Assembly (NCBI RefSeq): GCF_053078305.1
Contig: NZ_CP166879.1
DNA length: 64,000 nt
Reading direction: 5' to 3' (one strand)
Shown: piece by piece, positions 1 through 64,000 of the stretch
Layout of the letters: each line of letters begins with the position of its first letter
How positions within the stretch are numbered: the first letter of the stretch is position 1
Translations under genes and position numbers: made by a program
Notes under the pieces: model-generated
The model's input: only the letters and a program-made list of their open reading frames with translations
Told to the model about the DNA's origin: nothing
Databases searched by the model: none

Positions 1-1909
1 TATGCTGGGATTCACCAGGCCAGGCGCGTATTAATGGCGTCAGTTTGCGGGCGGTGTCATCGTTACCAAGAACGCCTAACGCAGTGAACGCCCAACTCTC
101 TTTCGACGGTGCGCCCGCAGTCAACCAGGCGGTAAACAGATCCCAGGCAAATTCAGCCAGTGAGTCGGCGGTACAGGCATCTTTCACCTGCAATAATCCC
201 GGATACAGGGCCTCTTCCTGAGGGAAGCGGAGCATTTCACCGAGGTGCTGGAGTGCGCTATCTGGCAGTACCTTGCTGCTATTTTTGATTTTCGGGCGAG
301 TCCATAATGGAGGTTGATAAAACAACGGTAAAGGGGGGATTTTCGCCGGGTATTTACCCACAGGACTGTTGTCGTTATTTTTATTTTGAGTTTCCCAGGG
401 CGGCGAGACTAGTACCATTGGTAGAATTTCTGAGTTTGCAAAATCTTCATTGCGACTATTCAGCAATTGCTGACATTGTTGCAATAAATTTGCCGCTTGC
501 GACGATAATCCGATGACTAATTTTTCAACCAATAAAGGATTTGCATTAAGTAATGAAACCAGCAACGTATGTTTGCGTTTATCATCTTTTTTTACCAATG
601 CTTCGGCTAATGCCGCTATCGTGGCAGAAGGAAAATTTTCGGCACTTTTTATTAGTCGTTCATAACAGCGTTTATTAGTATCGGCGGCTTCGATGAGTGC
701 CGTAATGGCCAACGGATGATTAATACATTTCAGTACGTCACCGCAATTATCTTCTTCAGCATAGGGAGCCAGGCGAGCCAGTGCCGCTATACCTTGCTCC
801 CGTAATACCGTAGCTGACCAACTGGCACCATAGGTGTTAAATACATCAATGTATTGATAGTTCTCCAGTATTTCGAGCGTGAATGGATCTGTCGCTACCA
901 GTTTCAACATTTCAAGTTGTGGAACATCTGCGACCTGGTGTAAACGATGTACGATCTCATGGGCCACTTCGGGTATTTCTGGCATTAAAATGGCAATTAA
1001 CGGTTGGCGAAAGAGTGATATATCTGGTAACGCAACGAGTAATTTTGCAATGCAATTTTGCCATACTTCTTCTTCTGCTAGTGATAAATGTTTACGCAGA
1101 CGTAAACTAAATTTGTCGTTATTCCTTCTATAACTGTCCTTGCTGCTATCTGCATAATTAATAAAGAAAGTCAAAAGTTCATCTTTATAGTCAAAATCGA
1201 AATCAATTTGCCACCAGAAGATGACAGTTTCAGTTGCGTATTCGATACCGAAGGTGCTTACAATTTCATCCAGCAACTCGGATGAGGTTTCATCATTCCA
1301 GCCCTGACAAAAACATATTTCCAGAAAAGTAAGTACCGCCATAGTACGCGCGGGTATCTCAGTCTTTTGGGCCTTAATTAAGCTGATTGCCTGGCTAATC
1401 GCATCAGCCCATTCATCAGAGCATGAGCTGTAATCGAAAGTCAGATTTTTATAATAATGATAAGTACGATTTGCCAATCGGGAAATTAAATTTTGTTTCT
1501 CGGGTTTGGTTGGTTTTTTTACTGGCTCTCCCGGCCAAAGGCGGTGGCTGAGGGCATGGCGGGCAATATTCGGGGGAAGAATAATGGGATCGTTGTCTGC
1601 CAGCCAGGGTAAACCATTAGTTGCTGCCTGGCGATTTATTGAGGCTTTTTCCTCTGTGACCAGGACTTTCTTTGCTGAGGCATCATGTGAGTGAGCGTTA
1701 GCGTCTACTTGCTCCACATACCCCTTCTTCACCTTCTCCGCAATCAGCTTCAGTTCCGCTTTTTCTGCCGCCGCAGCATCAGCAAAGCTTTTTACCTGAC
1801 TTTGCCCGTTAGTGCCGACTTTGCCCCAGTTGATATGCAGCTCGTTTCTCTGCTGCTCCACCGCCCAGAATTTATGTGATTTTTCGTCCTGATAAATATA
1901 GGTTTTCAT
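1..1909 (-). CDS. yehI: Large WGR-domain protein, N-terminal part only (gene runs off the window start); paralog of molR
   Basis: ATG at 1909 on the minus strand; translation begins MKTYIYQDEKSHKFWAVEQQRNELHINWGKVGT, a WGR-type motif. Open frame continues to position 1 with no stop. Nucleotide sequence is near-identical to the 5' end of the adjacent molR. Confidence 0.7.
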   Translation of the reverse strand, partial: MKTYIYQDEKSHKFWAVEQQRNELHINWGKVGTNGQSQVKSFADAAAAEKAELKLIAEKVKKGYVEQVDANAHSHDASAKKVLVTEEKASINRQAATNGLPWLADNDPIILPPNIARHALSHRLWPGEPVKKPTKPEKQNLISRLANRTYHYYKNLTFDYSSCSDEWADAISQAISLIKAQKTEIPARTMAVLTFLEICFCQGWNDETSSELLDEIVSTFGIEYATETVIFWWQIDFDFDYKDELLTFFINYADSSKDSYRRNNDKFSLRLRKHLSLAEEEVWQNCIAKLLVALPDISLFRQPLIAILMPEIPEVAHEIVHRLHQVADVPQLEMLKLVATDPFTLEILENYQYIDVFNTYGASWSATVLREQGIAALARLAPYAEEDNCGDVLKCINHPLAITALIEAADTNKRCYERLIKSAENFPSATIAALAEALVKKDDKRKHTLLVSLLNANPLLVEKLVIGLSSQAANLLQQCQQLLNSRNEDFANSEILPMVLVSPPWETQNKNNDNSPVGKYPAKIPPLPLFYQPPLWTRPKIKNSSKVLPDSALQHLGEMLRFPQEEALYPGLLQVKDACTADSLAEFAWDLFTAWLTAGAPSKESWAFTALGVLGNDDTARKLTPLIRAWPGESQH

Positions 1910-1921
1910 TGCTAAATCCTT

Positions 1922-4900
1922 TTAATCAAACAGTGATTCAATGTCGTTAATCAGCTCGCTGGCGGTGATGTCGTCGAGCACGGAGAAAGTGGGTGAGGAT
2001 TGTTTACCATAGCGATCATAAGGGGCGGTGATTTTTACGCTTTCGACAGGCAGCAGGTCGCTATACCCCGTTTCGCCATAAATTAATGAAAAAGGTTCTG
2101 TTTCAAGTTCGAGAGCACCATAAGGGGTAGATTTGCGCATCGCATAGACGCTGCCGCTTTCTTCCAGACGTTGCCAGCCTCTGCGTTCCAGCCCGACAAT
2201 GCGTCCGGCCTGGCAAAGCCGTCCTTGCCAGCGTGTCAGTTCGTGAGTATTACGTTCATTGTCAGCAAGGTGATAGCTACCTCGCTCGAGCTGTTGGAAA
2301 GGGGGAAGCAGTTCGTAATCAACGTAAATTTGCCTGAATGCAGCGGCGGATTCAGGGGGGATTTCCAGCACATGCGGTATACCGATGTTTCCTGCTGGCA
2401 GCGTGAATAACTCATCCTGCGCATCGCTGTAAGTGCTGTCTTCTGCCACGCGAAAACAGGTGATAAGGGCGTTTTCATCGTTATAAACCCCCCATAACAG
2501 CCGTCGGGTTAAGTGACGTACCAGCGGATGCTCCACCAGAAACAGGCGGAACTGCTCTGCCGTCCATCGTCTGCGCTGGCACATAGCCTGTTCCAGACGG
2601 GTAATTTGCTGGCTGGCGATAGCACGAACATCTTTTTTCAACTGTTTGAAGAGATTAACCGCGTCAGTTGCCTGATTTTTTTCATCGCTCTGGTTTGGTT
2701 TGGGCAAATCTTTCAGGACTTTGCCGTTTGCGTCGCGCACTACAGGTTTTAAAGTTTCGTCAAAACCAACGGTAAATTGACGTGGGCCGAAATCCAGTGT
2801 CAGCGAGCCACTGCTATCAAGCCCTAAATCCGGTGCCAGGCGATCTTCCAGTTCGGCCATAGTCAGCCCACGGTTTTCAGCGACCATATTGATTCTGTCG
2901 CTGGCATGTTCCTGTAATGCAACGAATTTAATCTTTTGCGCAATGCCATTAAGCAACATAAGCGCAATGTCGCTACCGATACTGGCTAACACATCCAGCC
3001 CGTACACCGCCCGTTTATGCTGGGATTCCCCAGGCCAGGCGCGGATAAGCGGGGTTAATTTACGCGCGGTGTCGTCATTGCCTAAAATCCCAAGCGAAGT
3101 AAATGCCCAGTTTTCTTTTGCGGGTGCGCCAGCTTCTGTCCAGGCGGTATACAGATCCCAGCCAAATTCAGCCAGTGATTTGCGGGTGAAGATTTCTCTA
3201 ATGATATCCAGCCCAGCGTAGGCGGTAATGTCGCGAGGAAAGCTCAGCATAGTGCCGAGGTGGCGCATAGCGTCATCTGACAGAGGCAGGTTGTTACTTT
3301 TAAGCCGAGGTCTGCGCCACAAGGTGAACTGATAAAAGCCGGACAGTGGGGCGATTTTAGCGGGATATTCTTCCAGTGGGTCGCTATCGAACAATGTTGC
3401 CAGCGCAGCTAAAACATCAGGTTGATTATATCCTTGCGCGATTTCCTCAATCGTTTCTCGCTGGTTTAAATTCACCAGCAGACGAAGCGCCTGGTGGGCA
3501 CAATCACGATCTTTTCCTTTTTTGCCCAGGGCCACAGGAAGTAGCCCGGCGGCGGCATGGCGTGGATAATCAGTTAGCCAGTTTCGCGCATCTTCATAAG
3601 ACATTTTTTTCTGTAATTGTTGCGCCATCGGTAAGGCCAGTTCACTGACACCGAGGAAAAAGGGGAAGAAGCACAGACGTCGTGGATCACGTTGCAGGCA
3701 GGCCATAAATGCAGGTATGGCGGCGCTACCAAAAATTGCCAGAATATTTCCCTCACCAGAGTAGTTATCTTCTTTGACTATCTGGTTAAGAAAAGAAATG
3801 GCCTGTTGACCAGGCAGGTAACAGAGGGCAATGAGATTCCAGCTTTTGTATGCATTGTTATGATATTGCACAAATTCAGCATTGAGTGCTGGAAAATCGA
3901 AGCGTAGCAGGGCATCAACGGCGCTTTGTGGCGCCGGAATTTTTTCGTATATTTTTTCTCCGCTTTCCCGCCATTTTTCAAAACCAAGATGCCACAGTAT
4001 TTGTTGCTCCGGTGTAAGCGGTATTAAGTGTTTCTCCCAGCTTGCTTTTTTGATCGGCGGCAGGTCGGTAAACAATGTTTGTTTTGTCGCCTGCTGTTGG
4101 GCTATTTGCTGGAAGTGGGTGACAAGGTAAGTACGGGTCAGTTTTTTGGTAATCTCTGGAGTGACATCAGAAACAGAAGGAACTGGAAGCACTGGAAGAT
4201 CAAACACAGGCGTATTTTTCTTTTTCTCTTTGGTCATCCAGGGCGGCGAAACAAGCAGCTCCGGCAACATATCCACAGTGGCATATTCACATTCTTCAGC
4301 TACTGGCTGCGGACGACATTCAGATAAGATGCCAGCGGCTTTGGCGTTAACCCAGGGAATAACGTCAGTGACTAACTCTGGCGTAGCGGTAATCAGTTTG
4401 ACAAGCGCTTTACGCCACTCTTTATCTTCATGTATTGCCAGCAAAGTAGCATAAGCCGCAATAGCCGCAGCGGGATGCTTTTGACTGGCCTTGCTTAAGT
4501 ATTCCAGGTGCTTTTTCTTACCAATTACACCGAGGATCAGAATTTGAATCGCATCCGGGTGATTCGTTTTCCATAGCCATTTGACAAGATTTTCAGTCTC
4601 GCTGATGCGTTCGAAGAGATAAGTGGGATTGTCAGAATGGTCTTCCGTAAACTCAAGAAGTATCCGGCTTACACCGCGCACCCCATTATTTGCCAACAAC
4701 ATTGCCAGATAAGCGCGAAAATTACGAAAATCACGATACAACGGTGGGAAGTCGTATTTTTCCACTGTACTCAGAGCAGTATCATCGGTTATCACCAGTC
4801 TTAACCAGGTCATCGCCGGGACGTTTTGATCTGCATAGCGTAGAGCTATAGCATGGGCGATATCCGGGCGTTCAGGGAGCAGTAACGCCGCAAAAGGTTG

Positions 4901-5731
4901 CCGTGCGGGGGATAGCGTCGGAATGGCGGTGAGTACTTTATCTACACAGCGTTGCCACTCATCTTCTGAAGCGAGTGAAAGATGATGACATAGACGTTGA
5001 TGCCAACTCGGCAGCGATTCTGCTTTGTGATTAGGTGGAATGATGGTGGTTACTGCGCCTTTTACTGGTTTATATTTGAGTTGAAGGGCAAAAAGGACGA
5101 TTTCAACGGCGCTTTCCAGACCACAGCGAATGACTAAGTCATCGACCAGTTCATCTGCAGAGTAAGAGTTCCAAAAACTCCAGAGCAATGCTGCATCAGA
5201 TTGCGCACTCCCTGTCTGTTGATTATCCAGAATTCGCCTTTGTAACTCAGCAAAAGCCTGCTGCCAGTTTTCTGGATAAGTGCGGTAATTGTTGTCGGGA
5301 TCATATGCCCTGGTGTTATCTGCAATACGCTTCCATATCTCACCGTCTTTGCGCAGATAATTGATCTCTCTGGGGCGAGAGCGATGAGGAAAAGCAAATC
5401 GGTTAATATCGTCAGTTACCGGAATAACTGCATCATCAGCCAGCCACGGGCGTTGGTTTTTACTCTCAGGGGAAGTTTCAACTTCAGGAGTGGCTTTGGT
5501 GATGGGGGGGATATGCACGTTTGCTGAAGCATTTTCCACATAGCCTTTTTTCGTTTTCTCCGCGATAAGCTTCAGTTTCGCTTTTTCCGCTGCTGCAACA
5601 TCAGCAAAATTTTTTACCTGGCTTTGCCCTTGGGTGCCAACTTTTCCCCAACTGATATGCAACTCGTTTCCCTGTTGCTCCACCGCCCAGAATTTATGTG
5701 ATTTTTCGTCCTGATAGATAAAGTGTCTCAT
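1922..5731 (-). CDS. molR: Large WGR-domain protein (molybdate metabolism regulator family), intact, 1269 aa
   Basis: Uninterrupted 1269-aa ORF next to metG. N-terminus MRHFIYQDEKSHKFWAVEQQGNELHISWGKVG is a WGR motif. Position matches the molR locus, which I recall as a fragmented pseudogene in K-12. Confidence 0.8.
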   Translation of the reverse strand: MRHFIYQDEKSHKFWAVEQQGNELHISWGKVGTQGQSQVKNFADVAAAEKAKLKLIAEKTKKGYVENASANVHIPPITKATPEVETSPESKNQRPWLADDAVIPVTDDINRFAFPHRSRPREINYLRKDGEIWKRIADNTRAYDPDNNYRTYPENWQQAFAELQRRILDNQQTGSAQSDAALLWSFWNSYSADELVDDLVIRCGLESAVEIVLFALQLKYKPVKGAVTTIIPPNHKAESLPSWHQRLCHHLSLASEDEWQRCVDKVLTAIPTLSPARQPFAALLLPERPDIAHAIALRYADQNVPAMTWLRLVITDDTALSTVEKYDFPPLYRDFRNFRAYLAMLLANNGVRGVSRILLEFTEDHSDNPTYLFERISETENLVKWLWKTNHPDAIQILILGVIGKKKHLEYLSKASQKHPAAAIAAYATLLAIHEDKEWRKALVKLITATPELVTDVIPWVNAKAAGILSECRPQPVAEECEYATVDMLPELLVSPPWMTKEKKKNTPVFDLPVLPVPSVSDVTPEITKKLTRTYLVTHFQQIAQQQATKQTLFTDLPPIKKASWEKHLIPLTPEQQILWHLGFEKWRESGEKIYEKIPAPQSAVDALLRFDFPALNAEFVQYHNNAYKSWNLIALCYLPGQQAISFLNQIVKEDNYSGEGNILAIFGSAAIPAFMACLQRDPRRLCFFPFFLGVSELALPMAQQLQKKMSYEDARNWLTDYPRHAAAGLLPVALGKKGKDRDCAHQALRLLVNLNQRETIEEIAQGYNQPDVLAALATLFDSDPLEEYPAKIAPLSGFYQFTLWRRPRLKSNNLPLSDDAMRHLGTMLSFPRDITAYAGLDIIREIFTRKSLAEFGWDLYTAWTEAGAPAKENWAFTSLGILGNDDTARKLTPLIRAWPGESQHKRAVYGLDVLASIGSDIALMLLNGIAQKIKFVALQEHASDRINMVAENRGLTMAELEDRLAPDLGLDSSGSLTLDFGPRQFTVGFDETLKPVVRDANGKVLKDLPKPNQSDEKNQATDAVNLFKQLKKDVRAIASQQITRLEQAMCQRRRWTAEQFRLFLVEHPLVRHLTRRLLWGVYNDENALITCFRVAEDSTYSDAQDELFTLPAGNIGIPHVLEIPPESAAAFRQIYVDYELLPPFQQLERGSYHLADNERNTHELTRWQGRLCQAGRIVGLERRGWQRLEESGSVYAMRKSTPYGALELETEPFSLIYGETGYSDLLPVESVKITAPYDRYGKQSSPTFSVLDDITASELINDIESLFD

Positions 5732-5830
5732 TCTGCATCCCTGTAATTTTATCCAGTTGAATGCAGATGCTACCAGTATTTATGCGGGTTAGAGAGAGAC
5801 AAAATCGCAAGAAAACAACTTTAGGAATAT

Positions 5831-5862
5831 ATAAAGAAAAGGCGCTGTCGATGCAGCGCCTT
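5831..5862 (-). terminator. Probable intrinsic terminator downstream of metG
   Basis: Inverted repeat ggcgctgtcgatgcagcgcc (5841-5860) followed on the minus strand by a T-rich run. Confidence 0.5.
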
Positions 5863-5871
5863 GAAGGGGGA

Positions 5872-7905
5872 TTATTTCACCTGATGACCCGGTTTAGCAC
5901 CGGCATCCGGGCTTAGCAGGAAAATATCTTTCCCGCCAGGACCGGCAGCCATCACCATGCCTTCAGAGATACCGAAGCGCATTTTACGTGGTGCCAGGTT
6001 AGCCACCATAATGGTGTGACGACCAATCAGTGCCTGCGGATCTGGGTAAGCAGAACGAATGCCGGAGAAGACATTGCGTTTTTCACCGCCGAGATCCAGC
6101 GTCAGGCGTAGCAGTTTGTCAGAACCTTCAACAAACTCTGCGTTTTCAATCAGCGCCACGCGCAGGTCAACTTTGGCGAAGTCGTCAAAGGTGATGGTTT
6201 CCTGAATCGGATCATCTGCCAGTGGGCCAGTAACTGGCGCGGCAGCTGCTTTCACTTCTTCTTTAGACGCTTCCACCAGTGCTTCAACCTGCTTCATATC
6301 TATGCGGTTATACAGCGCCTTGAACGGATTCACTTTATGGCCCAGCAGCGGTTGCTGGATACCATCCCAGGTCAGTTCTGTATTGAGGAATGCTTCTGCA
6401 CGTTCAGTCAGTTTCGGCAGTACCGGTTTCAGGTAGGTCATCAGCACGCGGAACAGGTTGATGCCCATCGAGCAAATTGCCTGCAGGTCGGCATCGCGGC
6501 CTTCCTGTTTCGCCACCACCCACGGAGCCTGTTCATCGACATAGCGGTTAGCCAGATCAGCCAGCGCCATGATTTCGCGCACTGCTTTACCAAATTCGCG
6601 GCTTTCCCACGCTTCACCAATCACTTCAGCGGCATCAGTGAAGGTTTTGTACAACTGCGGGTCAGCCAGTTCGCTTGCCAGCACACCGTCAAAACGCTTG
6701 TTGATAAAGCCCGCATTACGAGAGGCCAGGTTAACCACTTTGTTAACGATATCGGCATTCACGCGCTGAACGAAATCTTCCAGGTTGAGATCGATATCAT
6801 CAATGCGCGAAGAGAGTTTCGCAGTGTAGTAGTAACGCAGGCTGTCGGCGTCAAAATGATTCAGCCAGGTGCTGGCTTTAATAAAGGTACCGCGAGACTT
6901 GGACATCTTCGCGCCGTTCACCGTCACATAGCCGTGAACAAACAGGTTGGTCGGCTTGCGGAAGTTGCTACCTTCCAGCATTGCTGGCCAGAACAGGCTG
7001 TGGAAGTAAACGATATCTTTACCGATGAAGTGGTACAGCTCGGCGGTGGAGTCTTTCTTCCAGTATTCATCGAAGCTTACGCTATCGCCGCGCTTGTCGC
7101 ACAGATTCTTGAAAGAACCCATGTAGCCAATCGGTGCGTCCAGCCAGACGTAGAAATATTTGCCCGGCGCGTTCGGAATTTCAAAACCGAAGTACGGTGC
7201 GTCGCGGGATATATCCCACTGTTGCAGGCCAGATTCAAACCACTCCTGCATTTTGTTTGCCACCTGCTCCTGCAACGCACCGCTGCGGGTCCATGCCTGC
7301 AACATTTCGCTGAAAGAGGGCAGATCAAAGAAGAAGTGTTCAGAATCACGCATTACCGGGGTAGCGCCAGAAACCACCGATTTCGGCTCGATCAGTTCAG
7401 TCGGGCTGTAGGTCGCGCCGCAGACTTCGCAGTTATCGCCGTATTGATCCGGGGATTTACATTTCGGGCAGGTGCCTTTCACAAAACGGTCCGGCAGGAA
7501 CATGCCTTTTTCCGGATCGTACAGCTGAGAGATGGTGCGGTTTTTAATAAAACCGTTTTCTTTCAAGCGAGTATAGATAAGCTCAGACAACTGGCGGTTC
7601 TCTTCGCTGTGCGTCGAGTGATAGTTGTCATAGCTGATGTTAAAGCCTGCGAAATCAGTCTGATGCTCCTGACTCATTTCGCCAATCATCTGCTCCGGGG
7701 TGATACCAAGCTGCTGAGCTTTCAGCATGATCGGTGTACCGTGGGCATCGTCGGCGCAGATGAAGTTGACCTCGTGGCCGCGCATTCGCTGGTAACGGAC
7801 CCAGACATCAGCCTGGATGTGCTCCAGCATATGGCCGAGGTGGATTGAGCCGTTAGCGTACGGCAGTGCGCACGTCACCAGAATTTTCTTCGCGACTTGA
7901 GTCAT
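5872..7905 (-). CDS. metG: Methionine--tRNA ligase
   Basis: ORF translation contains [26 protein letters not shown] (HIGH-type motif) and KMSKS (in ...[10 protein letters not shown]...). Start taken at the MTQ methionine, 3 codons inside the track ORF. Confidence 0.95.
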
Positions 7906-8036
7906 AGTAGGCATTACTTCTTAATAGTGAAAAGGGGTTAGATAGTACCAAATGGGAAAATGTTAAGTAAGTACTTCTCTATATTCTTCAGGTAAACTAT
8001 CAGCTGATGGTTTATCTATACAAAAAAGGAGTCGGG

Positions 8037-9146
8037 ATGAACGAACAATCCCAGGCCAAATCACCAGAAGCCTTGCGCGCAATGGTCGCCGGGACACTGG
8101 CCAATTTTCAGCACCCAACCCTGAAGCATAACCTCACCACGCTGAAAGCGTTGCACCATGTCGCCTGGATGGACGACACGTTGCATGTGGAACTGGTTAT
8201 GCCATTCGTCTGGCATAGCGCGTTTGAAGAGTTAAAAGAGCAATGTAGCGCCGAACTGCTGCGTATCACCGGGGCGAAAGCTATCGACTGGAAACTGTCG
8301 CACAATATCGCCACCTTAAAACGCGTGAAGAATCAGCCGGGTATTAATGGCGTGAAGAACATCATTGCGGTCAGTTCCGGTAAAGGCGGCGTGGGTAAAT
8401 CCTCCACGGCGGTAAACCTGGCGCTGGCACTGGCGGCGGAAGGGGCGAAAGTCGGCATTCTGGACGCCGATATCTACGGCCCATCAATTCCCACCATGCT
8501 GGGCGCAGAAAATCAGCGTCCAACTTCGCCGGACGGTACCCATATGGCACCGATTATGTCTCATGGCCTGGCAACCAATTCAATTGGTTATCTGGTCACT
8601 GACGACAATGCGATGGTGTGGCGTGGACCGATGGCGAGCAAGGCGTTAATGCAGATGTTGCAGGAAACCTTGTGGCCGGATCTCGACTATCTGGTGCTTG
8701 ATATGCCGCCAGGCACCGGTGACATTCAATTGACGCTGGCGCAAAACATTCCAGTAACTGGTGCAGTCGTGGTCACCACCCCGCAGGACATCGCGTTGAT
8801 CGATGCGAAAAAAGGCATTGTGATGTTCGAGAAAGTCGAGGTTCCGGTGCTCGGTATTGTCGAGAACATGAGTGTGCATATTTGCAGTAACTGTGGTCAC
8901 CATGAACCGATTTTCGGTACCGGTGGTGCAGAGAAACTGGCTGAAAAATACCATACACAGCTGCTGGGGCAGATGCCGTTACACATCTCCTTACGTGAGG
9001 ATCTCGATAAAGGCACGCCAACGGTTATCAGCCGTCCGGAGAGCGAATTTACCGCTATCTACCGCCAGCTGGCTGACCGCGTTGCAGCTCAGCTCTACTG
9101 GCAGGGTGAAGTCATTCCAGGCGAGATTTCCTTCCGCGCGGTCTAA
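8037..9146 (+). CDS. mrp: Fe-S cluster carrier ATPase Mrp/ApbC
   Basis: Translation has the P-loop SGKGGVGKSST and a CxxC motif (CSNCGHHE). Divergent from metG as in E. coli. Start taken at MNEQSQAKSPE. Confidence 0.92.
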   Translation: MNEQSQAKSPEALRAMVAGTLANFQHPTLKHNLTTLKALHHVAWMDDTLHVELVMPFVWHSAFEELKEQCSAELLRITGAKAIDWKLSHNIATLKRVKNQPGINGVKNIIAVSSGKGGVGKSSTAVNLALALAAEGAKVGILDADIYGPSIPTMLGAENQRPTSPDGTHMAPIMSHGLATNSIGYLVTDDNAMVWRGPMASKALMQMLQETLWPDLDYLVLDMPPGTGDIQLTLAQNIPVTGAVVVTTPQDIALIDAKKGIVMFEKVEVPVLGIVENMSVHICSNCGHHEPIFGTGGAEKLAEKYHTQLLGQMPLHISLREDLDKGTPTVISRPESEFTAIYRQLADRVAAQLYWQGEVIPGEISFRAV

Positions 9147-9176
9147 CGCCTATTAACCATTCTGGTTATTCTTCAT

Positions 9177-9217
9177 ACACCGCAGAGATGTTACATTGAT
9201 GCGGTGTATTTGTTTTT
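9177..9217 (+). terminator. Probable intrinsic terminator after mrp
   Basis: Hairpin acaccgcag...ctgcggtgt followed by atttgttttt. Confidence 0.5.
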
Positions 9218-9407
9218 GCCGCATTAATGAACACTTATTTAATACTGCGAATATTCTGCGGACCTTCGTCCGAAACTCTACAAAGTCGATTGATCGTACA
9301 GGCAATGCTTCATTATCATCCTTCGTGCTGTGTAGTGGATGTACAGCTATAGTTTGTTATGCACTCATTCTATCCAGGCATAACCTTTACTACAGGGATA
9401 ACGTTCA

Positions 9408-9689
9408 ATGAATAAGTATTGGCTGTCAGGAATTATTTTTCTTGCCTATGGATTGGCTTCTCCCGCGTTCTCTTCAGAGACTGCCACATTAACGATTAAT
9501 GGCAGGATCAGTCCCCCAACATGCAGTATGGCTATGGTTAATAGTCAACCTCAACAGCATTGTGGTCAGTTAACGTATAATGTCGATACCCGTCATCAGG
9601 TTTCTTCGCCCGTCAAAGGTGTAACGACAGAAGTGGTTGTTGCAGGTAGTGATAGCAAACGTCGAATCGTGTTAAATCGCTACGATTAA
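9408..9689 (+). CDS. yehE: Small secreted protein at the head of the yeh fimbrial locus
   Basis: 93-aa ORF with an N-terminal signal-peptide-like stretch MNKYWLSGIIFLAYGLASPAFS; sits between mrp and yehD as in E. coli. Confidence 0.7.
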   Translation: MNKYWLSGIIFLAYGLASPAFSSETATLTINGRISPPTCSMAMVNSQPQQHCGQLTYNVDTRHQVSSPVKGVTTEVVVAGSDSKRRIVLNRYD

Positions 9690-9719
9690 TTTGGCAACCT
9701 GATTTTAATTGCATTTAGA

Positions 9720-9759
9720 AAGCCGAAATCATTTATATAAATGATTTCGGCTTTTTTTA
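9720..9759 (+). terminator. Probable intrinsic terminator after yehE
   Basis: Long hairpin aagccgaaatcatttatataaatgatttcggctt followed by ttttttt. Confidence 0.5.
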
Positions 9760-9982
9760 TTGATATCAACAATACCATTTACATAAATCTACATTAATTA
9801 ATAGATGCGATAAATATTTAATACTCTTAAGTATTTGTTGTATTTATATTGCAATGGTTAATTTGTTTTAAATCAATAAAACAATATGTTTACATTGCGG
9901 CAACTTTTTTGATGTGAGAAATTTGTTTCCAAGAGATACAGACTCTTAACAACCAAAAATAAATTTTATTAAGGAACATATT

Positions 9983-10525
9983 ATGAAACGTTCAATTATT
10001 GCTGCCGCTGTCTTTTCTTCTTTTTTTATGAGCGCTGGAGTATTTGCTGCAGACGTTGATGCCGGAACATTAACTATTAAAGGGAATATTGCAGAATCTC
10101 CGTGTAAATTCGAAGCGGGTGGTGATTCAGTAAGTATTAATATGCCGACTGTACCAACCACTGTCTTTGAAGGTAAAGCTAAATATTCTACCTATGATGA
10201 TGCAGTCGGTGTAACCAGCAGCATGTTAAAAATTAGCTGCCCGAAAGAAGTTGCTGGTGTAAAACTCTCGTTGATTACCAACGATAAAATAACTGGTAAC
10301 GATAAGGCGATAGCCAGTAGCAACGATACTGTGGGTTACTATCTCTATTTAGGTGATAACAGCGATGTCCTGGATGTTTCTGCACCTTTTAATATTGAGA
10401 GTTATAAAACAGCGGAAGGTCAATATGCTATTCCGTTTAAAGCAAAATACCTGAAACTGACAGATAACTCAGTGCAATCAGGTGATGTGTTATCTTCTCT
10501 GGTTATGCGTGTGGCGCAGGATTAA
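9983..10525 (+). CDS. yehD: Fimbrial major subunit (chaperone-usher pathway)
   Basis: 180 aa with signal peptide MKRSIIAAAVFSSFFMSAGVFA and a fimbrial-subunit-like C-terminus; first gene of a subunit–chaperone–usher–adhesin set. Confidence 0.85.
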   Translation: MKRSIIAAAVFSSFFMSAGVFAADVDAGTLTIKGNIAESPCKFEAGGDSVSINMPTVPTTVFEGKAKYSTYDDAVGVTSSMLKISCPKEVAGVKLSLITNDKITGNDKAIASSNDTVGYYLYLGDNSDVLDVSAPFNIESYKTAEGQYAIPFKAKYLKLTDNSVQSGDVLSSLVMRVAQD

Positions 10526-10562
10526 TAAATAAAATTGCAAGTTTCTCTAGGTAATAAACATG

Positions 10563-10588
10563 GCCGCTATCCCCATGGCGGCTTTTTA
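10563..10588 (+). terminator. Hairpin between major subunit and chaperone genes (possible attenuator)
   Basis: gccgctatccccatggcggc followed by ttttt. Confidence 0.4.
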
Positions 10589-10605
10589 ATTTAAGAGGCA
10601 TTAAG

Positions 10606-11280
10606 ATGAAAGGATTATTATCTTTACTCATTTTTTCTATGGTCCTTCCTGCACATGCCGGAATTGTTATCTACGGGACGCGCATTATTTACCCGGCAGA
10701 AAATAAAGAAGTTATGGTGCAGTTGATGAACCAGGGAAACCGTTCTTCGCTGCTGCAGGCGTGGATTGATGATGGCGATACGTCATTACCACCAGAAAAA
10801 ATTCAGGTTCCTTTCATGTTAACGCCACCAGTGGCAAAAATAGGGGCAAATTCCGGGCAGCAAGTAAAAATCAAAATTATGCCGAATAAACTGCCCACTA
10901 ATAAAGAAAGCATTTTTTATCTGAATGTTCTGGATATTCCACCAAATAGTCCAGAACAAGAAGGTAAGAATGCACTGAAGTTTGCGATGCAAAACAGAAT
11001 CAAATTGTTTTACCGGCCGGCGGGTATTGCTCCGGTAAATAAAGCGACCTTTAAAAAGTTACTGGTAAATCGCAGTGGCAATGGATTGGTGATAAAAAAT
11101 GACTCAGCTAATTGGGTGACGATTTCGGATGTCAAAGCTAATAATGTCAAAGTCAATTATGAAACTATTATGATTGCCCCCTTAGAAAGTCAGAGTGTTA
11201 ATGTCAAAAGTAATAATGCAAATAACTGGCATCTGACCATTATCGATGACCATGGCAACTATATTAGTGACAAAATTTAA
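10606..11280 (+). CDS. yehC: Fimbrial periplasmic chaperone (PapD-like)
   Basis: 224 aa with signal peptide; the yehD–yehC–yehB–yehA arrangement is typical of a chaperone-usher operon. Confidence 0.85.
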   Translation: MKGLLSLLIFSMVLPAHAGIVIYGTRIIYPAENKEVMVQLMNQGNRSSLLQAWIDDGDTSLPPEKIQVPFMLTPPVAKIGANSGQQVKIKIMPNKLPTNKESIFYLNVLDIPPNSPEQEGKNALKFAMQNRIKLFYRPAGIAPVNKATFKKLLVNRSGNGLVIKNDSANWVTISDVKANNVKVNYETIMIAPLESQSVNVKSNNANNWHLTIIDDHGNYISDKI

Positions 11281-11295
11281 TTGCAGGAGCTGCCT

Positions 11296-13776
11296 ATGTT
11301 GAGAATGACCCCACTTGCATCAGCAATCGTAGCGTTATTGCTCGGCATTGAAGCTTATGCAGCTGAAGAAACCTTTGATACCCATTTTATGATAGGTGGA
11401 ATGAAAGACCAGCAGGTTGCAAATATTCGTCTTGATGATAATCAACCCTTGCCGGGGCAGTATGACATCGATATTTATGTCAATAAGCAATGGCGCGGGA
11501 AATATGAGATCATTGTTAAAGACAACCCGCAAGAAACATGTTTATCAAGGGAAATTATCAAGCGGTTAGGCATTAATAGCGATAACTTCGCCAGCGGTAA
11601 GCAATGTTTAACATTTGAGCAACTTGTTCAGGGTGGGAGCTATACCTGGGATATCGGGGTTTTTCGTCTCGATTTCAGTGTCCCGCAGGCCTGGGTGGAA
11701 GAACTGGAAAGTGGCTATGTTCCACCGGAAAACTGGGAGCGGGGTATTAATGCGTTTTATACCTCTTATTATGTGAGTCAGTATTACAGTGACTATAAAG
11801 CGTCGGGTAATAGTAAGAGTACATATGTACGTTTTAACAGCGGGTTAAATTTACTGGGGTGGCAACTGCATTCTGATGCCAGTTTCAGTAAAACAAATAA
11901 CAATCCAGGGGTGTGGAAAAGCAATACCCTGTATCTGGAACGTGGATTTGCCCAACTTCTCGGCACGCTTCGCGTGGGTGATATGTACACATCAAGCGAT
12001 ATTTTTGATTCTGTTCGCTTCAGAGGTGTGCGGTTGTTTCGTGATATGCAGATGTTGCCTAACTCGAAACAAAATTTTACGCCACGGGTGCAGGGGATTG
12101 CTCAGAGTAACGCGCTGGTAACTATTGAACAGAATGGTTTTGTGGTTTATCAGAAAGAGGTTCCTCCTGGCCCGTTTGCGATTACAGATTTGCAGTTGGC
12201 CGGTGGTGGAGCAGATCTTGATGTCAGCGTGAAAGAGGCGGACGGTTCGGTAACCACCTATCTGGTGCCTTATGCAGCCGTGCCAAATATGCTGCAACCC
12301 GGCGTGTCGAAATATGATTTTGCGGCGGGCCGTAGCCATATTGAAGGGGCGAGCAAACAAAGTGATTTTGTCCAGGCGGGTTATCAGTATGGTTTTAATA
12401 ACTTATTGACGCTGTATGGTGGCTCGATGGTCGCGAATAATTATTACGCGTTCACTTTGGGGACTGGCTGGAATACACGCATTGGTGCCATTTCCGTCGA
12501 TGCCACGAAGTCGCATAGTAAACAAGACAACGGCGATGTGTTTGACGGGCAAAGTTATCAAATTGCCTATAACAAATTTGTGAGCCAAACGTCGACGCGT
12601 TTTGGTCTGGCGGCCTGGCGTTATTCGTCGCGTGATTATCGGACATTTAATGATCACGTTTGGGCTAACAATAAAGATAATTATCGCCGTGATGAAAACG
12701 ATGTCTATGACATTGCCGATTATTACCAGAACGATTTTGGCCGTAAAAATAGCTTTTCTGCCAATATGAGCCAGTCATTGCCAGAAGGCTGGGGTTCTGT
12801 GTCATTAAGTACGTTATGGCGAGATTACTGGGGGCGTAGCGGCAGTAGTAAGGATTATCAGTTGAGTTATTCCAACAACCTGCGACGGATAAGCTATACC
12901 CTCGCGGCAAGCCAGGCTTATGACGAGAATCATCATGAAGAGAAACGTTTTAATATTTTTATATCGATTCCCTTTGATTGGGGTGATGACGTTTCGACGC
13001 CTCGTCGGCAAATATATATGTCTAACTCAACGACGTTTGATGATCAGGGGTTTGCCTCAAATAATACGGGATTATCAGGAACAGTAGGGAGTCGGGATCA
13101 GTTCAATTATGGTGTCAACCTGAGTCATCAACATCAGGGAAATGAAACGACAGCTGGAGCGAATTTAACCTGGAACGCGCCGGTTGCGACAGTGAATGGC
13201 AGTTATAGTCAGTCGAGTACTTATCGACAGGCTGGAGCCAGTGTTTCAGGGGGCATTGTCGCCTGGTCGGGTGGCGTTAATCTGGCGAACCGTCTTTCCG
13301 AAACGTTTGCTGTGATGAATGCGCCAGGAATTAAAGATGCTTATGTCAATGGGCAAAAATATCGCACAACAAACCGTAATGGAGTGGTGGTATACGACGG
13401 AATGACACCTTATCGGGAAAATCACCTGATGCTGGATGTGTCGCAAAGCGATAGCGAAGCAGAATTGCGCGGTAACCGGAAAATTGCCGCCTCTTATCGC
13501 GGCGCGGTTGTACTGGTTAATTTTGATACCGATCAGCGCAAGCCCTGGTTTATAAAAGCGTTAAGAGCGGATGGGCAACCATTAACGTTTGGTTATGAAG
13601 TCAATGATATCCACGGTCATAATATTGGCGTTGTCGGCCAGGGAAGTCAGTTATTTATTCGCACCAATGAAGTACCGCCATCGGTTAATGTGGCAATTAA
13701 TAAGCAACAAGGACTTTCATGCACAATCACCTTCGGTAAAGAGATTGATGAAAGTAGAAATTATATTTGCCAGTAA
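11296..13776 (+). CDS. yehB: Fimbrial outer-membrane usher
   Basis: About 826 aa with a signal peptide, the size expected for a fimbrial usher. Start taken at MLRMTPLASA. Confidence 0.88.
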   Translation: MLRMTPLASAIVALLLGIEAYAAEETFDTHFMIGGMKDQQVANIRLDDNQPLPGQYDIDIYVNKQWRGKYEIIVKDNPQETCLSREIIKRLGINSDNFASGKQCLTFEQLVQGGSYTWDIGVFRLDFSVPQAWVEELESGYVPPENWERGINAFYTSYYVSQYYSDYKASGNSKSTYVRFNSGLNLLGWQLHSDASFSKTNNNPGVWKSNTLYLERGFAQLLGTLRVGDMYTSSDIFDSVRFRGVRLFRDMQMLPNSKQNFTPRVQGIAQSNALVTIEQNGFVVYQKEVPPGPFAITDLQLAGGGADLDVSVKEADGSVTTYLVPYAAVPNMLQPGVSKYDFAAGRSHIEGASKQSDFVQAGYQYGFNNLLTLYGGSMVANNYYAFTLGTGWNTRIGAISVDATKSHSKQDNGDVFDGQSYQIAYNKFVSQTSTRFGLAAWRYSSRDYRTFNDHVWANNKDNYRRDENDVYDIADYYQNDFGRKNSFSANMSQSLPEGWGSVSLSTLWRDYWGRSGSSKDYQLSYSNNLRRISYTLAASQAYDENHHEEKRFNIFISIPFDWGDDVSTPRRQIYMSNSTTFDDQGFASNNTGLSGTVGSRDQFNYGVNLSHQHQGNETTAGANLTWNAPVATVNGSYSQSSTYRQAGASVSGGIVAWSGGVNLANRLSETFAVMNAPGIKDAYVNGQKYRTTNRNGVVVYDGMTPYRENHLMLDVSQSDSEAELRGNRKIAASYRGAVVLVNFDTDQRKPWFIKALRADGQPLTFGYEVNDIHGHNIGVVGQGSQLFIRTNEVPPSVNVAINKQQGLSCTITFGKEIDESRNYICQ

Positions 13777-13791
13777 TAGTCAGGTGGTTCT

Positions 13792-14826
13792 ATGAAAATT
13801 CGCATAATGCTATTTATATTAATGATGATGGTTATGCCAGTGAGTTATGCTGCATGTTATGGCGAGTTGTCAGCACAGCATAATTTGGTTGTTCAGGGGG
13901 ATTTTGCGCTAACTCAAAATCAAACAGCAACTCATACATATACTTTTAATGATACTTCTTGCGTCAGTACTAATACAGTAGCGCAGATAGACCCCTCGGA
14001 TATTGTGATTGGACTCTATAATGACACCATCAAACTTAAGTTGCATTTTGAATGGGAGAAAAAAGGTAGCATCACGCTTTCAAATAACCAAACTAGTTTT
14101 ACGAGTGGATATAATGTCACTGTGACATCGGCAGCGAGCGATGCCATAGTGAATTTGTCTGGTGGGGGAAGTGGATCTCTCATGATTAACAGTGTCGCGA
14201 CATTAAGCAGTGCTTCATCATCTACTCGTTTGGCTGCTTTTTTACAATTTGCAGGTTGTTTTCTAGGCGGCACCTCATGGGATATCTGTGTGCAAAACTA
14301 TAAAAATGCATTATCAAAAAATGCAGGTGTCTATTCCTTTAATCTGGCATTGTCATATAACCCGATAACAACGACCTGCAAACCTGATGATTTATTAATT
14401 ACTTTAGAGAGTATTCCAATTTTACAATTACCAACCACAGGTAACAAAGCAACAATAAATAGTAAACAAGGGGATATTATTCTGCGCTGTAAAAATTTAT
14501 TAGGTCAGCAGAATCAAACATCACGGAGAATGCAGGTGTATTTATCAAGTTCTGATTTGTTAGCCGGCAGTAACACGATCCTGAAAGGTGCAGAAGATAA
14601 TGGAGTCGGATTTATTCTTGAAAGTAATGGTTCGCCAGTCACACTTTTAAATATCACTAACAGCAGTAAAGGATACACAAATTTAAAAGAAATTGCGGCA
14701 AAGTCAAAACTTACAGATACAACGGTTTCAATTCCGATAACTGCCAGTTACTACGTCTACGATACAAATAAAATTAAATCTGGCGCACTGGAGGCAACCG
14801 CATTAATCAACGTGAAATACGACTAA
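13792..14826 (+). CDS. yehA: Fimbrial adhesin-like protein
   Basis: 344 aa with signal peptide; last gene of the yeh operon. Confidence 0.8.
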   Translation: MKIRIMLFILMMMVMPVSYAACYGELSAQHNLVVQGDFALTQNQTATHTYTFNDTSCVSTNTVAQIDPSDIVIGLYNDTIKLKLHFEWEKKGSITLSNNQTSFTSGYNVTVTSAASDAIVNLSGGGSGSLMINSVATLSSASSSTRLAAFLQFAGCFLGGTSWDICVQNYKNALSKNAGVYSFNLALSYNPITTTCKPDDLLITLESIPILQLPTTGNKATINSKQGDIILRCKNLLGQQNQTSRRMQVYLSSSDLLAGSNTILKGAEDNGVGFILESNGSPVTLLNITNSSKGYTNLKEIAAKSKLTDTTVSIPITASYYVYDTNKIKSGALEATALINVKYD

Positions 14827-14882
14827 TAACAAGCAAGACGAGCAAGTGGCTAATAATAAAAAATAACAAGGTGTCTGCATTT

Positions 14883-14909
14883 CCCCCTCATGATGAGGGG
14901 GCTTTTTTT
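14883..14909 (+). terminator. Intrinsic terminator after yehA
   Basis: Perfect palindrome ccccctcatgatgaggggg followed by cttttttta. Confidence 0.55.
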
Positions 14910-15246
14910 AGCGATGATAAAAAATCTCACCGTCGTAGGCTTTAATGATTTTACCGTCGGTGTCGCTGATCAACACGTACGCGCCACCCATATAGGTCCA
15001 GTGGGTTCCGGCGTCAGGTGCGGGCAGGTTACGCAACTGCCACTGCTTAATGTTGTACTCATCGGTACGGTACATTTCTGGTACTGTGTCCCCTGGTTTG
15101 AAATGCTTAAAGTCAGCAATGAAACTGCTTAACTCATACTTAGAAATTCCCGAGGTATTGGTCGAACCCGCGGTGGCTGGTGCGGCCCAGGCGGCACTGG
15201 TAACCAGCAAAAGCGCACCCAGCAACATCTTATATTTAATGGTCAT
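14908..15246 (-). CDS. rcnB: Periplasmic protein involved in Ni/Co homeostasis
   Basis: Start taken at MTIKYKMLLGALLLVTSAAWA (signal peptide), inside a longer track ORF; adjacent to rcnA. Confidence 0.8.
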   Translation of the reverse strand: MTIKYKMLLGALLLVTSAAWAAPATAGSTNTSGISKYELSSFIADFKHFKPGDTVPEMYRTDEYNIKQWQLRNLPAPDAGTHWTYMGGAYVLISDTDGKIIKAYDGEIFYHR

Positions 15247-15463
15247 AAATTCTCCACTTTGGGGATCTGTAATATCAGTCGCATATCTTTCATGCCATAC
15301 AATATAACTGACAAGAGATATTTTGTTAGTCATCCCGTGATTTCGTAAAAAGTGTAAATGAAAGGATGTAGCAAAAGCATCCTCATTGAGCGAGAAGTGA
15401 GCGGAATAAGCTGATTTAAGAATCATCCTGGGCTAAAAGGATAGCGAAGCCCAGGTGATTGTT

Positions 15464-16288
15464 TTATCTCATAATACCCATAAAGCCATGCACTCCCATA
15501 TACACCCCAACTAAGCCAATCAACAGACTGGAAAAATAGGGGGCGCGTTTAGCGAGAGTGTTAAATCCGCTCCAGCGTTTTGCGACCTGCTGAACGCTGA
15601 TTGCTGCGCTAACGCCTACGGTGACAAGCGTTAACGCCAGGCCAATGCTGAAACTGACGACCAGTGTTGCGCCCAGTGTCAGGGCTTTCAACTGAATGCA
15701 AATCAACAGCACGGTAATTGCTGCCGGGCAGGGGATAAGGCCACCGGTTAAGCCAAATAGCAAAATTTGCCAGTTGGTGACCTCTCTACCATCAAAGCGT
15801 CGTTTAATGTCATTGGCATGGGCTCGTGCATGGGCATCCTGATACTCGCCATGTTCGTGATGGTGATGATGTCCATGGTCGTGGTGATCTTCGTGATCGT
15901 GATGATGATGCTCATAATCATGCCCGTGCATATTCTCCAGCCAGTTGCGTTCGCCGCGCCAGGTACGCCAGAACATCCAGAACGCGGTGCCAATAATGAT
16001 CACTGCGGAAATCAACTGGAGCCACGGTTCTGCTGATTGAGCAGTAAAGCGCTTGCTGATCACCATCCCGCCAAAGGCAATCAACCAGACCACCGCGGTA
16101 TGCGAAATAGTTGCTGCCAGTCCGAGCATCACCGCCTGTTTAATGGTGCCTTTGATGGCGATGATAAACGCCGCCATCATCGTTTTTGAGTGCCCTGGTT
16201 CCAGGCCATGAAGCGCACCAAGTAAGATGGCGCTGGGGATGAAGAACCAGGCGTTTCCTTGCTGAAGAAGAGTTGTAAATTCGGTCAT
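15464..16288 (-). CDS. rcnA: Nickel/cobalt efflux permease
   Basis: 274-aa membrane protein with a very histidine-rich loop (HGHDYEHHHHDHEDHHDHGHHHHHEHGEY). Confidence 0.92.
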   Translation of the reverse strand: MTEFTTLLQQGNAWFFIPSAILLGALHGLEPGHSKTMMAAFIIAIKGTIKQAVMLGLAATISHTAVVWLIAFGGMVISKRFTAQSAEPWLQLISAVIIIGTAFWMFWRTWRGERNWLENMHGHDYEHHHHDHEDHHDHGHHHHHEHGEYQDAHARAHANDIKRRFDGREVTNWQILLFGLTGGLIPCPAAITVLLICIQLKALTLGATLVVSFSIGLALTLVTVGVSAAISVQQVAKRWSGFNTLAKRAPYFSSLLIGLVGVYMGVHGFMGIMR

Positions 16289-16325
16289 GATAATAATTCT
16301 TAGTATTAATTAGGTAATCTGATTC

Positions 16326-16360
16326 TACTCCCCCCCAGTACCTGATACTACCCCCCAGTA
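16326..16360. promoter_or_regulatory. Two RcnR operator sites (TACT-G/C tract-AGTA) in the rcnA–rcnR divergent promoter region
   Basis: tactcccccccagta (16326-16340) and tactaccccccagta (16346-16360). These match the G-tract palindromes I recall as RcnR binding sites. Confidence 0.7.
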
Positions 16361-16408
16361 GATTAATAGTGCTATGATTTTTCATATTCTTGTTAACCAG
16401 GTGTTGCC

Positions 16409-16681
16409 ATGTCTCATACAATCCGTGATAAACAGAAACTGAAAGCGCGTGCCAGTAAGATTCAGGGCCAGGTCGTGGCGCTCAAGAATATGCTCGACGA
16501 GCCGCACGAATGCGCTGCAGTTTTACAACAGATTGCTGCTATCCGTGGCGCGGTAAACGGTCTGATGCGGGAAGTGATTAAAGGTCATCTAACGGAACAT
16601 ATCGTTCACCAGGGGGATGAGCTAAAACGTGAAGAAGATCTGGATGTCGTTCTGAAGGTGCTGGATTCATATATCAAATAA
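16409..16681 (+). CDS. rcnR: Ni/Co-responsive transcriptional repressor (CsoR/RcnR family)
   Basis: 90 aa; divergent from rcnA. Confidence 0.9.
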
Positions 16682-16770
16682 TTTATTAACGCTATTGTAA
16701 AACTGCCGTTTTTCCTCGTTTACAACGCGTGCGCTGGACATTACCATCTTCCTCTGCGATTTATCATCGC

Positions 16771-16903
16771 AACCAAACGACTCGGGGTGCCCTTCTGCGT
16801 GAAGGCTGAGAAATACCCGTATCACCTGATCTGGATAATGCCAGCGTAGGGAAGTCACGGACCACCAGGTCATTGCTTCTTCACGCTATGGCAGGAGCAA
16901 ACT
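16771..16903 (+). ncRNA. TPP (thi-box) riboswitch in the thiM leader
   Basis: The leader aaccaaacgactcggggtgcccttctgcgtgaaggctgagaaatacccgtatcacctgatctggataatgccagcgtagggaa contains the conserved thi-box elements (ctgaga, acctgatctggataatgccagcg) immediately upstream of the thiM ATG. Confidence 0.85.
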
Positions 16904-17692
16904 ATGCAAGTCGACCTGCTGAGTTCCGCGCAATCTGCGCACACGTTACACCTTTTTCACCAACATTCCCCTCTTGTGCACTGCATGACCAACGATGTGG
17001 TGCAAACCTTTACTGCCAATACCTTGCTGGCGCTCGGTGCATCGCCAGCGATGGTTATCGAAACCGAAGAGGCCAGTCAGTTTGCGGCTATTGCCAGTGC
17101 GTTGCTGATTAACGTTGGCACGCTGACGCAGCTACGCGCACAGGCGATGTGTGCCGCCGTTGAGCAAGCAAAAAGCTCTCAAACACCCTGGACGCTTGAT
17201 CCAGTAGCGGTTGGTGCGCTCGATTATCGTCGCCGTTTTTGTCTGGAAGTTCTGTCTCATAAGCCAACCGCCATACGTGGTAATGCTTCGGAAATCATGG
17301 CATTAGCTGGCATTGCTAATGGCGGACGGGGAGTGGATACCACTGACGCCGCAGCTAACGCGATACCCGCTGCACAAACACTGGCACGGGAAACTGGCGC
17401 AATCGTCGTGGTCACTGGCGAGATGGATTATGTTACCGATGGACATCGTATCATTGGTATTCACGGTGGCGATCCGTTAATGACCAAAGTGGTAGGAACT
17501 GGCTGTGCATTATCGGCGGTTGTCGCTGCCTGCTGTGCGTTACCAGGCGATACGCTGGAAAATGTCGCATCTGCCTGTCACTGGATGAAACAAGCCGGAG
17601 AGCGCGCAGTCGCCAGAAGCGAGGGGCCAGGCAGTTTTGTTCCACATTTCCTTGATGCGCTCTGGCAATTGACGCAGGAGGTGCAGGCATGA
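16904..17692 (+). CDS. thiM: Hydroxyethylthiazole kinase
   Basis: 262 aa; follows the TPP riboswitch and overlaps thiD by 4 bp. Confidence 0.93.
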
Positions 17693-18489
17693 AACGAATT
17701 AACGCTCTGACGATTGCCGGTACTGATCCGAGTGGTGGTGCGGGGATTCAGGCCGATCTTAAAACCTTCTCGGCACTTGGCGCTTATGGTTGCTCAGTTA
17801 TTACTGCACTGGTGGCGCAAAATACCCGTGGCGTACAGTCGGTGTATCGCATTGAGCCTGATTTTGTCGCCGCCCAGCTCGATTCGGTGTTCAGCGATGT
17901 GCGAATCGACACCACTAAAATCGGTATGTTGGCGGAAACCGATATTGTTGAAGCGGTGGCAGAACGGTTGCAACGTTATCAGATCCAAAACGTGGTACTC
18001 GACACCGTTATGCTGGCAAAAAGCGGCGACCCACTGCTTTCACCTTCGGCAGTTGCCACGCTACGCAGTCGATTATTGCCACAGGTTTCATTAATAACGC
18101 CAAACTTGCCCGAAGCAGCCGCCTTGCTCGACGCGCCACACGCGCGCACCGAACAGGAAATGCTGGAACAAGGACGATCGCTGTTGGCGATGGGCTGTGG
18201 CGCAGTGCTAATGAAAGGTGGTCATCTGGATGATGAGCAAAGCCCGGACTGGCTGTTTACCCGCGAGGGTGAACAACGGTTTACCGCACCGCGCATTATG
18301 ACCAAAAACACCCACGGCACTGGTTGTACACTCTCTGCGGCGTTGGCTGCACTACGCCCGCGCCATACAAACTGGGCTGACACCGTACAGGAGGCAAAAA
18401 GCTGGCTTTCATCGGCGTTAGCCCAGGCCGACACGCTGGAAGTTGGTCACGGTATTGGTCCGGTTCACCACTTCCACGCCTGGTGGTGA
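17689..18489 (+). CDS. thiD: Hydroxymethylpyrimidine / phosphomethylpyrimidine kinase
   Basis: 266 aa; translationally coupled to thiM. Confidence 0.93.
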
Positions 18490-18544
18490 GCACCGTACTA
18501 TAGCTGCTTTGGTTATTGTCAGCCTTTGGCACTGACATTCAGGG

Positions 18545-19372
18545 ATGAAACCAATGCAGCTAAGAATTACCAGTCGAAAAAAACTCACCGCTCTATTATG
18601 CGCTCTTGGGCTAATTTCCATCGTTGCAATTTATCCGCGTCAGACGGTGAATTTTTTCTATTCGACAGCAATTCAGATTAAAGACTACATCCACTTCTAC
18701 GGTTATCGCCCGGTTAAATCTTTCGCTATTCGCATTCCTGCCAGTTACACCATTCACGGAATAGATGTTTCGCGCTGGCAGGAGCGGATCGACTGGCAGC
18801 GGGTGGCAAAAATGCGCGACAACGGTATCCGCTTACAGTTTGCTTTTATTAAGGCGACGGAAGGCGAAAAGCTGGTGGACCCGTATTTTTCGCGTAACTG
18901 GCAACTAAGCCGCGAAAATGGCCTGCTGCGCTGGGCGTATCATTATTTCTCCCCGTCGGTAGCAGCGCCTGTTCAGGCGCGATTATTTCTGCAAACGGTG
19001 GATTTCTCACAAGGCGATTTCCCTGCCGTGCTGGACGTAGAAGAACGGGGAAAATTATCGGCAAAAGAATTACGCAAGCGGGTAAGTCAGTGGCTAAAAA
19101 TGGTCGAAAAAAGTACGGGAAAAAAGCCGATTATTTACTCAGGAGCCGTTTTTTATCACACCAATCTGGCGGGCTACTTCAATGAATATCCGTGGTGGGT
19201 GGCGCACTACTATCAACGTCGTCCGGACAATGACGGAATGGCCTGGCGCTTCTGGCAGCATTCCGACCGTGGACAGGTAGATGGCATCAATGGTCCGGTG
19301 GATTTTAATGTGTTTAATGGCACGGTGGAGGAGTTGCAGACATTCGTTGATGGGATTAAAGAAACGCCTTAA
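18545..19372 (+). CDS. yegX: Glycoside hydrolase family 25-like (lysozyme-like) protein
   Basis: 275-aa ORF with an N-terminal hydrophobic segment; position matches yegX. The true start may be a few codons downstream. Confidence 0.7.
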   Translation: MKPMQLRITSRKKLTALLCALGLISIVAIYPRQTVNFFYSTAIQIKDYIHFYGYRPVKSFAIRIPASYTIHGIDVSRWQERIDWQRVAKMRDNGIRLQFAFIKATEGEKLVDPYFSRNWQLSRENGLLRWAYHYFSPSVAAPVQARLFLQTVDFSQGDFPAVLDVEERGKLSAKELRKRVSQWLKMVEKSTGKKPIIYSGAVFYHTNLAGYFNEYPWWVAHYYQRRPDNDGMAWRFWQHSDRGQVDGINGPVDFNVFNGTVEELQTFVDGIKETP

Positions 19373-19423
19373 ATAAGAAGCAGTGATATACTCCCACCAG
19401 ACTCCCTGGCAGGAAAAAGACAA

Positions 19424-20170
19424 ATGGAACAAGCGCATACCCAGCTGATTGCCCAACTGAACGAGCGTATTTTAGCGGCGGATAACACGCCGCTTTATAT
19501 TAAGTTTGCCGAAACGGTAAAAAATGCCGTGCGCAGCGGGGTGCTGGAGCATGGCAATATTTTGCCCGGTGAGCGTGATTTAAGTCAGTTAACCGGCGTT
19601 TCACGCATTACGGTGCGCAAGGCGATGCAGGCGCTGGAAGAAGAGGGTGTGGTGACGCGTTCGCGCGGTTACGGCACGCAGATCAACAACATCTTCGAAT
19701 ACTCGTTGAAAGAAGCGCGAGGTTTTTCTCAGCAGGTGGTATTGCGCGGGAAAAAGCCCGATACGCTATGGGTTAACAAGCGTGTCGTAAAATGTCCCGA
19801 AGAAGTCGCGCAGCAGCTGGCGGTCGAAGCGGGAAGTGATGTCTTTTTGCTTAAGCGTATTCGCTATGTCGATGAAGAAGCGGTATCGATTGAGGAATCA
19901 TGGGTTCCGGCGCATTTAATTCATGATGTTGATGCCATCGGAATTTCTCTTTATGACTATTTCCGCAGCCAGCACATTTACCCACAACGTACACGTTCCC
20001 GCGTTAGCGCCCGGATGCCAGATGCCGAGTTTCAGTCACATATTCAGTTAGATAGCAAAATACCGGTGCTGGTGATCAAGCAAGTGGCGCTTGACCAACA
20101 GCAACGGCCTATTGAATACAGCATTAGCCACTGTCGCAGCGATCTATACGTTTTTGTGTGCGAGGAGTAG
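19424..20170 (+). CDS. yegW: GntR-family transcriptional regulator
   Basis: 248 aa; N-terminal helix-turn-helix region and a C-terminal effector-binding region. Confidence 0.8.
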   Translation: MEQAHTQLIAQLNERILAADNTPLYIKFAETVKNAVRSGVLEHGNILPGERDLSQLTGVSRITVRKAMQALEEEGVVTRSRGYGTQINNIFEYSLKEARGFSQQVVLRGKKPDTLWVNKRVVKCPEEVAQQLAVEAGSDVFLLKRIRYVDEEAVSIEESWVPAHLIHDVDAIGISLYDYFRSQHIYPQRTRSRVSARMPDAEFQSHIQLDSKIPVLVIKQVALDQQQRPIEYSISHCRSDLYVFVCEE

Positions 20171-21109
20171 TTCCTCGCGCGTTGGCGCACAATCACCGCC
20201 CCGATGCCCGACAACCCACGACGCCACTGCATTGCCCAGTAATACGGCATCCGCCAGTGGCAGACCAGAGGCCAGCCCGGCAAGTACGCCACCGGCATGA
20301 CTGTCGCCCGCCCCAATGGTGTCGACAACTTGCGTTGGAAATGCCGGAATGCAGCCAGAAGCGTCGTTGCTGAAATACCATGCGCCTTCTTTATCGAGAC
20401 GAACGATCAACGGCGCGGCAAATTTCTCCTGCCATTGCTTGCCAAGTGTTGTTATCTCTGCGGATAAAGCAAAACGTTCGGCGGCAATCTCAGCCTCTTG
20501 ACGATTGAGTGACACTAAAGGGCGACAGGCCATGATCCGCGCCAGTAATGCATCCGGGATATCGCCAATACGTGGGCCAAAATCGATAAACGGCGTCACG
20601 TCTTGCAGCTCTTCCAGCCATTCCACTAACAATTCGCCGCAGGGCGAGGCCAGTTGATAACCGGAAAAATAGAGCAGGCTGCCAGGCGCAACGGTTAATC
20701 GCGCCAGCCACTGGCGATTCCACTGATTTTCCACACCGCTGAATGACATAAAAGTACGTTCGCCATCCGGCTCAACCAGCGCCAGACACCAGCCGTTATC
20801 GCCTTCGGCGTTATCGATCAGGCTGATTAACCCCTCTTTCGCCATCCGGTTGCGAATAATCTCCGCCCACACGCCCTGACCGAGCGGCAAGGCATTACCC
20901 GCTTCGATGCCGAGGCGCTTTAACGCCACGGCAATATTCAGTGCGCAGCCGCCAACGTTAACGCTCTGCTGTTTCAGTTCGATATCGCACCCACGCCAGG
21001 GGAGGGCATAAGCGTCGGCGATCACGTCAATGACCGCCGCGCCGACGACCATCACCGGCTGACGCGTGGTTAATTCAGGCAGCAGCGTGTGTAATCGAGC
21101 GCCGCTCAT
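20144..21109 (-). CDS. yegV: PfkB-family sugar/nucleoside kinase
   Basis: 321 aa with a PfkB-type motif (DTIGAGDSHAGG). Confidence 0.8.
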   Translation of the reverse strand: MSGARLHTLLPELTTRQPVMVVGAAVIDVIADAYALPWRGCDIELKQQSVNVGGCALNIAVALKRLGIEAGNALPLGQGVWAEIIRNRMAKEGLISLIDNAEGDNGWCLALVEPDGERTFMSFSGVENQWNRQWLARLTVAPGSLLYFSGYQLASPCGELLVEWLEELQDVTPFIDFGPRIGDIPDALLARIMACRPLVSLNRQEAEIAAERFALSAEITTLGKQWQEKFAAPLIVRLDKEGAWYFSNDASGCIPAFPTQVVDTIGAGDSHAGGVLAGLASGLPLADAVLLGNAVASWVVGHRGGDCAPTREELLLAHKNV

Positions 21110-22110
21110 ACCGCCTCCCGTTGTTGACGATATTTCGCCAGCGCTGTGGCATAGCGGTTGAAATCAAGCTGATTTACTGCATCCAGTTCCGCCTTTAACG
21201 CAGGATCGATAGCGTTAACGCCATGCAACGCGCCGCAAATTGCCGTCGCCATAGCTCCTATGGTGTCTGTGTCGCCGCCAAGGTTAGCGCACAGGACGGC
21301 GCAGCGATTCGGGTCGGTTTGTGCCAGTTCAACCAGCGCAATGGCGCACGGAACGGACTCAATAGTGCTGGTACCTGCGCCAACGACCTGGTAAAGCTGT
21401 TCGCAGGCGGATTCGGTGCCGTCGGCATTGCGCACAATTTTCAGCGCAATCTCCAGACGTGCTGCCAGTGAGGCGCTGAAGGTAGTGATGCGTTTTTGCT
21501 GTGCATGTCGCGCAATTGAAGGCAGTGAATCAACAATCGCTGACCAGCTTTCTCCGTCAATGGCACGAGAAATCGCCCATGCGATGACAACCGCGCCTGC
21601 AACCGCCAGATCGGATTTATGGGTCGGGCTGGACGCCAGCGCCACATCATCAATAAAGGAATCAACATCGTGCGCCGGAAGCAAACAACCTAATGGCGAG
21701 ACGCGCATCGCTGCGCCGTTGGTCACGCCGTTGTTTTCCAGTTCAGCAACGGGTTTACCGTCGCGAATGGCGTTGAGAGCAATCTTCGAGGTCGGACCTA
21801 GTACGTTTTTGTTAAAGGCGTCGAAACGCAGCGCCCAGTCGAGAATATTACGCCCAATCAGATTCGGGTCGATCTTGCCTTCACGTTCCAGTAACGCATC
21901 CGCCAGACACAGCGCCATCGAGGTATCGTCGGTGAATTCGGCGCGGTTAAAATAACAGGCCGCGTTATTCTCCTTTGGTCCAGGCAGAAAACGGTCAATC
22001 CAGCCAAAGTGTGCTTTAACGCGGCTGCGTGGCCAAAGCTCGGAGGGCATCCCCATCGCATCCCCTAACGCCTGCCCATAAAGAGCACCGAGAATACGTT
22101 CTGTTTTCAT
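21106..22110 (-). CDS. yegU: ADP-ribosylglycohydrolase-family protein
   Basis: 334 aa; overlaps yegV and yegT in an operon-like arrangement. Confidence 0.8.
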   Translation of the reverse strand: MKTERILGALYGQALGDAMGMPSELWPRSRVKAHFGWIDRFLPGPKENNAACYFNRAEFTDDTSMALCLADALLEREGKIDPNLIGRNILDWALRFDAFNKNVLGPTSKIALNAIRDGKPVAELENNGVTNGAAMRVSPLGCLLPAHDVDSFIDDVALASSPTHKSDLAVAGAVVIAWAISRAIDGESWSAIVDSLPSIARHAQQKRITTFSASLAARLEIALKIVRNADGTESACEQLYQVVGAGTSTIESVPCAIALVELAQTDPNRCAVLCANLGGDTDTIGAMATAICGALHGVNAIDPALKAELDAVNQLDFNRYATALAKYRQQREAV

Positions 22111-23384
22111 TTAACTTCCCCTTGTGTCAACGCAATATTGCGATCATCGACCTTGATAGCCGTAATTTCGTTGTCGGATTCGCGGAAAAAAATCATGAAC
22201 AGCACGGCGATAATGGCAATCATCACCGCGCCAAAAGTCCACATCCCGGACCAGTTGAAAGTCAGTCCGTTTACCGGTTCCTGATAAGCGAACATCTTTT
22301 CCATCATCACACCGCCAAGACGATAGCCGAGCAAACTGCCGAAGCCCTGGCAGCAGAGCGTGATCAGCCCCTGCGCGGCGGTACGCATATGCACGGGGGC
22401 TTTTTTATCGACATAGATGTAAGCGGTAACGTAGTAAAAATCGTAACTTACGCCGTGAAGCAAAATACCGAGGAACAGTAACGCGTAGGTGAAATATTCA
22501 TCCGCACTACCGTAAATAAAGAAGCCATAGCGGATCGCAGCAGTGATCAGACCAAGCAATAATACCTTTTTGATACCAAAGCGTTTAGTGAAAAACGGCA
22601 ATGCCAGCATAAAGAAGATTTCAGAGAACTGGCCGAGCGTCATCCAGCCGGTGGCGTTTTTCATGCCAACTTCGGTCAGATAACCGTTGGCAAAGATGTA
22701 ATAGAACGCCAGTGGCATCGCAAACAGGAATGAACAGAAGAAAAAGACGAGGAAGTTTTTATCGCGCAGCAGGATCAGCGCATCCAGGCCGAGCATGACT
22801 TTAATGTCCATTTTGCCGGTGCTTTTTGGTGGCGTGTCGGGCAGGAAAAACGCAAACACACCGAGCAGAGCAGAACTTCCGGCGGTAATCAGCAGCGGGA
22901 TGTTAGTCGGTGAGATATCGGCATACCCCAGCATTTGCGGCAAGAAACCACATGCCAGACCGGAGGCAATCCAGCCGATAGTGCCCATCACACGAATGCG
23001 CGGGAAATCACGCTCCACATCCGGCACGTTGGCAAAAGCGATACTGTTAGTCAGCGCAATGGTCGGCATATAGGTTAGCGAGTAGGCCAGCAGTAACGGG
23101 AAGAACCCGGCAAAAGTGGTCTGTTGCGCAGCGAAATACATCAGCAGCGCGCCTGCGAACATCAATACCGCCAGCACTTTTTGCGCCGAGAAAAAGCGGT
23201 CAGTGATGGAGCCAACCAGAATTGGCGACAGGATCGCCGCAATGGCTGTGCAGGCATACGACCAGCCAATTTCTCCGGCACTAAAACCGCTTTTACTTAA
23301 CCACAACCACAATGGCACAAACCACGCGCCCCAGATAAACCATTCAACAAACATCATGAACGACAGCTTTGCTGTTGTTTTCAT
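22107..23384 (-). CDS. yegT: MFS nucleoside transporter-like permease
   Basis: 425-aa polytopic membrane protein. Confidence 0.85.
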   Translation of the reverse strand: MKTTAKLSFMMFVEWFIWGAWFVPLWLWLSKSGFSAGEIGWSYACTAIAAILSPILVGSITDRFFSAQKVLAVLMFAGALLMYFAAQQTTFAGFFPLLLAYSLTYMPTIALTNSIAFANVPDVERDFPRIRVMGTIGWIASGLACGFLPQMLGYADISPTNIPLLITAGSSALLGVFAFFLPDTPPKSTGKMDIKVMLGLDALILLRDKNFLVFFFCSFLFAMPLAFYYIFANGYLTEVGMKNATGWMTLGQFSEIFFMLALPFFTKRFGIKKVLLLGLITAAIRYGFFIYGSADEYFTYALLFLGILLHGVSYDFYYVTAYIYVDKKAPVHMRTAAQGLITLCCQGFGSLLGYRLGGVMMEKMFAYQEPVNGLTFNWSGMWTFGAVMIAIIAVLFMIFFRESDNEITAIKVDDRNIALTQGEVK

Positions 23385-23640
23385 CTTTTAATTCCTTCAT
23401 GACAGGTAATGTAAGGTACGCGATGACAATACCACTTAATAATACCTTTTAAATACCTTCGCGGTGAAAACTTGACCGCGCTAACATTTTTTCTGATGAA
23501 TCGAGCCAACAGAAAACGCTGAAAAAACATCCAAAAGATGGAAAAACTCGCCCGTAACGACCAGGATTATGATTGCCCGCAAAAGGCGGGCCAGGACAAT
23601 CCATAGCCGATATCCAATCGGAATTTACGGGAGCATAGTA

Positions 23641-24693
23641 ATGACAGATATTGCGCAGTTGCTTGGCAAAGACGCCGACAACCTTTTACAGCACCGTTGT
23701 ATGACTATTCCTTCTGACCAGCTTTATCTCCCCGGACATGACTACGTAGACCGCGTGATGATTGACAATAATCGCCCGCCAGCGGTGTTACGTAATATGC
23801 AGACGTTGTACAACACCGGGCGTCTGGCTGGCACAGGATATCTTTCTATTCTGCCCGTTGACCAGGGCGTTGAGCACTCTGCCGGAGCTTCATTTGCTGC
23901 TAACCCGCTCTACTTTGACCCGAAAAACATTGTTGAACTGGCGATCGAAGCGGGCTGTAACTGTGTGGCGTCAACTTACGGCGTGTTGGCGTCGGTATCG
24001 CGGCGTTACGCGCATCGCATTCCATTTCTCGTCAAACTTAATCACAACGAGACGCTAAGTTACCCGAATACCTACGATCAAACGCTGTATGCCAGCGTGG
24101 AGCAGGCGTTCAACATGGGTGCGGTGGCGGTTGGTGCGACTATCTATTTTGGCTCGGAAGAGTCACGTCGCCAGATTGAAGAAATTTCTGCGGCTTTTGA
24201 ACGTGCGCACGAGCTGGGCATGGTGACAGTGCTGTGGGCCTATTTGCGTAACTCCGCCTTTAAGAAAGATGGCGTTGATTACCATGTCTCCGCCGACCTG
24301 ACTGGTCAGGCGAACCATCTGGCGGCAACCATAGGTGCAGATATCGTCAAACAAAAAATGGCGGAAAATAACGGCGGCTATAAAGCAATTAATTACGGTT
24401 ATACCGACGATCGCGTGTACAGCAAGTTAACCAGCGAAAACCCGATTGATCTGGTGCGTTATCAGTTAGCTAACTGCTATATGGGCCGGGCCGGGTTGAT
24501 AAACTCCGGCGGTGCTGCAGGCGGTGAAACTGACCTCAGCGATGCAGTGCGTACTGCGGTTATCAACAAACGCGCTGGCGGAATGGGGCTGATTCTTGGA
24601 CGTAAGGCGTTCAAGAAATCGATGGCTGAAGGCGTGAAACTGATTAACGCCGTGCAGGACGTTTATCTCGATAGCAAAATTACTATTGCCTGA
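23641..24693 (+). CDS. fbaB: Fructose-bisphosphate aldolase class I
   Basis: Start taken at [18 protein letters not shown], 24 codons inside the track ORF. Confidence 0.9.
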
Positions 24694-24845
24694 TACGCCT
24701 CATACGAACAGCACCACCCCGTAGGACGGATAAGGCGTTTACACTGCATCCGGCAACCTATGCCTGATGCGACGCGGAAGCGTCTTATCATGCCTACGCA
24801 GCGCTGCCACATATGTTTACGCCGCATCCGGCATAAAAACACGCA
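24690..24845. repeat. Cluster of REP (BIME-like) extragenic palindromes
   Basis: Repeated gcctgatgcgacgc / gcatccggca-type palindromic units between fbaB and gatY. Confidence 0.6.
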
Positions 24846-24944
24846 CACTTCGTTACGGCTTCCCCTGGGAGGCCGTTTTTTTTGCCTGTCATTCTGGTTT
24901 AATTTTCATATTGTCGTTTTTGTGATCGTTATCTCGACATTTAA

Positions 24945-27144
<2,200 letters not shown>

Positions 27145-27153
27145 GGACGGTAT

Positions 27154-27606
27154 ATGACTAACCTGTTTGTTCGTAGCGGAATTTCTTTTGTCGATCGTAG
27201 CGAAGTTTTAACCCATATCGGTAATGAGATGCTCGCGAAAGGTGTGGTTCATGATACCTGGCCACAGGCATTAATTGCAAGAGAAGCAGAATTCCCTACT
27301 GGGATAATGCTTGAGCAGCACGCCATTGCAATACCGCATTGTGAGGCGATTCATGCTAAGTCGTCAGCCATTTATCTGTTAAGGCCAACAAATAAAGTTC
27401 ATTTTCAGCAAGCGGATGATGATAATGACGTGGCGGTATCGTTGGTTATTGCGTTGATTGTGGAAAATCCGCAGCAGCAATTGAAACTTTTACGCTGTTT
27501 ATTTGGCAAGTTACAACAGCCCGATATCGTTGAGACACTAATCACTCTTCCTGAAACTCAGTTAAAGGAATACTTCACAAAGTATGTTTTAGATTCAGAC
27601 GAATAA
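27154..27606 (+). CDS. gatA: Galactitol PTS enzyme IIA
   Basis: 150 aa. Confidence 0.93.
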   Translation: MTNLFVRSGISFVDRSEVLTHIGNEMLAKGVVHDTWPQALIAREAEFPTGIMLEQHAIAIPHCEAIHAKSSAIYLLRPTNKVHFQQADDDNDVAVSLVIALIVENPQQQLKLLRCLFGKLQQPDIVETLITLPETQLKEYFTKYVLDSDE

Positions 27607-27636
27607 ATCCCTCTGTAACAATAAAAAGGACTATTT

Positions 27637-27921
27637 ATGAAACGCAAAATTATTGTCGCTTGCGGAGGCGCGGTTGCGACCTCTACGATGGCGGCGGAAG
27701 AAATTAAAGAGTTGTGTCAGAGTCATAATATTCCTGTTGAATTAATCCAGTGTCGGGTTAATGAAATAGAAACCTATATGGATGGCGTGCATTTGATATG
27801 CACCACTGCCAAAGTGGATCGTAGTTTTGGCGATATTCCATTAGTTCACGGCATGCCTTTTGTTTCTGGTGTCGGTATCGAAGCATTACAAAATAAAATT
27901 CTGACTATCTTACAGGGGTGA
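27637..27921 (+). CDS. gatB: Galactitol PTS enzyme IIB
   Basis: 94 aa; N-terminal cysteine ([11 protein letters not shown]). Confidence 0.93.
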
Positions 27922-27924
27922 CCT

Positions 27925-29280
27925 ATGTTTTCAGAAGTCATGCGTTATATTCTCGATCTCGGCCCTACGGTGATGTTGCCGATTGTCATCATTATTTTTT
28001 CTAAAATTTTAGGCATGAAGGCAGGCGATTGCTTTAAAGCGGGTCTGCATATCGGGATTGGCTTTGTTGGCATTGGCCTTGTGATTGGCTTAATGCTGGA
28101 TTCCATTGGCCCGGCGGCGAAAGCGATGGCGGAAAATTTCGACCTGAATCTGCATGTGGTCGATGTCGGCTGGCCGGGCTCTTCACCAATGACCTGGGCG
28201 TCGCAAATTGCGCTGGTGGCGATTCCGATTGCGATTCTGGTTAACGTGGCGATGTTACTGACCCGTATGACGCGGGTGGTAAATGTTGATATCTGGAATA
28301 TCTGGCATATGACCTTCACCGGCGCGTTGCTGCATCTGGCAACCGGTTCATGGATGATAGGGATGGCGGGAGTGGTAATTCACGCGGCGTTTGTTTATAA
28401 GCTCGGCGACTGGTTTGCCCGCGATACCCGAAATTTCTTTGAGCTGGAAGGCATTGCTATTCCGCACGGTACGTCGGCGTATATGGGGCCGATTGCGGTG
28501 CTGGTCGATGCCATTATCGAGAAAATCCCAGGCGTAAACCGTATTAAATTTAGCGCCGACGATATTCAGCGCAAATTTGGCCCGTTTGGCGAGCCTGTCA
28601 CCGTGGGTTTTGTGATGGGGCTGATTATCGGCATCCTCGCGGATTACGATGTCAAAGGTGTATTGCAGCTGGCGGTAAAAACGGCGGCAGTTATGCTGCT
28701 GATGCCACGGGTGATTAAACCCATCATGGATGGTTTAACGCCCATCGCTAAGCAGGCCCGTAGTCGTTTACAGGCGAAGTTCGGCGGTCAGGAGTTCCTG
28801 ATTGGCCTGGATCCCGCATTACTGCTGGGGCATACGGCGGTGGTATCGGCAAGCCTGATTTTTATTCCACTCACCATTTTAATTGCTGTTTGTGTGCCGG
28901 GTAATCAGGTGCTGCCGTTTGGCGATCTTGCCACTATCGGCTTCTTCGTGGCGATGGCGGTCGCGGTGCATCGTGGAAATCTGTTCCGCACCTTAATCTC
29001 GGGTGTCATCATTATGAGCATCACCCTGTGGATCGCGACGCAAACTATTGGTTTGCACACCCAACTGGCGGCTAATGCTGGGGCGTTAAAAGCCGGGGGT
29101 ATGGTGGCTTCAATGGATCAGGGCGGTTCTCCCATTACCTGGTTACTGATTCAGGTTTTCTCCCCGCAAAATATTCCCGGTTTCATTATTATCGGCGCAA
29201 TTTATCTTACCGGTATTTTCATGACCTGGCGTAGAGCGCGTGGCTTTATTAAACAAGAGAAAGTCGTTCTCGCAGAATAA
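27925..29280 (+). CDS. gatC: Galactitol PTS enzyme IIC
   Basis: 451-aa membrane protein. Confidence 0.93.
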   Translation: MFSEVMRYILDLGPTVMLPIVIIIFSKILGMKAGDCFKAGLHIGIGFVGIGLVIGLMLDSIGPAAKAMAENFDLNLHVVDVGWPGSSPMTWASQIALVAIPIAILVNVAMLLTRMTRVVNVDIWNIWHMTFTGALLHLATGSWMIGMAGVVIHAAFVYKLGDWFARDTRNFFELEGIAIPHGTSAYMGPIAVLVDAIIEKIPGVNRIKFSADDIQRKFGPFGEPVTVGFVMGLIIGILADYDVKGVLQLAVKTAAVMLLMPRVIKPIMDGLTPIAKQARSRLQAKFGGQEFLIGLDPALLLGHTAVVSASLIFIPLTILIAVCVPGNQVLPFGDLATIGFFVAMAVAVHRGNLFRTLISGVIIMSITLWIATQTIGLHTQLAANAGALKAGGMVASMDQGGSPITWLLIQVFSPQNIPGFIIIGAIYLTGIFMTWRRARGFIKQEKVVLAE

Positions 29281-29327
29281 TTTTTACCTGAGGGGGAGGT
29301 TATCCCCCTTAACAATCAGGAGTTTTT

Positions 29328-30368
29328 ATGAAATCAGTGGTGAATGATACTGATGGTATCGTGCGCGTTGCAGAAAGCGTCATTCCTGAAATTAAACATC
29401 AGGATGAGGTGCGGGTAAAAATTGCCAGCTCGGGCTTATGTGGTTCCGATTTACCCAGGATATTTAAAAATGGTGCACATTATTATCCAATAACGTTAGG
29501 CCATGAATTTAGCGGCTATATTGATGCGGTGGGATCCGGTGTTGATGATTTACATCCTGGCGATGCGGTTGCCTGTGTGCCGTTATTACCCTGTTTTACT
29601 TGTCCAGAGTGTCTGAAAGGGTTTTATTCCCAGTGCGCAAAATATGATTTTATTGGCTCACGGCGTGATGGTGGATTTGCCGAATATATTGTCGTTAAGC
29701 GGAAAAATGTCTTTGCTCTACCCACGGATATGCCTATTGAGGATGGGGCTTTTATTGAACCGATTACCGTTGGCCTGCATGCTTTTCATTTAGCGCAAGG
29801 TTGTGAGAATAAAAACGTTATTATTATTGGTGCCGGAACCATTGGCCTGCTGGCTATTCAGTGCGCTGTCGCGCTGGGAGCAAAGAGTGTGACGGCGATC
29901 GACATTAGCTCAGAAAAACTGGCACTGGCAAAATCTTTCGGTGCGATGCAAACATTTAACAGTAGCGAAATGAGCGCGCCGCAAATGCAGGGCGTTTTAC
30001 GCGAGCTGCGCTTTAATCAGCTTATCCTCGAGACGGCTGGCGTACCGCAAACTGTGGAACTGGCGGTAGAGATTGCCGGTCCTCATGCCCAACTGGCGCT
30101 GGTGGGCACGTTGCATCAGGATCTGCATTTAACATCGGCAACGTTTGGCAAAATATTGCGTAAAGAGCTGACGGTTATCGGCAGTTGGATGAACTACTCC
30201 AGCCCTTGGCCGGGGCAGGAGTGGGAAACGGCGAGCCGGTTGCTGACAGAACGTAAGTTAAGCCTGGAGCCATTAATCGCTCACCGTGGAAGCTTTGAAA
30301 GCTTCGCCCAGGCGGTGCGTGACATAGCTCGTAATGCTATGCCGGGCAAAGTGTTGCTCATTCCCTGA
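29328..30368 (+). CDS. gatD: Galactitol-1-phosphate 5-dehydrogenase (Zn-dependent)
   Basis: 346 aa with a Zn-ADH-like motif (GHEFSGYI) and a GxGxxG Rossmann signature. Confidence 0.93.
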   Translation: MKSVVNDTDGIVRVAESVIPEIKHQDEVRVKIASSGLCGSDLPRIFKNGAHYYPITLGHEFSGYIDAVGSGVDDLHPGDAVACVPLLPCFTCPECLKGFYSQCAKYDFIGSRRDGGFAEYIVVKRKNVFALPTDMPIEDGAFIEPITVGLHAFHLAQGCENKNVIIIGAGTIGLLAIQCAVALGAKSVTAIDISSEKLALAKSFGAMQTFNSSEMSAPQMQGVLRELRFNQLILETAGVPQTVELAVEIAGPHAQLALVGTLHQDLHLTSATFGKILRKELTVIGSWMNYSSPWPGQEWETASRLLTERKLSLEPLIAHRGSFESFAQAVRDIARNAMPGKVLLIP

Positions 30369-30467
30369 AACCGCGGGCCAGCGTGATGCTGGCCCGGTAT
30401 TGTGCAAAACAGATCATTCACCAATGGTCCCCCTTCGTTTACACTAGCCACAATTGAATATGGGTAA

Positions 30468-31247
30468 ATGACGATGAATTCATTCGAGCGAAGGAATAAG
30501 ATCATCCAATTAGTGAATGAACAGGGAACCGTGCTTGTTCAGGATCTGGCGGGAGTATTTGCTGCCTCGGAAGCGACAATCCGTGCCGATTTGCGCTTTC
30601 TCGAACAAAAAGGCGTGGTTACGCGCTTTCATGGCGGTGCGGCGAAAATAATGTCCGGTAATAGTGAAACCGAGACCCAGGAAGTCGGGTTTAAAGAGCG
30701 ATTTCAGCTCGCCAGCGCGCCAAAAAACAGAATAGCGCAGGCGGCAGTCAAAATGATCCACGAAGGGATGACCGTTATTCTCGACAGCGGAAGTACGACA
30801 ATGCTTATCGCCGAAGGATTAATGACCGCCAAAAATATCACGGTGATTACCAACAGTCTCCCGGCAGCGTTTGCCCTTTCCGAAAATAAAGATATTACTC
30901 TGGTCGTCTGTGGTGGCACCGTCCGCCATAAAACGCGCTCGATGCATGGTTTCATTGCCGAGCGTTCATTGCAGGATATTAATGCCGATTTAATGTTTGT
31001 CGGTGCTGATGGTATTGATGCGGTTAATGGTATTACGACCTTTAATGAAGGTTATTCGATTAGCGGGGCGATGGTCACCGCCGCTAATAAAGTGATTGCC
31101 GTTCTCGATTCATCGAAATTTAACCGTCGCGGTTTTAATCAGGTACTGCCAATCGAAAAAATTGACATTATTATTACCGATGATGCTGTGTCAGAGGTGG
31201 ATAAACTGGCATTGCAGAAGACACGGGTAAAATTAATTACGGTGTAG
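30468..31247 (+). CDS. gatR: DeoR-family repressor of the gat operon, intact
   Basis: Continuous 259-aa ORF. I recall this gene being interrupted by an IS element in K-12; it is uninterrupted here. Confidence 0.88.
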   Translation: MTMNSFERRNKIIQLVNEQGTVLVQDLAGVFAASEATIRADLRFLEQKGVVTRFHGGAAKIMSGNSETETQEVGFKERFQLASAPKNRIAQAAVKMIHEGMTVILDSGSTTMLIAEGLMTAKNITVITNSLPAAFALSENKDITLVVCGGTVRHKTRSMHGFIAERSLQDINADLMFVGADGIDAVNGITTFNEGYSISGAMVTAANKVIAVLDSSKFNRRGFNQVLPIEKIDIIITDDAVSEVDKLALQKTRVKLITV

Positions 31248-31254
31248 TATTGTT

Positions 31255-31295
31255 CTGTATGCCGGATAAGGTGTTTACACCGCATCCGGCATTAC
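31255..31295. repeat. REP element
   Basis: gccggataaggtgtttacaccgcatccggc palindromic unit. Confidence 0.5.
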
Positions 31296-31328
31296 GGATT
31301 CTCCCTGGTTCAAGAGAGAATAGTTTGA

Positions 31329-32228
31329 TTAACGCAATAATGGACAATCTGGTGGTAATCGACAACGCAACGCCGCCGGAAGTATTTCAATATGGAAGTT
31401 TTGCCCACTCAACGGTTCGCCATCAAGATTAAAAGTGATTTCGTGTGGGGCTTGTATATCAAACCACGACGAAGCGCCTTCGATAATATTCGGGTTATCT
31501 TCGTCAGATTTTAAGGTTGATACGAGAGCCGGAAGAATTTCATCGCCGGTAAAAATGCGCAGTTGCAGCAAGCCATCGTTAATTAACGCGTTCGGGCACA
31601 ATTGTTGACCGCCACCGGCCTGACGCCCGTTACCAATACCAATGACCAGGGCGTCACCTTGCCAGTGAAAGTTTTCACCGCGGATTTCACAACGGTCCGG
31701 TTGCAGAGTATCCATGCGCATTAAGCCATGAATGATGTAAGAGACGCCACCCAGCGCGGCTTTTAATTTTTCCGGCGTTTCTGTGGTAATACGCGTCCCA
31801 AATCCGCCTGTCGCCATATTAATAAAACAGGTTTGTTTGTTGACCTGCGCCATATCTATCGCAATGGCGTTACCGGCAATTGCCAGTTTCAGCGCCTTAT
31901 CCAGTGCCTCAGGAATCCCTACACTGGTGGCAAAATCATTGGCGGTTCCTAATGGCAAAATTCCCAGCGCGGGTATGTCATCCCCCTCACACTGAATCAA
32001 CGCCGTAGAAACTTCATTAATGGTGCCATCGCCACCACCGGCAATCACCGTTGCGACGCCCAACTTCCGGGCCTCCTCTACATATCGTGCGGCATCGCCT
32101 TTCTCCCAGGTGACCCGCACATGGATCGTCATTCCTTCCTCACGCAACAGCATAATTGCTTCGCGCAATGGTAAATTGTCAGTACTTTTGCCATTAAGAA
32201 TCAGTAAGCTGGCGGGAAATTCTGCCAT
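31329..32228 (-). CDS. yegS: Lipid kinase (DAG-kinase-like catalytic domain)
   Basis: 299 aa containing a GGDGT motif. Confidence 0.9.
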
Positions 32229-32633
32229 GATCGTATGTGCCTTTATGATTGGTCTGTAGATAGTGTAGAGCAGAAAAGAAAAGGTGGAGTCAGAACAGGA
32301 TGAAAGTCGGAGGATAAATAGTCAGTTCAAGTATGGAGGATTCAGTGGTTACCACCAGGAGCTTGCAATGGGGACAGCGAATACTAACGGCAGCCACCGA
32401 TAAATTTCAAAAAAGAGCATATACCTAATATTCAACTAAACAGTGGCATCTTCAATATAATATATTAAAGCCTCCATGGAGTTACCCGGAAGGGCCTCCA
32501 TGTCCGTAATTCCTACTTATGTAGGAAATGTTGTACAGAACATTTATTATAATCCTATTCAATTATAATAATCATGCCATTATTATATTTAAACACTAGA
32601 GAGTGTCGTTGGTATTTAATGGGGGAAGGTGAG

Positions 32634-32951
32634 GTGAACAAGATAGCTGCTATATCATTAATTAGTGTTTTTCTTATGTCTGGTTGTGCTGTGCATAATG
32701 ATGAGACAAGTATCGGTAAATTTGGCCTTGCATATAAAAGTAATATTCAGCGTAAACTCGATAACCAATACTACACCGAAGCCGAAGCTTCTTTAGCCAG
32801 GGGCAGAATATCTGGTGCAGAAAATATAGTAAAAAATGATGCAGCCCATTTCTGTGTTACTCAGGGCAAAAAAATGCAGATAGTTGACCTGAAGACAGAA
32901 GGTGCAGGATTACATGGCGTCGCTCGTCTGACATTCAAATGTGGAGAGTGA
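32634..32951 (+). CDS. yegR: Small lipoprotein
   Basis: Start taken at the GTG giving MNKIAAISLISVFLMSGCAV (lipobox LMSGC), inside a longer track ORF. Confidence 0.65.
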   Translation: MNKIAAISLISVFLMSGCAVHNDETSIGKFGLAYKSNIQRKLDNQYYTEAEASLARGRISGAENIVKNDAAHFCVTQGKKMQIVDLKTEGAGLHGVARLTFKCGE

Positions 32952-33109
32952 GAATATTTTTTGGTAAGCGTCAAACATGCGCGTTCTGGTTGTGCTTAGC
33001 CGGAACCTGTGCGAGCACGATGCCAATAAGTGAAAGGCATCGTGCTATGAAGGGAAATTCTATCGATGTGGTCAATGGAAGATGGTTACCAGAGATAGGG
33101 CTTATGCAT

Positions 33110-33196
33110 AAAAAATAAGCCCGTGTAAGGGAGATTACACAGGCTAAGGAGGTGGTTCCTGGTACAGCTAGCATTTTATGGGTTATGTTTTTCAGC
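33110..33196 (-). ncRNA. cyaR: CyaR (RyeE) Hfq-dependent small RNA
   Basis: The minus strand reads gctgaaaaacataacccataaaatgctagctgtaccaggaaccacctccttagcctgtgtaatctcccttacacgggcttatttttt, which matches the CyaR sequence as I remember it, including its terminator hairpin and U-tail. Confidence 0.85.
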
Positions 33197-33280
33197 GAAA
33201 CGGATGATAACCTTAATAAATGCAGCTGTATGTGATCGGTTTCTAAGAATTTTCCATCCGGGAAAAATAATCGAAATTAA

Positions 33281-34642
33281 TCACTTACCGTGTGGGTTAC
33301 GCGTGGTTTCCCCGGAGAAATTACGCATCAGCAGAGCGTAATTGAGCTCAAGATCCTGCGGGACCGGGAGCCACACAGTATAACCATCGCCTGGTGCGAC
33401 CGGCATCGCTTCGCCTTTGGCGTTTTCCATATGCTCAAGGGTAAAGTTAATGTTGCCTTGCGGCGTCATCAGCTCAAGGCTGTCGCCAACGGAGAATTTA
33501 TTTTTCACCGCTACCGCCGCGAGGTCCCCCTTGCGCTCACCGGTAAACTCACCAACAAACTGCTGGCGGTCAGAAACCGAATAACCGTATTCGTAGTTCT
33601 GATAATCGTCGTGAGTATGACGACGCAGGAAACCTTCGGTATAGCCACGATGCGCCAGACCTTCCAGAGTTTCCAGCAGGCTGGTATCGAACGGTTTGCC
33701 CGCAGCGGCATCATCGATAGCTTTACGATAAACCTGTGCGGTGCGTGCGCAATAGTAGAAAGATTTAGTACGGCCTTCGATCTTCAGCGAATGCACGCCC
33801 ATTTTGGTCAGGCGCTCAACGTGGGCGATGGCACGCAGATCTTTCGAGTTCATAATGTAAGTGCCGTGTTCGTCTTCAAACGCGGTCATATACTCGCCCG
33901 GACGCTGGGCCTCTTCGATCATAAACACTTTGTCGGTTGGCGCGCCAATACCAAGCGTAGGCTCAACGTTTTGCACCGGAATCGGCTCGTACTTGTGTAC
34001 GATGTTGCCAACGTCATCTTCTTTACCTTCCTGTACGTTGTACTCCCAGCGGCAGGCGTTGGTGCAGGTTCCCTGGTTCGGGTCGCGTTTGTTAATGTAG
34101 CCCGAGAGCAGGCAGCGGCCGGAGTAGGCCATGCACAGTGCGCCGTGAACGAAGATCTCGATCTCCATATCCGGCACCTGATTGCGGATCTCTTCAATCT
34201 CTTCCAGCGACAGCTCGCGAGAGAGGATCACGCGGGTCAGGCCCATTTGCTGCCAGAATTTCACCGTCGCCCAGTTCACGGCGTTAGCCTGTACCGAGAG
34301 ATGGATCGGCATTTCAGGGAAGTGCTCACGCACCAGCATAATCAGCCCTGGATCGGACATAATCAGCGCATCCGGCCCCATTTCCACCACCGGTTTCAGG
34401 TCACGGATAAAGGTTTTCAGCTTGGCGTTGTGCGGTGCAATGTTGACCACGACATAAAACTTTTTCCCCAGCGCGTGGGCTTCATTGATGCCGAGCTGAA
34501 GGTTTTCGTGGTTGAATTCGTTGTTGCGCACACGCAGGGAGTAACGCGGCTGGCCCGCATAAACAGCATCTGCGCCATAAGCGAAAGCGTAACGCATATT
34601 TTTCAGCGTTCCCGCCGGGGAAAGGAGTTCCGGTTTAAACAT
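33281..34642 (-). CDS. yegQ: Peptidase U32-family protein
   Basis: 453 aa. Confidence 0.9.
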   Translation of the reverse strand: MFKPELLSPAGTLKNMRYAFAYGADAVYAGQPRYSLRVRNNEFNHENLQLGINEAHALGKKFYVVVNIAPHNAKLKTFIRDLKPVVEMGPDALIMSDPGLIMLVREHFPEMPIHLSVQANAVNWATVKFWQQMGLTRVILSRELSLEEIEEIRNQVPDMEIEIFVHGALCMAYSGRCLLSGYINKRDPNQGTCTNACRWEYNVQEGKEDDVGNIVHKYEPIPVQNVEPTLGIGAPTDKVFMIEEAQRPGEYMTAFEDEHGTYIMNSKDLRAIAHVERLTKMGVHSLKIEGRTKSFYYCARTAQVYRKAIDDAAAGKPFDTSLLETLEGLAHRGYTEGFLRRHTHDDYQNYEYGYSVSDRQQFVGEFTGERKGDLAAVAVKNKFSVGDSLELMTPQGNINFTLEHMENAKGEAMPVAPGDGYTVWLPVPQDLELNYALLMRNFSGETTRNPHGK

Positions 34643-34744
34643 AATTCTCTCGTTCTGATGACAGGTCAGATCCGCTTCACCTGATGAAGCGGTTAGGGGA
34701 GTGCCCCCACTTTAAGGGCGGGCATTGTAGCGCAATCGGCGGGT

Positions 34745-35041
34745 TTAGCTCCAGTGTAAATGTCTGGTGGCGTCCTGGTTTTGGTTAAGGATACGAATGA
34801 CGATAATTTCCCCTGGTGATTGCAGGAAATAAATTACGTGGCGTTCAAAAGGAAGAACAAAAATACCTTCGCCTAATTCAGGTCTGGGCGTACCTATATT
34901 ATTGTTACTCAGAATCTGGAGAACGTCTGAAAGATGTTCCACATATCTGTCGGCTTGTGGTTCGCCGAAATGGTGATAACTGTAATACCAGATGCCTTCT
35001 AAATCCTCATTGGCTTTTGGCATGAGTTTAATAATACGCAC
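34745..35041 (-). CDS. ParE/RelE-superfamily type II toxin
   Basis: 98 aa; N-terminus MRIIKLMPKANEDLEGIWYY resembles ParE toxins. Its start lies 2 bp after the stop of the upstream antitoxin ORF. Confidence 0.65.
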   Translation of the reverse strand: MRIIKLMPKANEDLEGIWYYSYHHFGEPQADRYVEHLSDVLQILSNNNIGTPRPELGEGIFVLPFERHVIYFLQSPGEIIVIRILNQNQDATRHLHWS

Positions 35042-35042
35042 A

Positions 35043-35294
35043 TTATTTCCTTATCCCTGCTTTCACCTTCCGTAAAAACGCGTCCTTTTCCCACGGCTGA
35101 GCTTCACCACTACTCAACCCTTCTGCAAGCATGTCACGTAATGCTTGCAGGCGAGACTCTGCTTGCTTTTCTCGAAGTAAGCGCAGTGACTCACGGATCA
35201 CTTCGCTTTGGGTGCGATAGTCGCCGGATTCAATTAAGGACTCGATAAATTCACGCAACTCATCGCCGAGATCAACCGTCATCGTTCTGGCCAT
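35043..35294 (-). CDS. ParD-like (ribbon-helix-helix) antitoxin
   Basis: 83 aa, acidic and helical (MARTMTVDLGDELREFIESLIESGDYRTQSEVIRESLRLLREKQ); sits immediately upstream of the toxin on the same strand. Confidence 0.65.
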   Translation of the reverse strand: MARTMTVDLGDELREFIESLIESGDYRTQSEVIRESLRLLREKQAESRLQALRDMLAEGLSSGEAQPWEKDAFLRKVKAGIRK

Positions 35295-35537
35295 GTTTAT
35301 GCTCTCCTGTAAGTAAAAATCTTACATCAGTGTATGTCATAAACCGGATAGCGTCACGAAAAGTATTAGAAGATATTTTGGCAGATGAACATGTTCAGGA
35401 GGATAAGCATGGAGATGTTAAACAAAGAAAGCACAATGAGTATTCATCAGTGTCCACTATTTTAATGGCGCAGGTAAATAAATAAGCGTTATTTGGAAAT
35501 AAAGCCGGACGCCAACAACCCACGCCCGGCATCGTAA

Positions 35538-35870
35538 TTACGTATTGTCTTTCACCGTCTGGCTTGTGCCATTGGCTTTAACGGAGGCAATTCCGGTTTC
35601 ACGAGATTGCGCGGTGGCATACATCTGGCTGGAGCCGATAATTTGATGATTGGCGGCTTTCAGATTGAAATAGAATTTGCCGTTGCTTGCCGTTTTTTTC
35701 TCATAGCGTTCTTCTTGCGGGCTGTTGCTACGCACCGACGCGATGCCCTTTTCCGCAGAGGCTTTTGAAGTATACAGCTCGCTGGTGAGGATAGTCTCAC
35801 CATTGCCCGCTTTTAGCACAAACCGGAACTGATTATCACTGCTCTTACTGAGTTCAAACCAACCAGCCAT
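35538..35870 (-). CDS. yegP: UPF0339-family protein
   Basis: Start taken at MAGWFELSKSSDNQFRFVLKAGNGE; shows the tandem internal repeat typical of this family. Confidence 0.8.
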   Translation of the reverse strand: MAGWFELSKSSDNQFRFVLKAGNGETILTSELYTSKASAEKGIASVRSNSPQEERYEKKTASNGKFYFNLKAANHQIIGSSQMYATAQSRETGIASVKANGTSQTVKDNT

Positions 35871-36060
35871 AATGACTCCTTGATTGAAATTGTGTATCGA
35901 AAACAGCATCTAAAGGTGCTGTTTACCGATTAAAGTATGAGCGATTTTCTGATGCCTGCCAGGGCGGAGAGATAATGTCAGTTTGCTGACCATGCGTGGG
36001 ATAATGTTGCCGGATCGGGTCTGAACGCCATCTCCGGCTAACAAAGTCATGTCGCTAAAA

Positions 36061-36783
36061 CTAAACGATGCGGCAGGCGTCGGCTTCCCAGCGGTAACCA
36101 ACGCCGTAAACGGCGCGGATAAATGACTGTTCGGCGTCGAGAGATTCCAGCTTGCGGCGCAGGTTTTTAATGTGGCTGTCGATGGTGCGGTCGGTTACTA
36201 CGCGGTAGTCGTCATAAAGATGATTGAGCAATTGCTCGCGGGAGAACACTTTTCCTGGTTCATGAGAGAGCGTTTTCAGCAGACGAAATTCCGCAGGCGT
36301 CAGGTCAAGCATTTTACCGCGCCATGAAGCCTGAAAACGGCCTTCGTCGATAATCAACGGGCTTTCAGCATCCTGTTGTTGCAACTCACGCTGCGGTTTG
36401 CAACGGCGCAAAATGGTTTTGACACGCGCTACCACTTCCCGTGGGCTGTACGGCTTGCAGATGTAGTCATCTGCGCCAATCTCCAGCCCCAGCAGGCGGT
36501 CGATCTCTTCGATTTTTGCTGTCACCATCACGATAGGAATGTCAGAAAAACGACGAATTTCCCGGCACAGCGTCAGGCCATCGGTGCCAGGGAGCATCAG
36601 ATCCAACAGGATCAGATCCGGTGGTGTCTGGCGCACATACGGCAGTACCTGATCGCCGTGACTGATAAGCGTCGGCGCATAGCTCGCAGCACGCAGATAA
36701 TCAATGAGCAACTGCCCCAGCTTCGGTTCATCTTCCACGATCAAAATACGCGGTGTGTTTTCGTCGATTGGTAACTCGGTCAT
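36061..36783 (-). CDS. baeR: Envelope-stress response regulator (OmpR family)
   Basis: 240 aa with receiver-domain motifs (LIVEDEP ... [11 protein letters not shown]) and a winged-helix C-terminus. Confidence 0.95.
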
Positions 36784-38183
36784 ACTTCTCTCTGTAAATC
36801 CCGTTCCAGCGGTAACTCTACTGTAATGCTTACCCCGCCAAAAGGCGAATGGGCGGCAATAATGCGGCCATTATGTGCTTCAACAATGTTCAGGCAAATC
36901 GCCAGCCCCAGCCCGGAACCGCCGCTGGCACGGTTGCGGGAACCTTCGGTGCGATAAAAACGTTCAAACAATTTTTGTAGCTGATCGTCACTGACACCTG
37001 GCGCACTGTCGGCAAAGGTCAGGCGCACCGTTTTGTCGTGCTGCTCGGCAGAGATTTTCAGGCTGCCGCCGCTGTCAGTGTAGCGCAGGCTGTTTTCCAG
37101 TAAGTTATTGAACAACTGCATTAAACGGTCGCGATCGCCAAATACGGTAATACTGTCTGGCAGGGAAAATTGCAGTTTCAGGCCACGGCTGGCGAATCGT
37201 TCGCGAAATGCGCCGCCCGCCACTTCCAGCAGTGGGATCAAATCTACCGGTGCTTTTTGATAGGCGAGAGCGCCTTCATCAGACATCGACAACTGATGAA
37301 GATCGTCAACCAGTTTGGTCAGTGTACCGACCTCCGCCTGTAAAGACGCCACCGTCTCCGGCGTGAATTTACGCACGCCATCCTGAATGGCTTCCAGTTC
37401 ACCGCGCAGCACCGCTAATGGCGTACGCAGTTCGTGAGAAATATCGGCCATAAAATCGCGCCGCATTTGCTGGTTTTTCTCCAGCGTGCTGGCGAGCTGG
37501 TTGAAGTCTTGCGCCAGTTTGCCCAGTTCATCTTCACTGGTGGGCGTTACGCGGGTAGTGAAATCGCCCGCCGCCAGTTTGTGCGTGCCGTCTACCAGCC
37601 GTTTGACCGGGGCCAAAAGACCACGCGCCAGCAGAAAGGTGGCGAGCGCCGCGAGTAACGTTGCCAGGGCGACAATCAGCCAGCTGGTTTGCCGTTGTTG
37701 TTTATCGAAATTGATATCAGTATTGCGGGTCAGCCGCTCAACGGGGGAGGCAATCACCGCGCCCACTTCCGCACCGTTGACCAGAATGGGTCGCCGTGTA
37801 CCGTCAGGTGGAATCGGCGCTCGCGGACCAACCAGCACCTTGTTGTTTTGATCAACCACCCAGAACTGAGTACGCCAGCCGTGTGGTGGCATACCCGGGC
37901 CGGGTTTATCTTCCGAATTATCGTGTTCAAATGAACGCAGGATCTGAAAGACAAAGCGATCATTGTTGCGCAGGAAGCGCCAGTTGCCATGCTGCGCATA
38001 CTGCTCGCCAAGCGCATCACTTAACAGTTGTAATCGCTGTTCATTACCATGCTTGATGTAATCAATAAAGCCACGCTCAAAACTGATACGCACCGCCCAG
38101 TGCATACTGATCAGCAAGACAATGCAGGTGGCGAAAATCGCCAGAAACAGTTTGCCGGTAATACCGGGTCGCCAGAACTTCAT
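36780..38183 (-). CDS. baeS: Envelope-stress sensor histidine kinase
   Basis: 467 aa with an H-box (ISHELRTPL) and an ATPase domain; 4-bp overlap with baeR. Confidence 0.95.
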
Positions 38184-39595
38184 TGCGCGCTCCTTTTTCG
38201 CCGCGAAATAGCTACATTTTGATGCGTATCGTTCGGCACTCTGGCAAAGATGAACGCCGGAAGGGCGATGATAAACGCCATGCTAAGCCAGGTGTACATA
38301 AAGACGGTTTGTGTGGTGCCGCTGTCGACGCTGACATGCTGCGAACCAAAAAGTCCCAGCAACAGCCCGGCGATGGTGACGCCGATACTCATCGACAATT
38401 GCATAATCATCGACAGCAGACTGTTGCCGCTGCTCGCCAGGTTGTCCGGGAGATCTTTCAGCGTCAGGGTGTTCATGGAGGAGAAACGGGTCGAGTTGAC
38501 CATCCCTTGTAAAAACAGGACGAACGGCAAAACGTAGTACCAGCCCAGCAGCGCGGTGGTCATAAACAACAGGCTGACCAGCGACAGGCCCAGCGTGGTC
38601 GCCACCAGTACCCGACGATAACCAAAGCGATTCACTACCTGCACCACAATCCGCTTCATTCCCATGCTGCCGAGCACCATCGGGATCATCATCAGTCCGG
38701 CATGAAACGGCGAGAAACCGAGGCCAATTTGCAGGAACACCGGCGTCATAAAGGGCAACATGCCGCTGCCGATACGTCCGGCAAAACTCCCCGCCAGACC
38801 CAGCGAAAAGGTACGAGTACGGAACAGTTTCAAACTGAACAGGGCGCGGTTGTTGTTTCTGGCGTGCAGCAGATAAAGCGCAATGGCTACCACGCCCACC
38901 GCGACCAGTCCTGCGATTGCCAGCGTCGGTAAGCCCGTACCTTTACTGCCATCCAGCGCCAGGGTTAATACCGCCATGCCAACCGCCAGCAATAAAAAAC
39001 CTGAGAGATCGAAGCGCCGCGTCTGCATGGTGTAGTTCGGCATTAACATCAATGTGGCGATCGCACCAATAATTCCCACCGGAATGTTGATCAAAAAGAT
39101 CCAGTGCCACGACGCGTACTCCACCAGCAGGCCGCCGAGCGCCGGACCGAGCAGCGGACCGACCTGACCGGGTAACGTGACAAAGGTCATCGCCGCCATA
39201 TATTGCTCGCGCGGTACGATTTTCATCACCGTAAGCCTTCCGACCGGCACCATCATCGCACCGCCAACGCCCTGTAACGCGCGTGCCAGCAACAGTTCGT
39301 TCAGCGTGCCGGAAAGCGCGCAAAACAATGAACCGAGAGTAAACAGCACGATGGCGGTAAAGAAAATATTGCGCACGCCGACCTTGTCCGCCAGCCAGCC
39401 GCTGGCGGGCAGCATCACCGCCACGGTCAGCACATAAGAGACAATGACCATGTGCATATGCAACGGACTTTCCCCGAGGCTTTGCGCCATTGAGGGAAGG
39501 GCGGTGTTTACGATGGTGGTGTCCAGCGACTGCATAAAGAAGCCGAAAGCCACAATCCACAATTGCCAGCGGGTGCTGTCAGGAAGATCTGTCAT
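38180..39595 (-). CDS. mdtD: MFS efflux transporter
   Basis: 471 aa; last transporter gene of the mdtABCD–baeSR operon. Confidence 0.93.
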
Positions 39596-42500
39596 TTACT
39601 CGGTTACCGTTTGTTTAGGTTTACGCGAAAAACGCAGCCGCAGACGGTCGAAAAAGAGATACACCACCGGCGTGGTATACAGCGTCAGGAGCTGGCTCAT
39701 TACCAGACCGCCGACAATGGTGATCCCCAGGGGTTGCCGCAGCTCAGAGCCGTCACCGCCCGACAATACCAGCGGCAGCGCACCAAACAGCGCCGCCAGG
39801 GTGGTCATCATAATCGGGCGAAAACGCAGCAGACAGGCCTGGAAAATAGCTTCCTGCGGCGTCAGGTTACCGTGCCGTTGGGCTTCGAGCGCAAAATCGA
39901 CCATCATAATGGCGTTTTTCTTCACGATGCCGATTAATAACATAATCCCTATCAGGGCGATTAGGCTGAACGGGGCATTGAACAGCTCCAGCGCCAGCAG
40001 CGCTCCAACGCCCGCCGAGGGCAGGGTGGAGAGAATCGTCAGCGGATGTACGTAACTCTCGTAAAGGATACCCAGCACGATATACACCGTGGCGATGGCG
40101 GCGATAATCAGGATCACCTGTGAGTTCATCGTCTCCTGGAACACCTGCGCCGTGCCGGCAAAACTGCCGCGCACCGTCGAAGGCACACCAAGCTGGGTCA
40201 TTGCGCGATCGATCGCCGCACTGGCGTCCGAGAGCGATTTTCCGGTCGGCAGGTTAAACGAGATGGTCGAGGCTGCCGATAATCCCTGATGATTCACCGA
40301 TAGCGGAGCATTCGCCGGTTGCCATTTAGCGAAATACGACAGCGGGATCGCTTTGCCTTCGTTATTGATAACGAACATTTTTTCCAGTGCACTGATGTCC
40401 TGGGTATAGCGCGGATCCACTTCCATCACCACTTTATACTGGTTCATCGGCTGGTAAATGGTCGAGATTTGCCGCTGACCGAAGGCGTTATTTAACAGGC
40501 TGTTGGCGGCCTGCACGTCGATTCCCAGCCGTGCCATCGTGTCGCGATCGTAAACCAGATTCATCTCCGCGCCGTTATCCTGCTGATCGGAGTTCACGTC
40601 CGCCAGTTCCGGCAATGTCGCCAGTTTTTTGCGGATTTTCGGCTCCCATTCGCGCAGTGCCGCCAGGTCGTCGGATAACAACGTGTACTGGTAGCTGGCG
40701 TTCGACTGACGTCCGCCAACGCGAATATCCTGTACCGCCATCAGGAACAGATTCGCCCCCGGTTCTTTTGCCAGCTTCACGCGCAAACGGTCGATAATTT
40801 GCTGCGCCGTTTCGCTGCGTTCGTCGCGTGACTTCAGAGTGATAAACATCATCCCACTGTTAACTCGTGAACCGCCGGTAAAGCCGGTGACATTATCCAC
40901 TGCCGGATCGTCACGGATAATTTTCATGAAATCCTGCAATTTGCCGCGCATTGCCTGAAACGAAATACTCTGATCTGCCTGTATCCCGCCCATCAACACG
41001 CCGGTGTCCTGCTCCGGGAAGAAGGTTTTCGGGATCGAGATATACAGCCAGATATTCAGTGCAATGGTGCCAAGCAGCACCACGCCCACCAGACGGGTAT
41101 GATTGAGCACCCATTTCAGCGACTTACCATAGCCTTGTTGCAGGGCTACCAACATGCGACCAAAACCACGCAGTCGCTTTTGCTCACGCGGCTTGCTGGC
41201 TTTCAGCATCCAGCCACACATCATTGGCGTTAGCGTCAGGGAAACCAGCAGCGAAATCCCAATGGCGACAGAAAGCGTCACGGCAAATTCGCGTAACAGG
41301 CGACCCGGCAATCCGCCCATCAACAGCAGCGGCAGGAACACCGCCACCAGTGACAGACTCATCGACAGCACCGTAAAGCCGACTTCACGGGTGCCTTGCA
41401 GCGCGGCCTGTAGTGGTTTCATTCCCGCTTCCAGATGACGGGCAATGTTTTCCAGCACCACGATGGCGTCATCCACCACAAAGCCTGTGGCGATGGTGAG
41501 CGCCATTAACGACAGGTTATTGAGACTGAATCCGCACAGGTACATCGCCGCAAACGTACCAATCAGCGAAACCGGCACTGCAACGGCGGGAATAATAGTG
41601 GCGCGACCCGAGCGCAGGAATAAAAAGACCACCAGAATCACCAGCGCCACCGAGATAATCAGCGTTTGCTCGACTTCTTCCAGCGAGGCGCGAATGGTGG
41701 GGGAGCGATCCTGAGCAATTTGCAGATCAATCGCCGCCGGAATGGTTTCCTGCAACTCCGGTAATTTTGCCCGGATGCTGTCAACCGTCTGGATAATATT
41801 GGCTTCCGGCAGCTTGCGGATCATCAGCAAAATAGCCGGTTTGGCGTTGGTCATCCCGGCGTTGCGCACATCCTGCACCGAGTCGGTCACCGTCGCCACA
41901 TCGCCCAGACGAACCGCGCCGCCGTTGTTGTAATGAATAATCAACGGCTGATATTCAGCGGCGGTTTTTAGCTCATCATTGGTCTGGATCTGCCAGCGGT
42001 GAGTGCCATCTTCCAGCGCCCCCTGCGGTTTACGCACGTTGGCATTGCTGATGGCAGTGCGTACGTCGTCCAGCGACACGCCCTGATTAAACAGCGCCTG
42101 CGGGTTCAGCCCGACGCGCACGGCGGGCAGCGAGCTGCCGCCGACATCGACATCACCGACGCCGTCGATTTGCGAAATCGTCGGAGCCAGCTGCGTCGAG
42201 GCGAAATCGTACAATTCACCCTGCGAATAAGTATCGGAGGTTAGCGTCAGGATCATAATTGGCGCATCCGACGGGTTCGCTTTGCGATAAGTCGGGCGGC
42301 TGGGCATCCCACTGGGCAGCAGACTTTGTGCGGCGTTGATCGCCGCCTGCACATCACGCGCTGCGCCGTTGATATCCCGGTCAAAATCAAACTGCAAAAT
42401 AATGCGCGTGCTGCCGAGCGAACTGCTGGAGGTCATTTCACTGACCCCGGCAATGCGCCCAAGTGAGCGCTCCAGCGGCGTGGCAACGGCAGACGCCATT

Positions 42501-42673
42501 GTCTCCGGCGACGCACCGGGCAGCGAGGCGCTGACCATAATCACCGGAAAATCGACCTGCGGCAGCGGGGCGACCGGCAGCATACGGAAACCCAGTATGC
42601 CGCACAGGGTAATGGCAACCGACAGTAAAATCGTCGCCACCGGGCGGTAAATGAAGAGGGCAAAAAACTTCAC
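39596..42673 (-). CDS. mdtC: RND multidrug efflux pump subunit
   Basis: 1025 aa. Confidence 0.95.
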
Positions 42674-45600
42674 TTACGCCTCCTCTTCATGACGGGCAAA
42701 GCGGCTTTTGGTCCACAATGCCAGACGGTCAAACAGCAGATAAATCACCGGCGTGGTGAACAGCGTCAGCACCTGGCTGACAATCAGGCCGCCGACCATG
42801 CCGATACCTAACGGACGACGCAGTTCCGCGCCGACCCCGGTACTCAACATCAGCGGCAGCGCGCCAAGCAGAGCCGCCAGGGTGGTCATCAGGATCGGAC
42901 GAAAACGCAACAGACAAGCCTGGTAGATTGCATCGCGCGGCGACATGCCTTGCTCGCGCTCAGCAGCCAGCGCGAAGTCGATCATCATGATGGCGTTCTT
43001 CTTCACGATACCGATCAGCAAAATAATGCCGATAATTGCGATCACATCCAGTTCGCTACCGGCAATCAGTAACGCCAGCAGTGCGCCGACCCCTGCCGTG
43101 GGCAACGTCGAGAGAATGGTGATTGGATGAATAAAGCTCTCGTACAGAATGCCGAGCACGATATACATCGCCACCACCGCCGCGACAATCAGCCAGACAG
43201 TGCTGCCCAGCGCCGACTGGAAGGCGAGGGTGCTGCCCTGGAACTGCGTGGTGATATCCACCGGCAGATTCAGCGTCTTTTCGGTGTCCATAATCGCCTG
43301 CACCGCATCGCCCAGCGAATAGTTATCTGGCACGTTAAAGGAGATGGTCGTTACCGGGAACTGATCCAGATGGTTGATGGAGAGCGGTGCAAAACGCTGC
43401 TCAATTTTGGCAATCGAACTTAGCGGAACCACGCCACCGTCGCTGCTGGTCAGGCGAATAGTATCCAGCGCCGCAAGCCCTGGGGTATTTTCGGTGTTGT
43501 GCTCCAGCACCACGCGATACTGGTTAGCCTGAGTATAAATAGTGGAAATCAGCCGCTGACCAAATGCGTTGTACAGGGCGTTATCGACGTCCGCCATGCT
43601 GATCCCCAGACGGCTGGCGCTGTCGCGATCAACATTGACATACGCCACCAGCCCTTTGTCCTGCCAGTCGCTGGAGACATCAGAAAGCTGTGGCAGCTGC
43701 TGGAGTTTTTCCATCAACTGTGGCACCCAGGTACTGAGCGCATCCAGTGACGTGGCCTGCAAGGTAAACTGGTACTGGGTGCGGCTGACCTGAGTATCAA
43801 TAGTCAGATCCTGCGTTGGTTGCAGGAAGAGATCGATGCCCGGCACTTTATCCACCGCCGTTTGCAGACGGGCGATGACTTTTTGCACCCGATCATCACG
43901 TTCATCCAGCGGTTTGAGGTTGATCTGTAAACGCGCACTGTTCAGCGACGGGTTAGTGCCATCAACGCCCACAAATGAGGTCAGACTTTGCACTGCCGGA
44001 TCCTGCAAAATCACGTCCGCGACCTGGCGTTGCCGCTGGGCCATATTGGCAAAGGAGCTGGATTGCGGTGCCTGCAAAGTGCCCTGAATAATGCCGTTAT
44101 CCTGTACCGGGAAGAAACCTTTCGGAATGAACACCCACAATAGAACGCTAAGCAGCAGCGTGCTGAGCGCCACGCTTAAGGTCAGCCACGGATGATTCAG
44201 CACTTTCGTTAGTCCACGACCATAGGCGGCGATTATCCTGTCGAACATTCTTTCCGAGGCACGGGAGAAGCGGTTCTGTTTACGCAGCGACTCCTGGCTG
44301 AGCATCCGTGCGCACATCATCGGTGTCAGGGTTAGCGACACCACGGCTGAGATTAAAATCGCTACCGCCAGGGTAATAGCAAATTCGCGGAACAGTCGCC
44401 CGACGATATCGCCCATAAACAGCAGTGGGATCAACACCGCAATCAGCGAGAAGGTCAGCGAGATAATGGTAAAGCCGATTTCACCTGCGCCTTTGAGCGC
44501 CGCCGCCAACGGTTTTTCGCCTTTTTCGATATAGCGGGAAATATTTTCGATCACCACGATGGCGTCATCGACCACGAACCCGGTGGCGATAGTTAACGCC
44601 ATCAGCGTCAGGTTATTGATTGAAAAATCGAGAAACACCATGACCGCGAAGGTGCCGATTAACGACAGCGGCACTGCGACGCCGGGAATGATGGTCGCCG
44701 GAATATTGCGCAAAAACAGGTAGATAATCATTACTACCAGCGCGATAGCCATCATCAATTCAAACTGAGTATCGTCGACGGATGCGCGGATATTGGTGGT
44801 ACGGTCAGAAAGTACCGTCACCTTCACCGATTTCGGCAAACTCTCGGTGAGCTGTGGCAGCATCTGCCGGATGCTGTCGGCGGTGGAGATAATGTTAGCA
44901 CCGGGCTGGCGCTGAACATTCATCACAATGGCCTGTTCTTTGTTCGCCCATGCGCCGAGCCAGCTGTTTTCTGCACCTTGCTCTACAGTTGCGACATCGC
45001 CCAGACGAATCGGCGCGCCGTTCTGGTAGGCGATGATTAGCTGGCGATACTCTTCGGCGGATTGCATCTGGTCGTTAGCGGAAAGCGTGACCGCACGGGA
45101 AGGGCCGTCGAGGCTACCTTTTGCCGAGTTAACGTTAGCGCCGGTAATGGCGGTTCGCACGGTTTCGCTGGTCAGGCCGAGGGCGGCAATCGCCTGAGCG
45201 TTAAGTTTGACGCGAACAGCCGGACGCTGGCCGCCGGAAAGCGTCACCAGGCCGACGCCGGAAATCTGCGAGATTTTCTGCGCGACGCGGGTTTCCACCA
45301 TATCTTCCACTTGCGTCATCGGCATGGCTGTTGAGGTGACGGCGAGCGTCATGATCGGCGGATCTGCCGGGTTCACTTTGCTGTAAACCGGCGGGTTAGG
45401 CAGATCGCTCGGCAACAAGTTGGTCGCAGCGTTAATCGCGGCCTGCACTTCCTGCTCGGCGACATCGAGCGGTAATGTTAGCTGGAACTGTAAAGTGATA
45501 ACTGACGCACCGCCGGAACTTTGCGACGACATCTGTTTCAGGCCAGACATCTGCCCGAACTGGCGTTCGAGCGGCGCGGTAACGGCAGAGGTCATGACAT

Positions 45601-45796
45601 CCGGGCTCGCACCTGGGTAGAGCGTGACCACCTGAATGGTCGGATAGTCCACTTCCGGCAGCGCCGAAACGGGCAGGGCGCGATAACCGATAATCCCGGC
45701 GAGTAAGATCGCCACCATCAGCAGCGTGGTGGCCACAGGACGCATAATAAACAGGCGCGACGGGCCACCTGTGCTGCTCGGGGGTAACACCTGCAT
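42674..45796 (-). CDS. mdtB: RND multidrug efflux pump subunit
   Basis: 1040 aa. Confidence 0.95.
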
Positions 45797-47043
45797 CAGG
45801 AGCGAGCTCCTTTTTTCGCGTATTCGCGGCTGGTGGCTTTCTCTTCCGGAGTGGTGGCGCTCTGGGCTTCCACCACTTCCACTTTCGCCCCTTCGGTCAG
45901 GCGATCAATGCCGTCTGTCACCACGCGATCGCCCGCAGAAATACCTGCGCGGATCACCACTTTCTGACTGTCCTGAATGCCCGGCGTCACCAGATGTTTG
46001 CTGACCTTGTTTTCGCTATTCAGCACCCAGACAAAATGGCCTTCATTGCCCATTTGCAGGGCGGCTGTTGGGATCACTACGGCGTTTTGTTCGGTGTCGA
46101 CTAACATGCGCGCGTTAACAAACTGATTGGGAAACAGCGCATCATCCTGATTATTAAAGCGTGCTTTCACTTTAATCGTACCGGTAGTGGCATCGATTTG
46201 GTTATCGAGACTTAACAGCGTGCCTTCACTTAATTTCTTTGAATTGGTGCGATCCCAGGCTTCTACCACCAGCGGTTTTCCGGATTTCTGCGCCTGCACG
46301 ACGGTAGCGATATCGCTTTCCGGCAGGGTAAAGAGCAAATCGATAGGATGCGTCTGGGTGATCACCACGATCCCGGTGGTATCACCACTGGAGATTTGGT
46401 TACCAACATCAACCTGCTTGAGACCAACGCGACCATCGACTGGTGCGGTGATGCGGCTCCAGTCGAGTTGCAGCTGCGCGCTGGCGACGCTTGCTTCATC
46501 AGCCTTAATGGTGCCTTCGGTTTCACTGACCAGTGCCTGTTGGGCATCCAGCTCCTGACGGGATACGAGATTGGTTTTTGCCAGTTGCTGATAACGCGCC
46601 AGATCACGGCGGGCGTTAGCAAGCGTGGCTTTATCTTTTGCCAGTTGGCCCTGGGCTTGTGCTAATGCAACTTTGAACTGGCTGGGGTCAATTTCTGCCA
46701 GTAAATCGCCTGCTTTGACCTGCTGGCCTTCCTGGAAATGTAACGCCATCAGTTGACCATCCACGCGGCTGCGCACCGTAACAGTATTAGCGGCGGTAAT
46801 GGTGCCAAGCCCGGTGAGGTAACGCGGAACTGCCTGTTCTACGGCGGTCGCCGCCTGAACCGGGGCTAATGGGCCGGAACGCATACCACGGCGACCACCC
46901 GCAGGTGGGTGCTGCGCTTGTTTCGTCGCACCTGGTGCTGCGCTCTGGGGTTCATTGCGGCCTTGCCAGAACCAGAATGCGGCGATGGCGGCGATAACCA
47001 CCACGATTACGATTACCCAACGGGATTTATAACTGCCTTTCAT
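45796..47043 (-). CDS. mdtA: RND efflux membrane-fusion (periplasmic adaptor) protein
   Basis: Start taken at [25 protein letters not shown], inside a longer track ORF. Confidence 0.92.
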
Positions 47044-47254
47044 CGTTAAGAGTTTCTCTTCCTGAAACGTTTCGCGGAATGATACTAGTGTAGCCAGCCA
47101 ATAAGGGAGAAAAATGGAGGAATTATGAAACACTGTCGGGAATCGTCTGAATGGCGGGCACATTTGCGAGCACGCATCCAGTAATAACACAGGAAACTAT
47201 TTTATCTACGCGTTAGCGATAGACTGCATGCATGGCGAAAGGAGGTAAGCCGAC

Positions 47255-47400
47255 GATTTCAGCGGGATGCTGAAACGGGAAAGCCCCTCCCGAGGAAGGG
47301 GTCTTAAATAAGGAAAGGGTCATGATGAAGATACTCATCATCGTGGTGCTCTTAGTGATTAGCTACCCAGCATACTAAGACTACCAGGGCGGGGGAAACC
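47255..47400 (-). ncRNA. Sib-family antisense RNA, copy 1 (ends approximate)
   Basis: Placed by analogy: Sib RNAs are transcribed opposite to, and fully overlap, the ibs ORF. Ends cannot be fixed from sequence alone. Confidence 0.4.
47322..47378 (+). CDS. Ibs-family type I toxin, copy 1 (18 aa: MMKILIIVVLLVISYPAY)
   Basis: Mini-ORF preceded by aaggaaagggtc; the peptide has the characteristic Ibs hydrophobic sequence. Confidence 0.8.
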   Translation: MMKILIIVVLLVISYPAY

Positions 47401-47582
47401 CCGCTCTACCCTCACTCCTGAAAGTATGCCTTCACGTTCAGAATGTCAATCCGCAGGCTTTGCAGTCTGCGATCCTGCCAGCAAATATTCTTTGCGAGAC
47501 GTTACGCAATAATAACACAGGAAACTATTTTATCTACGCGTTAGCGATAGACTGAATTCAGGGCGAAAGGAGGTAAGCCGAC

Positions 47583-47728
47583 GATTTCAGCGGGACGCTG
47601 AAACGGGAAAGCCCCTCCCGAGGAAGGGGCCTTAAATAAGGAAAGGGTCATGATGAAGTGGATCATCATCGTGGTGCGCTTAGTCATAAGCTTCCCGGCT
47701 TACTAAGACTACCAGGGCGGGGGAAACC
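47583..47728 (-). ncRNA. Sib-family antisense RNA, copy 2 (ends approximate)
   Basis: As copy 1. Confidence 0.4.
47650..47706 (+). CDS. Ibs-family type I toxin, copy 2 (18 aa: MMKWIIIVVRLVISFPAY)
   Basis: Same position within repeat unit 2. Confidence 0.8.
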   Translation: MMKWIIIVVRLVISFPAY

Positions 47729-47919
47729 CCGCTCTACCCTCACTCCTGAAAGTATGCCTTCACGATAAGATTGTCAATCTGCAGGCTTTGCAGTCTGCGA
47801 TCCTGCCAGCAAATATTCTTTGCGAGTCGTTACGCAATAATCATAGAGGGAACTATTTTGTTCACGCGTTAGCGATAGACTGCATTCAGGGCGAAAGGAG
47901 GTAAGCCGACGATTTCAGC

Positions 47920-48070
47920 GGGACGCTGAAACGGGAAACACTCTCCCGGAGAAGAGGGCTTTTAATAAGGAAAGGGTTATGATGAAGCACGTCATCATAC
48001 TGGTGATACTCTTGGTGATTAGCTTCCAGGCTTACTAAGAACACCAGGGGGAGGGGGAAACCTCTCCCTA
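47920..48070 (-). ncRNA. Sib-family antisense RNA, copy 3 (ends approximate)
   Basis: As copy 1. Confidence 0.4.
47989..48048 (+). CDS. Ibs-family type I toxin, copy 3 (19 aa: MMKHVIILVILLVISFQAY)
   Basis: Same position within repeat unit 3. Confidence 0.8.
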
Positions 48071-48258
48071 ACCCTCACTCCTGAAATTATGTCACTCCGC
48101 CCTTAGTGTCAATCGACGGCTCTCCGTTCTTGCGAGGCGAATAGCAAAATTTTCTGCGCCGCCGGGCCTAATTCTGAAAGTTTCTTCGTTTGCTCTTATT
48201 TCATTATTGCAATCGGTATGATACCGGACCTCAATAATTCTCTAAGAAAGGATTTCTT

Positions 48259-48918
48259 ATGAGCGAACAAATCACGTTTGCCACCAGCGATTTTGCCAGT
48301 AACCCGGAACCACGTTGCCCCTGCATTTTGCTGCTGGATGTTTCTGGTTCGATGAACGGTAGACCCATTAATGAACTTAACGCCGGATTGGTTACCTTTC
48401 GCGATGAGCTGCTTGCCGACCCGCTGGCCTTAAAAAGAGTGGAACTTGGTATTGTGACGTTCGGCCCGGTGCATGTGGAACAACCCTTTACCAGCGCCGC
48501 TAATTTTTTCCCGCCCATCCTGTTTGCCCAGGGCGATACACCAATGGGTGCCGCCATTACCAAAGCCCTGGATATGGTAGAGGAGCGGAAACGTGAGTAT
48601 CGTGCAAATGGTATTTCGTATTATCGCCCGTGGATTTTCCTGATCACCGATGGTGCACCAACCGATGAGTGGCAGGCTGCCGCCAACAAAGTGTTTCAGG
48701 GGGAAGAAGATAAGAAGTTTGCCTTCTTTTCCATCGGTGTTCAGGGGGCGGATATTAAGACTCTGGCACAAATCAGCGTTCGTCAGCCTTTGCCACTGCA
48801 GGGATTACAATTCCGTGAACTGTTTAGCTGGTTATCCAGTTCGCTGCGTTCGGTTTCCCGCTCCACGCCGGGAACGGAAGTTGTGCTGGAAGCGCCAAAA
48901 GGCTGGACGTCAGTTTGA
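48259..48918 (+). CDS. yegL: von Willebrand factor A (vWA) domain protein, TerY-like
   Basis: 219 aa; a MIDAS-type motif DxSxS is visible in [12 protein letters not shown]. Confidence 0.85.
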
Positions 48919-49676
48919 GCTGGCGTCTGGTTTATGCATCCGCTGTTGGAACGTCGCACATTAGCGCTGATTTACCTTGTCAGGATGCCTGCCAGATGCA
49001 GGTTGCCTGGCTAAATGACCAGCAGCCATTACTGGTGATGTTCCTTGCTGATGGCGCAGGCAGTGTCTCGCAGGGTGGCGAAGGCGCGATGCTTGCCATC
49101 AATGAAGCGATGGCTTATGTGTCGCAAAAAGTGCAGCACGGTGAATTTGGACTCAATGATATCCTCGCCACGGATATTGTGCTGACCGTTCGTCAGCGAC
49201 TTTTTGCCGAGGCAGAAGCCAAAGCATTAGCAGTTCGCGATTTTGCCTGCACGTTTCTGGGATTGATTTCATCGGCTAACGGCACCTTGATTATGCAAAT
49301 TGGCGACGGCGGTGTAGTGGTGGATTTTGGTCGTGGTCTGGAACTGCCGCTTACGCCGATGGTGGGTGAATATGCCAATATGACGCATTTCATTAGCGAT
49401 GAAGATGCTGTTTCCAGACTGGAAACTTTCACCAGCACTGAGCGTGCGCATAAAGTTGCAGCATTTACGGATGGTATTCAGCGACTGGCGTTAAATATGC
49501 TGGATAATTCTCCGCATGTGCCTTTCTTTACCCCGTTTTTCAATGGACTGGCGGCAGCAACGCAGGAACAACTCGATTTATTACCTGAATTGTTAAAGCA
49601 GTTTTTGTCGAGCCCGGCGGTAAACGAGCGTACCGATGATGATAAAACGTTGGCACTGGCGCTGTGGTTACCATGA
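48915..49676 (+). CDS. yegK: PP2C-family Ser/Thr protein phosphatase
   Basis: 253 aa; its start overlaps the yegL stop (apparent TTG start). Contains the PP2C-type metal-binding motif ...FLADGAGS... Confidence 0.82.
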
Positions 49677-51613
49677 AACCCACTTTATATACTGCTACTG
49701 GTGAGTGCATTACGCCAGGCCGTGAACTGGGCAAAGGTGGCGAAGGCGCGGTTTATGATATCAATGAGTTTGTCGATAGCGTCGCCAAGATTTATCACAC
49801 GCCGCCACCCGCCTTAAAACAGGACAAACTTGCCTTTATGGCTGCGACAGCTGACGCGCAGTTGTTGAATTATGTCGCCTGGCCGCAGGCAACGCTTCAC
49901 GGTGGACGAGGCGGAAAAGTTATCGGTTTTATGATGCCAAAAGTTTCTGGTAAAGAACCGATTCATATGATCTATAGCCCGGCACATCGTCGCCAGAGTT
50001 ACCCTCATTGTGCGTGGGATTTTCTACTCTATGTTGCGCGCAATATTGCTTCATCTTTTGCTACGGTTCACGAGCACGGGCACGTCGTGGGTGACGTAAA
50101 CCAGAACAGCTTTATGGTAGGTCGCGACAGCAAAGTGGTGTTGATTGATAGCGACTCCTTTCAGATTAACGCTAATGGCACGTTGCATTTATGCGAAGTT
50201 GGCGTGTCGCATTTTACGCCGCCAGAGCTACAAACCTTGCCATCATTTGTCGGCTTTGAACGCACCGCGAATCACGATAATTTTGGCCTTGCGTTGCTGA
50301 TTTTTCACGTCTTGTTTGGTGGGCGGCATCCTTATTCTGGTGTGCCGCTTATCTCTGATGCGGGTAATGCGCTGGAGACGGATATTGCCCATTTCCGTTA
50401 TGCCTACGCGTCAGATAATCAGCGGCGTGGTTTAAAACCGCCGCCACGATCTATTCCGCTGTCGATGTTACCGGGCGATGTTGAAGCCATGTTTCAGCAG
50501 GCATTCACGGAAAGTGGCGTGGCAACGGGGCGTCCGACGGCTAAAGCGTGGGTAGCGGCACTGGACTCTCTACGCCAACAGTTAAAGAAATGTACCGTTT
50601 CAGCAATGCATGTTTACCCCGCTCATTTGACTGATTGCCCGTGGTGTACGCTGGATAATCAAGGCGTTATCTATTTTATTGATCTCGGCGAAGAGGTCAT
50701 TACCACCAGTGGTGATTTTGTGCTGGCGAAAGTCTGGGCGATGGTGATGGCGTCAGTAGCACCGCCAGCATTGCAATTGCCATTACCCGATCATTTCCAA
50801 CCGACTGGCAGGCCGCTTCCTTTAGGCCTGTTACGGCGCGAATACATCATTCTGATTGAGATCGCACTGTCAGCGTTATCGCTGTTGCTTTGCGGCCTTC
50901 AGGCAGAACCGCGTTATATTATTTTGGTTCCTGTGCTGGCGGCTATCTGGATTATTGGCAGTCTGACAAGCAAAGCTTATAAAGCAGAAATCCAGCAACG
51001 CCGTGAGGCATTTAATCGCGCGAAAATGGACTATGACCATTTAGTCAGCCAGATCCAACAGTTGGGCGGGCTGGAAGGTTTTATCGCCAAACGGACGATG
51101 CTCGAAAAAATGAAGGACGAAATGCTCGGGTTACCGGAAGAAGAAAAACGTGCTCTGGCAGCACTTCACGACACCGCAAGGGAACGGCAGAAGCAGAAGT
51201 TTCTGGAGGGATTTTTTATTGATGTTGCCTCTATTCCCGGCGTTGGCCCTGCGCGTAAAGCGGCGTTACGGTCCTTTGGTATTGAAACAGCAGCGGATGT
51301 TACCCGTCGTGGGGTTAAGCAAGTGAAAGGGTTTGGTGATCATCTGACCCAGGCAGTTATCGACTGGAAAGCAAGTTGCGAACGCCGTTTTGTGTTCAGG
51401 CCGAATGAAGCGGTAACGCCAGCAGACAGACAAGCGGTAATGGCGAAAATGACCGCCAAACGACATCGGCTGGAATCGACGTTGACTGTCGGCGCGACAG
51501 AGTTGCAGCGATTTCGCCTTCATGCTCCAGCACGGACCATGCCGTTGATGGAACCTTTACGTCAGGCGGCAGAAAAACTGGCTCAGGCGCAAGCAGATTT
51601 AAGCCGCTGCTGA
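49664..51613 (+). CDS. yegI: Atypical Ser/Thr protein kinase-like protein with C-terminal membrane and coiled-coil regions
   Basis: 649-aa track ORF; the likely start is the ATG at 49673, overlapping the yegK stop as ATGA. Degenerate kinase motifs: GKGGEGAVYD (Gly-rich loop), VAKIYH, HVVGDVNQNS (catalytic-loop-like), IDSDSF (DFG-like). Confidence 0.82.
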   Translation: MVTMKPTLYTATGECITPGRELGKGGEGAVYDINEFVDSVAKIYHTPPPALKQDKLAFMAATADAQLLNYVAWPQATLHGGRGGKVIGFMMPKVSGKEPIHMIYSPAHRRQSYPHCAWDFLLYVARNIASSFATVHEHGHVVGDVNQNSFMVGRDSKVVLIDSDSFQINANGTLHLCEVGVSHFTPPELQTLPSFVGFERTANHDNFGLALLIFHVLFGGRHPYSGVPLISDAGNALETDIAHFRYAYASDNQRRGLKPPPRSIPLSMLPGDVEAMFQQAFTESGVATGRPTAKAWVAALDSLRQQLKKCTVSAMHVYPAHLTDCPWCTLDNQGVIYFIDLGEEVITTSGDFVLAKVWAMVMASVAPPALQLPLPDHFQPTGRPLPLGLLRREYIILIEIALSALSLLLCGLQAEPRYIILVPVLAAIWIIGSLTSKAYKAEIQQRREAFNRAKMDYDHLVSQIQQLGGLEGFIAKRTMLEKMKDEMLGLPEEEKRALAALHDTARERQKQKFLEGFFIDVASIPGVGPARKAALRSFGIETAADVTRRGVKQVKGFGDHLTQAVIDWKASCERRFVFRPNEAVTPADRQAVMAKMTAKRHRLESTLTVGATELQRFRLHAPARTMPLMEPLRQAAEKLAQAQADLSRC

Positions 51614-51625
51614 GCCATTTTTCAA

Positions 51626-52978
51626 TTAACGAAACACCACTTCCGCCCAGCGTGCCAGCCCGGCGGTGACGGAGCCAAAGTCATCGCCGCCTGCAATCGG
51701 AATGCCCGGCAACTGTTCTGCCAGCGCTTTTTTAATCAGCGGCGAACGGGCGCTACCGCCGGTCAGGTAGATGACATCCGGTTTTTCCTGGGCGTTATCC
51801 AGGGCCAGTTGCACCTGTTCCAGAATCCGCGCCAGTGGCTGGCTGAGGGCGCTTTCCAGCCCTTGCTGGCTAATCAGCGTAGCCAGTTCATCGCTGATAA
51901 ACGGCAGTGAGGCGCGGATTTCCGCTACGCTTGAAAGAGCAATTTTGCACTCTTCTGCGCTACGCACCAGGCGATAGCTTAAACGCTGACGCCAGACTTT
52001 CTGTAGCAGGGCCACTTTTTCCGGTTCGCGGGCATCGCGTACCAGATCGTTAAGCAGACGACCGTTGGCACTACTGTAGAAATCACTCTGCGCAGGAACG
52101 TCGTTGATGGCAACCGCATTCCACCACGGCAGAATCGGCAGGGCGATGCCTTTTTCGGTTTCGCCGCCCATGCCCAGTAACGGCATCAGGTTTTTAAACG
52201 CCAGCGCGATATCCAGATCGTTACCGCCAATACGGCAACCACTGTGACCCAGCAGGCTGGCTTCACGATCGAGACGCGAACGCCACTGCGGCCCCATCAG
52301 CAGCAATGAACAGTCAGTCGTACCACCGCCGATATCCACCACCAGCACCCGTTTTTCTTCCTGCAAAGTCGCTTCGTAATCCAGCCCTGCCGCTACCGGC
52401 TCGTACTGGAATACCACATCCTTAAACCCGGCACGCTTCGCCGCGCGTTCCAGAATCCCTTGCGCCTGGGCGTTTGCTTCATCGCCGCCCAGCCCCTGGA
52501 AGTTGATCGGGCGACCAATCACCGCCTGAGTAATCGCTTCTGGCAGCTGCGCCTGCGCCTGCTGGCGAATGTGCAACATCATTGCGCAGACCAGATCCTC
52601 AAACAGCGCTACCTGCTGCGGTTTTAAGCCGCTGGCACCGAGGAACGATTTTGGTGATTTCACAAACCACACTTCTTCTGGATCATCAATGTACTGTGCC
52701 AGTGAGGAAAGACCGAACTGCACGCTTTTCGCCGTAACATCGATATCTTCTTCGCGGTTATAACGAATCGCCCGACGCAACAGCGCCTGCGTTTCATCGT
52801 CGTCTGCCGGAACATCATGATGGCGGTACAGCCATTCGCTTACCGCTTCACGCGTTGGCGCGCAAAGCATTGAAGGCAGCAGCGTGCTGTCGTTTTCCAT
52901 TTTTAGCAAGTGCGGTTTACCGTCACGCATGACCGCCACTGAACAGTTTGCTGTACCGTAATCAAAACCAATAAACAC
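51626..52978 (-). CDS. yegD: Hsp70/actin-fold ATPase-family protein
   Basis: N-terminal FIGFDYGTANCSVAV is an Hsp70-like phosphate-1 motif; convergent with yegI. Start taken at the GTG giving about 450 aa. Confidence 0.82.
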   Translation of the reverse strand: MFIGFDYGTANCSVAVMRDGKPHLLKMENDSTLLPSMLCAPTREAVSEWLYRHHDVPADDDETQALLRRAIRYNREEDIDVTAKSVQFGLSSLAQYIDDPEEVWFVKSPKSFLGASGLKPQQVALFEDLVCAMMLHIRQQAQAQLPEAITQAVIGRPINFQGLGGDEANAQAQGILERAAKRAGFKDVVFQYEPVAAGLDYEATLQEEKRVLVVDIGGGTTDCSLLLMGPQWRSRLDREASLLGHSGCRIGGNDLDIALAFKNLMPLLGMGGETEKGIALPILPWWNAVAINDVPAQSDFYSSANGRLLNDLVRDAREPEKVALLQKVWRQRLSYRLVRSAEECKIALSSVAEIRASLPFISDELATLISQQGLESALSQPLARILEQVQLALDNAQEKPDVIYLTGGSARSPLIKKALAEQLPGIPIAGGDDFGSVTAGLARWAEVVFR

Positions 52979-53111
52979 GAAATAATCCCCATGCCGGTGA
53001 AGAAGGGGCGTGACTTTAGCGAAATGTTGCCGTCGCGACAACCGGAATATGAAAGCAAAGCGCAGCGTCTGAATAACGTTTATGCTGAAAGCGGATAAAC
53101 AAGGAGATGCG

Positions 53112-53960
53112 ATGTATACCCTGAACTGGCAGCCGCCGTATGACTGGTCGTGGATGTTGGGATTTCTCGCCGCCCGTGCAGTGAGTGGTGTGGAAACGGT
53201 CGCGGACAGTTATTATGCCCGTAGTCTGGCGGTGGGCGAATATCGCGGCGTGGTGACTGCTATTCCGGATATAGCCCGCCATACTCTGCACATAAATTTA
53301 AGTGCAGATTTAGAACCCGTTGCCGCTGAGTGTCTGGCGAAAATGAGCCGCCTGCTTGATCTGCAATGTAACCCGCAGATTGTTAACGGTGCGTTGGGCA
53401 AGTTAGGCGCGGCGCGGCCCGGATTGCGTTTACCCGGCAGTGTTGATGCTTTTGAGCAGGGCGTGCGGGCGATTTTAGGCCAACTGGTGAGCGTGGCGAT
53501 GGCGGCAAAATTGACCGCCAGAGTGGCACAGCTTTATGGCGAACGGCTGGATGATTTTCCGGAGTATATCTGCTTCCCCACGCCTCAGCGGCTGGCAGCA
53601 GCCGACCCGCAGGCATTAAAAGCGTTAGGCATGCCGTTGAAACGGGCAGAGGCACTGATTCATCTGGCAAATGCGGCGCTGGAGGGCAGCTTACCAATGA
53701 CAATTCCGGGCGATGTGGAGCAGGCGATGAAAACGCTGCAAACTTTTCCGGGTATCGGGCGCTGGACGGCGAATTATTTCGCCTTGCGCGGCTGGCAGGC
53801 GAAAGATGTTTTCCTGCCGGATGATTATCTGATTAAACAGCGATTTCCGGGAATGACACCGGCACAAATCCGCCGTTATGCCGAGCGCTGGAAGCCCTGG
53901 CGTTCTTATGCGCTGTTGCATATCTGGTATACGGAAGGCTGGCAGCCAGACGAAGCATGA
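53112..53960 (+). CDS. alkA: 3-methyladenine DNA glycosylase II
   Basis: Start taken at MYTLNWQPPYDW; contains the helix-hairpin-helix glycosylase region (FPGIGRWTANYFALRG). Confidence 0.92.
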   Translation: MYTLNWQPPYDWSWMLGFLAARAVSGVETVADSYYARSLAVGEYRGVVTAIPDIARHTLHINLSADLEPVAAECLAKMSRLLDLQCNPQIVNGALGKLGAARPGLRLPGSVDAFEQGVRAILGQLVSVAMAAKLTARVAQLYGERLDDFPEYICFPTPQRLAAADPQALKALGMPLKRAEALIHLANAALEGSLPMTIPGDVEQAMKTLQTFPGIGRWTANYFALRGWQAKDVFLPDDYLIKQRFPGMTPAQIRRYAERWKPWRSYALLHIWYTEGWQPDEA

Positions 53961-54007
53961 CGTTGGTCGCCGGAAGCGGTGCGAGCGCCTTGCGGAATGA
54001 GCGATTT

Positions 54008-54045
54008 GTAGGCCTGATAAGACGCGTTAGCGTCGCATCAGGCAA
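54008..54045. repeat. REP element
   Basis: gcctgataagacgcgttagcgtcgcatcaggc palindrome. Confidence 0.55.
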
Positions 54046-54060
54046 TGGGCAAACGCTCCC

Positions 54061-57000
54061 TCAGTTAATCGCGAAATAACTGCTATTCACCAGCAAATCC
54101 AGCGGTTGGGCATCGGCAATCACATCACCATAAATCAGATCGACGCCGATGCCAGAAAGCGTATCCATCACTAAGGGTAAAACGACTGGCCCGGCGATGG
54201 TTTTCATCCCGAGTCGCTGAGCGTGCCCCTGAATAATCGTAATCAGCATCTCATCCATCAAATTACCCTGCACGTTGGCGCATAACTCACCATCAAGTAG
54301 CAGATAATCTGCCATATTCGCTTTCAGCGAGTTGAAGATTTGCAGATCGCGGCCCACCTGGCTGAGCACTATCCGACATCCCGCCAGCCGCAGTTTTTGC
54401 ACGCTTTCTGCGTGATCTAAAATCGCTTCAGCCGGAATAATCAGATGTAATAACCGTGGTGGTAGAGGGCTATTTTCCAGCTGCTCAAGCAGATCATTCA
54501 CCAGCGTGGCGCTACTCAAACCGGCAACGGAAAGGGGGAGGGCGATGCTTATGCCTTTACTGGCAACTGCTTTTGCGGCCTGCTGGAAAAATTCGTGGAA
54601 TACCCTGCGGTCAAGAGCATGGCTAAGCGCCGGATCGCTGAAGCTACGACGAAATGTTTGTTCATCAATAATCTCGCCTTCGCAACTCCAGAGCTTAAGT
54701 GAAATCAGCCACAAATTACGCGCTTCCGGGATCCGTGGCGAAGCGACACCGTGGGCGAGCATCATCAACTGATTCTCTTTAATCATCCGCCACTGTTCAT
54801 CAAGCGATATCGCCGCCCGTTCGCTATGTGCGGCAGCTTGCTGCGGTTCGTAAACCGTCACCCGGCCCCGGCCACCATTTTTGGAGGCATAACAGGCGAT
54901 ATCAGCCTGCGACATCACTTCTGCCGCCTGATGATTGTTGTCATCGATCAAGGTAATCCCGGCGCTGGCACCTACCCGATGTACCCGGCCTTCCCATATA
55001 AAGTGATAGTCATTCACAGCACTGATAATACGTGTAGCGATAAAACGAGCGCTTTCAACATTGCAGTCTGGCAGCAGCAGACCAAATTCATCACCGCCGA
55101 GCCGCGCCAGCACGTCACTGGAGCGCAGCATACTCAGCATCAACGACGCCAGTTCGCGCAGCAAAGCGTCGCCCGCCGCATGCCCGGCGCTGTCATTCAC
55201 CGCTTTAAAGCGATCAAGATCGATAAACACCAGTGCATGTCGCTGATGCGTACTGTTTACCGTTTGCAGCAGGATACGCAGTTGTTTCTCAAAACTGGCG
55301 CGGTTGGCGAGATGCGTCAGTGCATCATGGGAGGCGCTGTAGCTCAGCTGGCGCAGCATTTTGCGTGATTCGGTAACGTCCTGAATCACCAGAACCGAAC
55401 CAATATTGCTGCCGTCCAGAGTACTTAACGGCGTAATACTGTAATGCACGTCGTAACTGCCGCCGCTCCGACAGTGCAACACCACATCTTGTTCGATCGC
55501 GGAACGTGAGGTGTCGGCACTGTAAATATTCTCCATTAATGGCCCGTTGTCGCCAAAAGTAATATGCAACACCGTCAGGAGCGGAACACCTAATGCTTCT
55601 TCCTGCGTCCAGCCGCTCATCTTCTCCGCCACTGGATTCATAAAGGTAATTTTCATCGCCATATCAATACAGACCACGGCTTCGCCGATGGAGTCCAGCG
55701 TAATGTGCAGGCGCTCTTTTTCCTGAAACAATGCCTCGTTAAGCTGTTTCACTTCGGTCATATCCATATTGATGCCGAGGAGACGTTCGACTTCGCCTTC
55801 TTTATTCAGTACCCGGTTGGCGAGGGCGCGGATATGGCGGATGCCATCTTTCACGGCAATGCGAAATTCCAGCTTAAAGGGCGAGCGCGATTGCAATGAA
55901 TCGCGAATCACTTTTTCGGCGTGTTGGCGATCTTCCGGCAGCACGCACTCGTACCACACTTGCCAGTTCGGTTTGATATGCGGAGGAATTTCATACAGCT
56001 CGAACATCCGCTTATCCCAGCTAAAAATATTCGGCTTCAGCTCCCACTCCCAGATGCCAATCCCGCCCGCTTCGTTAGCCAGCGTGATGCGTTCCATCAG
56101 TTGCTGATTCACCTGTTCGGTGCGTTTTAGCTCGTTAATGTCTTCAATCTGAGCGATAAAATAGAGCGGCGTGCCATCCGTGTGGCGCACCAGTGAGACG
56201 GCAAGCAACGCCCAGACAACATCGCCATTGCGGTTGTAGTAACGTTTTTCCATTGAATAGGTGTTTATTTCACCGCTTATCAGCTTTTCAACCTGTTGGA
56301 GATCTTTATTGAGATCCTCCGGCCAGGTCAGTTGCTGGAAGGTGAGTCCGCGCAGCTCTTCCTGACTGTAACCGAGAAACTGGCAGAGTGCTTTGTTGGA
56401 TTGCAGCCATTGTCCCTCGGTGCCCACTAACGCCATGCCGATAGCGGAATATTCCATCGCGTTTCGAAAGCGGGTTTCGCTTTCGGAAATGTGTTTGCGT
56501 TCCGCACGAAAGGCATACATCACCATCGTCATGATGTTGGCGGGCAGCAGGATCAGCAAAAACGGTAGCCACGGCATATGGCTCATCAGGTACGTACGCG
56601 GCGTAGCAAGCAGGGAGGGATCCGCGGCCATCATCAGCGACACCATCATCACCGTGGTAAGGAAGATCAAAAAGGCTTCCATTCGTGGCAGGCGCACGGC
56701 GCTCCACATCAACAGCACAATAATGAAAGTAAAAGGCCACGGCAGATACAGCATCGAAAGCCAGCTTAACGTCAGTGTGATGGCTAACGTGAGCAGCGAC
56801 TCAAAAAGCAACCGTGGGTTGCGATGGCGCAGCAGATAGTGTGGTTTAAATAACAATCCCAGCGGCACCAGTGCCAGAGCGCCGATGGATTCTGACAGTA
56901 CCCATATCAAAAATGCCCTGAGAGGATCGTCTCCGGGCGTCAGCAGGACAACCAGAACACCCCCCAACAGAGGTGGAACAATGGCGCTGCCGAGTGCCAG

Positions 57001-57378
57001 ACGCAGCCAGTCAGCCAGATTTTGCAAGGGGTTATACCACGGCAGCAATTTACGTAGCAGCACTGCCCCGACCACGGCTTCAACAATATTGATGGTCGTC
57101 CAGGTCATGTTCAGCGAGCTGGTGGAAAAAAGCAGGATGGATGCGGCGATATTTCCCAGCGAACAGCTCAGCGCAATTCCCGGCCACATGCGCCCGGCAT
57201 GGCGATAAAACGCCACCATCATGATGGACGTCGGGAACCACAGTGGGGCGAGTTGGGTGCCAAACTGCGAAAGCTCAAGCGAGAAAAGGGTAAAGATAAA
57301 CGAGACTAAACCTAAACTGACCAGGTGAAGCAGCGGGTGGGGCAGGGCAATTAATACATGCTGTGATTGTTTGCTCAT
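54061..57378 (-). CDS. dgcE: Diguanylate cyclase with membrane sensor, PAS, GGDEF and EAL-like domains
   Basis: 1105 aa; hydrophobic N-terminal sensor region, a GGDEF motif (RLGGDEFG) and a C-terminal EAL-like region. Confidence 0.92.
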   Translation of the reverse strand: MSKQSQHVLIALPHPLLHLVSLGLVSFIFTLFSLELSQFGTQLAPLWFPTSIMMVAFYRHAGRMWPGIALSCSLGNIAASILLFSTSSLNMTWTTINIVEAVVGAVLLRKLLPWYNPLQNLADWLRLALGSAIVPPLLGGVLVVLLTPGDDPLRAFLIWVLSESIGALALVPLGLLFKPHYLLRHRNPRLLFESLLTLAITLTLSWLSMLYLPWPFTFIIVLLMWSAVRLPRMEAFLIFLTTVMMVSLMMAADPSLLATPRTYLMSHMPWLPFLLILLPANIMTMVMYAFRAERKHISESETRFRNAMEYSAIGMALVGTEGQWLQSNKALCQFLGYSQEELRGLTFQQLTWPEDLNKDLQQVEKLISGEINTYSMEKRYYNRNGDVVWALLAVSLVRHTDGTPLYFIAQIEDINELKRTEQVNQQLMERITLANEAGGIGIWEWELKPNIFSWDKRMFELYEIPPHIKPNWQVWYECVLPEDRQHAEKVIRDSLQSRSPFKLEFRIAVKDGIRHIRALANRVLNKEGEVERLLGINMDMTEVKQLNEALFQEKERLHITLDSIGEAVVCIDMAMKITFMNPVAEKMSGWTQEEALGVPLLTVLHITFGDNGPLMENIYSADTSRSAIEQDVVLHCRSGGSYDVHYSITPLSTLDGSNIGSVLVIQDVTESRKMLRQLSYSASHDALTHLANRASFEKQLRILLQTVNSTHQRHALVFIDLDRFKAVNDSAGHAAGDALLRELASLMLSMLRSSDVLARLGGDEFGLLLPDCNVESARFIATRIISAVNDYHFIWEGRVHRVGASAGITLIDDNNHQAAEVMSQADIACYASKNGGRGRVTVYEPQQAAAHSERAAISLDEQWRMIKENQLMMLAHGVASPRIPEARNLWLISLKLWSCEGEIIDEQTFRRSFSDPALSHALDRRVFHEFFQQAAKAVASKGISIALPLSVAGLSSATLVNDLLEQLENSPLPPRLLHLIIPAEAILDHAESVQKLRLAGCRIVLSQVGRDLQIFNSLKANMADYLLLDGELCANVQGNLMDEMLITIIQGHAQRLGMKTIAGPVVLPLVMDTLSGIGVDLIYGDVIADAQPLDLLVNSSYFAIN

Positions 57379-57695
57379 TACCGCTTTATCCGCAAGGCCA
57401 GGTCGCCAGTATTCGTTTCTGTGTTTATGCTAGTACAAAAGTTTTACATTTTATATGCGAATTGCTCATAAAGTGACGTAAAGGCGGATAATTTGCGCAA
57501 CTGCGTATAACATTTTTTACCTTACATAAAACTAATCAACGTAATTTGCCACCGGGAATTCTTTGTCAACAATTAACTCTGAGCGCGCGGCAACGCTATT
57601 CGACTGGTATCAGGCGGATGAAATCCCTATAATTGCCGCGTTTGGCGCTTCGTCGCCCCCTTCCTAACATCCAGGTTAATCAGGTCGCTAAATAT

Positions 57696-58337
57696 ATGAC
57701 TGATCAGTCTCATCAGTGCGTCATTATCGGTATCGCTGGCGCATCGGCTTCCGGCAAGAGTCTTATTGCCAGTACCCTTTATCGTGAATTACGTGAGCAA
57801 GTCGGTGATGAACACATCGGCGTAATTCCCGAAGACTGCTATTACAAAGATCAAAGCCATCTGTCGATGGAAGAACGCGTTAAGACCAACTACGACCATC
57901 CCAGCGCGATGGATCACAGCCTGCTGCTTGAGCATTTACAAGCGTTGAAACGCGGCTCGGCAATTGACCTGCCGGTTTACAGCTATGTTGAACATACGCG
58001 TATGAAAGAAACGGTGACGGTTGAGCCGAAGAAGGTCATCATTCTCGAAGGCATTTTGTTGCTGACGGATGCGCGTTTGCGTGACGAACTTAACTTCTCC
58101 ATTTTCGTTGATACCCCGCTGGATATCTGCCTGATGCGCCGCATCAAGCGTGACGTTAACGAGCGTGGGCGTTCAATGGATTCCGTGATGGCGCAATATC
58201 AAAAAACCGTGCGCCCGATGTTCCTGCAATTCATTGAGCCTTCTAAACAATATGCGGACATTATCGTGCCGCGCGGCGGGAAAAACCGCATCGCGATCGA
58301 TATATTGAAAGCGAAAATAAGTCAGTTCTTTGAATAA
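57696..58337 (+). CDS. udk: Uridine/cytidine kinase
   Basis: Start taken at [22 protein letters not shown] (P-loop). Confidence 0.95.
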
Positions 58338-58428
58338 GCTTGATAAATTGTGTACCGTTCAGTGATAACCTGGTATGCCCTTGACGTAATTGGCGTTAAG
58401 GGAGTGATGCGCGAAAGGAGAAAATGCC

Positions 58429-59010
58429 ATGCGTCTGTGTGACCGAGATATTGAAGCCTGGCTTGATGAAGGCCGTTTGTCGATCAACCCACGTCCGCCA
58501 GTGGAGCGTATTAACGGCGCGACGGTGGATGTACGCCTGGGCAATAAATTTCGTACCTTCCGTGGTCACACGGCAGCGTTTATCGATCTGAGCGGTCCCA
58601 AAGATGAAGTGAGCGCCGCGCTTGACCGCGTGATGAGCGATGAGATCGTTCTCGACGAGGGCGAGGCGTTCTATCTTCACCCAGGAGAGCTGGCGCTGGC
58701 GGTGACGCTGGAGTCGGTGACGCTGCCAGCCGATCTGGTGGGCTGGCTGGACGGGCGTTCCTCTTTGGCGCGTCTGGGGCTGATGGTGCACGTCACCGCA
58801 CACCGTATCGATCCGGGCTGGTCTGGCTGCATTGTGCTGGAGTTCTACAACTCCGGTAAGCTGCCGCTGGCGCTGCGTCCGGGCATGTTAATTGGTGCGC
58901 TGAGCTTTGAGCCGCTTTCCGGCCCGGCGGCGCGACCTTACAACCGCCGTGAAGATGCGAAATATCGCAACCAGCAGGGCGCGGTAGCCAGCCGAATCGA
59001 TAAAGACTAA
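58429..59010 (+). CDS. dcd: dCTP deaminase
   Basis: 193 aa beginning [17 protein letters not shown]. Confidence 0.95.
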
Positions 59011-59031
59011 TTCAGGCCCATTGAGGATACC

Positions 59032-60885
59032 ATGAGACGATTTCTGACGACGCTGATGATACTCCTGGTCGTGCTGGTGGCCGGGTTATCTGCGTTAGTG
59101 TTGCTGGTGAATCCGAATGATTTCCGCGACTATATGGTCAAGCAAGTTGCTGCACGTAGCGGTTATCAATTGCAGCTCGACGGGCCACTGCGTTGGCACG
59201 TCTGGCCGCAGCTTAGTATCCTCTCCGGGCGAATGTCTCTCACCGCCCAGGGCGCGAGCCAGCCACTGGTTCGCGCCGACAACATGCGCCTGGACGTGGC
59301 GCTTTTACCACTACTGAGTCATCAACTGAGCGTTAAGCAGGTGATGCTAAAAGGGGCAGTGATCCAACTGACGCCGCAGACGGAAGCGGTGCGCAGTGAA
59401 GACGCTCCGGTTGCACCGCGCGACAATACCTTGCCGGATCTGTCAGACGATCGCGGATGGTCGTTTGATATATCCAGTCTTAAGGTGGCGGACAGCGTTC
59501 TGGTGTTCCAGCATGAAGATGACGAGCAGGTGACAATCCGCAATATCCGCCTGCAAATGGAACAAGATCCCCAACATCGTGGCTCATTTGAGTTTTCCGG
59601 GCGGGTTAATCGCGATCAGCGCGATCTCACGATATCCCTTAACGGTACGGTAGATGCTTCTGATTATCCGCATGATTTAACGGCGGCTATTGAACAAATT
59701 AACTGGCAGTTGCAGGGTGCAGATTTACCAAAACAAGGTATTCAGGGGCAGGGGAGTTTCCAGGCCCAGTGGCAGGAGTCACATAAACGCCTTTCATTTA
59801 ACCAAATTAGTTTGACCGCCAATGATAGTACGCTGAGCGGGCAAGCACAGGTCACGCTGACAGAGAAACCGGAATGGCAGCTGAGACTGCAATTCCCGCA
59901 ACTGAATCTTGACAACCTCATCCCGCTTAATGAAACCGCGAATGGTGAAAACGGTGCCGCGCAGCAGGGGCAGAGCCAATCAACGTTGCCGCGCCCGGTC
60001 ATTTCTTCGCGTATTGATGAACCGGCCTATCAGGGACTGCAAGGCTTTACGGCTGATATTTTGTTGCAGGCCAGTAACGTGCGCTGGCGCGGAATGAATT
60101 TTACAGATGTTGCCACGCAAATGACCAACAAGTCGGGTTTGCTGGAAATTACTCAACTGCAGGGCAAACTTAACGGTGGACAGGTTTCACTGCCGGGCAC
60201 GCTGGACGCGACATCAATAAATCCGCGGATAAACTTCCAGCCACGGCTGGAAAACGTTGAGATTGGTACCATTCTGAAGGCGTTTAACTATCCGATTTCG
60301 TTGACCGGAAAGATGTCACTGGCTGGTGATTTCTCCGGTGCTGACATAGATGCCGACGCATTCCGCCACAACTGGCAAGGACAGGCACATGTCGAAATGA
60401 CCGACACGCGCATGGAAGGGATGAACTTCCAGCAGATGATTCAGCAAGCGGTAGAACGTAATGGTGGTGATGTGAAGGCCGCTGAAAACTTCGATAACGT
60501 AACGCGTCTTGACCGCTTTACCACCGATTTGACGTTGAAGGATGGCGTCGTGACGTTAAACGACATGCAAGGTCAATCGCCTGTGCTGGCGCTGACAGGG
60601 GAAGGCATGTTGAATCTGGCAGATCAAACCTGCGACACCCAGTTTGATATTCGGGTCGTGGGTGGCTGGAACGGGGAAAGCAAACTGATTGATTTCCTCA
60701 AAGAAACGCCAGTACCGCTGCGGGTTTATGGCAACTGGCAGCAACTCAATTACAGTCTGCAAGTGGATCAGTTACTGCGCAAACATCTACAGGACGAAGC
60801 GAAACGTCGCCTGAATGACTGGGCCGAGCGGAATAAAGATTCCCGCAATGGCAAAGATGTGAAGAAGTTGCTGGAGAAGATGTAG
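59032..60885 (+). CDS. asmA: Outer-membrane assembly protein AsmA
   Basis: 617 aa with an N-terminal membrane anchor. Confidence 0.9.
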   Translation: MRRFLTTLMILLVVLVAGLSALVLLVNPNDFRDYMVKQVAARSGYQLQLDGPLRWHVWPQLSILSGRMSLTAQGASQPLVRADNMRLDVALLPLLSHQLSVKQVMLKGAVIQLTPQTEAVRSEDAPVAPRDNTLPDLSDDRGWSFDISSLKVADSVLVFQHEDDEQVTIRNIRLQMEQDPQHRGSFEFSGRVNRDQRDLTISLNGTVDASDYPHDLTAAIEQINWQLQGADLPKQGIQGQGSFQAQWQESHKRLSFNQISLTANDSTLSGQAQVTLTEKPEWQLRLQFPQLNLDNLIPLNETANGENGAAQQGQSQSTLPRPVISSRIDEPAYQGLQGFTADILLQASNVRWRGMNFTDVATQMTNKSGLLEITQLQGKLNGGQVSLPGTLDATSINPRINFQPRLENVEIGTILKAFNYPISLTGKMSLAGDFSGADIDADAFRHNWQGQAHVEMTDTRMEGMNFQQMIQQAVERNGGDVKAAENFDNVTRLDRFTTDLTLKDGVVTLNDMQGQSPVLALTGEGMLNLADQTCDTQFDIRVVGGWNGESKLIDFLKETPVPLRVYGNWQQLNYSLQVDQLLRKHLQDEAKRRLNDWAERNKDSRNGKDVKKLLEKM

Positions 60886-60902
60886 GTTACCAGGTGACCT
60901 GT

Positions 60903-60945
60903 CCTGTAGGCCTGATAAGACGCGTAAAGCGTCGCATCAGGCGTT
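60903..60945. repeat. REP element
   Basis: gcctgataagacgcgtaaagcgtcgcatcaggc palindrome. Confidence 0.55.
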
Positions 60946-61335
60946 CGCGGCGGCACCATTATATTCTGAATATGTAAGATCGAAGGCTGTTCCGTTCACT
61001 TGATGTTCCTCACTACTATGGAACGCTCAAGCCGGTGAACGTGCCAGGGTGGCTCAATCGCCACCACCCTGGCAACCCGGGCTCCCGGCGGTAAATCGCC
61101 GCTGGCGCGGTTCCCTCATCTTATTCCTTTCGGCTATCGGGTATGGGCGCGAGGTAACATCCCTGTAAAACGCGCCCTCAGCCCACATCCATGTGGGCTG
61201 CCCCGGCCTACAGGAAACGATTCGGCGATTTACAGCCGGACCCACCCCCCGCTGTAATGTCCATGTACCACAGACAACGCTTCATTGCTGAAGTTATAAG
61301 GCGTTACGCAGCATCGGGTAAAATGACCGATACCA

Positions 61336-62337
61336 TCACACCTCGTACTCCATCTCGCCATCCTTACGCAGCGGTATAATCTGCACCTTCTGCACGCGAT
61401 GGCTTTCTACCTGCAACGTTTTAAGCAAATAATCCCCCACCTGAACTTCTTCGCCAGGTTTTGGAATACGCTGCAAATATTCCATCAACAGCCCGGCAAT
61501 GGTGTGATATTCACGTTTTTCATCCAGCGGCAGCGGCACATATTGCACCAGATCCTCCAGCGGCATATGACCATTCGCCGTCCAGGAACCGTCCGCATTC
61601 TTCTGAATATCATGGCGGGCGTCGATCTCTTCCACTTCGTTCGGTAAGTTACCGGCAATGGTTTCAGTGACGTCACTTAATGTCACAATCCCTTCCACCG
61701 AGCCAAACTCATCCACCACAAAAGCAAAGTGCGTGCGGGCATTACGGAACTGCTCCAGGGCAGGTAACAACGGCAAGGTTTCCGGGAACACCAGCGGCTG
61801 GCGAATCAACACCCGCAGGTTGAGCGGTTCGCCACGCAGAGACTGTTGTAGCAGGTCGATAACGTGAACAACACCGAGCAAATCTTCTGCGTCATCGCCA
61901 TCAGTAACCACCAGCCGCGTATGCTGATTTCGCTCCAGTAACTGGCGGATCTCGTCTTCCGGCGCGTTGAGATCGATATGCTCAATATCGTGGCGCGACG
62001 TCATAATGCTGCTGACGGTACGCTGGTTAAGATTAAGTACCCGCTCAATCATCCGCCGTTCCTGCGGATTAAAGATCTGCTGGTTACCATGATCCACCAG
62101 CATGGACGCGGTTTCGGCGTCCAGTTCCGCATCTTCTTTTTGCCCGCTAAGCAGGCGCATTACCGCTTCGGTAGTCCGCTGGCGCAGCGTCTGGTTAGCG
62201 GAAAGAAAACGTCGCCGGTTAAAGATAGCCAACTGATTGAGCGCCTCGATCATCACCGAGAAACCAATAGCAGCGTACAGGTAGCCTTTCGGAATGACGA
62301 ATATAGCGCGGCGATTTTTTTGATACCGATTTGCATT
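61336..62337 (-). pseudogene. yegH: yegH-like CBS/CorC-domain membrane protein, 5'-truncated: C-terminal ~330 codons present, N-terminal membrane domain missing
   Basis: The frame continues upstream of the GTG at 62256 (...FVIPKGYLYAAIGFSVMIEALNQ...) but hits a TGA at 62338-62340 and then diverges into AT-rich DNA. As I recall, full-length YegH has an N-terminal TerC-like membrane domain of about 200 aa that is absent here. Confidence 0.6.
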
Positions 62338-62429
62338 TCATTTGATACCGCTGAAAAACGCCGATACGCAACTTATTTGATACTAAATCGGCGCTTTTCT
62401 TTTGAGTTTTAGAATGAGTTTTTAAGCGC

Positions 62430-63167
62430 TCATTCACTCTCTTTCAAACCAGTTTTAACTGTTTGTGGTTTTGGGTAAGGCTGGACTTTGAATAGCTTTG
62501 TGTTGAGGCGTTTTCTGGCCCTCTTGTTCAGAAACCGGATGTAACGAAACTGTCGGAACTTATGCACACTGGCTCTGTCGATATTAGCCCTCAGATGTTC
62601 ACCTCGTTGTCCGCCTCGTTTAATGGCATTCCTGCAAATCTCGTGATACCACTCGCCATCAAGTTCATAGAATGTTGATTCATGGCTGCCTACATAATCA
62701 AAATTGCTTGCCTGATACACGACACCAAGACAGCCACAACGCTCATCTGCAAACGACTGAACCCACTGTACCTGCGGATAAAGATGCCTGATTAGCTTGA
62801 GCGCGTAACTGATTGCCCTTGATTCGGAGTTTCTCGGCATACAGTCATGCATCCATAGCCGGTTAAGCTCCATATATTCTCGGTTCTGCGTACCCGTTAC
62901 GACGCGTGCACCACTGTTTGGGTTAAGGGCGTAACCCCATTGCATTACGCCAACAAGTTCCCGTTCTGAAAATATACCCAGATGAAGGTAGGAATTATTT
63001 ACGAAACGGTGGCTGTAATGTTTATTGACGATAACCAGTCTGGCCAGCCAGCAACTTATTGTCTCAACCCGCAACTCACGGGAGCCATAACCAACGATAT
63101 TGTCGTTATAGCGAATAAGTTCAGGCGTGCTGATGATTCGGGATGTGACTTGCTTTCTGTTCCCCAC
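62430..63167 (-). CDS. Mom-like DNA modification protein (putative adenine-modifying acyltransferase)
   Basis: 245-aa ORF directly downstream of, and overlapping, the com-like gene, as in phage Mu com–mom. Assigned by context; I could not verify Mom sequence similarity. Confidence 0.5.
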
Positions 63168-63321
63168 GACAGGATTTCCTTGTGTATGTGGGGTGCTCTG
63201 TGGCGCTCGGAGATGTGATTTGATTGAGGGTTTTACAGCGCGGACATTTTACTTCCAGATAACTGAAACTGGCCCGTGCCAGTAGCTTATTGCAGTGTCG
63301 GCACCGTATGTTTCGATACAT
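63121..63321 (-). CDS. Com-like zinc-finger translational activator
   Basis: [30 protein letters not shown] closely parallels the Mu Com zinc finger as I recall it (IRCKNCNKLLFKADSFDHIEIRCPRCK). Start taken at the internal Met of an 81-aa track ORF. Confidence 0.7.
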
Positions 63322-63361
63322 GGCCGCATAACCTCCTGCTTTGTTGTTGATGTCTTTCTCA

Positions 63362-63510
63362 TGCAATCGATCGACAAAAACGATCGATTCGATTTGTTTA
63401 ATTGATACAACAAATAGATTGAAAAGTCATCAATAATGATTCAGGGAGGTGATTATTTACTTAAAGAAAACGAAGAGTTAGGTGGTGAAAATGATCATAA
63501 AATGATCATT
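63362..63510. promoter_or_regulatory. GATC-rich region upstream of com/mom (candidate Dam-methylation-dependent promoter control)
   Basis: Four GATC sites within ~140 bp (63369, 63382, 63493, 63504), arranged as palindromes tcgatcga / cgatcg and an inverted pair tgatca-taaaa-tgatca. Confidence 0.5.
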
Positions 63511-63730
63511 TTATTGACTTTTTATACAGTGAAGGTAGGATCGCGCGTATATGTAGTATGTTTCAAATCAATGGGATACTACATACATAAAGGGCGACCC
63601 AGATAGCGCGAACTATTCTGGGCCGATTTAGACAATTTTGCATCAATGCTTTACTTCGAGCTCGTGGCGTATCCTATGATATTCCCCGGTCTCCTGTAAA
63701 GCAGAGATGCATAAAAAGGAGATCTTTATC

Positions 63731-63901
63731 ATGGATAAAGAGCCTGTTTGCCCTGCCTGTAAGACTCCCTTACAGCTCATCTATCGCCGTTCTCGATCTC
63801 AAAATGGCAAGACATACAAACCAAAAAATGCTTCCTGTTTCAGGATGCTGATATGTCCTGCCTGTTCTCCCCGGAGGGAAAATACACAAAACGTGCATTA
63901 A
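63731..63901 (+). CDS. Small zinc-ribbon protein (two CPAC motifs)
   Basis: Strong RBS aaggag 10 nt upstream of the ATG at 63731; translation MDKEPVCPACKTPLQLIYRRSRSQNGKTYKPKNASCFRMLICPACSPRREN. Confidence 0.4.
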   Translation: MDKEPVCPACKTPLQLIYRRSRSQNGKTYKPKNASCFRMLICPACSPRRENTQNVH

Positions 63902-64000
63902 CAAATTCACCCGGCAGGGAAACCTGCCGGTCGGTATTGTTACATCATAGTACCGTCAGTTCCGGGCTGAACCGGCTCTGGTTGCTCTACGGGTTGAGGC

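Follow-up and report, generated by a model that had tools for sequence, protein, structure and literature searches.

The last part of the window, by which we mean the whole 64,000-nt stretch of DNA analysed (contig NZ_CP166879.1 of RefSeq assembly GCF_053078305.1), contains a truncated yegH gene and, directly adjoining it, 1.7 kb of an inserted element with two overlapping genes, com and mom. The features at the locus are listed here by window position:

61336..62301, minus strand: 3' part of yegH (TerC-family membrane protein), truncated by the insertion; last 321 codons and stop of a 527-codon gene
62298..62301, no strand: predicted copy, CGAA, of the target-site duplication, inferred from other Sp18-type insertions
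62302..64000, minus strand: very probable right end of an Sp18-type Mu-like prophage
62311..62383, plus strand: three direct copies (62311-62326, 62333-62348 and 62368-62383) of a 16-nt terminal repeat ending TTTGATAC, from a repeat search
62353..62399, minus strand: inverted repeat of 13 nt with a 21-nt loop and 92% complementarity, then a minus-strand T run, downstream of mom, from a repeat search
62430..63167, minus strand: mom, an open reading frame of 245 aa with a GTG start
63121..63321, minus strand: com, 66 aa from its ATG, predicted by homology to Mu Com to encode a zinc-ribbon translational activator of mom
63162..63193, minus strand: predicted RNA hairpin CCCCAC...GUGGGG, from folding prediction and conservation
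63365..63389, no strand: proximal inverted repeat AATCGATCG-N7-CGATCGATT with GATC at 63369 and 63382, at -64/-51 from the com ATG
63436..63901, plus strand: divergent pseudogene of unknown function, broken into open reading frames 63436-63606 and 63707-63901
63488..63512, no strand: distal inverted repeat AAAATGATC-N7-GATCATTTT with GATC at 63493 and 63504, inside the pseudogene, read from the sequence
63940..64000, minus strand: 3' end of a DUF826-family prophage gene that runs off the window; position carried over, with a fixed offset, from the gene at 4639-4884 (minus) in the RefSeq annotation of L001

A Mu-like prophage in yegH

Alignment to the intact yegH of strain ET350 (L004, 1584 nt) is continuous up to position 62301 and divergent thereafter. 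The junction with yegH is exact, and the first base of the element is 62302. A sequence-only reading of the window had placed the boundary of the element within a core gene, and the distribution of the two parts agrees with this: 5414 of 5426 complete Escherichia coli genomes have the yegH flank, whereas the element is carried by 198 of the 5426, at many different sites. The segment is therefore accessory and not native, contrary to what would be seen for a region conserved in all E. coli. Up to five places per genome match the 1.8-kb query, which includes approximately 100 nt of the yegH flank. The yegH junction itself was not found in any complete E. coli genome among the matches listed.

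Over 1698 nt, the element matches the right end of the Sp18 prophage in E. coli O157:H7 Sakai with 97.8% nucleotide identity. Together with the exact yegH junction, this substantiates the earlier proposal of a phage-derived com/mom-like module inserted in yegH, and we are confident that an Sp18-type Mu-like transposable prophage has transposed into yegH, that 62302-64000 represents its right end and that it carries a com-mom operon. Only 1.7 kb of the element is seen here; the remaining ≈37 kb of the prophage would lie outside the window, as had also been expected from the sequence. In two relatives (L003 and L093) the whole prophage could be read as a complete 38.8-kb Mu-like element with genes for a repressor, Ner, MuA, MuB, Gam, an activator of the Mor/C family, head and tail proteins and an invertase. 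The Mor/C-family activator (28756-29181 in L003; ECs_4961 in Sakai) would be outside the window for the present copy.

Sakai Sp18 and the window element share terminus, GATC palindrome and gene order, with com and mom annotated in Sakai as ECs_4997 and ECs_4998. They differ in the site of insertion, which is sorM in Sakai and yegH here, and in the state of the divergent gene. The Sakai annotation gives an unbroken gene (ECs_4996, 465 nt, 154 aa), and L008 and L009 likewise have the full 154 aa, but the frame is disrupted by indels in the window and in the O157 strains 380-94 and Z869. The pseudogene combines an N-terminal part matching PHROG 26524 (unknown function) with a C-terminal CPAC...CPAC zinc ribbon, and a Pfam search with the 154-aa product gave no family. 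Phage Mu likewise has com-mom (Mup54/Mup55) at the right end of its transposable genome; it differs in having gin upstream of com, where the window element has the divergent gene instead. Mom and its regulators are known to be encoded by Sp18 (PMC3299994), and the com-mom genes of Sp18-type Mu-like prophages are annotated in RefSeq, so the feature is an ordinary one already known from the literature. The structure of Mom and its chemistry have likewise been worked out.

Termini and target-site duplication

The element end TATAGCGCGGCG... adjoins eight to nine different flanks across other genomes, as read directly at the junctions. A 7-bp stretch of yegH, TGACGAA (at 62295), was considered as part of the element end and rejected, as eight junction flanks differ up to TATAGCG. 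BLAST matches that start at query position 96 are chance matches of target-like sequence. Both ends were read for four independent insertions of the Sp18 type, and in each exactly 4 bp are shared across the element; removal of the element and one 4-bp copy from Sakai sorM restores the intact gene with 100% identity over 196 nt. A 5-bp duplication of the Mu type was rejected, since it fits none of these four insertions without a mismatch. For the present copy, a second CGAA should flank the left end beyond the window, and the left end is predicted to read ...CCTGGTTACA, then CGAAGCCGAAACC of yegH, with CGAA duplicated.

The Sp18 phage type combines a right terminus in ...TA-3' with a 4-bp target duplication, whereas the right terminus of Mu is ...CA-3' and its duplication 5 bp. 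The three terminal repeats are 75-81% identical to each other, are spaced by 22 and 35 bp and all lie within 82 bp of the terminus. The motif TTTGATACC is also found 17 nt from the left-end terminus in relatives. The repeats are presumably transposase-binding sites equivalent to R1-R3 of Mu.

The mom gene product

The 245-aa protein aligns to Mu Mom without gaps at 79% identity (E 6e-141). It covers the whole Pfam model of Mom (PF25680, positions 1-202 of 202, 1.4e-76) and matches PDB entry 8bv8, "Methylcarbamoylase mom" (1.7e-124), and the Mom-like PHROG (1e-83); the corresponding NCBIfam search gave no match. Nine residues important in Mu Mom by mutagenesis, R111, S124, D149 and R151 among them (PMC13219725), are W48, H58, Y59, R111, S124, D149, R151, Y159 and W181 in Mu numbering, and all nine are identical at positions 40, 50, 51, 103, 116, 141, 143, 151 and 173 of the window protein. 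The helix-turn-helix-like insertion that is required for activity (about residues 175-209 in Mu) is ungapped and highly similar. After the GTG start the protein begins MGN(R)K, the Mu counterpart being MGKREK. Compared with the Mom of Sakai Sp18, 3 of 245 residues differ, all of them non-catalytic.

The protein is thus identified by its sequence as a homologue of Mom, as had been supposed, and would be a GNAT-fold, tRNA(Gly)-dependent adenine N6-modification enzyme. Mom chemistry is a Gly-tRNA(Gly)-dependent N6-carbamoylmethylation of adenine (PMC13219725); this is known for Mu Mom only, and the assignment made here is based on homology and the catalytic residues. By analogy, Mom would transfer glycine from Gly-tRNA(Gly) to the N6 of adenine in double-stranded DNA, and the adduct would rearrange to N6-carbamoylmethyl-adenine, which would shield the phage DNA from many restriction enzymes.

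Com, the com-mom overlap and the hairpin at the mom start

The longest open reading frame in the com frame starts at a TTG at 63366 and has 81 aa, while the ATG start gives the 66-aa product. Com is 47% identical to Mu Com (E 7e-15) and identical to Com of Sakai Sp18, and it has four cysteines, CRHC...CPRC, in a zinc ribbon near the N-terminus. It matches Pfam PF10122 (Zn_ribbon_Com) at 2.2e-12 and the PHROG "gpCom control of modification", which agrees with the resemblance to Mu Com noticed from the letters alone; with both proteins matching their Mu counterparts, the possibility that neither was related to Com or Mom is contradicted. NCBIfam gave only a sub-threshold zinc-finger match for Com, and no relative of Com was found by sequence search of the PDB.

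com lies directly upstream of mom and overlaps it by 47 nt (63121-63167), very similar to Mu, in which the overlap with the GTG start of mom is approximately 50 nt, in line with the arrangement proposed from the sequence. The context of the GTG start is also shared, as is a hairpin over the start codon. Within the predicted hairpin, the Shine-Dalgarno sequence of mom (AAGGA, 63181-63177) is enclosed and the GUG start codon (63167-63165) is base-paired. The hairpin is present in both the minimum-free-energy and the centroid fold, for the window and for the equivalent place in Mu, and a consensus fold of nine diverged com-mom lineages has six pairs, none of them broken. The outer pair is C-G in five lineages and U-A in four, i.e., one compensatory pair. 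The overall fold z-scores of the region are not significant, and since the hairpin lies within overlapping coding sequence, its conservation is partly protein-driven.

In Mu, Com relieves a hairpin that inhibits translation of mom. We take the predicted structure at 63162..63193 to be the same translation-inhibition structure that Com opens in Mu. Com would be translated first, before Mom; it would then bind the mRNA beside the mom-start hairpin and open it, and Mom would be made. Downstream of mom, the inverted repeat and T run at 62353..62399 are possibly the terminator of the com-mom operon, judging from the sequence. An Rfam search of 62250-64000 gave no family.

GATC sites upstream of com

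GATC occurs upstream of com at 63369, 63382, 63493 and 63504, and these four sites span 139 bp; a fifth follows at 63539. The four sites are all in 6-bp palindromes (CGATCG twice and TGATCA twice), and each pair is found within a perfect 25-bp inverted repeat, so that the palindromic cluster of ≈140 bp described earlier is present. The cluster was rejected as a statistically unusual one: the window has one GATC every 263 bp on average, and at four other places in the 64 kb there are six further groups of four GATC within at most 140 bp. As clustering is unexceptional in the window, the functional weight of the sites has to come from conservation and not from density.

Judged in this way, the earlier proposal of a GATC-rich control region stands for the proximal pair, which is conserved, but not for the distal pair, which lies in the pseudogene and is not. 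The proximal repeat has perfect 9-bp arms and a 7-nt spacer, with two CGATCG palindromes 13 bp apart. All Sp18-type variants retain this pair, and most diverged com-mom lineages, Mu among them, have an equivalent one with the same 13-bp spacing, in the context CGATCG-N7-CGATCGAT. The pair is homologous to GATC sites 2 and 3 of Mu, and the GATC cores are constant across lineages while the neighbouring bases vary. The distal repeat is imperfect in relatives (CGATCA) and is absent from the sister variants L013 and L028, in which the region is different. The distal pair is probably outside the control of com-mom.

Promoters controlled by OxyR and Dam, such as those of Mu mom, agn43 and the gtr switches, have clustered GATC sites whose methylation decides repressor binding. 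Phase variation of gtr is under such OxyR/Dam control (PMC2909390). The proximal palindrome resembles these promoters in having clustered GATC in a regulatory region, although it has only two sites, and by analogy we infer that it acts as a conserved, Dam-sensitive element controlling the com-mom promoter region, under Dam/OxyR control.

The layout differs from that of Mu, which has three GATC sites to the two here. The pair is approximately 28 nt closer to com, and from GATCGATT to the com ATG there are ≈43 nt compared with ≈70 nt in Mu. With only ≈43 nt before the com ATG, there is no room downstream of the GATC pair for the C-binding site and Pmom of Mu, and because of the shift the exact C-site and Pmom layout of Mu is not transferable. 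Neither a Mu-type TTAT-N6-ATAA dyad for C binding nor a sigma-70 consensus promoter was found in scans upstream of com, and the window element has no recognisable counterpart of the Mu C-binding site or of the -10/-35 of Pmom. By analogy with Mu, the com-mom operon would stay silent in the lysogen; its transcription would come late during lytic growth, driven by a weak promoter. This promoter would lie beside or over the palindrome with its two Dam sites, whose methylation state would govern access.

Alternative explanations

The palindrome might instead be the operator of a dimeric phage regulator, or a hairpin in the leader RNA, with its GATC content incidental. Perfect 9-bp inverted arms around a 7-nt spacer are indeed a typical geometry for a dimeric DNA-binding protein, and the palindrome is much nearer to com than is the OxyR region of Mu. 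In the sister lineages L038-L040, moreover, a good -10 hexamer (TATACT/TATAGT) follows the palindrome by 7-9 nt, so that the palindrome covers the -35 and the spacer, the region occupied in Mu by the C site. Against this, the context ATCAATTAAA...CGATCG...GATCGATT is homologous to the OxyR/Dam region of Mu, and it is the GATC cores that stay constant and the bases around them that vary. The palindrome is also unique in the 38.8-kb prophage and therefore not a general late-activator site. As an operator of the late activator it was rejected on two grounds: a scan of the 38.8 kb with up to five mismatches gave a single, poor second match, and no motif of this kind is common to the sequences upstream of the late operons. 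We consider an incidental GATC content rather unlikely. If the palindrome is a Dam-sensitive element, its position suggests a somewhat better but still doubtful idea, namely that the mom switch of the Sp18 lineage has been rewired, with the Dam palindrome, at -64/-51 from the com ATG, overlying the core promoter or the leader and not upstream of a C site and promoter, in a phage that also transposes with a ...TA-3' terminus and a 4-bp duplication.

The module could also be an inactive remnant, with com-mom never expressed from a defective or truncated prophage copy. The broken divergent gene next to it, the lack of a recognisable promoter upstream of com and the mere 1.7 kb of visible element would fit such a remnant. 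However, the same pseudogene state is found in full-length prophages, neither the terminal repeats nor the exact terminus is damaged in the window, and both com and mom are intact, Com being the same as in Sakai Sp18 and Mom showing only the three non-catalytic differences. Sakai Sp18 is itself reported to be intact and efficiently packaged (PMC2669165), and a dead remnant is accordingly improbable. Least credible of all would be a Mom-family enzyme with a donor or product unlike that of Mu Mom. The 21% of residues that differ from Mu Mom and a 12-residue C-terminal extension relative to it leave a little room for this, but every residue important in Mu is identical, the alignment is ungapped through the helix-turn-helix-like insertion at 175-209, and active Mom homologues mined from metagenomes have been reported (PMC13219725). 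We thus favour a Mom homologue that would have the activity of Mu Mom, in a module that is probably not defective.

Implications

For the annotation of this genome, yegH is disrupted by a transposable prophage, and ≈37 kb of Mu-like prophage should lie past the window. If the mom switch of the Sp18 lineage were indeed rewired, methylation would control it by a route other than that of Mu, possibly occlusion of the promoter by OxyR, with occlusion by another palindrome-binding protein also possible. As comparative details, the shift of the Dam palindrome, the TA terminus and the 4-bp duplication are small, though they may interest those working on Mu regulation or transposition. By analogy with Mu, the strain is probably able to make DNA containing N6-carbamoylmethyl-adenine during phage growth.

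Com and Mom Proteins

The stretch at 62302–64000 is the right end of a Mu-like prophage of the Sp18 type, inserted in yegH and continuing beyond the window. Genes lying in it include:

62430–63167, minus strand: mom, 245 aa, GTG start
63121–63321, minus strand: com, upstream of mom, 66 aa with two CxxC pairs, ATG start
63436–63901, plus strand: divergent gene beside com, 154 aa when intact (WP_115801860.1), PHROG 26524

The sequence-only reading had described the two overlapping minus-strand frames, the CxxC pairs and four upstream GATC sites arranged as palindromes; this observation was confirmed as accurate, with an overlap of 47 nt. Its interpretation as a phage-derived com-mom module is supported. 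The 245-aa protein is a homolog of Mu Mom, with 79% identity across 229 residues without gaps (E 6e-141), and matches Pfam Mom (PF25680) along the entire model (1.4e-76), PHROG 1384 ("Mom-like DNA modification protein") and the Mu Mom crystal structure (PDB 8bv8, 1.7e-124). The 66-aa protein is Com, as judged from Pfam Zn_ribbon_Com (2.2e-12), the PHROG "gpCom control of modification" and 47% identity to Mu Com.

Mu Mom moves glycine from Gly-tRNA(Gly) onto N6 of adenine in double-stranded DNA, and the adduct subsequently rearranges to 6-NcmdA (PMC13219725). Activity requires R111, S124, D149 (from earlier work cited there) and R151, and is strongly affected by H58, Y59, W48, Y159 and W181 (PMC13219725). 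All nine residues are identical in the window Mom.

Translational Control of mom

The GTG start of mom is common to the window (MGNRK...) and Mu (MGKREK...). A hairpin pairs this start codon (GUG) in both the minimum-free-energy and the centroid folds of the window and Mu RNAs, with the stem CCCCAC...GUGGGG (63193–63162) in the window and UCCCAC...GUGGGA in Mu, and with the Shine-Dalgarno sequence in the loop. When nine diverged com-mom lineages, drawn from viral contigs, were folded to a consensus, this same 6-pair stem resulted, with no broken pairs. It shows one compensatory change, at the outer pair (C-G in five lineages, U-A in four). Two caveats apply: the stem falls within overlapping coding sequence, and neither the window RNA nor the Mu RNA, taken as a whole, folds with better energy than shuffled sequences. 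In Mu, Com is known to bind the mRNA and relieve a structure that inhibits translation, and the predicted hairpin over the mom start matches that mechanism.

GATC Sites Upstream of com

Upstream of com, four GATC sites fall within 139 bp (63369, 63382, 63493 and 63504), and a fifth is at 63539. The proximal pair has the form CGATCG and the distal pair TGATCA, each inside a perfect 25-bp inverted repeat. Density by itself is unremarkable: the window has one GATC per 263 bp, and six other runs of four within 140 bp are found at four other places in the 64 kb. No GATC occurs in 62302–63368 (1067 bp: terminus, mom and com), where about four would be expected at window density.

Sequences upstream of com were compared in 73 cases, 48 of them distinct. 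Almost all lineages carry two or three GATC sites there, and two distant lineages have none.

GATC positions relative to the com ATG
Mu type: -109, -91, -78
Second com-mom type: -98, -80
Window type: -64, -51
Sister com-mom lineages (L038–L040): -66/-53, with an optional third ~31 bp further upstream

The Dam-site control region proposed from sequence held in part. The proximal pair is a conserved element homologous to the Mu Dam/OxyR region, because the local context can be aligned (ATCAATTAAAtCGATCGgtaatacaGATCGATT in Mu, ATCAATTAAAcaaatcgaatCGATCGtttttgtCGATCGATT in the window), with flanks that are otherwise unrelated. The layout is unlike that of Mu: GATCGATT lies ~43 nt from the com ATG in the window and ~70 nt in Mu, and no counterparts of the Mu C-binding dyad TTATgccccaATAA or of its -35/-10 were found in the window com-upstream region. 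The distal pair is not counted as part of the control region. It lies inside the divergent gene, its repeat is imperfect in relatives and it is missing from the sister variants L013 and L028, even though in the window the repeat (63488–63512, AAAATGATC-N7-GATCATTTT) is perfect and shares its arm and spacer geometry with the com-proximal one. The divergent gene combines the PHROG 26524 part with a C-terminal CPAC...CPAC zinc ribbon. Small indels disrupt its frame in the window and in O157 strains 380-94 and Z869, while strains 06_3235 and AR-0430 carry an intact copy; in the window and several O157 strains it is a pseudogene.

A promoter scan upstream of com found none. The sister lineages L038–L040 have a good -10 hexamer (TATACT or TATAGT) 7–9 nt past the second GATC, so that the palindrome would cover the -35 and the spacer. 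The window type has a poor hexamer at the matching position, which suggests that its com promoter needs an activator. A general late-activator site was considered for the proximal palindrome and ruled out, since the palindrome occurs only once within the prophage and so is specific to mom. Mu mom reportedly depends on Dam and OxyR, and by analogy we infer the same for the window com-mom. A motif (a/t)tcccgcaaa...ccgcc precedes the Sp18 lysis and head operons (~11046–11116 and 18834–19009 in L093, Sakai Sp18) and resembles the tcccgcacc of the Mu late promoters Plys and PI (PMC4461284); this motif is absent upstream of com in Sp18 and in Mu.

Element Ends and Target Duplication

Reading from outside inward, the left end of the Sp18 type begins TGTAACCAGG... 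and the right end TATAGCGCGG..., so the termini are 5'-TG on the left and ...TA-3' on the right, unlike the ...CA-3' of Mu. The 82 bp next to the right terminus hold three 16-nt direct repeats that end in TTTGATAC, and the motif recurs 17 nt from the left terminus in relatives; these are likely transposase-binding sites. Two stem-loops stand at or after the mom stop codon (62353–62399 and 62412–62435). A minus-strand T run comes after the distal stem-loop, whose loop holds the third repeat; this stem-loop may be an operon terminator embedded in the putative transposase-binding region.

Ends were read in Sakai Sp18 (L093, 571 and 39325), in strain 380-94 (L003, 514 and ~39442), in L006/L011 and L007/L012, and in the window (62298–62302). 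Each of the four independent insertions read at both ends has its own 4-bp sequence repeated on both sides (TAAA, CACC, CACG and GTCA in Mu orientation), whereas the Mu duplication is 5 bp. Removing Sp18 and one TAAA copy from Sakai restores an intact sorM (100% over 196 nt). By analogy with these four, CGAA at 62298–62301 is the predicted duplicated target in the window. The third base outward from the right terminus is C in eight of nine flanks, the exception being Sakai sorM (TAAA).

Prophage and Insertion Site

The boundary within yegH was placed correctly from sequence: alignment to the intact gene of strain ET350 (1584 nt) is unbroken to 62301, and the element sequence TATAGCGCGGCGATTTTTTTGATACC... 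starts at 62302. In other genomes of E. coli the same end adjoins eight flanks that are unrelated, and in Sakai it adjoins sorM. The segment is accessory, being found in 198 of 5426 complete E. coli genomes at differing sites, compared with 5414 for the yegH flank; up to five places per genome match a 1.8-kb query that includes ~100 nt of this flank.

The prophages of strain 380-94 and Sakai, read whole, are 38.8-kb and Mu-like, with com-mom at the right end and genes for a repressor, Ner, MuA, MuB, Kil, Gam, head and tail proteins, and an invertase with an invertible segment. Each has one Mor/C-family activator, ahead of the lysis genes. RefSeq annotates a "tRNA-OTHER" in the 380-94 prophage (L003 21473–21552, outside the window), between head-morphogenesis and virion-morphogenesis genes. 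Elsewhere in the window, three features matched Rfam at the gathering threshold and are ordinary E. coli chromosomal features:

16773–16869, plus strand: TPP riboswitch
33113–33198, minus strand: CyaR
47307–48112, minus strand: three tandem Sib antitoxin RNAs

The right end of Sakai Sp18 is 97.8% identical to the 1.7 kb of the window, with an identical Com and a Mom that differs at three residues. RefSeq labels near-identical copies "Com family..." and "tRNA(Gly)-dependent adenine aminoacyltransferase Mom". Published reports describe Sp18 as intact, with efficient packaging (PMC2669165) and strain-specific insertion sites (PMC7430833), and already credit it with homologues of Mom and its regulators at the corresponding position (PMC3299994). 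The yegH junction was absent among the best matches in complete E. coli genomes. This prophage type and its com-mom module, which is annotated, were already known; the window has a near-identical copy of the module, and what is new is the insertion site.

Follow-up and report, generated by a model that had tools for sequence, protein, structure and literature searches.

What has truncated yegH at this locus, and where has the missing part of the gene gone? The window, meaning the whole stretch of 64,000 nucleotides that was analyzed, contains a yegH frame that an earlier note had described as cut off at its 5' end by an element bearing com and mom. The window shows the 3' half of yegH alone, located beside the mom end of a phage. 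The position of the break, the identity of the phage and the way in which it likely arrived are addressed in turn.

Truncation of yegH

Comparison by blastn with the wza-yegH-asmA-dcd-udk region of K-12 yields two collinear blocks, the second of which (61316-62301) matches the 3' part of K-12 yegH at 99.1% identity. Host homology ends to the base at 62301, setting the breakpoint between 62301 and 62302, inside the interval of 62290-62305 that the earlier note had estimated from the translation. Up to the break both sequences read ...GGAATGACGAA; K-12 then continues with GCCGAAACC and the window with TATAGCGCGG. This separates codon 206 from codon 207 without splitting either. The remaining 3' fragment, yegH', occupies 61336-62301 on the minus strand and comprises codons 207-527 with the stop codon TGA at 61336-61338. 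The earlier note had also proposed an alignment with intact yegH of K-12 (b2063), which shows 618 nt to be missing, corresponding to codons 1-206. The fragment retains the synteny of b2063, being convergent with asmA and beside asmA-dcd-udk, and yegH 5' sequence is absent anywhere in the 64-kb window. The encoded protein is identical to YegH residues 207-527 at 320 of 321 positions (99.7%, BLASTP). Because the fragment differs from K-12 at just 9 nt in 966 nt and carries no frameshift, the insertion is recent or the fragment is still undecayed.

Read from its end at 61336, the minus-strand frame stays open as far as an in-frame TGA at 62338-62340, in agreement with the first reading of the frame as truncated at its 5' end, and spans 333 codons. 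The earliest potential start codon in this frame is GTG at 62256, and ATG at 62253 comes next. Between 62256 and the in-frame TGA lie 27 codons, as counted previously, but 15 of these are genuine YegH residues (207-221), and only the other 12 (NANRYQKNRRAI) stem from the phage end. By translation, these twelve phage-terminus codons together with the TGA occupy 62302-62340 on the minus strand.

Consequences for YegH

Intact YegH of K-12 has 527 aa, with a TerC domain (PF03741) at residues 14-203 followed by CBS and CorC_HlyC domains (Pfam). Pfam searches of the 333-codon frame recover CBS (57 bits) and CorC_HlyC (80 bits) and no TerC (PF03741). All six strongly hydrophobic segments of YegH fall in the missing part and the whole of TerC is gone with codons 1-206, matching the expectation that the N-terminal membrane domain is not present upstream. 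The description of the frame as encoding only CBS and CorC regions holds for the Pfam domains but overlooks a moderately hydrophobic stretch at the start of the retained part (residues about 214-232, Kyte-Doolittle peak 1.47). This stretch may be the last membrane helix of YegH. Proteins of the YegH / MgpA (YoaE) family are located in the inner membrane and combine TerC with a CBS pair and CorC. The fragment in the window shares the CBS and CorC_HlyC domains and the synteny but is without the TerC membrane domain, and is a gene fragment rather than a functional member of the family. Its domain make-up resembles soluble CorC, which consists of a CBS pair and CorC (PMC12421838), by an accident of truncation only.

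The gene yegH is inactivated, and any remaining product must be non-functional as a membrane protein because the whole TerC domain is lost. In Salmonella, a yegH deletion was without phenotype under the cation stresses tested (PMC12421838). Since asmA, the neighboring gene on the 3' side, is convergent, the insertion should exert no polar effect. The fragment and mom point the same way, and mom is a late, tightly controlled gene. Simple scans of the minus strand from the end of mom (stop codon at 62430) to yegH' found no terminator-like and no promoter-like site. Any transcription of yegH' would have to come by read-through from mom, which the shared orientation and the lack of a terminator-like site in these scans would permit. 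In late phage development, such read-through could conceivably yield a 305-aa product that begins with M223. That this product would matter is speculation and very unlikely. For annotation, yegH in this genome is a pseudogene split by a prophage, with the boundary between 62301 and 62302, and a CorC-like protein is not an appropriate annotation for the 306-codon open reading frame.

Origin of the foreign DNA

The mom-proximal terminus of a phage, beginning at 62302, is joined to the middle of yegH. The DNA from 62302 to 64000 belongs to an Sp18-type Mu-like transposable prophage, whose right (mom) end it forms; the window end cuts the prophage off, and the left-to-right order of the phage runs on the minus strand. 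These 1,699 bp match positions 37059-38755 of 38755 in Sp18 of O157:H7 Sakai at 97.8% identity, to the last base, so that the two share the terminus. GC content is 44% in the phage part versus 53% in the host flank. Many complete E. coli genomes, mostly of Shiga-toxin-producing and O157:H7 strains, carry DNA with 98-99% identity to this segment, and these relatives are prophages of ~38.9 kb at many different sites. The same terminus adjoins yfcC, gabP, meaB, wzzB, siiEA, dotU, sorM or an IS66-family element in different genomes, with sorM being the site of Sp18 in Sakai. The flanks of independent insertions are mutually unrelated and each insertion starts with the same TATAGCGCGGCG. Insertion of this phage type at many unrelated sites is transposition and not site-specific integration.

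The whole element is available in strain 380-94 as a 38.9-kb prophage with genes for a repressor, a Ner-like protein, a Mu-type transposase, an AAA ATPase, Gam and Mor, followed by lysis, head and tail genes, an invertase, com and mom. RefSeq also annotates a 'tRNA-OTHER' in the head-gene region of this prophage (22973-23052 of that locus). Pfam assigns Mu-transpos_C and HTH_Tnp_Mu_1 to the A protein of Sakai Sp18, and Phage-MuB_C together with an AAA domain to its B protein; the corresponding genes of the phage at yegH would be located beyond the window. A megablast search of 62280-64000 against 50,697 phage records returned only annotated Mu-like inserts in two Stx phages, and no nucleotide similarity to Mu, D108 or SfMu. 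Sp18 was described as a seemingly intact Mu-like prophage without excision as a circle (PMC2669165). Sp18-like phages of Shiga-toxin-producing E. coli are known from variable, strain-specific sites, a new one per strain, often inside genes and including sites within other prophages (PMC7430833, PMC10132054). The phage at yegH shows the same behavior and adds to the cases in which Sp18-type Mu-like phages disrupt chromosomal genes at random.

The modification gene mom (62430-63167, minus strand) encodes an apparently intact DNA adenine modification enzyme of 245 aa (Pfam Mom PF25680, 257 bits), with its stop codon 129 bp from the phage terminus. The protein shares 79.5% amino acid identity with Mom of Mu and differs from Sakai ECs_4998 by three amino acids. 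The start of mom is overlapped by com (63121-63321, minus strand), encoding the 66-aa zinc-ribbon activator of mom translation (Pfam Zn_ribbon_Com, 46 bits). This Com is identical to Sakai ECs_4997, and an identical protein is annotated in RefSeq. As in the window, com and mom are the last genes before the right end of Mu (Muvirus mu). Immediately upstream of com, the palindrome AATCGATCGACAAAAACGATCGATT (63365-63389) has a perfect 9-bp stem and contains two GATC sites (63369 and 63382), and may recall the Dam-methylation/OxyR control region of Mu mom. On the plus strand at 63436-63901, alignment to Sakai identifies a homologue of the hypothetical protein ECs_4996. The Sakai protein has 154 aa with C-terminal CxxC...CxxC motifs. 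Small indels break the homologue in the window into open reading frames of 56 aa and 64 aa, and according to RefSeq the gene is frameshifted in most relatives too. Coordinate transfer from a collinear annotated relative assigns 63940-64000 on the minus strand to the 3' end of a phage DUF826 gene that runs past the edge of the window.

Phage termini and target duplication

The phage ends were defined by comparing six independent insertions read at both junctions together with Sakai Sp18 (n=7). In the orientation of the window, the phage sequence common to these insertions starts with TATAGCGCGGCG and its far end finishes with ...CACCTGGTTACA. In phage orientation, the seven insertions have the ends 5'-TGTAACC...GCGCTATA-3'. 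The repressor end thus has the canonical TG, and the mom-end terminus of Sp18-type phages finishes in ...TATA-3' (TA). Placing the left phage end at ...GAAGTATA was rejected as three genomes share sequence past that point, and the true end is ...CCTGGTTACA. A 4-bp direct repeat flanks all seven insertions (TGAA, CGTG, TGAC, GGTG, GTTA, AGCA and TAAA). When four duplicated bases are assumed, the reconstructed empty sites are 100% identical to intact siiEA and wzzB in hundreds of genomes. The alternative of five duplicated bases, as in Mu, fails in 380-94, OkiPb01696, 13E0780 and Sakai; the fifth duplicated base matches only where the target happens to carry A. By analogy to these relatives, the bases duplicated at yegH are expected to be CGAA, the four target bases that adjoin the phage end (62298-62301); they would represent one copy of the predicted target-site duplication.

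The right terminus, 5'-TATAGCGCGGCG..., contains three direct TTTGATAC(C/T) repeats on the plus strand (62302-62392). The copies of TTTGATAC at 62319, 62341 and 62376 lie within 65 bp, compared to a chance expectation of ~2 per 64-kb window, and correspond to the repeated tttgatac motifs noticed earlier in AT-rich sequence. The first repeat is about 18-19 bp from the tip, the second 22 bp further and the third 35 bp beyond the second, for positions of about 19, 41 and 76 nt from the right tip. The left tip of the relatives has matching repeats at about 19, 114 and 166, and a TTTGATACC repeat is found at both phage ends, starting about 18 bp from the tip. Because their position and spacing mirror the ends of Mu, we read the TTTGATAC repeats as putative transposase-binding sites R1, R2 and R3. 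Mu carries R1-R2-R3 on the right and L1...L2-L3 on the left. Like the Sp18-type ends, those of Mu have sites equidistant from both tips, a right-end pair spaced by 22 bp and a spaced left-end set. The repeats themselves differ, with CGAAA-containing sites in Mu versus TTTGATACCG in Sp18-type phages.

Mu is bounded by 5'-TG...CA-3' termini and generates a 5-bp target duplication. Unlike Mu, with CA at the right terminus and five duplicated bases, Sp18-type phages have TA and four duplicated bases in the seven relatives. By this comparison, we consider it reasonably probable that Sp18-type transposition differs from that of Mu by using a 4-bp rather than a 5-bp stagger and a mom end of TA rather than CA. 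The 4-bp duplication, a mild surprise, and the TA mom end are the sole departure from the textbook, with seven insertions elsewhere as the basis. No paper on a 4-bp duplication in Mu-like phages of E. coli was found in an incomplete coverage of the literature, and the 4-bp stagger and TA end of Sp18-type phages may be already known or implicit in genome annotations. If true, a widespread phage of Shiga-toxin-producing E. coli would provide a natural variant for target stagger and for the terminal-dinucleotide requirement in Mu-type transpososomes. With the exact terminus and the 4-bp rule, other insertions of Sp18-type phages can also be delimited to the base.

Probable simple insertion within yegH and alternative explanations

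We suggest that an Sp18-type Mu-like phage of about 38.8 kb very probably integrated by transposition within yegH, between codons 206 and 207. The relatives of this phage have MuA- and MuB-type proteins, as does Mu. As inferred from them, a MuA-like transposase would bind the TTTGATAC repeats at both ends, where the transpososome would form, and a MuB-like ATPase would deliver the target. The terminal 3'-A of each phage end would then be joined to target phosphates staggered by 4 bp, and gap repair would duplicate CGAA. The rest of the prophage would lie past the window end, and CGAA with the 5' 618 nt of yegH would come next, ~38.8 kb rightward of 62302. The predicted left junction reads ...CCTGGTTACA, then CGAA, then GCCGAAACC. 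Under a simple insertion, a further ~37.1 kb collinear with Sp18 would run up to ...TCACCTGGTTACA, with CGAAGCCGAAACCTTCTGCC from the 5' part of yegH directly after it and then wza. By analogy to the relatives, the prophage is expected to be complete and the 5' half of yegH to be present past the right edge of the window. The earlier interpretation as the insertion junction of a com/mom-bearing element is supported, except that the N-terminal domain was most likely displaced by the insertion and not replaced. A known mobile phage acting by a known mechanism on a gene of minor known importance makes this an ordinary gene knockout of an already known kind.

The yegH site is rarely affected in E. 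coli. Uninterrupted yegH spans the site in 5,415 of 5,426 complete genomes, and megablast of 61000-64000 found this yegH-phage junction in none of the 5,426; Sp18 occupies sorM in Sakai, whereas yegH is occupied in 0 of these complete genomes. An exact 31-mer spanning the junction had no match in GTDB representative genomes. Therefore, the insertion is a private or rare allele of a common phage. Exact-protein look-ups returned no record of the 306-aa product (GTG start) and did return the 305-aa product (ATG start, M223). Among the matches listed, six assemblies with the 305-aa product have a split yegH with no adjoining prophage, and an upstream gene with a TerC match is on record in four of those six listed assemblies. 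At least one split-yegH assembly is a long-read assembly of NCTC type in which many neighboring genes are split too. Splits of yegH without a prophage in public assemblies are probably indel errors. The predicted 208-aa product of the 5' fragment was tried as a marker and set aside, being identical to native YegH residues 1-208, with GTC and GTG both encoding Val. Matches to this 208-aa fragment are contigs ending in native yegH and are uninformative.

The records of the 305-aa product bear on the idea that yegH is naturally short in this lineage, starting near 62256 without any insertion, given that the M223 product is called as a gene in some assemblies. Yet a TerC-encoding fragment lies immediately upstream in those assemblies, so the gene there is frameshifted and not short. 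Furthermore, the DNA upstream in the window is phage, and the continuity across the site in the 5,415 genomes excludes a natural YegH start near 62256-62337, leaving this account a close to negligible probability. The absence of the junction from all 5,426 complete genomes could also point to an artefact, either an assembly chimera or host DNA packaged beside the end of a Mu-type virion, since such virions carry host DNA at their ends (PMC5977238). However, the E. coli chromosome runs collinearly for more than 62 kb to the left of the junction, far above virion content, and the join is exactly at the independently defined phage terminus, where a random chimera would not place it. An artefact is hence highly improbable.

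Events other than a simple insertion could have produced a genuine junction. Mu-type replicative transposition generates adjacent deletions and inversions. Such transposition, or recombination between prophages, could have caused a deletion or inversion or left a right-end remnant, with the 5' half of yegH lost or located elsewhere. The window stops 1.7 kb into the element with the other side beyond it, and some genomes contain several copies of the Sp18-type phage (PMC10132054), which gives such rearrangements some room. In contrast, the seven relatives with both junctions read are all simple insertions flanked by identical 4-bp repeats, and the right end in the window is intact to the last base with mom and com intact. 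A rearrangement, although the main rival, is therefore an unlikely origin of the junction, and a simple insertion by transposition remains our preferred explanation.

Repeats beside the fragment

The surroundings of the fragment contain additional small elements. The asmA-yegH spacer includes 172 bp absent from K-12 (61144-61315), an unannotated small dispersed repeat. Full-length copies of the repeat occur in 1,501 of 5,426 complete E. coli genomes, and the median number of places per genome is 2. In the region 60800-64000, all Rfam matches were below threshold. One of these, to the TwoAYGGAY RNA (61092-61235, minus strand; 27 bits versus a gathering threshold of 43), overlaps the 172-bp repeat. 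Just after asmA, a REP-type palindromic element at 60909-60981 (minus strand) has a sub-threshold match to the Rfam family naRNA4 (33 bits versus a gathering threshold of 59.5).

Follow-up and report, generated by a model that had tools for sequence, protein, structure and literature searches.

A probable small zinc-ribbon gene with a predicted structured leader opposite com-mom in a Mu-like prophage

The mom gene of Mu-like phages encodes a toxic anti-restriction enzyme under multilayer control, which is exerted by Dam, C and Com. The last of these is a zinc-finger translational activator of mom. In phage Mu itself the gene order is gin-com-mom, and Mu, D108 and SfMu all regulate mom without the additional zinc-ribbon gene that is described here. 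Small zinc-binding proteins are also known from other phages and prophages. The Ogr/Delta proteins of P2/P4-type phages activate P2-type phage late promoters via the alpha subunit of RNA polymerase, and the cysteines of Ogr are spaced CX2C-X22-CX4C. RalR (Lar) of the rac prophage is a 64-aa zinc-ribbon protein with an annotated antisense RNA, RalA. For Com, SELEX has defined the RNA motif NGAGNNCC(N)2-3GAGNNCC (PMC6483171), and the mom region of Mu contains a divergent promoter, momP2, which competes for RNA polymerase (PMC4287176).

The window analysed here, a stretch of 64,000 nucleotides of contig NZ_CP166879.1 (assembly GCF_053078305.1), ends inside a Mu-like prophage. Its last portion (62302..64000) is the right-end part of an Sp18-type element inserted in yegH, which runs past the window end and is recognised by its similarity to copies elsewhere; copies at other chromosomal locations begin to match the window at TATAGCGCGG, at approximately position 62302. 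Related copies are annotated as inserted Mu-like phage, and one whole prophage was retrieved. The Sp18-type element occupies many different chromosomal sites in other genomes and is found in Shiga-toxin-producing E. coli; approximately 215 E. coli records match the stretch, about 202 of them with the full-length region. Among the products of the prophage are a Mor/C-family activator and a TraR/DksA-type protein. On the minus strand of the window lie mom, which encodes the DNA modification enzyme (62430..63167; Pfam Mom, 1.2e-76; ∼71% nucleotide identity to Mu mom), and com (63121..63321; Pfam Zn_ribbon_Com, 1.9e-12, and PGAP annotation of the equivalent gene). A motif scan places a tandem Com target, GAGCGCC-ACA-GAGCACC, in the com-mom mRNA (63192..63208, minus strand), 25-41 nt before the mom GTG.

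The two minus-strand genes are divergent from a small zinc-ribbon ORF across a GATC-rich spacer, which is the arrangement that an earlier sequence-only reading of this DNA had described. The spacer, taken as the 479 nt that run from the com ATG to a point early in the ORF (63322-63800), has 7 GATC sites versus 1.8 expected (P = 0.003). A GATC-containing inverted repeat, AATCGATCG-N7-CGATCGATT, is found upstream of com (63365..63389) and is conserved in Salmonella loci. On the other side, the ORF is convergent with a DUF826 gene, the 3' end of which (63940..64000, minus strand; PGAP annotation of the equivalent locus) is cut by the window end. We refer to the ORF together with its predicted promoter, leader and terminator as the cassette. 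It is back-to-back with com in every lineage (L010, L011, L069, L070 and the window), even where the gene after com is replaced: Mom follows in the window, L011 and L070, and a C5 DNA methylase in L010 and L069. The part of the prophage that contains the cassette is variable, and is bounded by com/mom and the tail-fibre/invertase genes.

The ORF itself (63731..63901, plus strand) is assigned from its Cys4 pattern, homologues, codon statistics and an AlphaFold2 model. In the ORF listing the frame extends from the first ATG over 63707..63901 (64 aa). The sequence-only reading had pointed to a consensus Shine-Dalgarno before an ATG, and this is borne out, with AAGGAG at 63716..63721 on the plus strand followed by the 9-nt spacer ATCTTTATC and the ATG at 63731. 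From this start the product is 56 aa long (MDKEPVCPACKTPLQLIYRRSRSQNGKTYKPKNASCFRMLICPACSPRRENTQNVH), and its two CPAC motifs fall at codons 7-10 (63749-63760; C7 and C10) and codons 41-44 (63851-63862; C41 and C44), so that the pattern is CX2C-X30-CX2C. The length of ∼56 aa and the two CPAC pairs had been given correctly, while the separation had been put at ∼25 residues and is actually 30 (between C10 and C41). A fifth cysteine, C35, is not conserved. The protein is very basic (net charge approximately +8 in the window copy), and members of the family have 53-56 aa. In the AlphaFold2 model (mean pLDDT 79) it is all-beta, with strands at residues 15-19, 22-24, 27-29 and 37-41, and a beta-hairpin or beta-sheet between the knuckles, as in a Cys4 zinc ribbon, is plausible on this model. 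Fold searches with the model gave no significant structural neighbours, as is expected because the fold is so small and generic. By pattern and prediction, the protein is a Cys4 zinc ribbon that belongs to no named family.

Like the Ogr/Delta proteins, to which the sequence-only reading had likened it, the product appears to be a small phage protein of the Cys4 zinc-binding type, and ogr too has its own promoter and terminator. Membership of that family was rejected. Neither the window protein nor three Salmonella-type homologues match the Ogr_Delta profile (Pfam PF04606) at E<=1, in a search in which the positive control, P2 Ogr, scored 1.1e-21; hhalign against Ogr/Delta gives a 2.8% probability over 10 columns that include one knuckle; and the CX2C-X30-CX2C spacing, which is the same in the Salmonella homologues, differs from that of Ogr. 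The host phage also differs, being Mu-like with a Mor/C-type activator. Com, too, is a Cys4 zinc ribbon of similar size, and is encoded by the neighbouring gene. Again there is no profile match (PF10122) for the product of the ORF, although the neighbouring Com scored 1.9e-12 in the same Pfam search, and hhalign gives 18% over 17 columns with one knuckle. RalR/Lar is likewise a small, basic zinc-ribbon prophage protein, but there is no sequence relationship to it: the window protein has no Lar_restr_allev match (PF14354; RalR as positive control, 2.9e-14), and hhalign gives 1.3%. The YgiT/MqsA-type zinc finger model (TIGR03831) does not match the window protein, and it matches a Salmonella homologue with E = 0.04 and 14.2 bits, below the cut-off of 20.2. 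Nothing in NCBIfam is above cut-off, PADLOC makes no defence or anti-defence assignment, and in PHROGs both homologues weakly match the uncharacterised phrog_9584 (E ∼ 0.01).

An exhaustive phmmer search, which covered 1.84 billion representatives, returned one distant relative (P0036; E = 1.9e-5), a free-standing 53-aa Salmonella protein that starts with MDKE, as does the window protein. It aligns to the zinc-ribbon part only, with 43% identity over the matched stretch and 44% in the full pairwise comparison. Protein-pattern scans of viral contigs provided three further Salmonella-type versions, and neither a profile search nor the Salmonella homologue as query gave further lineages. All members found of the family, which is unnamed, are carried by Mu-like prophages of either E. 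coli or Salmonella; with only two divergent lineages, the conservation evidence is shallow. In the alignment of four, every sequence has the four cysteines, the two CPxC prolines and a GKTY[KR]PK loop. The sequence-only reading had set conservation of the four cysteines beforehand as one test of its gene, and loss was not found: the Salmonella homologues, at 44% identity, retain all four, two of the codons showing silent TGC/TGT changes, which supports its view of a genuine small Cys4 zinc-ribbon gene. Among distinct full-length protein variants, C7, C10, C41 and C44 are kept in seven of eight, the exception being C7Y.

The nucleotide changes carry a coding signal in the same frame. Differences between E. 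coli and Salmonella are distributed 20/14/31 over the three codon positions, and pN/pS for this comparison is 0.41 in the zinc-ribbon frame, whereas the two remaining frames give ∼1.0 and 1.4. Of the changes inside lineages, 14 are synonymous and 12 nonsynonymous; the expected synonymous share is 22% (p = 4e-4). An uninterrupted ORF is present in each of the 28 zinc-ribbon-type E. coli loci that were fetched, and in four out of the five distinct Salmonella-type versions; the fifth (L071) is frameshifted. Very probably, 63731-63901 is a real protein-coding gene with a cassette of its own.

The start codon is the first ATG in 20 of the 28 zinc-ribbon-type E. coli loci. The other eight carry a G inserted directly after ATGGAT, and in these the start is a second ATG, which is created by the insertion itself. 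This +G allele, of the O157:H7 Sp18 type, is the commonest E. coli allele. In it the ATG proximal to the Shine-Dalgarno leads to a 10-aa peptide, and the zinc-ribbon frame requires the second ATG, 13 nt from the Shine-Dalgarno. Two copies of the gene look decayed, one through C7Y (L012/L065) and the other through a frameshift in an A-run (L071).

Upstream of the ORF, a consensus scan predicts a sigma-70-like promoter, TTGACT-16-TAGGAT (63514..63541, plus strand), approximately 190 nt from the com ATG. A GATC overlaps its -10, and a tandem repeat of AAAATGATCAT (two copies, 63488..63509), with two GATC sites 11 bp apart, abuts the -35. Equivalent promoter-like sites are present in three lineages, including L010 (TTGACT-16-TAAGAT) and L070 (TTGACG-16-TATAAT, 11/12 matches); the DNA upstream in L070 is unrelated, yet its -10 is a perfect TATAAT.

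The predicted transcript begins with a leader of ∼185 nt that is highly structured and more conserved than the ORF. E. coli and Salmonella share 71% of nucleotides in the leader, 65% in com, 58% in the ORF and 52% in the com-proximal spacer (up to the -35). When folded together with the initial 30 nt of the ORF (63548-63760), the leader reaches -71.3 kcal/mol, compared with -48.9 +/- 3.9 kcal/mol for shuffles (z = -5.8). Folding gives four plus-strand hairpins. Hairpin A (TATGTAGTAT...ATACTACATA; 63550..63585) starts at the predicted 5' end of the transcript, and in each lineage a few bases past the -10. Hairpin B (CCCAGATAG / CTATTCTGGG; 63598..63622) has a stem that covaries among lineages: in seven stem versions all 61 gap-free cells are paired, with three pairs changed on both sides, only 1 of 5000 shuffles of the arms does as well, and the two arms gain and lose bases in step. 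In L069 and L070 the hairpin-B unit is tandemly duplicated. Hairpin C (63639..63711) is long and imperfect, and its outer stem is kept under Salmonella substitutions via G.U and C-G pairs. Hairpin D (UCUUUAUC-AUG-GAUAAAGA; 63723..63741) is predicted to have a perfect 8-bp stem with the start codon as its 3-nt loop; the pairing is weaker in the +G allele. No Rfam family matches the leader, and a scan of genome contigs with a 17-nt leader motif gave chance matches in unrelated phyla only. The promoter, Shine-Dalgarno and terminator geometry, together with the few Salmonella substitutions in hairpin C, favours the plus strand as the one that carries the leader structure, and counts of G.U pairs do not settle the matter.

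The placement of the start codon is a point of likeness to phage Mu, in which the mom start codon is published to lie in an inhibitory hairpin, as that of the zinc-ribbon ORF is predicted to do. Here, however, the motif scan finds the Com motif upstream of mom and none in the window's zinc-ribbon leader, and the single copy that occurs in some leader variants is buried in the stem of hairpin B. Unlocking of the ORF by Com was therefore not supported.

At the downstream end, a GC-rich hairpin (CCGGCAGG-GAAA-CCTGCCGG; 63911..63930) is folded between the convergent ORF and DUF826 gene, and the 50 nt containing it (63896-63945) have -21 kcal/mol and z = -4.7. A canonical intrinsic terminator is found at the equivalent place in the Salmonella cassette (L010), and the hairpin in the window is likely a bidirectional terminator. 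A second promoter-like site, TTTACA-18-TAGGAT, is found by the consensus scan on the minus strand within the leader (63671..63700); it could give rise to an antisense RNA.

We consider that the cassette is a self-contained unit, back-to-back with com: a sigma-70-type promoter would give a ∼185-nt leader with three hairpins, followed by the Shine-Dalgarno, the hairpin with the AUG in its loop, the ORF and the terminator hairpin. The zinc-ribbon protein would be the payload, and would bind zinc as well as a partner protein or nucleic acid. The leader and the hairpin around the start codon may gate its translation, and the GATC sites within and beside the promoter suggest that it may be sensitive to Dam methylation. 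The layout is reminiscent of momP1/momP2 of Mu, where a promoter also points away from com/mom in a control region that is sensitive to Dam methylation (PMC4287176). The difference is that no such gene follows in Mu, where gin is found on the other strand, whereas here the plus-strand promoter is predicted to drive a structured leader and an ORF; by analogy, the layout seen here may elaborate on that of momP2.

As to its role, the gene would be a dispensable accessory gene of the moron type in a swappable slot, rather than a regulator of mom or late genes. In FORC069-type prophages com, mom and the leader are kept and the ORF is swapped for a 68-aa ORF and a convergent 66-aa ORF. Since the product belongs to none of Ogr/Delta, Com and Lar/RalR, Mu lacks the gene and the leader can be followed by another ORF, a swappable accessory gene, not an essential regulator of mom, is most likely. 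The locus has the features by which morons are recognised: a promoter and terminator of its own (both predicted) and a patchy presence that varies among close relatives, in a variable region. It differs from morons in two respects, in that it keeps an unusually constant place next to com and in that a long, conserved, structured leader outlives the ORF. The statement as a whole, of a real basic Cys4 zinc-ribbon gene in a self-contained cassette with the dispensable accessory role included, is held with slightly more confidence than doubt.

The fixed adjacency to com could instead mean functional coupling, and no other observation argues as well for a functional connection with the modification module. 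In the strongest of the alternative explanations, the protein would regulate, at the transcriptional or translational level, either the divergent com-modification operon or late genes, acting on the shared GATC-rich region or on the com/mom mRNA. The sequence-only reading had proposed such a role, suggesting that the product could regulate the late or modification genes of the element. The divergent layout, the linkage to com in every lineage even when Mom is exchanged for a C5 methylase, and the GATC enrichment of the spacer are all consistent with it, and a very basic zinc ribbon is compatible with nucleic-acid binding. The proposal is weakened by the finding that the protein is neither Ogr/Delta nor Com, by the regulation of mom in Mu, D108 and SfMu without such a gene, by the FORC069-type prophages, which have com/mom and the leader with another ORF in its place, and by the Mor/C-type activator that the prophage already carries. 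The leader dyads were also considered as operator (C-protein) sites, but they are not repeated elsewhere in the prophage or at other phage promoters, and so would not constitute a phage-wide operator. Nothing in the present evidence favours a regulatory role over an accessory one, and we regard it as unlikely.

Less probable is a type I toxin-antitoxin-like module of the RalR/RalA kind, in which a locked, structured mRNA would encode a basic zinc-ribbon toxin or restriction-alleviation protein and would be paired with an antisense RNA. The long structured 5' leader with its occluded AUG fits such a module, RalR provides the precedent of a zinc-ribbon prophage protein with an annotated antisense RNA, and a place beside an anti-restriction gene suits the idea. 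As for RalR/RalA, control by sense and antisense RNAs is possible, and the link to escape from restriction is thematic. The minus-strand promoter-like site is conserved within the leader in three lineages; this conservation is not independent evidence because the site is inside the conserved hairpin C. For RalR there is an annotated RNA, whereas the antisense RNA of the present locus is a promoter prediction alone, and no terminator is evident for a short transcript of this kind. Moreover, the protein is unrelated to Lar/RalR (hhalign and Pfam, as above), is not hydrophobic, unlike most type I toxins, and has no PADLOC match. We therefore think this explanation quite improbable.

It is also conceivable that the RNA or DNA element is the conserved unit, with the leader hairpins and divergent promoters acting on com/mom, and that the ORF is an untranslated passenger. 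The leader is indeed more conserved than the ORF, persists where the ORF has been replaced and contains the covarying hairpin B, and the divergent momP2 competes for RNA polymerase in the mom region of Mu (PMC4287176). The codon-position and synonymous-excess signals are clear in the zinc-ribbon frame, however, the Shine-Dalgarno and start are conserved, and the four cysteines are invariant with silent codon changes. The two views are not exclusive, as a functional leader and a translated ORF can coexist; as a full account of the locus, an untranslated ORF is very improbable.

RefSeq/PGAP takes a different view, and calls the equivalent of 63436..63901 one gene ('hypothetical protein, frameshifted'), with no 56-aa gene. 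The template for this call, a 154-aa ORF, is open in the O157:H7 Sp18 copies (WP_115801860.1; P0001, 205 members), and the pseudogene call is repeated in five of six full-length E. coli variants inspected. In the window, the segment joined to the zinc-ribbon ORF is a 56-aa ORF (63436..63606, plus strand), which overlaps the predicted promoter and is probably spurious. Across 32 E. coli-type loci the ORF from the equivalent ATG has 14, 56, 99, 135, 137 or 154 aa, with 154 aa in three, and public gene callers disagree, with two different C-terminal frames. A variant alignment shows that the long frame depends on the 1-nt G insertion right after ATGGAT and that its middle segment is indel-rich; the insertion is absent from all Salmonella-type copies. 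A phmmer search found no remote homologue of the first 100 residues (the N-terminal and middle part) of the long ORF, and the 154-aa protein has no family match. Among E. coli copies the long frame measures anything between 14 and 154 aa, and in the Salmonella relatives it is closed, so that it is probably an artefact; most likely, the pseudogene call was seeded by the derived +G allele that is common in O157:H7. That the zinc ribbon should be the C-terminal remnant of a 154-aa gene (63436-63901), frameshifted and dead here, is scarcely tenable, despite the open frame in O157:H7 and the variants that PGAP marks as frameshifted, given that its N-terminal part is no ORF in Salmonella, is 52% identical between E. 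coli and Salmonella up to the -35, and holds the predicted promoter and hairpins.

Returning to the accessory cassette, the protein most likely adds a new member, narrow in distribution, to the large group of small zinc-ribbon proteins of phages. The most useful outcomes are the correction of the annotation and the covarying leader RNA. Approximately 200 complete E. coli genomes carry the region, and a real small gene has mostly been missed in a recurrent annotation; both the small unnamed protein family and its conserved structured leader are newly defined, and they sit at the mom control locus of Mu-like phages. What the sequences most likely depict is an expression slot beside the anti-restriction module that is conserved, translationally gated and possibly Dam-sensitive. 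A bolder possibility, which we consider distinctly unlikely, is that the ∼185-nt leader (hairpins A-D) is a new cis-regulatory RNA, perhaps with an antisense transcript, that ties a swappable cargo slot to the Dam/GATC switch of com-mom, and that the protein is a new anti-restriction partner, for example a restriction-alleviation or nucleic-acid-binding factor beside Mom or the C5 methylase. If the cassette is not linked to mom control or to restriction evasion, it would represent one more small prophage accessory gene; if it is linked, it would add a new component to a classic regulatory model.

The zinc-ribbon gene (63731-63901, +) is preceded by a structured leader (~185 nt, with hairpins A to D). 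In FORC069-type prophages (L008, 2809-3178; also L014, L023 and L025), the leader is retained and the zinc-ribbon gene is absent, being replaced by a 68-aa ORF (MDKLTTDPKLQ...) together with a convergent 66-aa ORF; no family is assigned to either ORF. In two Salmonella-type loci, the unit that contains hairpin B is tandemly duplicated within the leader (L069, 1400-1730; L070, 1070-1320), and L069 has an additional 60-aa ORF between com and the zinc-ribbon gene. A further variant, found in L003, L006, L016, L018 and L024 and carried on two different leader backgrounds, has an extra G after ATGGAT (equivalent to window position 63738). This insertion both throws the ATG proximal to the Shine-Dalgarno sequence out of frame, so that it encodes a 10-aa peptide, and generates a new in-frame ATG; the start-codon hairpin is weakened in this allele.

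Opposite the leader, the − strand holds a promoter-like site, TTTACA-18-TAGGAT (63671-63700), and sites of this type are conserved in three lineages (the window; L010, 5941-5970; L070, 1260-1289). Such a site could give rise to an antisense RNA or to a long com leader. Two GATC-bearing repeats occur between com and the + strand promoter, and are candidate Dam/regulator sites: an inverted repeat immediately upstream of com (AATCGATCG-N7-CGATCGATT, 63365-63389), which is also kept in Salmonella, and two tandem copies of AAAATGATCAT (63488-63509), with GATCs 11 bp apart, which adjoin the -35 element of that promoter.

The right end of the Mu-like prophage (TATAGCGCGGCGATTTTTTTGATACCG...) breaks yegH at 62302, and the yegH remnant (61336-62301, −) borders it. 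In other genomes, the same element lies near ydhT, in lsrC, tagO and dcuC, in the elf fimbrial usher gene adjoining elfD, and within Stx phages; these sites are unrelated, consistent with Mu-type transposition. The interval from the invertase gene to com holds DUF826, DUF1378 and 680-aa DUF6645 genes (window 63940-64000, −, onward; L001, 6561-9215). These genes, which Mu lacks, are a sizeable accessory block. Separately, in the prophage of strain OkiPb01677, a head-region gene is split by a ~10-kb island (L056, 24090-34549) with integrase, primase, Icd-like and BRO-N genes, which resembles a satellite or an integrative element within the Mu-like prophage; this prophage also carries a “tRNA-OTHER” annotation (L056, 21105-21184).

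In the com-mom mRNA, GAGCGCC-ACA-GAGCACC (63192-63208, −) matches the published tandem Com-binding motif and precedes the mom GTG at 25-41 nt. In some Salmonella Mu-like prophages, the partner of Com is a C5 DNA methylase (Pfam DNA_methylase; L010, 4398-5610; L069, 1-1204) rather than Mom, and the tandem motif is retained there. The Com cassette seems to act as a portable controller of translation that serves different modification enzymes.
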